A stretch of DNA of 37,234 bases from positions 1-37,234 of the IMG/VR virus record IMGVR_UViG_3300025102_000100; one strand, given 5' to 3'. The stretch is from a virus. Its lineage: Duplodnaviria; Caudoviricetes. Positions 1 through 37,234 of the stretch are shown piece by piece (position 1 is the stretch's first letter; each line of letters opens with the position of its first letter). Under the pieces are notes generated by a model. The model was not told where the DNA came from, searched no databases, and saw nothing but the letters and a program-made list of their open reading frames with translations. A program made the position numbers and the translations under genes.

Positions 1-125
1 TTATAAACTTTTAGCTCATTAGCCGTCGTATCAAAATACAAATCCCCAACATCTAATGATGCTGTCGGTGCAGAAGATGCAATCCTATATCGTTCACCAA
101 AACTATTTACACCAGATAGATTTGA
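1..125. repeat. Terminal repeat X, identical to 36655-36779
   Basis: Direct base-by-base comparison; first mismatch at 126 (t) vs 36780 (c). Confidence 0.95.
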
Positions 126-1880
126 TGCAACTGTATTTACATTCGCTATCGCACCACCTACATTGTTTACATTTGTAACTGCACCAGCAACTGCTGTAAT
201 GTTTGAGTTAGCACTAGCTACTGTGCTTATATTTGAATTTGCAGTAGCAACTGTGTTTATATTAGAAATAGCTCCAGCAACTGTATTTATATTTGTAAGA
301 CCACCAGCAGTTGTGTTTACATTTGCTATAGATCCAGCAACGAGCGACACGTTACTATCTTTAACAGTAATTGTGTTACCCATAGCATTTCCGTGAACGT
401 AGCAGTAATATCGCAACCCGGTGCTAGGCGCAGTTGATGCCACCTCAATCTGAACTTTACGATCGCCGGAACTACGACCAGCGTTAAAGGTTGTTACGTT
501 AACAAAGTTAGATTGCGTTGCTGACGATCCATTAAGAAAGTACGTAACCCCAGTTTCATATGCTGAACTACCATTCTTAAATACTAATGGATGTCCATCA
601 ACAGAACTATCATTCAAATTGAATATATACGTATTTCCTCTAAACATTTCGATTGCTGGATAATTAACACCATCGAGCAGAAATACATTTACTCCACCAA
701 CATTTGCTACTGTGACTGTGTATGTTTTTTCTAGTGAGTTCGCCAAGGACGTTACATCACTGGATATATTTGCAATTGTGGTAATATCTGATGATATTGG
801 ACCGAGTGATCCTATGTTAGACGCTTGACCTGATACATTTGACAGATGCGTTGCGTTTACTCCAGCAACAGTCGTCACGTCACTAGATATGCCAGCTACT
901 GTTGTAATATGACCTTGCTCTGTGCTTGTTGGTTTTACATCTACCCAAGCAGATCCGTTATATACTTTGACACCACTAGATGTATTGAAGTACAAATCAC
1001 CAGCGTCTAAGTTTGATGTCGGATCAGAACTCGCAGCCCCGTGGTATTGATTAGTAAATGTAGTTAATGTGTTAGCGGCAGATGTTGCTGAGTTTGCACT
1101 TGCCGTTGCCGAATTTGCTGCTGCCGTTGCACTTGTTGCGGCTGCGTTCTGACTTGTCGTTGCTGATGCTGCATCCACTATAAGAGTATACTTTGCACTG
1201 TTTGCATTTGTTGTGAGTGGTTGTGCACCAGAGCTTGTGTGCGCTTCATTTACTATAAATATATTATTAGTGCTTGTATCTTTAACCAAATCCCGGACAG
1301 CGTAAGCAGTACTTGTTGCCCAATTACCAGTAAATGTACCGAGCTCTTGCGTAATAGATAAATTACCAGAACTGTCGAAAGCAAATATCTTGTCAGCTCT
1401 ATCTGTTGCCGATAACGTAAATGTTGACCCAGTAAGCGTATTACCAACTGACGCTTTGATAGATCTGTCTATCTGTTCTTGTAGTTGTTGTGTTATGAAT
1501 GTTAATCTATCTAATGCGTTTTCATGGTCTGTACTGCTAAACGGATCATTCTCAATATAATCAGTGCCTTGAGTAAGCGTAAGTTTTCTGTTGATGATGA
1601 CAGTAGTACCGTTAGCTGGTCTGTGATCTGTTGAACCGTCGTAGTGTGCGTCCCCACTATTGCCTGTATTGAATTTAAATAGAATATTACCACCACTGTC
1701 ATTACCAGCATTTGTGACAATGTAATTGGTATTCAACGTTTGTACGGTTTCAGTACCCGCACTTGTTCGGACAATGACTTCTAAGTCGGCATCAGCAAAT
1801 ATCTTAAACGAGTAAGCAAATTGGTGTGTTGACCCATTAGCCGAAAAGCTGACCTTTGTTGTACTACTAGATACCGTCAT
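1..1880 (-). CDS. Tail fibre protein, 5' part (T7 gp17-like N-terminal anchor); runs off the left end and continues in frame at 36654->35832 (~900 aa, or ~944 aa with the other allele)
   Basis: Not in the ORF track because it has no stop in the window. ATG at 1880 overlaps the upstream stop (ATGA). Translates MTVSSSTTKVSFSANGSTHQFAYSFKIFADADLEVIVR...DPFSSTDHENALDRLTFITQQLQEQIDRSIK, then Ala/Ser-rich coiled coil and decad repeats. Frame matches ELKVYKSSGW of the 35832 ORF. Confidence 0.9.
   Translation of the reverse strand, partial: MTVSSSTTKVSFSANGSTHQFAYSFKIFADADLEVIVRTSAGTETVQTLNTNYIVTNAGNDSGGNILFKFNTGNSGDAHYDGSTDHRPANGTTVIINRKLTLTQGTDYIENDPFSSTDHENALDRLTFITQQLQEQIDRSIKASVGNTLTGSTFTLSATDRADKIFAFDSSGNLSITQELGTFTGNWATSTAYAVRDLVKDTSTNNIFIVNEAHTSSGAQPLTTNANSAKYTLIVDAASATTSQNAAATSATAAANSATASANSATSAANTLTTFTNQYHGAASSDPTSNLDAGDLYFNTSSGVKVYNGSAWVDVKPTSTEQGHITTVAGISSDVTTVAGVNATHLSNVSGQASNIGSLGPISSDITTIANISSDVTSLANSLEKTYTVTVANVGGVNVFLLDGVNYPAIEMFRGNTYIFNLNDSSVDGHPLVFKNGSSAYETGVTYFLNGSSATQSNFVNVTTFNAGRSSGDRKVQIEVASTAPSTGLRYYCYVHGNAMGNTITVKDSNVSLVAGSIANVNTTAGGLTNINTVAGAISNINTVATANSNISTVASANSNITAVAGAVTNVNNVGGAIANVNTVASNLSGVNSFGERYRIASSAPTASLDVGDLYFDTTANELKVY
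322..448. repeat. Terminal repeat Y (127 bp), identical to 37108-37234
   Basis: Direct comparison; the 127 bp length is typical of an assembler k-mer overlap. Confidence 0.95.
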
Positions 1881-4800
1881 CTCATGTTCCTCTTAAATGA
1901 TTTCATTTCTGCTTTCTGCTCATCGTCATGCTTGTCTAGCTTGCGCTTGTACTTTCTACCGATTGAAGATCTTTTCAAAAATTCTTTCAGACCTTTGCGC
2001 CTGGCTTGCAGAACCTCTAAATCAAACATTGTTTCTATTTCTTGATACGCTAATTGACTACCTGTCTCTAAATACAGGTCTTTAAGCTTGTTATATTTTC
2101 TTATGTTGTTTGGCTTTCGATACCACTTCTTTAGTTCCTTAGTGGTTTCTGCACCGATAATCATGTGATATTCGTTACGTTCTTCTAATGTCAGAGGGAC
2201 ATCTGCATTAATTTCCATTGGCATTTTGCTTGGGCCATACTCAACGGCTACAAACAATTCGTCCATCTTATATGTAAACTCAACGTTTTTCTCACCGACC
2301 AACATCTTGTTAGGGCCACGATGACTAGAGTAAATAGGGCTAATCATATCAGGACCATATGCACCAGATAAAAATATAGGTTGTCCCCATATGTTACGTC
2401 GTGGTGGCAAGTCCTTAGATAATCCCGGTATCTGTGCTCTGATAGTGTCTAGAAATGTACGCACATCGCGCACAATTGGATCACCTTTTATACCTAATGG
2501 CACACCAAATACATCGAGATCTGGGAAACCAATACCAGTCTTTTTATACTGTGAAGCAAAACGCGGTACTAAACTACGTTGGAAACTTTCTAGCGTCATG
2601 CCACCGTAACGCTCTGGATCTTGCAACATATCAATTAGATTACTAAATCCAGACATAAACGTCTTATCAGTCATTTGGTTGCTAACCGCTATGGCTACAC
2701 CTAAAGATAACTTTTGCCATTCGTCAATTGAAGATATATCAGATGGCATACCTGTTTCGGCAACATCTGCCGCCAAACCTAAAATACTAGAAAACGGCTC
2801 AGCACCCGCATAGCTGTAGTATTTATCTCCTATTCGTATTGAATACGGTTGCCAATTCACTCTTCTTAACGAGTCTTTATACTCAAAATCTTCTGGCCCA
2901 CCCCCGGTTATTCTTCCTTGTGCTGCATACATAGCAACTAATCCAGCCGTCATTGATCCCATGCTTAACTTAGCTACGGCACTATCGGCGGCAGCTCTCT
3001 GTCCAGAAGACGCATCATCACGGTATCCTGTGCGTATGGTGTTTCTCAAATCAGCACTAAACAAACCTAGTGGTGAGCGTTCTTTAAAAGCATATTTGAA
3101 TGCGTTATAGGGCGTTTTGAAGAACGGTACGAAAAAGCGTAAGTACGGTAGCTCTCTTAAATTCTGTAAATTCTTACCCGCTTTATCAACGTGTGATTGT
3201 AAGGTCACATAACGCGCATGGTCATCAGCTAATTCGATTGCTTCTTTTGGTGGGTTGTAAACGTAGTTTGCTACAAACTCGCCAAAGTTCTCTCCTTGTA
3301 AATTTCTTGTTTTTGCTTCTCTAAATGCTTGTTGGTACAACGACATACGTTGCCCTATTACCTTAAAATAGGTGTCTTCGAACTCTAAAGCTCTTGTTGG
3401 TATACGTCCTAGTGTTGCAATGTTGCCAGCCGTGTTGATTGCTGTAGACGATATATTACTCACCGTGCCCATAGTGAGCATTGAACCTAGAGAGTCTACG
3501 GCATTGCCCATCGTACCAAGCTCAAACGCTTCGGCACTGAATGCTTTTTCGTGCCTTTTGCCTTGTGTGTACTCAATCTTAGAACCAAATATCGGAGTCT
3601 CACCTGTTCTGTATACCGTTGCTGCCGCTTTCCATGCTTCCCCAAACGCCATAAAAGCACCGAAAAGCTCTGCATTGGCTTCTCCAAACTGCACACCACC
3701 CTTTTGATTGAATACATTTCTACGTACTGAGCCCGCAACTGCCGCACCATATGTTTCCGGCACATGGGCAAAGGTTGTTAGAAAAGCACCAGATACGTTT
3801 TTTATATGTGTTATAGGCGAACTGAGAAGCATATTGATCCATGCTTCATAGAATGCATCAACTGATTTACCCATGAGCCCACGTCGACCCCTGGCTAACT
3901 GCGCCTTTTGTTCAGGTGTTTCTGCTTGTCTGTAGAGAGTAGCCATTATTTTCATGTCTTCTAGGCCACCGTATTGATCTAGCAACGCTGTTATATCTTT
4001 ATTTATTATGTCTTTCTGTGCGGCGTTTGTTTGCTTTACTGGGATTTTAAACTGTCCTAGTGCCCTAGCAATCTCTGTCTGTGATCCTTTTATTTGCAGT
4101 TGTACCTGACTAACAAGCTCAAACTGTTGTCGAAAAGCTAATGCATCGCGTTCGTTACCTGTTTCTGCTTTTATAGCTAACTCGTCTAACTTACTGATTT
4201 CATTAACTAATAGCTCTCTTGACGCAAGCATGGTTTCTGCAAGACCCATGCCCTCAAACTCTATGACCTGTCCCCTCTTACGTCCTAATATATTATTTAT
4301 AAGAACCTGTGGTGATGTGCCGACGATATCGGCAAGGTCTTGTAAGGTTTCGTTAGTAATCTCACCACGTTTCGCTTCGTTTATTTTACCTTTATGTGTC
4401 TGCGATATTGCTTCTATGTTGGTGAGGATAGACTGCTCGTTAGGTAATTTATCATCGCCTTGTGACCCGGTAACTCTAAAATCTGTAAGTAATCCTTTTT
4501 TTGGCTCTACTTGTACTTTTCTATTATCAAGAAACTCTTGTGCTTTGGCATCGCGTTCGTCTTTGTCTTTGCTTTGCCCAATCATAATCTCAGACGGATT
4601 GACGTCTTTTTCTTTGACTGTCCGTATGGTTGCGCCTTTTTCTTTCTCTTCTACTAGAGGACGCAAGAATGGAGGAATAAATATATCCTCTACATCCATC
4701 GCTTCACGTTGGCCAGATTGGAGCTCTTTTGTAAACTTACGACTAGAAAACAAGTCTTTGCCAAAAAACGTGTTGCCTATAAAGTTTCCTAGCTTGCCAC

Positions 4801-4930
4801 CAAATCGACCAAGGTTCAAAGATGCAAGTTGTGTAGGTTCTTCTTGCCCAGGTTGTTCTTTCAGTGGTTCAGTCAAACCACCGCTGAGCAAAGACGTACC
4901 CGCCTTGCTTTCGTTATCCGTTAATGCCAT
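1877..4930 (-). CDS. Large internal virion / ejection protein (1017 aa), large-polyvalent-protein-like C-terminus
   Basis: Position just before the tail fibre, as for T7 gp16. Motifs FVPFFKTPYN, GRITGGGP, WQPYSIRIGDKYYSY..EPF and LPPRRNIWG are typical of phage internal virion proteins. Confidence 0.7.
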   Translation of the reverse strand: MALTDNESKAGTSLLSGGLTEPLKEQPGQEEPTQLASLNLGRFGGKLGNFIGNTFFGKDLFSSRKFTKELQSGQREAMDVEDIFIPPFLRPLVEEKEKGATIRTVKEKDVNPSEIMIGQSKDKDERDAKAQEFLDNRKVQVEPKKGLLTDFRVTGSQGDDKLPNEQSILTNIEAISQTHKGKINEAKRGEITNETLQDLADIVGTSPQVLINNILGRKRGQVIEFEGMGLAETMLASRELLVNEISKLDELAIKAETGNERDALAFRQQFELVSQVQLQIKGSQTEIARALGQFKIPVKQTNAAQKDIINKDITALLDQYGGLEDMKIMATLYRQAETPEQKAQLARGRRGLMGKSVDAFYEAWINMLLSSPITHIKNVSGAFLTTFAHVPETYGAAVAGSVRRNVFNQKGGVQFGEANAELFGAFMAFGEAWKAAATVYRTGETPIFGSKIEYTQGKRHEKAFSAEAFELGTMGNAVDSLGSMLTMGTVSNISSTAINTAGNIATLGRIPTRALEFEDTYFKVIGQRMSLYQQAFREAKTRNLQGENFGEFVANYVYNPPKEAIELADDHARYVTLQSHVDKAGKNLQNLRELPYLRFFVPFFKTPYNAFKYAFKERSPLGLFSADLRNTIRTGYRDDASSGQRAAADSAVAKLSMGSMTAGLVAMYAAQGRITGGGPEDFEYKDSLRRVNWQPYSIRIGDKYYSYAGAEPFSSILGLAADVAETGMPSDISSIDEWQKLSLGVAIAVSNQMTDKTFMSGFSNLIDMLQDPERYGGMTLESFQRSLVPRFASQYKKTGIGFPDLDVFGVPLGIKGDPIVRDVRTFLDTIRAQIPGLSKDLPPRRNIWGQPIFLSGAYGPDMISPIYSSHRGPNKMLVGEKNVEFTYKMDELFVAVEYGPSKMPMEINADVPLTLEERNEYHMIIGAETTKELKKWYRKPNNIRKYNKLKDLYLETGSQLAYQEIETMFDLEVLQARRKGLKEFLKRSSIGRKYKRKLDKHDDEQKAEMKSFKRNMR

Positions 4931-4942
4931 GTGAATTCCAAT

Positions 4943-4967
4943 AAAAAAGGCAGCACAAATGGCTGCC
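4943..4967 (-). terminator. Rho-independent terminator-like hairpin
   Basis: Minus strand reads GGCAGC-catttgt-GCTGCC-TTTTTT. Confidence 0.6.
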
Positions 4968-5011
4968 GATTGTATGTAATACTATTCTATTTTCGCTACA
5001 TTGAAAACAAA

Positions 5012-8000
5012 TTAATTTTGATTTTCTTCTCCAGCCATCTGTGCACCAAGTATTGCAGAGCCACCTAATGCCATGCCACCTAGTTCAAATAACGGCATAC
5101 CACGTTTTACACTTTCGCGCATTTCGTCTGTAATTGGTATCTTGAGTAGCTTCTTATCTTTAGTTTTGGTAGGGTTCTGCACTATTCTGCCACCTTGTAA
5201 AACGTTTCCATACCTATCTTCCACACTATTTGCATCAGTTAGAAAACCAATATCTTCTGCATTTACAAGCTCTAGCTTTGCTTTCTTATCAAGTTGTTTC
5301 ACTACCTCTTTACCAGCTCTGACCGCACCATCTTTATAACGTCGCTCAAAAGGACCACGCATACGCTCACCCCATCTGGCAATCTGATCCTCTGGGCCAG
5401 TCATAATTATATATTTATGATCCTCATTAACAGCTCTGCGTACAAGTTGTTTTATAGTGAATTCCATAAAGTCTTGGTCTTTTTCAACAAATGGACCTCT
5501 TGGCACTGCGTCAATTTTTGCCTTTCTTTTTTCTATAAACTTTTGATCAGCTGGATTACGAAACTCAGCCACAATATCCAAAGCACTCTGATTCCCAACC
5601 ATCGCATTTTGGTAATCTTGATCATATATAGTATTAAACATATCTTTCATTAGATTATAGCGTTGCATATTATCCAGACCTGAAATAATGCTTCTTGCAA
5701 AATAGTTTGCTCTTGAGTCATCCATTGCGTTGGCAAAATCAAACACAGGCTCACCAAGTGTAAATTCGTCTGGAAGTGGGATACCTAACTCACGTAGTAG
5801 ATTTACATCATTAACTTTATTAAATACTTTCATAACTGAGTTTTCTAAAACTTTTTGAAACTGTTGATCATAATGGTCTACATAACTACCAATTCTATCT
5901 TTCGTTTCTTCGTCGTACTTACCACTATGCAACTCTTCTAAGAAATCATCATACGTAGCGTTAGGATCAAAAAACTTACTATCTCGACCCGCAACTGCAA
6001 AGAAATTACTTGGTGCTTTAGCCATTTCATCGTTTATCCTATTGATGAAAGATCCAGAAAAGTCTACTCCAGAAATATTTTCAAACGCACGGATTACAGA
6101 CAAGCTGCCTTCAAGATTTGGCCCTTTACCTTTTGGACCTCTATTAACTATGAACTCTCTAAAATTTTCTGCAAAGGTTTCAAGTAATTGCTTGGTGTCT
6201 TGTGTCAGTTTGTTATTTTCTGACATTATATTTCTTTGCTTTATATCTGTCTGCTCTCTAAGACTTGTTTGTGCTTTCTCTGCTTGTTCCCTAAGATCAA
6301 TCATATTATTAGCTCTTGCTAGGTTTTCTGGCGCAATCATGTTGTTACGCCCTTTCTGACCCCAATCCGTTTGTGCTTCGTGTGCATACATAAACTTATC
6401 GCCAGCCGGATCTACCCTGTCATCAATACGTGCATGACCTATCTGATTGATTTGTCCGTGGTGCGAGTAGTTTGCGCGTCCCAAACTACCTACTAATTGT
6501 GTAACTCTTTTACGCGAGTCACTAGAATCCATTAAGCGTTGCCCAGAATAAATTTCTAGTTCTTTGGCATTACGCTTACGTAATTCATTTTCTTTGAAAT
6601 ACAACTCGTTATGCTTTGCGTTTATAGTTTCTGCTGTAAGGTTATTTTCCGTTAGCCATTGTTGTTGTTCGCTTGGTGGCAAACTGCTGTACTCCTCCAC
6701 TTTTAACATAAAGTCTTGTAACTCTTTATGTGCTGCTTCTTGCTCTTTGACCATATCTATAAATTTATTCTTTACAAACTCAAGATCTGGATCACCTTTG
6801 TAATTTTCAATCTGAAACACAAGCTCTCGATAGTTTGATCCTCCCGGTAACTTGTAGCGTTCCCACTTTGCACTACCACCATATTCTGCTGTATCCTGAC
6901 CTGTTGCCGCATCGGCATCTTGTGCAACCAATCGCTCTTCCTCCGGCAGTTCTGGTATATACCCATAGTCCCTGGCGTGTTCTGTCGCTTGCACACTTAC
7001 TTCTTCTAGCGTTGCAATTTGTCCGTCTACAAACTCTCCTTGTGGACCAGTTAAAGAATAGCCGTTATCACGATTTCCATACACTTGATAGCCAAGTGCG
7101 TGTGTACCCATCATGCTTACATAATCGCCACCAATATATTCATTCATTGCTTGGTCATCAAAAAACTCGTCTATAAATGACGAGATATCAATATTTCTAC
7201 CAGTTGAATCGGTATAGAACATTTCCCCTTCTCGTAAAGCTTTTCGTGCTGCATTAAAATCATTTATATTAGTTTGATCTATACGGTCATTGGGCGTAAG
7301 CATATCAAGGGTAAATTCAATGTTTCTATCCATCAAGTCAGTATTGTTGAAACCAGTATAATACGCTGCATCACGAAACCCTATTTTGTGTAGCAAATCC
7401 GCTACTTCTAAATCCATAAAGCGTGACATTCTTTCGTTTGGATCAGTTCTATAAACGTCTATGTAATCCTGTGCCGCCTGTTCCCAATTACTTCTGTCAC
7501 GGTCTATTGCCAAATCCAAGTCTTCAAACACTACTGCGTCGGATCTATTAAGTTGCTCTGTTTCTGGAGGTTTTGTGAATTTTATTTCTTTAATATCTAC
7601 ATAGTTGTCTTTAATTGTCTGGATTAATTCCTCTTTCGTAATCTTTTTGTCGTTATTGAATTTATCTAAACCCAACCAATATAGTTCTTTTGGTTTGATG
7701 CTAAACTTGTTTTGTAGTTGTTGAATGAATTGAGCACCAGTACCTTTGTCCTGTTTAATGTTTTCAAGTGCTTCTTCTGCTTTAGAAAACATACCCACCC
7801 TATCAAGCTGTCGTTTAGACCCTCCAACGGCTTTGCCCATAGCTGCTAATCCTTTGTCGGCCATGTCCTCAAAGTCTGGGCCAGAACGTAACGTAACGCC
7901 TGTGTCTTTCTTACGTGCATCAATACGGAGTTGTGCCTTTTGTCCTTGATCGACCAACAAGTTTCTTAACGCTTTGACCGCATACGGACTATAGTTTTTG

Positions 8001-8884
8001 GCAGCCGTAGCTCCTACCCCTATTGCTCCAGTAAATGCAGCACCAGCACCCGCCGCAACACCCATACGACCAAAATCATATTCGCTCTGTGCGTCACCTT
8101 CTATAGCTATCGTTTGTCTAAGATAATCATCGGCTGCACCAAACAACGCACCTTCATACATAGCAACGGCATTTGGATGAAGAAGTTTTTTCAAGGTTTC
8201 TTTCATAGCACCTTTGCCAGCAGTGTTATAAAAGGTCTTGCCAAGCAATCCTACGCCAATAGTTCCCAATCCAGCATATGTTGTGGGATCGGTAGCCATA
8301 CCTTTGAAGAAACGCTTTGTGCCGTTCCACGTAAACATCGGCAACTTACCATATGTTTCCATAAGATAGTTAAAAGCCATCGCTGTTTCCGGGTTTTGCT
8401 TATGATACTTTTTTAGTCTGTAGACGTCATAACCTAAGTCAGTAATGTTATAATTTACATTACCAATTGTCTCGATACCCCATTGTGCAAAATCTTCCAT
8501 CGTTTGCGGACCTTGCTTGATCGTTGGACCATAGATCATATCGTTTACAGTAAAGGTTTCGTAATCTACCTTGTCGCTCTTATACATCTCATTATAAAGC
8601 ATCTTACTAGCTGCAGCCCACGCCAAGCCTTGCTTTGATTTCATATCAACAAGAGTGGTTTCTTTGACTGTACCGTCTTGTTGCTTCTCTATCTTCGGCA
8701 TAATATCTTTGCCTTGTGCGTTACCTTGATCAAACACATAGTCTAAATCTATAAGGTCAGCATCATACCCAACCGTCATCAATTGATCACGTTGCATATT
8801 TTTATACTCAATACGGTTGCGATTACCTGTTCTTAGCTCTCCAACACGTTGCAAGTAATCTTTTTGGTCATTGAATTCTTCCAT
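5012..8884 (-). CDS. Large internal virion / polyvalent protein (1290 aa)
   Basis: Position in the ejection-protein cluster. Conserved-looking blocks FSKAEEAL..KGTGAQF..IKPKELYWLGL, YKLPGGSNYRELVF and HARIDDR..MYAHEAQTDWGQKGR. Confidence 0.65.
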   Translation of the reverse strand: MEEFNDQKDYLQRVGELRTGNRNRIEYKNMQRDQLMTVGYDADLIDLDYVFDQGNAQGKDIMPKIEKQQDGTVKETTLVDMKSKQGLAWAAASKMLYNEMYKSDKVDYETFTVNDMIYGPTIKQGPQTMEDFAQWGIETIGNVNYNITDLGYDVYRLKKYHKQNPETAMAFNYLMETYGKLPMFTWNGTKRFFKGMATDPTTYAGLGTIGVGLLGKTFYNTAGKGAMKETLKKLLHPNAVAMYEGALFGAADDYLRQTIAIEGDAQSEYDFGRMGVAAGAGAAFTGAIGVGATAAKNYSPYAVKALRNLLVDQGQKAQLRIDARKKDTGVTLRSGPDFEDMADKGLAAMGKAVGGSKRQLDRVGMFSKAEEALENIKQDKGTGAQFIQQLQNKFSIKPKELYWLGLDKFNNDKKITKEELIQTIKDNYVDIKEIKFTKPPETEQLNRSDAVVFEDLDLAIDRDRSNWEQAAQDYIDVYRTDPNERMSRFMDLEVADLLHKIGFRDAAYYTGFNNTDLMDRNIEFTLDMLTPNDRIDQTNINDFNAARKALREGEMFYTDSTGRNIDISSFIDEFFDDQAMNEYIGGDYVSMMGTHALGYQVYGNRDNGYSLTGPQGEFVDGQIATLEEVSVQATEHARDYGYIPELPEEERLVAQDADAATGQDTAEYGGSAKWERYKLPGGSNYRELVFQIENYKGDPDLEFVKNKFIDMVKEQEAAHKELQDFMLKVEEYSSLPPSEQQQWLTENNLTAETINAKHNELYFKENELRKRNAKELEIYSGQRLMDSSDSRKRVTQLVGSLGRANYSHHGQINQIGHARIDDRVDPAGDKFMYAHEAQTDWGQKGRNNMIAPENLARANNMIDLREQAEKAQTSLREQTDIKQRNIMSENNKLTQDTKQLLETFAENFREFIVNRGPKGKGPNLEGSLSVIRAFENISGVDFSGSFINRINDEMAKAPSNFFAVAGRDSKFFDPNATYDDFLEELHSGKYDEETKDRIGSYVDHYDQQFQKVLENSVMKVFNKVNDVNLLRELGIPLPDEFTLGEPVFDFANAMDDSRANYFARSIISGLDNMQRYNLMKDMFNTIYDQDYQNAMVGNQSALDIVAEFRNPADQKFIEKRKAKIDAVPRGPFVEKDQDFMEFTIKQLVRRAVNEDHKYIIMTGPEDQIARWGERMRGPFERRYKDGAVRAGKEVVKQLDKKAKLELVNAEDIGFLTDANSVEDRYGNVLQGGRIVQNPTKTKDKKLLKIPITDEMRESVKRGMPLFELGGMALGGSAILGAQMAGEENQN

Positions 8885-10575
8885 TATTGACTCATTCTAT
8901 CTAGTAGGTTTAAGCGGTTGAGATGCTCTACGTACAGTTTTAAGGTGCGTCGTTCTTCTGCTTTCATGTTGGGCGACAATCGTTCATCTAGTGTTATCAT
9001 CTGATTTAACTGGGTCACTTCGCCAGGTGACAACGTATTTTTCTGACCCATCATTTCCGTTGCTCTTTGCATTATCGACGGTGCAAGTGCCAAGTTTGGG
9101 AAATCATCAGCAAACGCTAAATTGCTGTAGTACCCTTGTGCAAGGTAATTAGCTATTGCTTTTGGATCACCGTCTTTAGCTACTAGCTCATCAAATGTTG
9201 TGAGAGCGTCCATTGCAGCCAATCGCAAAATGGCATTCTCTTCGCTGTCCATATTTGATCCACGGATACCTAAAACTTGTTTCAGGTTATTTTTAGCCGT
9301 TGTTATTTCAATACTACGTGGTGTATTGCCTTTACGTCCGTTAATACGTGTCTTTAGTGCGCTCATTGTGCCAGTATCAAGCATCTCTGATGCTGCATCA
9401 ATTTGCTCTCTTATCCCATCTAACTCTTTATCTGACCCGGCTAGATCTATCTTATTATTAAACTCTTGCACCAATACGGAGTTGGAGCTTTCTAGATCTC
9501 CTGTTTCTATTTTGTCTTTCAATACTTTGTAACGTTCGTACTTAAGGTTACCTTTACTGTATTGTGTTTCTATCTCTTCTAGTGTGGGTGGCGTGATTCC
9601 CTCTGCTCGATTGGCTTGCAGTTTGCTTTGATCTATACGCAACATAAAGTCATCAAACGTTTCTTCTTTTTTCTTAGTTGCCTTTGCATTCTCTAGAGCT
9701 ATCTGTGCTTTCTCTTGCGTAACCATATCCGTAGTCTGAGCATCGCGTAACGCTATAGCGTCCTTAATTAACTGATCACGTTCCTCACCAAAAAGATCTG
9801 GATAGTTCGATGAATCTTGTAGGTTATCAATAATTGCTTGTGCGTGTAGTGGATTGCCGGATACTCTAGCCGCCGTCATATCTTGGCTAATCTCCATGTT
9901 TTGTATATCGCCTTTGGCGTCGAGCTCTGCCGTTACCTTTTCTGTTTGTGTGAGTAGACCAGCATTTGCCATTTTTTCGTATATGCTAGGTACTCTTGGT
10001 AAGGTATCACCAGTAAAAAATTCCTTTTGACCAGCTTCACGGCCAAACAATGCAACCTTTGCCGCTTCTCTCTCTGTTGCGTTACCTGTTGCTATTGTCT
10101 TTTTTAGCCTATAGATTTCAATATCTTTTTCCGCTTTGGCATTATCAATACGTCTTGTCCTGGCAGTCTTCAGTACAGATAACCGTTTTGCAAGAATGCT
10201 ATTCTGTGCTTTCGCTATAAACTGTCGTTTGACTACTGGATCATTTATATTTAACGCAATGTTATTATAGAGATCTGTAGTACTTGCGTTCCAGTTAGAC
10301 AGCATTGAATTAGGGTTTTGATCTTCCAGAGCTTTCATAGTTACGCCTTGCATCTGAAAGTCGAATGCGTTCTCTGCTTGGCTTAACTCTGTAGACCGTT
10401 GCACACGCGTTTCTGCTTCTAGAAACTTTAGACTTGTGCCTTGTAACTGCGAGAATAAATCAGTTTGCGCTGCAAGACCCCTAGATATGTTGGTAGGACT
10501 TGCCGCAACGCTGAATGTTCCCGCACCTGTTTTCGGTGTCTGCTGTGATTGTGCTTGGTATGTAGGGACTTTCAT
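8884..10575 (-). CDS. Internal virion protein (563 aa; T7 gp15-like position)
   Basis: MKVPTY N-terminus and helical composition; synteny after the gp14-like gene; TAATG coupling. Confidence 0.65.
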   Translation of the reverse strand: MKVPTYQAQSQQTPKTGAGTFSVAASPTNISRGLAAQTDLFSQLQGTSLKFLEAETRVQRSTELSQAENAFDFQMQGVTMKALEDQNPNSMLSNWNASTTDLYNNIALNINDPVVKRQFIAKAQNSILAKRLSVLKTARTRRIDNAKAEKDIEIYRLKKTIATGNATEREAAKVALFGREAGQKEFFTGDTLPRVPSIYEKMANAGLLTQTEKVTAELDAKGDIQNMEISQDMTAARVSGNPLHAQAIIDNLQDSSNYPDLFGEERDQLIKDAIALRDAQTTDMVTQEKAQIALENAKATKKKEETFDDFMLRIDQSKLQANRAEGITPPTLEEIETQYSKGNLKYERYKVLKDKIETGDLESSNSVLVQEFNNKIDLAGSDKELDGIREQIDAASEMLDTGTMSALKTRINGRKGNTPRSIEITTAKNNLKQVLGIRGSNMDSEENAILRLAAMDALTTFDELVAKDGDPKAIANYLAQGYYSNLAFADDFPNLALAPSIMQRATEMMGQKNTLSPGEVTQLNQMITLDERLSPNMKAEERRTLKLYVEHLNRLNLLDRMSQ

Positions 10576-11075
10576 TAGTAACCTTTAAAGATTGAATACA
10601 TAGATGACCCACCAGACAACAAGGACTGCCCAGCTTTCATCATGCCCGCCGTTCGTGATTGATCGGCATAGATTCTATTGAGTTCTGCACTCATACGTTG
10701 TTGGACACCCTCTTCTTCGAGCTCTTGCTTTCCAACTTTTGCATTGAAATCACGTATTGCTATTTCGTCATCAGCTTCTGACGCATTCGCCAAGGCTACT
10801 AGTAACGGTGTGCCACCCTCTGCAACCCATCCATTATAGCGAAACCCTTGCGTTGTTGCCGCTTCCAGTCTTTCGAAATCCTCTTTGAACTTTTCTATTT
10901 TTAGTTTTTCAGTGTGATACAACTGCTCACTTGCAGCGTCGGCAGCTAGGGCATTACGTTCGTTGATTTGTGAGTTGTATTCAAACGCTGCAGCTTCTGC
11001 GTTACCCTGTGATACGGCACTCATTGCCGTTGCCGCAGTCGATGCTACACTTAAAGCTATCTTAATTGGGTCCAT
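10575..11075 (-). CDS. Internal virion protein (T7 gp14-like, 166 aa)
   Basis: Ala/Ser-rich hydrophobic N-terminus, GGTPLLV core, Gly-rich C-terminus; synteny. Confidence 0.7.
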   Translation of the reverse strand: MDPIKIALSVASTAATAMSAVSQGNAEAAAFEYNSQINERNALAADAASEQLYHTEKLKIEKFKEDFERLEAATTQGFRYNGWVAEGGTPLLVALANASEADDEIAIRDFNAKVGKQELEEEGVQQRMSAELNRIYADQSRTAGMMKAGQSLLSGGSSMYSIFKGY

Positions 11076-11517
11076 TTCTCACCATCGCGTATCTATAATA
11101 ATCACTTTTGTCTGGGCCAAACTTCCTCATAAGACCCTCGTTTTCGAAACCTAAGAACTCAACAAGACGAATTCCTTTGTGGAAATCACTTTGCACTGCC
11201 GCTTGTATACGTTCCCATTTCGGATAGTCATCTGATACTTTATTAAATATTTTCAATATCTTACGAGCCATCTTTAATGCACTGAAATTATTGTTTGTCA
11301 GTACGATAACCCATGCTTCTGCCAGGTGTGGGTATAGCTCTATAAAACCACCCATGCCTAAGATCGTATTATTGCTGTACGCAGTAAACGCTATTGAGCC
11401 ACCACCGTTCCTTGCCGTGAAATCTAAGAACGCATTTTGATCTTGCAACGTGCCGTAGCTTGCTCCTTGATATAATGCTTCGCCTAGATGATCTGGATGA
11501 AACGGTACTATATACAT
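11062..11517 (-). CDS. GNAT-fold protein (T7 gp13-like position)
   Basis: RIQAAV...GIRLVEFLGFENEGLMRKFG is a RimJ/L-type GNAT motif; lies after tail tubular B. Confidence 0.75.
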   Translation of the reverse strand: MYIVPFHPDHLGEALYQGASYGTLQDQNAFLDFTARNGGGSIAFTAYSNNTILGMGGFIELYPHLAEAWVIVLTNNNFSALKMARKILKIFNKVSDDYPKWERIQAAVQSDFHKGIRLVEFLGFENEGLMRKFGPDKSDYYRYAMVRNGPN

Positions 11518-13805
11518 TATTCATCAAACGTCGTTAATCGAGGATAGAGAGCTAGAACAGTCAACGGCAATGCCTGGGCTTGAGATACAACCACATGACC
11601 ATCTGTTTCATAACCACCATCAAACTCAACATCTTTATCCCCGGTAAACATACTGACCGGGTTATCCATAGAGCTTGCTGATGTTCTAAATGGTATGAGG
11701 TCTGTCTGCGATTCACTGCTACCCACACGCAACCCTAAACTTCTATACACACGAACTGTAACATCATTGACACGTTTTATCTTACCTTGCGATGTACCTT
11801 GTGCGCCTCCAGCGTCTATTCGCATCGTCTGTAATACACTATTATACGACAGTCCTATATGCGCTTTTGTTACAGCTCTGTCTAATGTTATAGACCCACT
11901 GTTAACGGTCTTGTCTGTGTGTGTTGCACCATTGCCTAATATCTTAACTGTCTGACCCTCTAAATGATTCAAGCCAGAGATAGTTGTCGCTGCACTGCCG
12001 CTATACGTTAAGCCACTATCTACAAAGAATGCGTCCTGTACATCTGTACCAAAGTCTATTGGTTTTAGTCGTTCGACATATCGCTTCGTGCCGCCATTGA
12101 TTGTTCGCGCAACAACAACATAGACTTCATCTTCTGTACGTGTTGATGACGGTATAGTTGCCAGACTCTCGACAAACCCATATCCATATGTTGTTCCGCT
12201 ATCTGTAAATGTGCCGCCCATTTCGTGATCATGCCACGCCACAACCTCTTCCTCACGTCGATAGGTCATACCGACTAGCTTGCCATTCTCCAGTACGCAC
12301 CACACGATATTGTCTGGTTCTTGCTGTAACGCTATTTCTTTGATCAATCCCTCTGTAATATTTTCAGATAGAATGGTTAGGTCAGGCGCAAAGTAACTGT
12401 CTGAACCAAAACTATATACAAGCTCTCTAAGCTTTCTTTTGGCACGTTGCACAAATAGCACAACATTAGCGACCCCTACTGGCTGAATGTTAGCTGATCC
12501 ATAGCTGGCTTGCCGTAAGATCTGTGTGTTTGTTGGTGAGATAGGTTCATCACTTGATGCCCTTACAACAAATTCACCGCCAGACGTACCAACGAGTAAA
12601 GCACGTGATGCCGTCAGATAGCGTATTACATTAACTTGGTTCGACCCAATGGTATAGATTAGAGCTGATGTATCAAGTGTACCCGCGTTGTAATCCTCAA
12701 AGTCACCACTTACTGAGAAAAAAATGGTCTGTGGCTGCGTTGCCGTGTTTGCCAAAACAAGCCGTTGCTCAAAGAAAGTAATACAAGCCGGATGTCCTGT
12801 CGTATCTGAAAACGCACCCAAAGACCAGTCAGTAGTCGCACCTAAATTACCAGTCATTGTTATGGATTGCCCAGCATTCTCATCAACAAGATCATTACTA
12901 GGCGCAAACAATATCGTATCGGATGTTACCTGAACAATAACCAGTCCTGTCTGATTATTGCCACTATTGCTTGCCCCACTGATTGTAACTGTCTGCCCTA
13001 CCTTAAATCCCTCTAGAACAAAGTTGGCATCACTGTCTGTTATTCTATCGTTGTGTTCTAATCCTGTTGAGCTCGGATCACCTTCATGGAACTTAATAGT
13101 CGTTGCTGTATAGGTTGGCATGAGTTCCGTGCGTAAATCTTCATTTTCTTGTACGGCAGCCGTTACTGTTGTGGCATTAGTGAATGCTGTAATTTTAGCA
13201 AAGCCATCATAAAATTTTATCAACCGCCCTACATCTGTTGATGCAAAGGTATTAGTTGATGCTGTGACTGTAGCTGATCCTGTCCGGGCACTAGCCGTAA
13301 ACGTTGTAGCCGTTGTGTTTTGGTCAAGCATTGGGCCACGACGAAAATCAACATCTGCTATGGTCCATGCCGTATGCCCTGTCCTCGATATTTTACGTAC
13401 TGCATGACTTGGGTGCGATATGTACATTACGTCGGCTGATTGGGTAAACTTCAACTCACTAAGCTGGGCTGACGTGTAGGTTGTTGTAACCTCGACTGCT
13501 GAGCCACCGCTAACTATTTGCCCACCGTTTCTATATATACGAAAGTATAGATTACCAAACTCTAGTATATACGCTTGCTCCACATTGAACTCAAAAGGTA
13601 TAAGCCGTGTAGCATTAGCACTGTTTTTGACCTCAGATATAAATTCACTGCCTGGGCGTCGTGTTGCACCACCATGAGCGTGGATGAGAAAGTTCTGTAG
13701 TTTCTTGCATCCGTTTGCGTACTTAGCTATATCGGTCCGACCATCTAAACGGTCTGATAACTGACCCGCAGTAAAATTTGTAAATGCTGGTGACGCCTTG
13801 ACCAT
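11517..13805 (-). CDS. Tail tubular protein B / nozzle (T7 gp12-like)
   Basis: NFTAGQLS..L.GRTD, HGGATRRPG, RLIPFEF, FFEQRL, AWH.H and YVERL motifs; 762 aa. Confidence 0.9.
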   Translation of the reverse strand: MVKASPAFTNFTAGQLSDRLDGRTDIAKYANGCKKLQNFLIHAHGGATRRPGSEFISEVKNSANATRLIPFEFNVEQAYILEFGNLYFRIYRNGGQIVSGGSAVEVTTTYTSAQLSELKFTQSADVMYISHPSHAVRKISRTGHTAWTIADVDFRRGPMLDQNTTATTFTASARTGSATVTASTNTFASTDVGRLIKFYDGFAKITAFTNATTVTAAVQENEDLRTELMPTYTATTIKFHEGDPSSTGLEHNDRITDSDANFVLEGFKVGQTVTISGASNSGNNQTGLVIVQVTSDTILFAPSNDLVDENAGQSITMTGNLGATTDWSLGAFSDTTGHPACITFFEQRLVLANTATQPQTIFFSVSGDFEDYNAGTLDTSALIYTIGSNQVNVIRYLTASRALLVGTSGGEFVVRASSDEPISPTNTQILRQASYGSANIQPVGVANVVLFVQRAKRKLRELVYSFGSDSYFAPDLTILSENITEGLIKEIALQQEPDNIVWCVLENGKLVGMTYRREEEVVAWHDHEMGGTFTDSGTTYGYGFVESLATIPSSTRTEDEVYVVVARTINGGTKRYVERLKPIDFGTDVQDAFFVDSGLTYSGSAATTISGLNHLEGQTVKILGNGATHTDKTVNSGSITLDRAVTKAHIGLSYNSVLQTMRIDAGGAQGTSQGKIKRVNDVTVRVYRSLGLRVGSSESQTDLIPFRTSASSMDNPVSMFTGDKDVEFDGGYETDGHVVVSQAQALPLTVLALYPRLTTFDE

Positions 13806-14395
13806 TAAATCCTCGCGTTAATAAACTCATTTGCTTCAAGCGTCATTCTATCCGTCGTTGTAGAATTATTGGCTGTTGCACCTTCTATCGCATCTAAGAA
13901 CCGTGCTTCGCTTACCATCTTTTCGTATTTCTGTTGCATTGCCTGTCCCAGAGACACAGAGTTGGTCAACGGATACGCAAAGTCTGCGGCAATAGCCATT
14001 GATATTGTTTCCATCAAAGCAACGTCATATGTGTTTACATCAAGAACACGCGCAACATAAATAAGATTTATAGTGCTTTCGTCAGTTAGTATCTTACGTC
14101 CCTCAACATTATAGACAATGCTGGACGCATCTAAGTTCATAGGTCTTAGACAAAAGGGATCTGTGGGAAGAGTAAATTGATTTGCAAACTCAAAGGTTGG
14201 AGCTGTTGCGTCTGGCGTTAGAACTACTCTGGTAAGCAAGCAATTCCAGTTATGAGAACGGAAAACCTTATCGCGTATAAAATCATAACGTTGGTTGCAT
14301 AATCGTGCCGCTTTACTGTCTTCTGTAAAGGAAGTGATGTTTGACGCACCAATCATATTGAGAGCTGAATTACATAGATCGACTGAAGAGGGCAT
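13805..14395 (-). CDS. Tail tubular protein A / adaptor (T7 gp11-like)
   Basis: VDLCNSALNMIGA..I, SHNWNC, F.LPTD..CLR; 196 aa; synteny. Confidence 0.85.
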   Translation of the reverse strand: MPSSVDLCNSALNMIGASNITSFTEDSKAARLCNQRYDFIRDKVFRSHNWNCLLTRVVLTPDATAPTFEFANQFTLPTDPFCLRPMNLDASSIVYNVEGRKILTDESTINLIYVARVLDVNTYDVALMETISMAIAADFAYPLTNSVSLGQAMQQKYEKMVSEARFLDAIEGATANNSTTTDRMTLEANEFINARI

Positions 14396-14409
14396 AACTA
14401 ATCCTTAGT

Positions 14410-14434
14410 AAAAAAAGGGGGGATTGCTCCCCCC
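14410..14434 (-). terminator. Rho-independent terminator after capsid/decoration genes
   Basis: Minus strand GGGGGGA-GCAA-TCCCCCC-TTTTTTT (GNRA loop, U tract); positionally analogous to T7 Tphi. Confidence 0.9.
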
Positions 14435-14441
14435 TCTCTGC

Positions 14442-14906
14442 TTATACTGTGACGTACAACATTGTCAGTGCAACTGTACCAGTGCCAGCAGCACCGCCCA
14501 TTGTCACTGTCACTGTCTTGCCATTACCATCGGAATCCACTTCCTCTCCATTGAGAAGAGCAAGAGTATTTGCCACATCAACAATCTGGGCAGATGTAGA
14601 CGCTGCAGCCGCTTTGTAAGCCGCCGCAGACGCACTAACAGCAGTACCAGCTGCGTTTGTGTGTGCTGCAAATCCAACGGATAAAGTCGTTGATGAACCC
14701 ATAGCATCGTGTCCAAGACTTCCTTGTAGAATTCTTGCACCGTCCGGCAAGGTAAACATATTGATTACATCGCCAGAAGCTAAAGATGATGCTTCATAGG
14801 TAGCCCGCGCAACTCTTACTTCGCCACCAATTTCGTTCGCTTTCACGTGCTCTCTTGGGGTGTTCTGAGTTAGTTGGGTTTCAACGTCTGAGTAAACTGT
14901 TGCCAT
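14442..14906 (-). CDS. Capsid decoration / cement protein (154 aa)
   Basis: Directly after the MCP and before the terminator; beta-rich jelly-roll-like composition (LPDGARILQG). Confidence 0.65.
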   Translation of the reverse strand: MATVYSDVETQLTQNTPREHVKANEIGGEVRVARATYEASSLASGDVINMFTLPDGARILQGSLGHDAMGSSTTLSVGFAAHTNAAGTAVSASAAAYKAAAASTSAQIVDVANTLALLNGEEVDSDGNGKTVTVTMGGAAGTGTVALTMLYVTV

Positions 14907-14919
14907 ATTTCAATCTCCC

Positions 14920-15783
14920 TTACGCTGACTCATCACAAGCGATGCTTACTACTTTTTCTTCTTCCATGCGTGTCGCACCAAAGGTTGCACAGTAGTACAC
15001 TTGTGTTGAGTATGATTTATCGGAACGCTCATCAATTCTAGCCATTACATCTTTACCAACAGCAAGCTTGATACCGTCTTCAGCCCATGCAAAGCACGTT
15101 CTGATATTGCCGGATTTGGCTAGTCTGTTTGTTAAGATAAATTTAAAGCCGAGAAAGGAATCCACGAGTCCAGTACTGAGAGCTTTTACGGTATTGAAAT
15201 CGCTGCTGGTTACTTGTGTTGTATTTAGCAACGCTTCAACTTGGTTTGGCCCAACAGCAATATAACGTGGGATGCTTGGATCAACATCGAGTAAGTCCAT
15301 AGCTTTCTTTGCTTGCAACAATTTTGCAATAGTCAGATCAGCTGAACCATGCGCGATTGTATTAGCAGAAAGCATTGACGTTGATGTTGCACCAGACTTT
15401 CCAGTTTTTGCTGTCCCAGTAGCTGCTTTGATGATTTCGTCATCCATTGCACGACCCATTGCATTTGCCGCAGTCCGTGCATAAACGTTAGTTGGATCAG
15501 CCAACATTGCGACTTTATCAGCGTCATCAATGAGGTCAGCCCATTCTATTGTTTCCATCACAACCTGACGTCTGCTATGGGGTGTTTCTACTAAGGGGGT
15601 GTCCCCATGTCTGCTAGTCCGTTTTACAGCGGCAACACTAGAAACCTGATCGAAAAACGCCTTCTCGCCTGTTACACTTTCTTCCGAAACTGTACTCCTT
15701 AGACGCGAACCGCTTTGCTGTGATAGCATGGTTATATTGTTGCTAAACTGTTGAACGAAAGCTGTAGTTACTTGTGTACTCAT
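14920..15783 (-). CDS. Major capsid protein
   Basis: MSTQVTTAFVQQF..LSQQSGSRLR, DTPL...HSRR, AMGRAMDDEII, FLGFKFI and GATRMEEEKVV; strong RBS GGAGG; follows scaffold. Confidence 0.9.
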   Translation of the reverse strand: MSTQVTTAFVQQFSNNITMLSQQSGSRLRSTVSEESVTGEKAFFDQVSSVAAVKRTSRHGDTPLVETPHSRRQVVMETIEWADLIDDADKVAMLADPTNVYARTAANAMGRAMDDEIIKAATGTAKTGKSGATSTSMLSANTIAHGSADLTIAKLLQAKKAMDLLDVDPSIPRYIAVGPNQVEALLNTTQVTSSDFNTVKALSTGLVDSFLGFKFILTNRLAKSGNIRTCFAWAEDGIKLAVGKDVMARIDERSDKSYSTQVYYCATFGATRMEEEKVVSIACDESA

Positions 15784-15824
15784 AAGTACCTCCGTTTATT
15801 TAGTTTAAAATTAAGGGTTTAGTA

Positions 15825-15939
15825 TCGCTACCTAACGTTGTGTTAGACGAAAAAAGTATTGGGTCTGCACCCCTTGGACCATTACTGGCTATCCAAATTT
15901 GTTTATTATACCTGTTCTAACCGGGCAGATGCTTGTCGG
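15825..15939 (-). promoter_or_regulatory. Structured 5' leader of the capsid gene (three hairpins with 4x1 internal loops)
   Basis: Hairpins at 15921-15939, 15874-15896 and 15825-15850 read on the minus strand; see findings. Confidence 0.5.
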
Positions 15940-16767
15940 TTATTCTTCAGGCGTAATAAATTCCTGTAAACGCAAGGCTTCGGCTACTGCCCAATCGTGC
16001 TCTGGATCTTTGTTGTTCCAAAATGGGCCACCTTGTCGCTTTATCTCGTTTATCTTTTGCTGGGCAACGGCTGGAGTCATAGCGTTTGTGGTCTTGACGC
16101 CCTCCAAACTATCCTCACCAATCTTGCCGCGTATAAAATCACCTACACCCACAAAAGCGCGAACGAACGCTGGATGATCACCAAGCATACGTCCGTCAGA
16201 TAATTGTAGTTGTGTAAGATCAGACGCTTCAAACTGCGTGATAGCTGCGTTACCAATCTTTACTTTGTCCTCAAAAGCTGCACCGTACTCTCGTTGCAGT
16301 GTTTCGATGCCTTCTGTTTTTACTTGCTCTAGTTTGCCTGTATCAACCTGACCCTGTGTTTGGGCGACCTTTTGGTATTCATTAAGCATCGCTTGTGCTT
16401 GACTGTTATTCAATCCAGCTTTCAATGATGTCTGTTTAAACCAATTTAAAAGTCCCTCGTCGGCTTGTTGTCCCTCTGGCATAGCAACATCTAATTTATA
16501 GCCCTCGACGTCTGGTGGCTTTCCTAGTCGCGTATACACCTCATTCCACTGCTCTTCTGTGGCACTACTGCCAGGTAGAGGTATTTTTTCTGCGCCAATC
16601 ATTGCTTGTTGATGGGCATGGGATTTTAACAACGAACCTAAGTCCTTGTGGTTATCAAAGACTTTGTTGCCTTTTACTTCTTCTGGGATTGCGCTTTTCC
16701 AATCGAAAGTGCTCTCAGACGGAGCTGCCGTTTCCGACTCCGCTACCTGTTGTACTTCTTCATTCAT
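15940..16767 (-). CDS. Capsid assembly scaffolding protein
   Basis: Acidic; DWKSAIPEE, VYTRLGKP...Y, AGLNNSQAQ, LGDHPAFVRAF and C-terminal FWNNKDPEH; lies between portal and MCP. Confidence 0.8.
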   Translation of the reverse strand: MNEEVQQVAESETAAPSESTFDWKSAIPEEVKGNKVFDNHKDLGSLLKSHAHQQAMIGAEKIPLPGSSATEEQWNEVYTRLGKPPDVEGYKLDVAMPEGQQADEGLLNWFKQTSLKAGLNNSQAQAMLNEYQKVAQTQGQVDTGKLEQVKTEGIETLQREYGAAFEDKVKIGNAAITQFEASDLTQLQLSDGRMLGDHPAFVRAFVGVGDFIRGKIGEDSLEGVKTTNAMTPAVAQQKINEIKRQGGPFWNNKDPEHDWAVAEALRLQEFITPEE

Positions 16768-16987
16768 CGCTTACTATGTCCTCTCTCTCTTTGTAATCAG
16801 CCAACATATTGTGAATAAACAGCACGACAGAGCGTTGGCCCTCTTTGTATGCTGCTTCGTTGGAGTCTGGAACATATGTCGGTGATTTCATATGAAACCG
16901 TAGTTCAAGATCTTCCATAACTACCAGTCCGTCTTTTGTGGCGAAAGCTGTTTTAAACGCTTCCCTAAGTTCCATTATTGACTTCAT
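16760..16987 (-). CDS. Small conserved head-module protein (Bbp19-like)
   Basis: F.T.DG..V..DL..RF and AYKEGQRSVVLFI motifs; lies between portal and scaffold. Confidence 0.65.
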   Translation of the reverse strand: MKSIMELREAFKTAFATKDGLVVMEDLELRFHMKSPTYVPDSNEAAYKEGQRSVVLFIHNMLADYKEREDIVSDE

Positions 16988-18585
16988 TTATTTATCGCCG
17001 CTACCATTGGAGCTGCATTACCAGCGGCTTGTGCCTGTTCTGCCATTTGCTGTGCTTCCATCATCTGTTGCTGTTGTGCCGCACGTTCTTGGCGTTTGTT
17101 TTGTATCTGTTGTTCACTCGATACTGCCGTTGCTGGAATACCTAAGATCTTTATAAGATGCTGAGTAACACCATCAAAATCTATATAATCAAAGACTGTT
17201 GGTTCTATTTGGCCTACTGGACCTAGCAACTCAAGCAGTTGTGTCATACTTGTAACGTCTACCTGGCGTTGTGCTTTTGCCAACGGTGATACGTACTCAA
17301 TATCGAGATCCATATTCCGCATAAACTCTGGCGCAACCGGGAACTTATTAGAACGCGATAGTATGTTATACGTTCGTATTATAAGAGGTTGCAGCATCTC
17401 AGCTTGGAGTCTGCCCAATACTGGACCTAACAGACGCATCTTTTCCTCTGTTCTTTGTACCACCTCCGTTGCCGTCATTTGTGGCCCTTGGCTCAAGATT
17501 AGCTGGTCAACATAAAAAGCAGAGCGTATAGCCTGTCTTCTTTGGTCTTCCATACTTAGACCAAGAGGATTGTTTGCACCAATATTCAATGGCTCAATAC
17601 GATCTCTTGTACCTGATCTATAGAAGTTCAAGCCACTTGGCACAGTTTTGATAGGCAGTAAGAACCCATCGTCCGGCACAAGTAACGGCGGATCAACTTG
17701 CTTCTGCGCTGCCCTAATTGTTACTTCGCACATCTTGTTCAACATCTTAATATCTGGGAGGGATGTATATGATGGAGAACGCCCATAACCCACTTCGTAG
17801 GAGGATTTAAGCCAGCGTGGGCAGCAATATGGTAGCTCGTCAAAGCCACTTTCGGACAGCACAACTTTCTCTTCTGGGTCAAAATAGACGGATGCAAACG
17901 CTTTATTCTCACTTGTAGCAAGCGTTGGGTCTAAATCTTCCCTTGGATATACGGCATGAACCAGCTCACGGAGTTCCATTGGGTTCTCCATTATCTGATC
18001 TTGTAGCTTTTTACTCAGTCTTTCGAGCCCAAAACGCTTTCGTATAGCACTTCCCGGCATCTTAAACTGACGATATACGGTATCAACACGCCCTTTATCG
18101 TTCTCTGTTAGGTAGCATTCCCCTATATGACGTGTAGAAAAGTTAATATCCTTCTCGTCATCGGACTCTATAAACATTACAGCAGTGCCAAATGTAATTA
18201 AATCATGGTACAACTCATGCACTTGCTCTTGAAAATTGGAGCGAGAGAACGCTTTATACATAATTTCTTCTACAGATTGCAGCCATTCTCTAGCTGTATC
18301 GTCTGAATTTAGCTCATCTTGTCGATATTGTAGTGAAAACCACTGTGAGGACATAGACGTTAGCATACCGTGCAGACTTGCTGATAGCAGTTCTGCGGCA
18401 TGAATAGCCGTTCCATCAAATATTAAACTTGTACGTTTGTCCCCCGGTGTCCTTTTACGTGTTATATCGGCTTTACGTGGCACTACATAGTCGGCTATCT
18501 CTTGCCAGTGCTGTTCCCATGTCGTGCGTTGGCTTTCTAATGAAGACAGCTTATCGGCTAAAACCTCTGCTAGTTCGTCTGCCAT
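16984..18585 (-). CDS. Portal / head-to-tail connector (T7 gp8-like)
   Basis: WQEIADYVVP, DLITFGTA, YGRSP, MTATEV.QR.EEK...LGPVLGRLQ.E and EYVSPLAKAQ. Confidence 0.95.
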   Translation of the reverse strand: MADELAEVLADKLSSLESQRTTWEQHWQEIADYVVPRKADITRKRTPGDKRTSLIFDGTAIHAAELLSASLHGMLTSMSSQWFSLQYRQDELNSDDTAREWLQSVEEIMYKAFSRSNFQEQVHELYHDLITFGTAVMFIESDDEKDINFSTRHIGECYLTENDKGRVDTVYRQFKMPGSAIRKRFGLERLSKKLQDQIMENPMELRELVHAVYPREDLDPTLATSENKAFASVYFDPEEKVVLSESGFDELPYCCPRWLKSSYEVGYGRSPSYTSLPDIKMLNKMCEVTIRAAQKQVDPPLLVPDDGFLLPIKTVPSGLNFYRSGTRDRIEPLNIGANNPLGLSMEDQRRQAIRSAFYVDQLILSQGPQMTATEVVQRTEEKMRLLGPVLGRLQAEMLQPLIIRTYNILSRSNKFPVAPEFMRNMDLDIEYVSPLAKAQRQVDVTSMTQLLELLGPVGQIEPTVFDYIDFDGVTQHLIKILGIPATAVSSEQQIQNKRQERAAQQQQMMEAQQMAEQAQAAGNAAPMVAAINK

Positions 18586-18870
18586 CTATCCTCCTAATGT
18601 TGTTTTGTTACCGCTACCCATCGATCCTGTTAGTAGTGGTCTGCGTACTGGTGTTGCACCAAGAGCACCCGCTGGCCCTGTTAAAACTGTTCTTGATTTT
18701 CCTTTGCCTGTACCAGAGTAGCCACCCTGACTTTGTGATCCTACTGCTGACTTTGGTGTTACCGGCTCTGGCTTTACTGGCTCTACTTTTGGAGCTGGTG
18801 GCGGAGCTGGAGGTGGGGCTGGTTGCATTGGTGTCGGTTGCGGTTGTGTTTGTGGTGCGCCTTTACCCAT
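18586..18870 (-). CDS. Small Pro-rich virion protein
   Basis: 94 aa; Pro-rich N-half, TVLTGPAG and terminal KTTLGG; immediately upstream of portal (T7 gp7.3-like position). Confidence 0.6.
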   Translation of the reverse strand: MGKGAPQTQPQPTPMQPAPPPAPPPAPKVEPVKPEPVTPKSAVGSQSQGGYSGTGKGKSRTVLTGPAGALGATPVRRPLLTGSMGSGNKTTLGG

Positions 18871-19280
18871 TATATTACCCTTATATCTTCTTTTAATAGT
18901 CCATAGACCACAGCATCTTCGTTACCGAAATAGCGTCTTAGTCTACCTTCTTGCTTAAATCCAATACCTGTTATCAGTCTGCGGCTCTGTATATTACTCT
19001 CGTTGCACATTGCTGATACACGCTGGACTTCCATAATCTTAAAACAATAGTCGTACATCATGCGTATATACTTTCTCTGAAATATACGCTTGTCCTCGGC
19101 TACACAAAACATATGCACGTCGTTTCCTGTGTATTCCGAAAATACAAATGACCCTACAATCGTGCCGTCCTTACGAAACCCATAGGCTTGTGCATCGTCT
19201 TCGCCCTGTATCTTATCAAGCCGTAATCGTTCCTTTAGCCACGCAACAAAAGGTTGTGGGTTGTTAGTTACCAGATCCAC
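18870..19280 (-). CDS. GNAT-fold acetyltransferase-like protein
   Basis: RVSAMCNESNIQSRRLITGIGFKQEGRLRRYF is a RimJ/L GNAT signature. Confidence 0.75.
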   Translation of the reverse strand: MDLVTNNPQPFVAWLKERLRLDKIQGEDDAQAYGFRKDGTIVGSFVFSEYTGNDVHMFCVAEDKRIFQRKYIRMMYDYCFKIMEVQRVSAMCNESNIQSRRLITGIGFKQEGRLRRYFGNEDAVVYGLLKEDIRVI

Positions 19281-19497
19281 TTAACAAACCTTTACCCGCT
19301 TGTGTTGTTGTGGTTTCCTTACCAAGACCAGTCGGTCCAGTCAGTATTGTCTGCTTTAATCCTACCTTATTTGGATCAGCTAACCTTTTTTGTGTCTGCA
19401 TCTTCACCGTTTTGTCTGGTCTTACTACCTTGTCCGGCTCGACGGCTGGAGTTGGTGGGGGTGGCGGTACAGGTGGCATTGATGGTGCTTGTTTCAT
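19264..19497 (-). CDS. Small Pro-rich virion protein (paralog of 18586-18870)
   Basis: 77 aa; PPVPPPPP, TILTGPTG, KGLLSG; coupled to the terL stop. Confidence 0.6.
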   Translation of the reverse strand: MKQAPSMPPVPPPPPTPAVEPDKVVRPDKTVKMQTQKRLADPNKVGLKQTILTGPTGLGKETTTTQAGKGLLSGSGN

Positions 19498-20774
19498 ACA
19501 TACGCTCCAAGTGGATTATAACTGTCTTCGGCCATCGCTTGCGGCGGTTGTGAATAGTCCCTATTCTCTCGGAATCCCACAGCAAGGTATCGATAGGCGT
19601 CTGCATAGTGGGACGCCCAAGAGTGGACTGGCGTCGTCCTAAATACCCTATTCTTCTCATTATATGCCCTATGATAGTGGCGTAACGCATCCAGCAGTTG
19701 TTTACAGTTCGCACGATCAAACCAGAGCCGTGAGAAAAATAACTTGCCCGCATGAATACCGTCTTCCAATGGCAGCTTTGGCACTACACGAAAATTCAAA
19801 CCAAGGTCATACGCTATCTCGCGTCGTGATTTTCCTGTGCCGAGTTCTCTTACTTCTATATCATGGGGTGCGTTATGTGTGCCGTATAGGTAGCCTTTTT
19901 GATCCAAGACCCTACAATAGTGCGGCAACCCCTCACCCCTGTTTTCATAACAATCAATAATATGAACTGCACGGCCAATAGTTTGGGTAAAAATTATACA
20001 CGTACTATCGTTGATACCTAAGTCCCACCATGTATCGACCCTTGTAGTCTCGTCATAAGGCACATCCGATATCTGGCCCTTACCCATAATTCCTTCTATC
20101 TCTTTTCCATAGATTGCTCCGGCTACGTTTGCCGTCCATGAGCATTCGAATTCCTGATTATACTGATCATCGGACATAGCAGCCTTTGCCGACTCAAGCT
20201 CCTCTTCATCGAGCAACCCTGTTTCGGATGCCTTGTATATAGCCGTTATCCAATGCTTATCGGCTTGTGCCGCTTCATACATATCATAAAAGGCATTCAT
20301 CCCCCTTGGAGTGCCCACTATCATTGCCCAGCCCTTACGATCCGATAAAGCTGGCCTTAATACTTCTGGAAACAAACTCTCCGGCATATCACTAAACTCG
20401 TCGGCACAGACTCCATCAAGGTAAATTCCACGAATAGCATGGACGTTTTCTGCTCCAAGCAATTGTATCCGTGCACCATTGGGTAAATCACAGCGCAGTT
20501 CCGTTTCGTGAAACCTAACTTTAGGAATCCCGCCCGCGAATGTTTTTAAATAATCCCAGGTTATCATCTTTGCCTGTCGATAGGTGGGCGCAATGTAGGC
20601 ATACCGGGGGTTCTCTTTTGTGTTGAGAACAGCATCCCTTAACAAGTGATTAATCGCCATGACTGTCTTGCCAAAGCGTCTATGACATACAACGACAGCC
20701 CATCTCTTCGTCTTTAACCTGGCGTGAAGCTCCTTCTGTAGGGGTCTAGGCGAGTATGGTATTGTTATTTCCAT
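19494..20774 (-). CDS. terL: Terminase large subunit
   Basis: YSPRPLQ (Q motif), HRRFGKT (Walker A), YIAPTYRQAK, VCADE (Walker B), GTPRG, WDLG..D and HWASHYADAYRY nuclease motifs. Confidence 0.97.
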   Translation of the reverse strand: MEITIPYSPRPLQKELHARLKTKRWAVVVCHRRFGKTVMAINHLLRDAVLNTKENPRYAYIAPTYRQAKMITWDYLKTFAGGIPKVRFHETELRCDLPNGARIQLLGAENVHAIRGIYLDGVCADEFSDMPESLFPEVLRPALSDRKGWAMIVGTPRGMNAFYDMYEAAQADKHWITAIYKASETGLLDEEELESAKAAMSDDQYNQEFECSWTANVAGAIYGKEIEGIMGKGQISDVPYDETTRVDTWWDLGINDSTCIIFTQTIGRAVHIIDCYENRGEGLPHYCRVLDQKGYLYGTHNAPHDIEVRELGTGKSRREIAYDLGLNFRVVPKLPLEDGIHAGKLFFSRLWFDRANCKQLLDALRHYHRAYNEKNRVFRTTPVHSWASHYADAYRYLAVGFRENRDYSQPPQAMAEDSYNPLGAYV

Positions 20775-20843
20775 GATTGACTTAGTGAGTGTTAGACACT
20801 CTGTTCCTTGGTTATTACGCTATAGCAGAGGGCGACCAGTTTT

Positions 20844-20960
20844 GGGGGTATAAGGGGGGTCTATAAACCCCACAGAATAGTAAAAGTAGGTACATTACCT
20901 ACAACCTACGCTAATAAAAACAATGACTTACGTTGTATTCTTACAAGTTTTCTTACAAAC
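20844..20960. promoter_or_regulatory. Candidate packaging-initiation (pac) region in the terS-terL spacer
   Basis: 257-bp non-coding gap with G-runs (gggggtataagggggg), ACCTACAACC, IHF-like CAATGACTTA and two TCTTACAA repeats. Confidence 0.4.
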
Positions 20961-21031
20961 CATGCAATAAGTTCAAGAAAAGGACTGATGGTGCTTCGCG
21001 TGTGAGCAGTGACAAGATACATCGAAAGCAC

Positions 21032-21424
21032 CTACTCATTCCAACTTAACTTGATCGTCCCACTAACATGAGGTGCTAGATCTTCAGGCTTATTACGAAT
21101 ACCTCCAAGTGGTTGCAACTGTCTCTTCCTCTTGTCCAATGCATCTACCTTAAGTCTCTTGTACTGTACTGTTGCCATTGCAATCTTAGGATCACTTGGT
21201 AATGGTTCGTTGATAATGTCCATTATACGGTCTTCTAAGTCCTCTCCTTGGATGGCTCTTGCTTTTGAGTACATTTCCCATGCTTTCTCGTCAGACTGCA
21301 CATGACGGTAAATTGTACGCTTAGACGGCAAATTATCCGTGTTGTCGCAAATCTGCGTCAAAGACTCTCCATCCATCAATCTGTTGCAAATCTGCTCCAT
21401 TTGCTCAACAGTGACCTTACTCAT
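21032..21424 (-). CDS. terS: Terminase small subunit
   Basis: ICNRLMDGESLTQIC...LPSKRTIYRH HTH, Y.KARAIQ, RLKVDA (Sf6 gp1-like pattern); upstream of terL. Confidence 0.85.
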   Translation of the reverse strand: MSKVTVEQMEQICNRLMDGESLTQICDNTDNLPSKRTIYRHVQSDEKAWEMYSKARAIQGEDLEDRIMDIINEPLPSDPKIAMATVQYKRLKVDALDKRKRQLQPLGGIRNKPEDLAPHVSGTIKLSWNE

Positions 21425-21425
21425 G

Positions 21426-21563
21426 CTATTTCTTCTTTTTCGGCTTGAAACCGCCCTTTTTAGCCTTCATCTTGGAATAAGTCTTCGGATCGACGGTTGA
21501 GTTCTTTTTTGACCTCGATGTACCCGCTTTCTTCCTGGCGTTCATATTTCTGTATAAACTCAT
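21426..21563 (-). CDS. Small Lys-rich protein (45 aa)
   Basis: Not in the ORF track: MSLYRNMNARKKAGTSRSKKNSTVDPKTYSKMKAKKGGFKPKKKK; GAGG RBS; fills the gap exactly. Confidence 0.75.
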   Translation of the reverse strand: MSLYRNMNARKKAGTSRSKKNSTVDPKTYSKMKAKKGGFKPKKKK

Positions 21564-21566
21564 AAT

Positions 21567-21692
21567 TTACCTCTTTTTCGCTGGTTTCTTGCCTGATTTC
21601 TTCTTAGCCGCAGCTATGATATCACCGCGTGTTATTTTGTTCTTATTGCCGTACATTGCAGCTAATTTCTTTTGTTTTGGCGTCTTTGGCAT
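21567..21692 (-). CDS. Small Lys-rich protein (41 aa)
   Basis: MPKTPKQKKLAAMYGNKNKITRGDIIAAAKKKSGKKPAKKR; AGGA RBS; starts next to the upstream stop. Confidence 0.7.
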   Translation of the reverse strand: MPKTPKQKKLAAMYGNKNKITRGDIIAAAKKKSGKKPAKKR

Positions 21693-21693
21693 C

Positions 21694-21969
21694 CTATTTC
21701 CTTTTTTTATTACGATTAGCAAAATTACGTGCAGCATCAACACTGCCAAACCCCCAGGCTTTGAGAGCCAGTGCTTTACGTGTTGGTTCTCCGTTTGGCT
21801 TCTTCATTGGCCCTTTCATTCCAGCAAATCGTGCAGCGAAAGATACCCGGCGAGGATTAGTACCAGATTTAACAGGTGCTTTGAGGTTAGAGCCCTCAGT
21901 ACGTTTAAAATGGGCTCGACCAGCCTTGTTTAGACCACCCTTGGGATTTTGATGTTTCTTTTTAACCAT
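21694..21969 (-). CDS. Small basic protein (91 aa; DUF6321-like)
   Basis: KHQNPKGGLNKAGR..LKAPV..RRVSFAARFAGMKGPMK..PTRKALALKAW; start moved to the internal ATG at 21969. Confidence 0.7.
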   Translation of the reverse strand: MVKKKHQNPKGGLNKAGRAHFKRTEGSNLKAPVKSGTNPRRVSFAARFAGMKGPMKKPNGEPTRKALALKAWGFGSVDAARNFANRNKKRK

Positions 21970-22071
21970 GATTGTAAAATGGTGGCCCTCTCGTCTAACT
22001 TTGCGAGTAAAAAAAGAGGACCATAGTTTGAAGGAAGTGTAATGAAAAATATCCGACGTACTTGTCGTCGA

Positions 22072-22110
22072 ATTATACAAATATTACGGACAATTTCGGT
22101 ACATTCAAAA
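22072..22110 (-). promoter_or_regulatory. Candidate late promoter (perfect TATAAT, no consensus -35)
   Basis: TATAAT at 22077-22072 upstream of the late operon, directly downstream of the putative regulator gene. Confidence 0.3.
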
Positions 22111-22151
22111 CATTATATCGCAATATAACGTAATTATCCTATCGAATAACG

Positions 22152-22556
22152 TCATAGCTTGTAGTAAAGACGCAGTAAAGCATCGACATAACGCTTTTTT
22201 ACAGTACGTGCATCGAGACGCATTTTACGTCCAATCTTTGCCCAAGATGGTCCTCGATCACGAAATGCAGCACTGTGAGCCGTTGCCCATATCAGTTGTT
22301 TGTCTTCTTTTGGCATACCTGTGTCGTTGAGAAGATCTATTGCCTGTTCAAAGCGTGTTATTTGTTGTGGAGTTGCTTTAGGTAATGAAGGTGCAAACTC
22401 TGTCCAGCCATAGCTTTGCCATGACTTTACATACTCTGGCCATGATGCCATCTTTTGCTTTTTGATTGCCGGGGGTAATTTGCGTTCGGTTTCGGCAGCT
22501 TCCATGAACAAGTCATCAAGAAACACCATACTCTTATATCGTGTATCCCTTTTCAT
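22152..22556 (-). CDS. Putative late-transcription regulator (DUF6362-like, C-terminal HTH)
   Basis: EAAETERKLP..WPEY, ATPQQITRFEQA, W.KIGRKM..D.RTVKKRY HTH; Q/late-activator position. Confidence 0.55.
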   Translation of the reverse strand: MKRDTRYKSMVFLDDLFMEAAETERKLPPAIKKQKMASWPEYVKSWQSYGWTEFAPSLPKATPQQITRFEQAIDLLNDTGMPKEDKQLIWATAHSAAFRDRGPSWAKIGRKMRLDARTVKKRYVDALLRLYYKL

Positions 22557-22557
22557 A

Positions 22558-22652
22558 GTACTACGTAGTACCTATGTACTAGTAAGTACAACAGTCTAAG
22601 TTTTATATACAGAGTTGTTTGGTATAAGCTAGTACAGTACAACGTTGTACTG
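22558..22652. repeat. GTAC-rich palindromic cluster (7 GTAC; perfect 14- and 18-bp palindromes)
   Basis: GTAC at 22558, 22568, 22576, 22586, 22632, 22637 and 22647; GTACTACGTAGTAC 22558-22571; CAGTACAACGTTGTACTG 22635-22652. Confidence 0.85.
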
Positions 22653-22663
22653 CGTCTTCGACG

Positions 22664-22693
22664 ATTGTAACGATGTATAAAAAATGCTGTCAA
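22664..22693 (-). promoter_or_regulatory. Sigma70-type promoter for the 22556 gene
   Basis: TTGACA-18 nt-TACAAT on the minus strand. Confidence 0.65.
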
Positions 22694-22744
22694 CACCTAA
22701 TATTGCTCCGTGTCTCTGTAGGGCATCCCATGTCTTTATGTTGC

Positions 22745-23071
22745 TTAACTTTCTTCATCGTCAATCATAATTCGCATTATTACCTCTGGTATATCCGGCA
22801 CAATCGCATTGCCTATTGCTTTCAATTTCTTGGCTCTGTCTGGTATGTCTGCTCCAACTCTGTCAATTCCAAGATCGAGCTCAGCCAGTGGCGTGGATAA
22901 CCCATCAGATAAGTGGCTACCCATTCTGGATTCAACTGGACTTTTGGATTCTTCTGCCGTCCACCGTCTTCGTTGATCACTTTCGTTGTCAAGCTTTCCT
23001 GTGATCCTTTCTTCCCCCTTGTCCTGTCTTGATACCCTAGTCGTGCTTCGTGGCTCACTGGTGTTGGCCAT
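22745..23071 (-). CDS. C5-cytosine methyltransferase C-terminal polypeptide (motif X)
   Basis: DRVGADIPDRAKKLKAIGNAIVP is motif X. Own RBS GAGGAG 7 nt before ATG. Same frame as the N-terminal part but separated by several stops. Confidence 0.75.
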   Translation of the reverse strand: MANTSEPRSTTRVSRQDKGEERITGKLDNESDQRRRWTAEESKSPVESRMGSHLSDGLSTPLAELDLGIDRVGADIPDRAKKLKAIGNAIVPDIPEVIMRIMIDDEES

Positions 23072-23934
23072 AACTTTTCTCCTCTTTCTCTCAATCCGGC
23101 TGCAATCATCACTTCTTCTTCTAGCACTTTGCCACCCTTGCCATTTGGTCTGCTTCCTCCACCAGTTCTAGGTGTTGGCCATAACTGCTCCTCTTTGTGT
23201 GCTTCTCTTACTGCTCCACCTAATGTTGTTCCCCTCTTCGTTCCTATTGTCTTACCCTTACCTCTTACTTGAGGATTGTCTTGTGTGGTTGGTGTAGGCC
23301 AAAACTTAACCTTATCTGCTAAATTTAAACTGTGATCGTTCTTGCCGTCTTTCGATATACGTCTGCCTTTTTCATTCAAAACAATGTTTTCATGCTCTAC
23401 GTCTTGTGTTGTAGGTGTGGGCCACATCCATTCTTTCATACGTGGTGGACGTAGTGTCGTGCCGTTCATCATCTGTTGTGCTTCTTCTTCGGTCATCTTG
23501 CCCTCTTCGACAAGACGCCTAAAGATCAATGTCTGACCCTCACTAGCATGGCCAAACCCCTTAGTCGTTGGCGTGGGGTACACGTTTTCGCTTGGCAATG
23601 ATCCAGACTCGTTTTCTTTCGTGGGCAAGCGTGACGGCACAAGCTGGAATATTAAATGTTGCGACTTCGTATTCCTTTTCCAAGTCAGAGCTCGTACGTT
23701 CGATTCCCATGGGAAGGTTAATAAATCCCGGCACATTCTCTCCAAGGACGAATTTTGGCTGGAGATCTGATATGACTCTAAACATTTCTGGCCAGAGATC
23801 ACGGTTTTTTGAATCCTTATGTCCTTCTCGCTTTCCGGCAACGGACCAAGGTTGACAAGGAAATCCTCCTGTAATGATCCACGGTCTTCCGTGTTCTCGA
23901 ATAAATCGAGTTGTGTCCAGTTGTCGTATGTCAT
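22822..23934 (-). CDS. Overprinted methyltransferase 'beta' polypeptide: WPTP-repeat (TRD-like) array plus motif IX-like segment
   Basis: 370-aa ORF in a different frame overlapping both MTase parts; five (Y/W)PTP repeats; LNPEWVATYLMGYPRHW resembles motif IX. Confidence 0.75.
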   Translation of the reverse strand: MTYDNWTQLDLFENTEDRGSLQEDFLVNLGPLPESEKDIRIQKTVISGQKCLESYQISSQNSSLERMCRDLLTFPWESNVRALTWKRNTKSQHLIFQLVPSRLPTKENESGSLPSENVYPTPTTKGFGHASEGQTLIFRRLVEEGKMTEEEAQQMMNGTTLRPPRMKEWMWPTPTTQDVEHENIVLNEKGRRISKDGKNDHSLNLADKVKFWPTPTTQDNPQVRGKGKTIGTKRGTTLGGAVREAHKEEQLWPTPRTGGGSRPNGKGGKVLEEEVMIAAGLRERGEKLWPTPVSHEARLGYQDRTRGKKGSQESLTTKVINEDGGRQKNPKVQLNPEWVATYLMGYPRHWLSSILELTELEQTYQTEPRN

Positions 23935-24085
23935 GGATAATCGGTACTTCCGGCCAGTGTTTGTTGAGAATAGTGTGGCAGTACGGATCGAACTCGCAAA
24001 AAGCTACTGTCTTGATCTTGCCAGTACGTCTTGCAGCCAACGCAAAGCCACCAATACCTGAGAATAGATCTAAATGTGTGTATAT
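23561..24085 (-). CDS. C5-cytosine methyltransferase N-terminal polypeptide (motifs I-VIII), apparent ATA start
   Basis: HLDLFSGIGG (I), CE.D (II), HDI (III), GGFPCQPWS (IV, catalytic Cys), ENV (VI), HERKRVWI (VIII). The ORF-track start 24040 cuts off motif I. Confidence 0.9.
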   Translation of the reverse strand: MYTHLDLFSGIGGFALAARRTGKIKTVAFCEFDPYCHTILNKHWPEVPIIHDIRQLDTTRFIREHGRPWIITGGFPCQPWSVAGKREGHKDSKNRDLWPEMFRVISDLQPKFVLGENVPGFINLPMGIERTSSDLEKEYEVATFNIPACAVTLAHERKRVWIIAKRKRVPHAND

Positions 24086-24086
24086 C

Positions 24087-24236
24087 TTATACTCCGAATA
24101 GCTTTCTTAATAACCTCTTCCACCAAGACAATGCCAGTTCCTCATGCCAAAATGACTGCTTGAACAGTTCATCGTTTTGTTTTTGCTCAACTGACGGCTC
24201 TTGCTTTGGCTCTTTTCTTTCTGTCTTTTGCGTCAT
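24087..24236 (-). CDS. Small protein (49 aa) with C-terminal amphipathic helix
   Basis: MTQKTERKEPKQEPSVEQKQNDELFKQSFWHEELALSWWKRLLRKLFGV; AAGGA RBS; not in the ORF track. Confidence 0.6.
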   Translation of the reverse strand: MTQKTERKEPKQEPSVEQKQNDELFKQSFWHEELALSWWKRLLRKLFGV

Positions 24237-24651
24237 CTATTTCCTTTTGTATTTGATTCTCAACTTGTAGAATGGTGTGTGCTTGTCCTTTGATAGTAAG
24301 TTTTAGATTAGGTATAGCTTGCAAAAATGCACTAACTTCATTGACAGACCTACATACGGCATACTCGCAACCTAACTCAAGAAGCAGTGTGCCCACGTTA
24401 CGTTGTTGCTCTGTAGGATAATTACCTGGTTGTTTGAGCTCAATAAACAATGGCGTAACACCCTTTATCAATATCATTAAGTCAGGAAACCCAGCCATCA
24501 TACCCAAAAGCTTTTGTTTGTGGAAATATTGGACTTTGTGGTTGCCCTCGTTTGGACTGTGATGCAGTATCTTACGATCAGGTAAAACAAGATCTAAGTA
24601 CCTTACAACGCTTTTCTGTAGATCTGTCTCACTACTGTATACACGTATCAC
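24187..24651 (-). CDS. VRR-NUC family nuclease (Holliday-junction resolvase-like)
   Basis: E..LQ, HSPNEG, G..AGFPDL, FIELK, QR and VCRS motifs. Confidence 0.85.
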   Translation of the reverse strand: MIRVYSSETDLQKSVVRYLDLVLPDRKILHHSPNEGNHKVQYFHKQKLLGMMAGFPDLMILIKGVTPLFIELKQPGNYPTEQQRNVGTLLLELGCEYAVCRSVNEVSAFLQAIPNLKLTIKGQAHTILQVENQIQKEIDDAKDRKKRAKARAVS

Positions 24652-24878
24652 TGATTATCTCTTTGGATGTAGAAGTCATTTGGTTGTACTTCGCCACGGG
24701 TGAGCTCCAAGATACGGCTCATGTATTTTGTTTCACCACGGTTACTAGGTATTAAGTAATTTTTATGATTTTGTGGCAAACACCACCGTCGAGCCATCTG
24801 TGCGTGTTTCGTTCCCAAGCGTTGTGCCAGTTGTCCGTAAGACCAACCTTTATTCAATCTATAGGCGTTTAACGTCAA
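24648..24878 (-). CDS. Cro-like HTH regulator
   Basis: MTLNAYR...WSYGQLAQRLG...ARRW and TRGEVQPNDFY; divergent from the repressor; GGAG RBS before TTG. Confidence 0.8.
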   Translation of the reverse strand: MTLNAYRLNKGWSYGQLAQRLGTKHAQMARRWCLPQNHKNYLIPSNRGETKYMSRILELTRGEVQPNDFYIQRDNQ

Positions 24879-24918
24879 CTTTTATCTCCAATCATTACTT
24901 TTTTTGTCATGTTAATAA

Positions 24919-24956
24919 ATTATATCTTGACGTTAGATGACAAGTCAATCTAGTGT
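24919..24956. promoter_or_regulatory. Overlapping divergent promoters of the genetic switch
   Basis: Minus strand TTGACT-18-TATAAT (24948-24919); plus strand TTGACG-18-TAGTGT (24927-24956); a 17-bp operator 24927-24943 overlaps both. Confidence 0.65.
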
Positions 24957-24985
24957 TAGTAAAAAAGCCTATCGGAAAGTGACAA

Positions 24986-25678
24986 ATGAATAGTATAATG
25001 CAGACAAATCTACCGTTGTTATTGAAAGACGATCATATGTCTGGTCATTTGTTAAAAAAGGCTATTGAGCGCAGAGGTGTTAAAAAGAAGCACATTGCAA
25101 TCAAAAAAGGAATTACACCGTCAACATTAGCACGGCAGTTGAGTGGTAAGCATAGCTTGTCACTAAGAGATATACGCGAATATTCTGAAATATTAGATTG
25201 TCCTTATGAAGAACTACTGCTTGATATAGCACCAGTTCGAATTTTGGGACACGTTAGCGAGATTTCGCGTGTTAATTTAGACGATGCTTCTAGTAAACCA
25301 AGGCATATAATGCCACCTTACTCTATTCCCAATAATTATGTTGGGTTGGAATCGTATAGCCAGAATCAAACTAATCTGTATCTATTTGATCAACGGCATA
25401 TGCATATGCAGACCATTGATCCTAGTTGCTACAAATCTATGTGCGTGATGAAGGTCACACAAAAGGGGTATGAAACTGGTCAAGCACAATTAACCAACGT
25501 GTCTTGGACACATCATGTTTTTCTTGGTTATGTCTATCCTGAACCCAATAATCTATACACAATGTCCAGTATAGCTTATCCAGGTTCACAATATATAAAC
25601 TTGGAGCTTGCATGGGCAGCACCAATACTTGCTTATCATTACAACCCTGCAACGCTAGGGTGGCAGTATGTTAAGTGA
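24986..25678 (+). CDS. CI-like repressor (XRE HTH N-terminus)
   Basis: LKKAIERRGV....IA...GITPSTLARQLSG HTH; divergent from cro. No clear S24 autoproteolysis catalytic residues seen. Confidence 0.75.
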   Translation: MNSIMQTNLPLLLKDDHMSGHLLKKAIERRGVKKKHIAIKKGITPSTLARQLSGKHSLSLRDIREYSEILDCPYEELLLDIAPVRILGHVSEISRVNLDDASSKPRHIMPPYSIPNNYVGLESYSQNQTNLYLFDQRHMHMQTIDPSCYKSMCVMKVTQKGYETGQAQLTNVSWTHHVFLGYVYPEPNNLYTMSSIAYPGSQYINLELAWAAPILAYHYNPATLGWQYVK

Positions 25679-26138
25679 TATTGAACATCGAATAGCGACT
25701 CTCGCCGCCAAAATACAATTCTCTGCAAACAAGCCAAATAGAGTGCCAGAAACGAATAAGCATCACCATATACATAATTGGCATTGTGAAACGATAAACC
25801 GTACACGCTTTGCACGATTAATAATTACGTATAGTTACGAGAAACCTAATGGCTTTACGGTCAAGGATTTGGTGCATGACTTACGCATAAGCGATGTAGC
25901 CGTGCGTGAGATGATTAACTATAGTATTACCCAAGATTGGCTGGCGAAAAACGATGCCACCAATACATATAAGGTAACAGAATACTCTCTTGAACATAAT
26001 TTCAATTATGTAAGATCGCATATGGCGCACTCCCAAAAGTGGATTGCCGAACTAAATGCATTATTGACTGTCTACAATCACTCCGATAACGGTGAAACTT
26101 CATACTTCAGTCCAACAAAATTTACAGAAAAAAAATAA
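25668..26138 (+). CDS. Winged-helix DNA-binding protein
   Basis: FTVKDLVHDLRISDVAVREMINYSITQDWL followed by a beta wing (NTYKVTE). Confidence 0.55.
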   Translation: MLSDIEHRIATLAAKIQFSANKPNRVPETNKHHHIHNWHCETINRTRFARLIITYSYEKPNGFTVKDLVHDLRISDVAVREMINYSITQDWLAKNDATNTYKVTEYSLEHNFNYVRSHMAHSQKWIAELNALLTVYNHSDNGETSYFSPTKFTEKK

Positions 26139-26283
26139 GTTACCCTATTTAATTTTAAAGTGACTTAGTTCAATTTTGATACTTCACTAATAATTTGCGC
26201 TATATATTGATGTTTTGCATCAATACTATTTAAGTGACTTATGTGATCACTTTTTATGACTTGTTTTTACGCGTGTATTTTTA

Positions 26284-26311
26284 TTGACGTAATACGCCTA
26301 GTATTTATCCT
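26284..26311 (+). promoter_or_regulatory. Rightward early promoter with overlapping 17-bp operator
   Basis: TTGACG-16-TATCCT; operator TTGACGTAATACGCCTA 26284-26300. Confidence 0.55.
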
Positions 26312-26342
26312 TGTTGAATAATAAAGATAAAGGAAGATACGT

Positions 26343-27296
26343 ATGGAAGAGACAAGTCCAGAATGGGCAACAAGACACCATTATTACCACCACAGTAACT
26401 ACAAAGGTAAATCGAAATCTAAGATATTTTTTGATAAATGCCATGTAAGACCAGCCATAAAACTAGCCGAGAGCATTGTTGATAATCCAGACGCTACGGA
26501 CGGACAGAAACAAGATGCTTGGGATATCATTAGACGATTAGATCAAAAGTATAACGGAAGCGATAATGCAGCAATGCTCATGGGACGGCTCACACAAATG
26601 GCGTGTGATGCTATTCTTATAGAGCATGAGGACGTCAATAAAGCTATAGATGACGTATTATTTATGGCGCACAACTACGAACCTCGAACATGGGACAACG
26701 GTAAAGATGCAGCAAAACGTGATTATCTGCTTACAGAACTGCCGTTTGTTATAAAAAATGCCGTTGTTGGGTTGCAAGAAGCTATGGCATTGGACAACAA
26801 GATATTAGGTGAAATAACTTTATACAATAAGTTACCTGGCAATCGCCTACCCTACATGACTAAGCCGGACTATGGACGTAGAGGAGATCTAAAGACCAAA
26901 TGGTCCAAGGCAAATAATAAAACCAAGTCAGGTTTTGCGACGCACTCACTACCTACAAATCTAGGTAAAAGTATATGGGATATGCGAAACGTAAGCCAAG
27001 TGGCTGGTTTCTACGCCCTCAACAGTCAACTGCCGCCGTTCCTTTTATACGCAAACAAGACCGATTATAGGCTATTCAATGAAGATAATTGCTATGAGTT
27101 GGAACAGGATCATCTGAATTATATGGTGTCGCAGAGTGTTGATATGAATAAAGCAATAGAGCTCAAGCTACAGAAATCAGAAAACAAAAGGCAACTGTTG
27201 GAAGACGAGTTTCCAGATACATCCGATTGGCTAGAGCCACCAACAATAATAGAAGAAGCGACACAACTATGGAGTCTGTATTATGCAAGCAAATAA
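26343..27296 (+). CDS. PD-(D/E)XK exonuclease-like protein
   Basis: E...KPDY...DLKTK and QVAGFY motifs; adjacent to the ERF recombinase. Confidence 0.7.
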   Translation: MEETSPEWATRHHYYHHSNYKGKSKSKIFFDKCHVRPAIKLAESIVDNPDATDGQKQDAWDIIRRLDQKYNGSDNAAMLMGRLTQMACDAILIEHEDVNKAIDDVLFMAHNYEPRTWDNGKDAAKRDYLLTELPFVIKNAVVGLQEAMALDNKILGEITLYNKLPGNRLPYMTKPDYGRRGDLKTKWSKANNKTKSGFATHSLPTNLGKSIWDMRNVSQVAGFYALNSQLPPFLLYANKTDYRLFNEDNCYELEQDHLNYMVSQSVDMNKAIELKLQKSENKRQLLEDEFPDTSDWLEPPTIIEEATQLWSLYYASK

Positions 27297-28023
27297 AGAA
27301 ATTTTTCAGGCAATAGAGAAAGCCAGGGCAAACGGATTTCAACAAATCAAAAAGTCTGGCAGTAATCCTATGTTTAAAAGCAAGTATTCTACACTGCTTG
27401 ATGTATTTGAAGCGTGTAAAGTTCCATTGGAAAAAGAGGGCGTACACATAGCGTTTCACACGGAGCTGCATACTATAGAGGGTAAGCTTGAAAATGTACT
27501 TGTGTGCCGACTTATACATCTTGAGTCTGGTCAAATACTTGAGAGCAAAGTTACGTGCTTTGATGATACTAAAAAGGGAAGTCAAGCCATAGGCTCTGGA
27601 GTGACCTATATGCGTAGGTATCTTTTACAAGCCATGCTTAATCTTGAGTGTGATCCAGAAACAGACGATGACGGCAACGCTACTGCTATAGAAAAGAAAG
27701 ACCCACCAAAAGAAAGTAAGCCACCAGACAAAGATACTGTCGCGGCATTGGAAGAGATGGCCGATAAGATCAACGGCAAAGTGGAAGAAGAAGCGAAAGA
27801 TGGAAAGTATAGCACGGATCAGTTATTTGCAGAGCATGAAGCACGAATAATTGGTGAGCTCGATCTTTGCAAAGAGGTAGCACACTTGGGACGTTGGCGA
27901 GAAAATAACAAAGTATGGTTGGACAAGTTCCAAGCAACACGCGAGAAGCAGCATAAAAATATTCTTGCGTATTTCAATATCAAAAAAACACAACTGCAAC
28001 CAAAGGAGAAAGACGATGGGTAG
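27283..28023 (+). CDS. erf: ERF-family single-strand annealing protein
   Basis: NPMFKSKYSTL, LIHLESGQ, QAIGSGVTYMRRY.L and DDDGN. Confidence 0.92.
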   Translation: MQANKEIFQAIEKARANGFQQIKKSGSNPMFKSKYSTLLDVFEACKVPLEKEGVHIAFHTELHTIEGKLENVLVCRLIHLESGQILESKVTCFDDTKKGSQAIGSGVTYMRRYLLQAMLNLECDPETDDDGNATAIEKKDPPKESKPPDKDTVAALEEMADKINGKVEEEAKDGKYSTDQLFAEHEARIIGELDLCKEVAHLGRWRENNKVWLDKFQATREKQHKNILAYFNIKKTQLQPKEKDDG

Positions 28024-28336
28024 ACCACACGTAGGGCAATCAAATGCAAAGATAAAGAAAAACATACAGGCAAGTGACCAAACAACCTATCGTGTTGCTG
28101 GGTGGCTATCGGCAGACGTATGGGACGATAGTATGAGTGCATACATGAGCGCACCACCACAAGCTCTGGAAGCAATTGATAAGGTAGCACAACTCATGCA
28201 CAAGCATCAGATAAAGATCACAGTATCTGTCGATCAACGTGCTGGCGAAGAGCCCAAAGAGTGGCCGACCGTCATGCGCTTTACACTTAATCCTAATGAG
28301 CCGGAGGTAAAAGAAGATGATCCCTTTGCCATCTAA
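28016..28336 (+). CDS. Probable ssDNA-binding protein (106 aa, acidic DDPF tail)
   Basis: AAGGAG RBS before ATG 28016; follows ERF; ends EPEVKEDDPFAI. Confidence 0.5.
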   Translation: MGRPHVGQSNAKIKKNIQASDQTTYRVAGWLSADVWDDSMSAYMSAPPQALEAIDKVAQLMHKHQIKITVSVDQRAGEEPKEWPTVMRFTLNPNEPEVKEDDPFAI

Positions 28337-28526
28337 TCAACATCTATTTACGATTAAAGAAGCATCAGAGATCTTGTTTGGATCGCCAGAAGATAAGTTC
28401 TCACAAGGCAACTATAAGCGTACTCGACGGCTAGTACAGAAAGGTTTGATAGAAGCAATAAAGGACGGTAACAAGTCCTACATCAAGCGTAAGACTCTGT
28501 TGCAATTCCTTGGCTATGACGAGTGA
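28317..28526 (+). CDS. Excisionase-like HTH protein
   Basis: LFTIKEASEIL...RRLVQKGLIEAIKDG...YIKRKTLLQFL fits the HTH_17/Xis pattern. Confidence 0.75.
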   Translation: MIPLPSNQHLFTIKEASEILFGSPEDKFSQGNYKRTRRLVQKGLIEAIKDGNKSYIKRKTLLQFLGYDE

Positions 28527-28737
28527 CGTAGTAAACAAACCCAAGCACTACACACAGGGCGACGTAGAGTGTATAGATGCCATACGATCAATGTGTGGCA
28601 GTGGGTTCAAGGATTATTGTAGGGGTTCTGTGGTCAAATATCTGTGGCGATACGACAAAAAAAATGGCATTGAGGACTTACTGAAAGCTCAGTGGTTTCT
28701 CAATGCCTTGATAGATTACGAGCAATTAACTAAGTAG
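28516..28737 (+). CDS. DUF3310 (T7 gp1.7-like nucleotide kinase) protein
   Basis: DVVNKPKHY..G.VECIDAI...G..VKYLWR...KNG.EDL.KA.WFL. Confidence 0.88.
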   Translation: MTSDVVNKPKHYTQGDVECIDAIRSMCGSGFKDYCRGSVVKYLWRYDKKNGIEDLLKAQWFLNALIDYEQLTK

Positions 28738-29113
28738 GGTTTATATCTGCTTGTATATCTTCTACAACCCTACGTGCTAATTCTTCTTCTGTGACCTCAC
28801 TCCAAATAAAACGTGAACCAAAGTAATACAGATTTGTTTTGCTATCTATTTCTTGATCCCAATAGTCTAGCCACGGATTTTCTTCGTCAAAATCCTCAAG
28901 ATCAAATGCTTCTTGTCTTTTCACTTGTAGTTCATCACGTAACTCTGGTGGGATGTAGTACTCTAAGATTTGCTTTCTTACTTCCTCTGTGACATATGGA
29001 TTGAGCCACCCATTCCAATACTTATCACTCTTGTCATAAAAGCCTTGGAAAACTTTGTCATCCTCTATGGCAAACCAACATGGCACTAGAAATTTGTTTA
29101 TATTATTTTCCAT
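28730..29113 (-). CDS. Hypothetical acidic early protein (127 aa)
   Basis: GAGGAG RBS; YWNGWLNPY motif; last gene of the leftward operon. Confidence 0.7.
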   Translation of the reverse strand: MENNINKFLVPCWFAIEDDKVFQGFYDKSDKYWNGWLNPYVTEEVRKQILEYYIPPELRDELQVKRQEAFDLEDFDEENPWLDYWDQEIDSKTNLYYFGSRFIWSEVTEEELARRVVEDIQADINPT

Positions 29114-29298
29114 GATGTACCCTCCTCTTCGTCTGAGCGAACCATGTAGTCGAACAGTTCTTCTAGTTTCTTTTTACCATTAACTTGACCCATCATCTTG
29201 TCATTTCGGTAGATCATATATAATGACCCACCTTCGATGACATGAGCAGAATAGGTATGACCATTCTTAGCTTTGTATTCTTTTTCTTTGACAATCAT
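29098..29298 (-). CDS. Hypothetical protein (66 aa)
   Basis: ATGA-coupled to the integrase stop; GGAG RBS. Confidence 0.65.
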   Translation of the reverse strand: MIVKEKEYKAKNGHTYSAHVIEGGSLYMIYRNDKMMGQVNGKKKLEELFDYMVRSDEEEGTSWKII

Positions 29299-30464
29299 AC
29301 CATGCTCCCAAACTTGCCAAGGCTTTGATTGAGCTTGTCCTTGGCTTCTTGTTTCTCTTCGTCATTCTCAATCCAATGGCTATATATATCAATCGTGGTC
29401 TTGATAGAAGCATGACCCATATAAGTCTTGATCCTATTGAAGTCACCACCATATACCTTGAGCAAGACAGACGCATAGTAATGTCTAAGGTCATGCCATC
29501 GTATACGCTCCACATCTGCCCTCTCACAAGCTTCTTGCAGATATTCCCTTAGTCTAGTGCCTGACAAGATGCCACCAGTAGAGGACGGAAATACACGCAC
29601 AGACGATGTGCCTTGTTGCAACTTGTATTCCTTGAGCATACTTGCAAGCCATTTTACTATCGGTACATTTCGCATACCCTTCTCTGTTTTAGTAGAGTGA
29701 CGTATCTCAAACTTGCCTTTCTCAGTTCTCTTGCCTTGACTATCAACAGAGTAATTTCTTTTGTAATGGACAACTTTATTGACATTGATTTCTTCGTTGT
29801 CGAAATCTACGTCAGACCATTCCAATGCTCTCAGTTCGCCTGATCGTAATCCTGAGTATGCAGAAAATAGATACATAAGCTTTCGTTGGCAGATAGCATT
29901 AGAACCAAGAGGTTGTATATTCTTGGCAATCTTATGTATTACGTCCTCAGATATTTGCGTTAGCTTTTTCTTGTCACGATCTCCATAGTCCAAGCCACTT
30001 GCCAACTGTTTGAATACGTTCATGCTTACACAACCCTTAAGAACGGCAAAGTCCAACAACTGTCTGAAGTGTGCCATGACCTCTCTCTGTGTCTTTGGTG
30101 ATCTGTTACCTTTGATGGTCAAAAGTAATTCATCAAGATCACCGACAACAAACTCACGAACTTTCATGTCGGCAAGCATGAGCCCATCTATGTCAACTTG
30201 TTCGAACTCAAACATAGACCTCTCTTTGTTATGAGAATTCTTACGTGACTTCAATCGCTCTCTGTACTGATCAATGAGATATTCAAATGTCCATTCAGTT
30301 TTGTTTTCTCTTGAAACACGAACACCCTCAATCTGTTTCATTTGGGTTTTCATATAGTTTGACGCTTCGTCTTTGGTTGCAAACATTTCGATTGATCCAC
30401 CGAACTTTCTTAGATCAACACCCCAAGGTTTCTTGCCGTGACTTTTCCAATATTTAACTTTCAT
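29295..30464 (-). CDS. int: Tyrosine integrase
   Basis: SGLRSGEL (R), TKT (K), HDLRH (H..R), MGH, and TTIDIY (catalytic Y). Confidence 0.95.
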   Translation of the reverse strand: MKVKYWKSHGKKPWGVDLRKFGGSIEMFATKDEASNYMKTQMKQIEGVRVSRENKTEWTFEYLIDQYRERLKSRKNSHNKERSMFEFEQVDIDGLMLADMKVREFVVGDLDELLLTIKGNRSPKTQREVMAHFRQLLDFAVLKGCVSMNVFKQLASGLDYGDRDKKKLTQISEDVIHKIAKNIQPLGSNAICQRKLMYLFSAYSGLRSGELRALEWSDVDFDNEEINVNKVVHYKRNYSVDSQGKRTEKGKFEIRHSTKTEKGMRNVPIVKWLASMLKEYKLQQGTSSVRVFPSSTGGILSGTRLREYLQEACERADVERIRWHDLRHYYASVLLKVYGGDFNRIKTYMGHASIKTTIDIYSHWIENDEEKQEAKDKLNQSLGKFGSMV

Positions 30465-30473
30465 ACCTACCCC

Positions 30474-30713
30474 CTACGCGTCGTTGTAGAAATGCAAAGC
30501 TTCGCCCAACGTTGGTGCAAGCTTCTTCATTTGAGTTTGTATTCTGTCGTAAGTTTCTTGACCACTACTAGACATTCTGTCGTAATCAAAACCAAGATCA
30601 TTCAAGTCTTCCATAATCTTTTTTAATGCTTGTATATCTTTATCTTCCATTAGCATTTTTTTCTTATATTCAAGAGCTCTTTTTTTTACTTTTTCTAATT
30701 CTTTTTTTTCCAT
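30474..30713 (-). CDS. Hypothetical protein (79 aa)
   Basis: TAATG coupling, GAGGAG RBS; YDRMSSSGQET motif. Confidence 0.7.
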   Translation of the reverse strand: MEKKELEKVKKRALEYKKKMLMEDKDIQALKKIMEDLNDLGFDYDRMSSSGQETYDRIQTQMKKLAPTLGEALHFYNDA

Positions 30714-31072
30714 TAGACTATCTCCTCACCATTATCATTTACAATTCTGAACTCTGACTTGTTCAACCCAACAACTTCTTCTTTGATATATTTTAGAAGA
30801 CCCCAAACAACTTGGTCATAGGGTAACTGTTGTGTCTTACAAAAGTTGAATTCATCCGTTGGAAATTGACGTAATTTGAATGTTTCACAATTAGGACTTC
30901 CATCAATGACAAGCAAAGGATATTCGTCACCATTTGCATCGAAGTCTGTGATAGGACATCCATATGCTTTGTCATCATTATTCTTTAGAAGAGTTTCGCA
31001 GTAGACACATATTTTGTTCCACTCTTCGTTGGTGAAAGATCTGGTCTGATACCAATAGTTTGTATATCCCAT
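30713..31072 (-). CDS. Hypothetical early protein (MGYTxYW...FCKT...PYD type)
   Basis: 119 aa ORF tightly packed in the operon, with conserved-looking motifs. Confidence 0.7.
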   Translation of the reverse strand: MGYTNYWYQTRSFTNEEWNKICVYCETLLKNNDDKAYGCPITDFDANGDEYPLLVIDGSPNCETFKLRQFPTDEFNFCKTQQLPYDQVVWGLLKYIKEEVVGLNKSEFRIVNDNGEEIV

Positions 31073-31074
31073 GA

Positions 31075-31452
31075 CTACACCATCACCCTAAATGACTCTT
31101 CATTTATATCGATCACCATTGAATACTTTTCTTTTGAAATTCTATTTAGCATCTTGGTGTTCACAGGAATCCATTCTGCGAAATCATCTCCACCCACGGC
31201 ATCCCTACAATCTTCCCACCAATTATCGTTTGTCTCTGGTCTGTAACCATGAGCATAGATAACAAAGTTCTTTTGATTGGCTCGTCTTTTGTGAGCATTC
31301 ATAAGATAGATACCTTGGTCTTTAACTAACCAGAAACCTTTCTCCGTGGTCATGCCTTTTGTGTAAGGCTTTCGGAACTCTTTCTTCTCTAATACTTCTG
31401 CTGCTAATTTTTGAAAGTCTTTATTAAGACCTATAAATTTAAGTTTTGTCAT
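31075..31452 (-). CDS. DUF3085-like protein
   Basis: FWLVKDQGIYLM...IYAHGY.P...GGDDFAEWI; GAGG RBS; first gene after the early promoter. Confidence 0.75.
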   Translation of the reverse strand: MTKLKFIGLNKDFQKLAAEVLEKKEFRKPYTKGMTTEKGFWLVKDQGIYLMNAHKRRANQKNFVIYAHGYRPETNDNWWEDCRDAVGGDDFAEWIPVNTKMLNRISKEKYSMVIDINEESFRVMV

Positions 31453-31470
31453 TTTATCCTCGCAAAGTTA

Positions 31471-31514
31471 TTGACGTTTAACGACAAGCATATACCGCAA
31501 GACGGCAATGTCAA
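31471..31514 (-). promoter_or_regulatory. Leftward early promoter with downstream 17-bp operator
   Basis: TTGACA-16-TATGCT (31514-31487); operator TTGACGTTTAACGACAA 31471-31487. Confidence 0.6.
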
Positions 31515-31515
31515 T

Positions 31516-31886
31516 ACCTACAACCAGATTTTGTAAGAGCTCAAAACAATTTTGTAAGAACGCAATCGGTTGTAGGTTTTTGCATATAGGAAAAAATTTT
31601 TGTAAGAATATCTGTAAGAAACCCAGCTAAAATATAGCTAAGTCATTGTATTTATTGAGGAAGTTTTGGTGCGGGTGATAGGACTTGAACCTACAACCAG
31701 ACGGATATACGTGGAAACGTATTGCATCATAGTGCATAAAATAAGGGGTATGGGGGATATAGGTGGAAACTGGTTTCTTACAGTTTCTCTATGTTTCTCA
31801 CAATTTTTGTAAGAAAAACTGTTTTGTAAGAGTTCAAACGGTTGTAGGTTTTTTACGAACGGTTGTAGGTTTTTACGTGTCTTACA
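31516..31886. repeat. Array of ~13 TGTA(A/G)G-core repeats around attP (arm-type/accessory binding sites or iterons)
   Basis: TGTAAGA at 31532, 31553, 31601, 31613, 31808 and 31825, inverted at 31776 and 31880. ACCTACAACC at 31516 and 31689, inverted at about 31568, 31840 and 31861. Confidence 0.8.
31667..31694 (-). other. attP core: 3' end of a tRNA (T-arm + acceptor strand + CCA), probably tRNA-Leu
   Basis: Minus strand GTAGGTTCAAGTCCTATCACCCGCACCA; no 5' half present; IHF-like TAAGTCATTG at 31639-31648; integrase nearby. The isotype is a guess from the acceptor stem and A discriminator. Confidence 0.8.
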
Positions 31887-31900
31887 AAAAAACTAGGGTG

Positions 31901-32095
31901 TTATCCGGGGAAACCATGTATCACAGTAGATCTACAATTCATCTTGTTGACGATTGGATCACGCTGTTGTTTTAGAACTTTGTCACGCCAGTAATAGCAG
32001 ACTTCTTTGTTCACAAAGGCCAAGCGTCTGACCGCGTATTCTTCTTTCATTACGTCTGTAATTAACAGTACGTAAATAACATAAACAGTTGTCAC
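31901..32095 (-). CDS. Hypothetical protein (64 aa) after endolysin
   Basis: GTGA overlap with the endolysin stop; hydrophobic N-terminus; two Cys. Confidence 0.55.
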   Translation of the reverse strand: MTTVYVIYVLLITDVMKEEYAVRRLAFVNKEVCYYWRDKVLKQQRDPIVNKMNCRSTVIHGFPG

Positions 32096-32577
32096 GAGAG
32101 CTGCATGACCTCTAGGTGAGGTCCATCGAGGAAATAAGAACGCCCTTGTGACTTACGTAGGTCAATGTACTCATTACGTAACTGCTCTGCATTCTTTTGT
32201 TGTCCTGTTAAGTGACAATGCCAGGCACAACCCCAACGCAACGTCAGACCTTTTTCTTCGCTTGCCTGTTTAAATGCGTCGGCTATGTCATCGTATATGG
32301 GTAGCTCCCAACATACCTCTGGCCCATCGCCTGTATCGACGTAGGCAACAACATCGACGGCATGGCCGTAACCGTCATCTTGTATAAGATGTTTAGATTT
32401 TAGAGTCGTGGATCTTTTCGCTGCAACTAACTTCTTCTGCGTTTCTAAATCTCTGACCCCATACGTCACACCGAAATCAACAGGTGTAATTTGAATCGCC
32501 CGGTGGACAACCTCGACAAGCTTGGGATGTACCCCTACTAATCGTGACTTACTTCTTTGTGATAAAACAAATGCCAT
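32092..32577 (-). CDS. Endolysin, M15-family (L-Ala-D-Glu-type) peptidase
   Basis: LSQRS..RL.GVHPKL, G.R....Q, SKHL, GHAVD, LRWG and DGPHLE Zn-peptidase motifs. Confidence 0.9.
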   Translation of the reverse strand: MAFVLSQRSKSRLVGVHPKLVEVVHRAIQITPVDFGVTYGVRDLETQKKLVAAKRSTTLKSKHLIQDDGYGHAVDVVAYVDTGDGPEVCWELPIYDDIADAFKQASEEKGLTLRWGCAWHCHLTGQQKNAEQLRNEYIDLRKSQGRSYFLDGPHLEVMQLS

Positions 32578-32930
32578 TAGTTTCTCCTAAGTTTGTTAAA
32601 TGATCTGAGCCCAAATGATGCAGCTATCGACGCATACATTCCGTACTGCACCCAATCTGGACACTGTTCTAGATTTTGAAAACCACGTTGCATAATGTCT
32701 TGCATTCCCCAAAACGGAATGAAGTTGGCACAAAGAATCAAAACAAAAACCACAGTCCACAGCTCGTCTTTAAAACTTCCCTTGGAAGCATCCATCGCCA
32801 TGACTTCCCAGTTCGCTGTCCCCTCTGCTATCTTCTGTTCTTTTGTTGCCTTTGCTTTCTGTATCTGTGATTTGCTGTCGAGGTATGACGTACCAAGACC
32901 CACTACACTACTAAGGATCTGACCGATCAT
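32577..32930 (-). CDS. Holin-like membrane protein (3TM-type)
   Basis: MIGQILSSVVGLG start with GGAG RBS; SFKDELWTVVF, P.W.QY...SIAASFG.R; coupled to endolysin. Confidence 0.7.
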   Translation of the reverse strand: MIGQILSSVVGLGTSYLDSKSQIQKAKATKEQKIAEGTANWEVMAMDASKGSFKDELWTVVFVLILCANFIPFWGMQDIMQRGFQNLEQCPDWVQYGMYASIAASFGLRSFNKLRRN

Positions 32931-33135
32931 TGCTAACTCCTTTGGATTCTTTGTTGATGAACACGGCAAAAGATCCTGTCATTGCTCCTGTCACAACGGA
33001 TATAAGTGAAGCCATTTGAGTGCTTAACTCCGGCTGGCTCAAGGCATATTCAATGCAACGAATATACACACCAGTCATAACCAACATCATTATCCTGGGA
33101 ACTATCTGCCATTTGTTAAGTGTATCTGGTGTCAT
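32911..33135 (-). CDS. Small two-TM membrane protein (lysis module)
   Basis: LNKWQIVPRIMM followed by two hydrophobic segments. Confidence 0.65.
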   Translation of the reverse strand: MTPDTLNKWQIVPRIMMLVMTGVYIRCIEYALSQPELSTQMASLISVVTGAMTGSFAVFINKESKGVSNDRSDP

Positions 33136-33284
33136 TTAGATTTCTTCTTCGCATTCTTTTTCTGTGACTCTGATAGCTTTGGTCTTCCCCTCTTGCGAGA
33201 TGTAGACACAGTAGTATTCGTTAAGACTTCTTCCGGCGGCTTTCTTCCGAACTCGTTTAACCAACTCATAATCCAAGCGATCAT
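33132..33284 (-). CDS. Small basic protein with AT-hook (50 aa)
   Basis: GGAGG RBS before ATG 33284; MIAWIMSWL...RKRGRPK...KKKSK. Confidence 0.55.
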   Translation of the reverse strand: MIAWIMSWLNEFGRKPPEEVLTNTTVSTSRKRGRPKLSESQKKNAKKKSK

Positions 33285-33298
33285 GGCGTACCTCCGAT

Positions 33299-33778
33299 TT
33301 AGTTTTTGATGGTGATATAGACAACGATAGCCACAACAACGACAGCACACCCGCCAAAAATGTAGCCAAATATTTTAAGATCATTTATCATTTCTTTGCG
33401 ACGCTTTGCTTTTGCTGCTGCACGTTTGCGTTCTGCTTCGTTGAATTCTTTGATACGTTTCTTACGCTCTGCTTCTATGCCAGAAAACGTGCCAAACCCG
33501 AAACGATTATCGATAAGTATTTTTATAGAATATAGCTCTTCCTCTGCAAGCTTTGCATCTATGGTTTCCGACGCTATTGAACTGATAGAGAACTGACCGG
33601 GTGCAGCCTTTTTGTTTTTGGCACGATCAATCTTAGATTTACTATCGAGCAACACATCAATTTGTGACGCAATATCACGAACATCTTTTGCAGTACTTAT
33701 AGCCTTTTTGATGCCGTCAACTGCCGCCTTGAAAGCCGTAGCCGCAGCGATGGCTTCACCAACCCCAAACCCTAACAT
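33299..33778 (-). CDS. Coiled-coil protein with C-terminal TM anchor (159 aa)
   Basis: Amphipathic N-terminus, basic coiled coil, C-terminal hydrophobic helix. Confidence 0.7.
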   Translation of the reverse strand: MLGFGVGEAIAAATAFKAAVDGIKKAISTAKDVRDIASQIDVLLDSKSKIDRAKNKKAAPGQFSISSIASETIDAKLAEEELYSIKILIDNRFGFGTFSGIEAERKKRIKEFNEAERKRAAAKAKRRKEMINDLKIFGYIFGGCAVVVVAIVVYITIKN

Positions 33779-33795
33779 ACGTCCCCCAGGTTAAT

Positions 33796-33954
33796 TTAAT
33801 GTATTTGAAATAAAACTGTTACGAGCAGCATAAGCACAGAACCCATCCCAATATAGAGTATGCCCTCCAATCTCTTTAAGCGAAAGAAGAGTTCCTTAAA
33901 CTGGATATGCGTTGTCGTTTCTATTTTCGTTATGCGTTCTGAAAGCTTAGTCAT
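33796..33954 (-). CDS. Small coiled-coil + TM protein (52 aa; XhlA-like architecture)
   Basis: Not in the ORF track: MTKLSERITKIETTTHIQFKELFFRLKRLEGILYIGMGSVLMLLVTVLFQIH; TAATG-coupled. Confidence 0.7.
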   Translation of the reverse strand: MTKLSERITKIETTTHIQFKELFFRLKRLEGILYIGMGSVLMLLVTVLFQIH

Positions 33955-34814
33955 TAGCTGTTCGCAATATAATTAACTGTTACTGTGTAATACCCAGTAG
34001 AATTGAACTCGCTACCACTAAACATATGGTCAGCACCACGAGAAGAGTAGTTATCACCACTTTCATCATTTCTAAAATAAATACTACTTGAATTATAAAA
34101 AACAATGGCAATCATTCCATAATGAGCGCCATAAGGATGATGACCAGAACAAACACCCCCACCTACAATATACCCAGAGTTATATGACGTAAAAGGGAGA
34201 CCACTTATATAAGCAAGATTATCTGTAGAAGTATTGCCTGTTCTTCTAAAATCAACTGATGCCTGAACAGACCTACCAACTTTAACATATCGTGCATTAA
34301 CACTATCTGCGCTAAAATTATTAAAGCCAGGCGACCAACTGCCAACTGCATTTGTAACTGCACTAACGTGCTGTGTTACTGCACCACTTGGCACTCTTGC
34401 GTTGGGTATAGAGCCAGAGGTTAAGTTGGACGCATTTAGATTTGACAAGTCAACGTGCTGAGTAATATTACTTGCAGCAAATAGTGCATCGGCAAAAGTT
34501 CCAGATGTAATCTTTGACGTTGCTAAAGCTGGAATGTCACTTGCTCCTAATGATAATCGAGCAGAAGGTACAGTACCAGAAGTTAAGTTACTTGCTGACA
34601 ATGCAGTCAAGTCAACGTGTTGTGTCACAGAGCTAGAAGAAAGTCTTGCATCGGCAAACGTACCAGAAGTTATTTTAGATGTTGCTAAGTCAGGCACTCT
34701 ATCTGCACCTAAAGTTCCACTTGTTATCTTAGATGCTGGCAATGCTGGAATAACATCCGCATTCAGCGTACCAGACCCACTAATTACATTTGCTAAATCT
34801 CTTGCCTTAGTCAT
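33954..34814 (-). CDS. Secondary tail fibre / receptor-binding protein (286 aa)
   Basis: MTKARDLAN adaptor-like start; ASKITSGT repeats; C-terminal W.P...ARYVKVG...ISGLPFTS beta-sandwich. Confidence 0.75.
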   Translation of the reverse strand: MTKARDLANVISGSGTLNADVIPALPASKITSGTLGADRVPDLATSKITSGTFADARLSSSSVTQHVDLTALSASNLTSGTVPSARLSLGASDIPALATSKITSGTFADALFAASNITQHVDLSNLNASNLTSGSIPNARVPSGAVTQHVSAVTNAVGSWSPGFNNFSADSVNARYVKVGRSVQASVDFRRTGNTSTDNLAYISGLPFTSYNSGYIVGGGVCSGHHPYGAHYGMIAIVFYNSSSIYFRNDESGDNYSSRGADHMFSGSEFNSTGYYTVTVNYIANS

Positions 34815-35168
34815 CTACTCACCTTTTTCATTTGCTAGATACTTTGCTTTTAAGTCTGTAGTAAAATAATCAGTTAGTTCTTTCTTAAGGTCTGCATCAA
34901 CCTCGCCAAAAGTAGCTTGTAATTCTGTGTCCCAGTTCCAATCTTCTTGCACCCAACCACGACCAACAGACTTTACGTCACCAAACTTTTTTCCATCTGG
35001 TAAAGTATCGGCTGGCGTTATAGTCTTACCATCAACAATTACTGCGTCCATGTATAATTCATCGGCTTCATGAAAAACGTTTGAACACATAAAACCACGC
35101 GCATGATTGTCAGATACACGCATTACATCTATTGAATATTCATTTTTTGTTGTTGTATATTTACTCAT
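34815..35168 (-). CDS. Hypothetical protein, possible fibre assembly chaperone (117 aa)
   Basis: Acidic ORF between two RBP genes; GGAG RBS. Confidence 0.55.
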   Translation of the reverse strand: MSKYTTTKNEYSIDVMRVSDNHARGFMCSNVFHEADELYMDAVIVDGKTITPADTLPDGKKFGDVKSVGRGWVQEDWNWDTELQATFGEVDADLKKELTDYFTTDLKAKYLANEKGE

Positions 35169-35180
35169 TTTTTTCTCCTA

Positions 35181-35831
35181 TTAACTTGCCGATACATAAC
35201 TAAAAGACCAATAATTCCAACCACTATAAGCTGCCAAATCCGCAGCTTTATTATTGGGCAATGCTGGACTACTTGTGGTATTGTAATTTGCTGTACGTTG
35301 AGCTGTATACCCAGCCCTCATAATACGAATTGTTGTACTATTATCTCTCATAAATATATAACCCTGATGGACTGTTCCTCCATCTACTCCTGAGTGATTA
35401 CCAAGACCAACTAACCAGTTTCCGCCAGAACCAGCATTGATAGAAATAGATGTAAATGGAGCACCAGTTATATACCAAACATCTGAACCTGATGGCGCAC
35501 TGTCCCATTTCCACTCCCATTGCAAGTGAACTAATTGACCTATTTTTTGATACTGTCCAGATATGCTAGAAATACTACCAGCACTTATACCTGGTGTCCA
35601 AGAACCAGTTGAGACAGCAGACGCTGGAACACTGGTTAGATTAGCAGCGGAAAATGTAGGTGTGCCGTATCGAGCATTAGGTATAGTTCCAGACGTTAAG
35701 TTAGATGCACTAAGAGCAGTTAAGTCAACGTGTTGCGTAACTGACCCACTCGATAGCCTAGCATTATCAAATGTTCCAGCCGTAATAGCTGTAGCTGGAA
35801 ACGCATATCTATTAGCTTCGTATGTACTCAT
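35181..35831 (-). CDS. Secondary tail fibre / receptor-binding protein (216 aa)
   Basis: ASNLTSGT repeats; WTP...GQYQKIGQLV...ITGAPFTS head domain paralogous to 33954-34814. Confidence 0.75.
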   Translation of the reverse strand: MSTYEANRYAFPATAITAGTFDNARLSSGSVTQHVDLTALSASNLTSGTIPNARYGTPTFSAANLTSVPASAVSTGSWTPGISAGSISSISGQYQKIGQLVHLQWEWKWDSAPSGSDVWYITGAPFTSISINAGSGGNWLVGLGNHSGVDGGTVHQGYIFMRDNSTTIRIMRAGYTAQRTANYNTTSSPALPNNKAADLAAYSGWNYWSFSYVSAS

Positions 35832-37234
35832 TTATTTCTCCATCAATAGCCAACCCTGAGTATCCCCAGAGAATACCAGAGCAAATCCAGCTCGTTCGGT
35901 AGCGACAGTCATATCCGACGCATCGCCTTGTATCTTCTTTCCGTTACGAGCCACAGTTAAATTGTTTGTATCAAATGTTGCACTCAAGTCTATAAATCGC
36001 ACAGTATCACCAGCAGTAGGGCTGGCTGGTAATGTCGCTGTAACCGCACCGCCTGACGTATCTACAAAATATCCTCGACTTGATGCCACATTAAATGCTG
36101 ATGTCTTTGTTTCCCAAGTGAGAGAAACAGTTACAGAGCTTCCCAAAGCAACAGCAGAACCATTAATTGTAATAGAGGAATTAGCCAGAGCAGAGTTTGG
36201 AACAGATGATAGTCTTGCGTTTGGAAGTGTGCCAGTAGAGAGATTAGAAGCATTGGTTGTATCGACAACAGCAAAAGTATTATCCCCTCGTAAGAATGTG
36301 GTGTTATCTCTTGTGCCAGAAGAACCAAGCCTTGCTACTGGTACTGTGCCAGAGTTAATGTTTGATGCACTTATAGCCGCCACATTAAATGTACCGAAAC
36401 CAACAATGTCTACCACATCACCATTTGCAAGAGCAGAAGCAAAAGTAACTGTATCTCCACTAGTTACTGTAACGTCTGTACCATTAACTTGTTTCACACC
36501 ATTAAGATATATATCAACAAAACCAGCGTCATAAGCAAGAGTATTACCATTAGCGTCACTCCCAGTAACAGCAGTTGGCGTACCAGATATATTATAAGTA
36601 AATCGAGCAGACGTTCCGTTCACTGTAGAACCAGCCGCCGCCCAGCCAGATGACTTATAAACTTTTAGCTCATTAGCCGTCGTATCAAAATACAAATCCC
36701 CAACATCTAATGATGCTGTCGGTGCAGAAGATGCAATCCTATATCGTTCACCAAAACTATTTACACCAGATAGATTTGACGCAACAGTGTTTACGTTAGA
36801 AATATCAGTACCAACAGAATTTATGTTTGATATAACACCTGACGCATTGAGTGCTGCCATGTGGCCTACGACAGTAGATGTTCCCAAGTTAGCCATTGCT
36901 GTGACATTTGCTGACGTTCCGAGAAATCCCATATCCTCAATGACTGCGGCTGTACCAAGTAATCCCATATCAGTAATGACAGCACTTGTTCCCAACAATG
37001 CCATAGCAGATATATTGCTCGATGTAGCCAACAATCCCATGTCCGTAATGACTGCGCTTGCAGCTAGTGCATTGATATTTGTTAAGGCAGCAGCCGTTGA
37101 ATTGACGTTTGCTATAGATCCAGCAACGAGCGACACGTTACTATCTTTAACAGTAATTGTGTTACCCATAGCATTTCCGTGAACGTAGCAGTAATATCGC
37201 AACCCGGTGCTAGGCGCAGTTGATGCCACCTCAA
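35832..37234 (-). CDS. Tail fibre protein, 3' part (continuation of 1880->1; carries the alternative shaft allele)
   Basis: GDLYFDT, YLNGVKQV and YFVDTSGGAVTATLPASP..GD...NNLTVARNG..I.G fibre domains; overlaps the left-end gene through repeats X and Y. Confidence 0.9.
   Translation of the reverse strand, partial: EVASTAPSTGLRYYCYVHGNAMGNTITVKDSNVSLVAGSIANVNSTAAALTNINALAASAVITDMGLLATSSNISAMALLGTSAVITDMGLLGTAAVIEDMGFLGTSANVTAMANLGTSTVVGHMAALNASGVISNINSVGTDISNVNTVASNLSGVNSFGERYRIASSAPTASLDVGDLYFDTTANELKVYKSSGWAAAGSTVNGTSARFTYNISGTPTAVTGSDANGNTLAYDAGFVDIYLNGVKQVNGTDVTVTSGDTVTFASALANGDVVDIVGFGTFNVAAISASNINSGTVPVARLGSSGTRDNTTFLRGDNTFAVVDTTNASNLSTGTLPNARLSSVPNSALANSSITINGSAVALGSSVTVSLTWETKTSAFNVASSRGYFVDTSGGAVTATLPASPTAGDTVRFIDLSATFDTNNLTVARNGKKIQGDASDMTVATERAGFALVFSGDTQGWLLMEK

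Follow-up and report, generated by a model that had tools for sequence, protein, structure and literature searches.

The conserved motifs of one predicted C5-cytosine methyltransferase are spread over three overlapping open reading frames on the minus strand of a temperate marine phage of the Caudoviricetes, and we put at roughly 74% the probability, judged from sequence, that the three frames are translated separately and that their chains would assemble into one active enzyme. The chains would be a catalytic core bearing motifs I-VIII, a recognition chain in which predicted recognition modules precede motif IX, and a small third chain bearing motif X. With its motifs divided among three frames the locus departs from the monomeric type of C5-methyltransferase. 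The window, i.e. the whole stretch of DNA that was analysed, is the entire contig of 37,234 nt (IMG/VR record IMGVR_UViG_3300025102_000100). By comparison with relatives, the three-frame split is real, conserved, selected and repeatedly evolved.

Three reading frames carrying the motifs of one enzyme

The catalytic chain alpha-N (23561..24085, minus strand, 174 aa) begins with an ATA codon at 24085 behind GGAG and carries FSGIGG (24064), GFPCQ (23866), ENV (23740) and HERKRVW (23623); C5-methyltransferase motifs I, IV, VI and VIII (FxGxG, PC, ENV and RxR) are thus intact. It ends 20 residues past the start of motif VIII, matches PF00145 with an E-value of 2e-34 and also scores above the TIGR00675 cut-off, and nine of its residues (G10, G12, P76, C77, E116, N117, V118, R157 and R159) are invariant across 71 alpha-N sequences. 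The beta chain (22822..23934, minus strand, 370 aa) is read in the +1 frame, overlaps alpha-N by 374 nt and matches phrog_1008 (E 2e-24); it consists of a conserved N-terminal part lying under motifs IV-VIII, an array of five W/Y-P-T-P modules (22936..23580, minus strand) that are likely DNA-recognition units, and motif IX (LNPEWVATYLMGYPRHW, 22885..22935, minus strand). The alpha-C chain (22745..23071, minus strand, 108 aa) returns to the frame of alpha-N, is overlapped for 250 nt by beta, and holds motif X (KLKAIGNAIVP, 22796..22828, minus strand) and the last helix. The two alpha pieces are separated by a broken linker (23168..23563, minus strand) with 11 stop codons, 5 TAA, 3 TAG and 3 TGA. 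This layout agrees throughout with the sequence-only reading, which had placed motifs I-VIII in a frame 24085-23561 that stops just after motif VIII, motif X in a frame 23071-22745 with its own GAGGAG ribosome binding site and several stops in between, and the variable region with a motif IX-like segment in the overlapping 370-aa frame. The GAGGAG (23079..23084, minus strand) is written in beta codons and lies 7 nt before the alpha-C ATG, with a duplex energy of -9.0 kcal/mol, and the start is conserved in the clade described below.

The identity of motifs IX and X in the window chains rests on relatives, alpha-C alone having no family match in Pfam, PHROGs or NCBIfam. In a single-chain relative (L150) motifs IX and X align in order, weakly (6 bits), to M.HhaI 270-318, and Pfam matches 15 of 70 motif X segments at E-values of 0.011 or weaker; profiles of beta and of motif X found no significant match among PDB sequences, and the ESM Atlas matches were only unnamed viral clusters. 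The structure predicted for an unbroken alpha chain of the same family (L006) superposes on M.HhaI 7-324 with a Z-score of 24.5 and an rmsd of 3.2 over 214 residues. In M.HhaI, as the available text of PMC3404938 describes, the variable region lies with motif IX in the small domain and the remaining motifs belong to the large one, and from its position there motif X would complete the SAM-binding large domain in trans. The L006 model gives the linker a pLDDT below 50 and the motif X helix about 95, and the alpha linker of the two-frame family is unconserved in sequence; a cut in such a linker, predicted to be disordered, should leave a complementing peptide. The beta model has a mean pLDDT of 57, with its modules poorly resolved.

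Upstream of motif I, as far back as the preceding stop at 24109, the alpha-N frame contains no ATG, GTG or TTG. The ATA codon with GGAG is present in all 12 clade records, window included, and a canonical alpha start is found in 291 of 300 unbroken loci. Since alpha-N lacks a canonical start and the beta Shine-Dalgarno (SD) site is weak as well (-4.2 kcal/mol), expression may be low.

Conservation of the split and the start of alpha-C

The window belongs to a clade whose alpha-N chains are 92-98% identical. The sequence-only reading had held that a pseudogene would be indicated if the motif X frame were untranslated and homologues all had an unbroken alpha frame; in this clade the early stop is present in 12 of 12 records that reach past motif VIII. 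All three frames occur in each of the 9 records that reach motif X (7 distinct contigs), with 12-19 stops, and a further locus without alpha-N (L081) has 16 stops and shares its start with the window. Selection was compared over 7 pairs within this all-split clade. Codons 1-50 of alpha-N have a pN/pS of 0.03-0.08 at a pS of 0.33-0.72, and for the 24 single-coded motif X codons past the end of beta the ratio is 0-0.29 at a pS of 0.19-0.72; synonymous and non-synonymous changes in these motif X codons number 3 and 0 between the window and L084, and 7 and 1 between the window and L083. Synonymous divergence of alpha falls from 0.33-0.72 outside beta to 0.10-0.20 under beta, as dual coding predicts. 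By these figures purifying selection acts on motifs I and X of alpha; the pN/pS of beta under alpha-N is 0.6-6.4 and gives by itself no clear sign of it.

Purifying selection within a clade in which every member is split makes a pseudogene unlikely. In favour of a decayed gene, an assembly error, or read-through under another genetic code one may point to the single-stop copies that exist elsewhere in the family (L103, L474 and L490) and to unbroken alpha being the rule outside the clade, but together these explanations have very little probability. The whole clade is split at pS up to 0.7 with motifs intact, and the stop-bearing stretch recurs in contigs from two other runs, X2 and X3, with letter-identical stops and no indel (runs X4 and X5 cover the locus partially). 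Since the eleven stops are of all three kinds, no reassigned code opens the alpha frame, and read-through under such a code is ruled out.

The start of alpha-C appears to be supplied by the modules themselves. The five modules start at 23580, 23424, 23301, 23181 and 23070, with lengths of 52, 41, 40, 37 and 47 aa, and the alpha-C ATG is formed at the Leu-Trp junction of module 5, behind module 4. The Trp codon of the repeat together with the preceding base reads NTG in the alpha frame (N-TG-G), so that every W-P-T-P repeat offers an alpha-frame NTG, which a purine-rich run and an A turn into a ready SD-ATG. In all 7 clade loci examined, which amount to about 5 independent sequences, the first ATG, GTG or TTG that a repeat offers beyond the last stop is an ATG, with SD energies of -9.0, -8.2, -6.2, -5.9, -5.9, -3.9 and -3.9 kcal/mol, the weak last two being those of L085 and L086. 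By comparison, in 371 distinct unbroken loci an ATG stands at 77 of 696 repeat codons, and an ATG with an SD energy of -6 or below at 8 of 696. The module in which alpha-C starts differs between relatives, 86-156 codons before the GN of motif X. The window also retains an older alpha-C start (23168..23182, minus strand; ATG at 23182, SD -8.2) that is closed after four codons by a TAG at 23170 inside module 4; the identical start of L084 is open, and in the contig of run X4, which skips exactly module 4, the TAG is gone and the older start remains.

These starts bear on an explanation with two chains only, in which a -1 frameshift joins beta to motif X and yields an M.AquI-like partition of I-VIII and recognition-IX-X. 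Such a partition does exist as plain frames in 7 loci, a TTTTTTG lies near motif IX in L085, L086 and L300, and the motif X gene of L700, L703 and L706 follows beta in the beta frame after one stop. But the beta frame of the window, L082 and L083 lacks an X XXY YYZ heptamer throughout the open alpha-C region, and the slippery heptamers elsewhere in the clade are scattered, none being shared between loci. A single frameshifted fusion product, which the sequence-only reading had named as an outcome that would speak against it, thus finds no conserved slippery site. Upstream of motif IX, moreover, 75-136 codons of the alpha frame are open (per locus, a rough post-hoc P of 5e-3 to 1e-6), a stop-free stretch that exceeds the need of a late frameshift and that, like the SD-ATG, frameshifting leaves unexplained; nor is frameshifting applicable to a locus with another gene between beta and motif X (L616) or to a clade with motif X in three frames, both described below. 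We consider the frameshifted product quite unlikely.

It might also be supposed that alpha-N and beta suffice and that alpha-C is an untranslated leftover. Its N-terminal half is indeed leftover linker, on the scale of 11-14 kDa, unconserved and different in each relative; yet changes in the motif X codons past the beta stop are almost all synonymous, and the alpha-C start signals are retained while shifting with module swaps, which makes an untranslated alpha-C hard to credit. Separate translation of all three frames remains the preferred reading. In this connection one and the same module has 3 alpha-frame stops in L084, where it lies upstream of the start, and none in L085, L086 and L300, where it lies inside alpha-C.

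The module swaps are themselves visible as DNA variants: contig joints in other runs also skip exactly one module, and judging by these variants recombination at the repeats adds and removes modules. The modules are mosaic: for each of those in the window 3-54 of the 1068 modules compared are look-alikes, most of them from unbroken loci, and all five are also found in unbroken loci. By their position, and by analogy with Bacillus phage enzymes, the predicted modules most likely act as target-recognition units.

The two-frame family and further three-piece loci

The wider family, phrog_363 / phrog_1008, was surveyed with HMMs for alpha-N, motif IX and motif X, by which 615 fetched loci and the window were classified. 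As a rule alpha is unbroken and beta lies in +1 (64 of 80, 70 of 79, 68 of 80 and 78 of 120 in four locus sets). In the two motif IX pattern scans, which are the least biased, the unbroken layout accounts for 72 of the 121 viral loci and 66 of the 121 loci from genomes, alpha-N being absent from the fetched DNA, mostly short stretches, of 42 viral and 44 genome loci; one exact motif IX pattern occurs in an estimated ~3800 IMG/VR and 550 GTDB stretches. Since an unbroken alpha with a nested beta, as in M.EcoHK31I, is common, it is the third piece and not the overprint that is new. The many-stop three-gene layout is rare: among the classifiable loci of these two scans it occurs once in 79 viral and never in 77 genome loci; the single-stop copies mentioned above and the odd-frame loci L165, L166, L428, L502, L403, L497, L566 and L612 were excluded from this three-gene count. 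Other partitions also occur, with beta carrying IX and X as plain frames (L055, L060, L061, L065, L378, L408 and L503) or with alpha carrying both. Annotation splits the family into two genes in Paenibacillus phage Bloom but gives one gene in phage C72C1 and in mycobacteriophages, and alpha is unbroken in 8 of 8 annotated phage regions opened; the available text of the Tweety phage paper lists three methylases with the split unmentioned there.

Arrays in the 8 split overlap loci number 4-9 modules, with a median of 6.5, and those of the window clade 5-9, compared with a median of 2 and a maximum of 6 in unbroken loci, where 22 of 408 have at least 5. The suggestion that breaking the alpha frame frees the specificity region from dual coding holds insofar as arrays are longer in the split clade (5-9 vs a median of 2). 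It does not hold as a strict constraint. An open alpha frame forbids only a third-position T before AA, AG or GA, where a synonymous C is always allowed, so that dual coding costs beta no amino acids; unbroken loci reach 6 modules and 1084 nt; and the arrays of a second three-gene clade, with a stand-alone motif X, have 2-4 modules. What the split does lift, judging from the codons, is a mutational load, some 8.6 sites in every 100 codons being sensitive to a C-to-T change, and it admits stop-bearing modules: T before AA, AG or GA occurs 0 times in unbroken linkers and 122 times in 8 split ones. As there are only two or three split events, expansion and splitting cannot be ordered as cause and effect.

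Three-piece loci outside the window clade differ in kind. A single record, L087, is split with 12 stops and has an ATG with an SD energy of -6.4, although its 86-92% relatives L217, L218, L220 and L221 are unbroken. In a second, unrelated phage clade (4 of 80 and 7 of 80 loci in two samples, 4 shared, 7 distinct) alpha-N ends 4-10 residues past the HMM match, and a stand-alone gene of ~75 aa after the beta stop encodes motif X. Its ATG lies 48 codons before GN in 7 of 7 loci, with SD energies of -5.6 to -11.5, and the gene lies 2-172 nt past the beta stop, with frames 0, +1 and +2 all represented; an unrelated 58-aa gene intervenes between beta and motif X in L616, and one stop separates the two in L700, L703 and L706, where they share a frame. 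Such a separate gene means that no frameshift fusion is needed. The stand-alone motif X proteins form 30 clusters (73-92 aa, 60-100% identity), and 19 aligned members have an invariant Met in common; a search of cultured phages for the stand-alone gene returned 9 weak partial matches, none covering more than 80% of the query. In an alpha-N tree of 269 rows the window clade, L087 and the second clade stand apart, each beside unbroken loci, and grouping the three as one clade is rejected with p-AU 1e-4 in a 45-row alpha-N tree. The alpha-N tree, which follows one part of a recombining locus, suggests at least three origins of the three-piece state.

Known enzymes and probable role

Two natural two-chain enzymes resemble the window locus in part. 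In M.EcoHK31I (YGGCCR) motif IX is on a second chain read in another frame over the catalytic gene (PMC2836561 and PMC3404938, in their available text), the same arrangement by layout as in the window; however, motif X of M.EcoHK31I is on alpha and beta is wholly nested, whereas in the window alpha is cut after motif VIII and motif X forms a third frame. The target-recognition domain (TRD) of M.EcoHK31I, moreover, is assigned to alpha in the available text of PMC2836561, but the stop-filled linker of the window cannot hold one and it is beta that has the module array. In M.AquI (CYCGRG), as in the window, the I-VIII chain ends in the variable region, but M.AquI has IX and X together on one small chain (PMC3404938, available text), unlike the window, where they are in separate frames and beta stops (22822) before motif X. 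Fragments of M.HhaI, M.BspRI, M.BsuRI and M.SssI made separately in one cell reassemble into active enzyme; these pairs are artificial and of two pieces, and in none of those described in the available text of PMC3404938 is motif X alone freed. Two-piece C5-methyltransferases, natural and artificial, are active (PMC3404938). The unbroken two-frame phage family shares with the window the same alpha-N, beta, modules and frames, and differs in that the window alpha is cut and motif X has its own start.

The modules recall the multispecific C5-methyltransferases of Bacillus phages, which were reportedly described by Trautner et al. in 1996 as single chains with TRDs of proven specificity. Those phage enzymes, which lack a cognate nuclease, share with the window tandem exchangeable modules between motifs VIII and IX; the likeness is one of arrangement, the specificity of the window modules being predicted. 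The m5C methyltransferases of relaxed specificity of Paracoccus and Sinorhizobium prophages are, in the available text, proteins of ~700 aa. In the literature searched, whose coverage is thin for subscription journals, 1990s primary papers and REBASE, neither a three-chain C5-methyltransferase nor a phage two-frame one was found, and the characterised C5-methyltransferases in the literature examined have one or two chains.

The three chains would have arisen from an M.EcoHK31I-like layout in which motif X was tethered to alpha by a dispensable linker riding over the beta gene. Once a repeat had supplied one internal start, upstream stops could accumulate free of cost, and modules would continue to be reshuffled by recombination at the repeats. 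If so, a route from an overprinted gene to separate genes is traceable, since the unbroken, internal-start and stand-alone forms are all present in sequence data; motif X, part of the SAM-binding domain, could be supplied as a free peptide of 60-110 residues; and target recognition in this large family would move from alpha to beta. Ready split points for targeted methylation tools would also be at hand. Such loci tend to be read as pseudogenes or half-annotated, and cloning the annotated frame alone would consequently give false negatives. More tentatively, and at rather less than even odds, the locus may encode a natural heterotrimeric multispecific C5-methyltransferase whose modules address different targets and whose repeats serve both as recombination points and as start sites, a state with at least three origins and once with a fully separate motif X gene.

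A further possibility is that the three chains are made but that the product is not a working m5C methyltransferase, serving instead, for example, as a decoy that binds DNA or modifying a different base or substrate. No member of the two-frame phage family is shown to be active in the literature examined, and marine phage C5-methyltransferases without motifs VIII-X, some of them inactive in E. coli, and possibly of another family, are described in the available text of PMC8256090. The window genome also avoids many C-containing palindromes, which suggests methylation without full cover; this avoidance is broad and indicates no specific target. Against a non-methylating product stand the intact FxGxG, PC, ENV and RxR, the nine invariant residues in 71 sequences and the purifying selection on motif X, and we regard such a product as unlikely, though somewhat less so than the frameshifted one. 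The assembled enzyme would likely guard the phage against host restriction by methylating its DNA early in the lytic phase. An anti-restriction role of this kind is suggested by the early-lytic position of the locus, the lack of a named nuclease, the palindrome avoidance, and the general anti-restriction role of phage orphan methyltransferases (PMC12707154, available text).

The position of the locus is on the cro side of the phage, in a run ordered cro-like / VRR-NUC / small frame / methyltransferase; its neighbours are the VRR-NUC protein, a 48-aa frame and DUF6362, and among the 23 window frames scanned against Pfam a restriction enzyme is named in none. The methyltransferase run is headed by a promoter-like site, TTGACT-18-TATAAT (24919..24948, minus strand), a consensus match of 11/12 and one of 4 such sites found where 4.7 were expected. 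The 48-aa frame (24087..24233, minus strand) has no NCBIfam match; it is conserved in 11 of the 12 clade records and replaced in L300, and its stop lies 1 nt before the alpha-N ATA, so that translational coupling of alpha-N to this small upstream frame is possible.

Rearrangement of beta modules and motifs

In other sequencing runs (X2-X4), contig joints within window positions 23060-23296 either drop exactly one module of the +1-frame beta chain, the 111-nt module 4 or the 120-nt module 3, or step back 231 nt. These joints indicate loss and reordering of beta modules in natural populations; two of them span unknown letters and could stem from relatives. A helical insert of ~100 residues, HTH-like by eye, lies within one beta module of two loci, L087 (L087:1888-3195) and L088; across it the alpha frame has 9 stops in L087, whereas it is open in L088.

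Partition of the conserved motifs also varies. A single chain holds motifs I-X in L150, L520, L531, L650, L680 and L682, and in the +1 frame of L150 a 177-aa beta is retained with its modules present and motif IX absent. L166, L502 and L428 show a mid-locus frame swap that places motif IX on the same chain as alpha-N, the catalytic part, and leaves motif X in a different frame; these are either true variants or single frameshift mutants. In L700, L703 and L706, three loci of the clade with a stand-alone motif X gene, this gene shares the frame of beta with one stop between them, and the final Glu codons of beta form its SD. Because of this arrangement, the clade may descend from a beta-IX-X fusion.

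Start signal and reported inactive enzymes

An ATA start preceded by GGAG is found for the catalytic chain in 12 of 12 records (window position 24085, L001-L005, L296-L300 and L303), and the signal is unchanged in L300, where the upstream gene differs. The ATA start is possibly a means of keeping the enzyme scarce. Clades III-VI of marine phage C5-MTases are reported in PMC8256090 to be inactive and to be without motifs VIII-X; some of them may be members of the two-frame family that carry these motifs in another frame or gene.

Phage genome and possible host

The window (1-37234) is the entire contig of a temperate marine phage, encoding an integrase (29295-30464), a repressor (24986-25678), a cro-like protein (24648-24878) and Erf (27283-28023), together with terminase, portal-type connector, capsid and tail fibre. 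A second promoter-like site, TTGACA-18-TACAAT (22664-22693, minus strand), identified by consensus match, lies directly past the methyltransferase and ahead of the DUF6362 gene. The window is poor in GGCC, GCGC and GAATC/GATTC, and many palindromes of 6 bp are likewise under-represented. Avoidance of GANTC, the CcrM site according to PMC3925955, is a possible sign that the host is an alphaproteobacterium.
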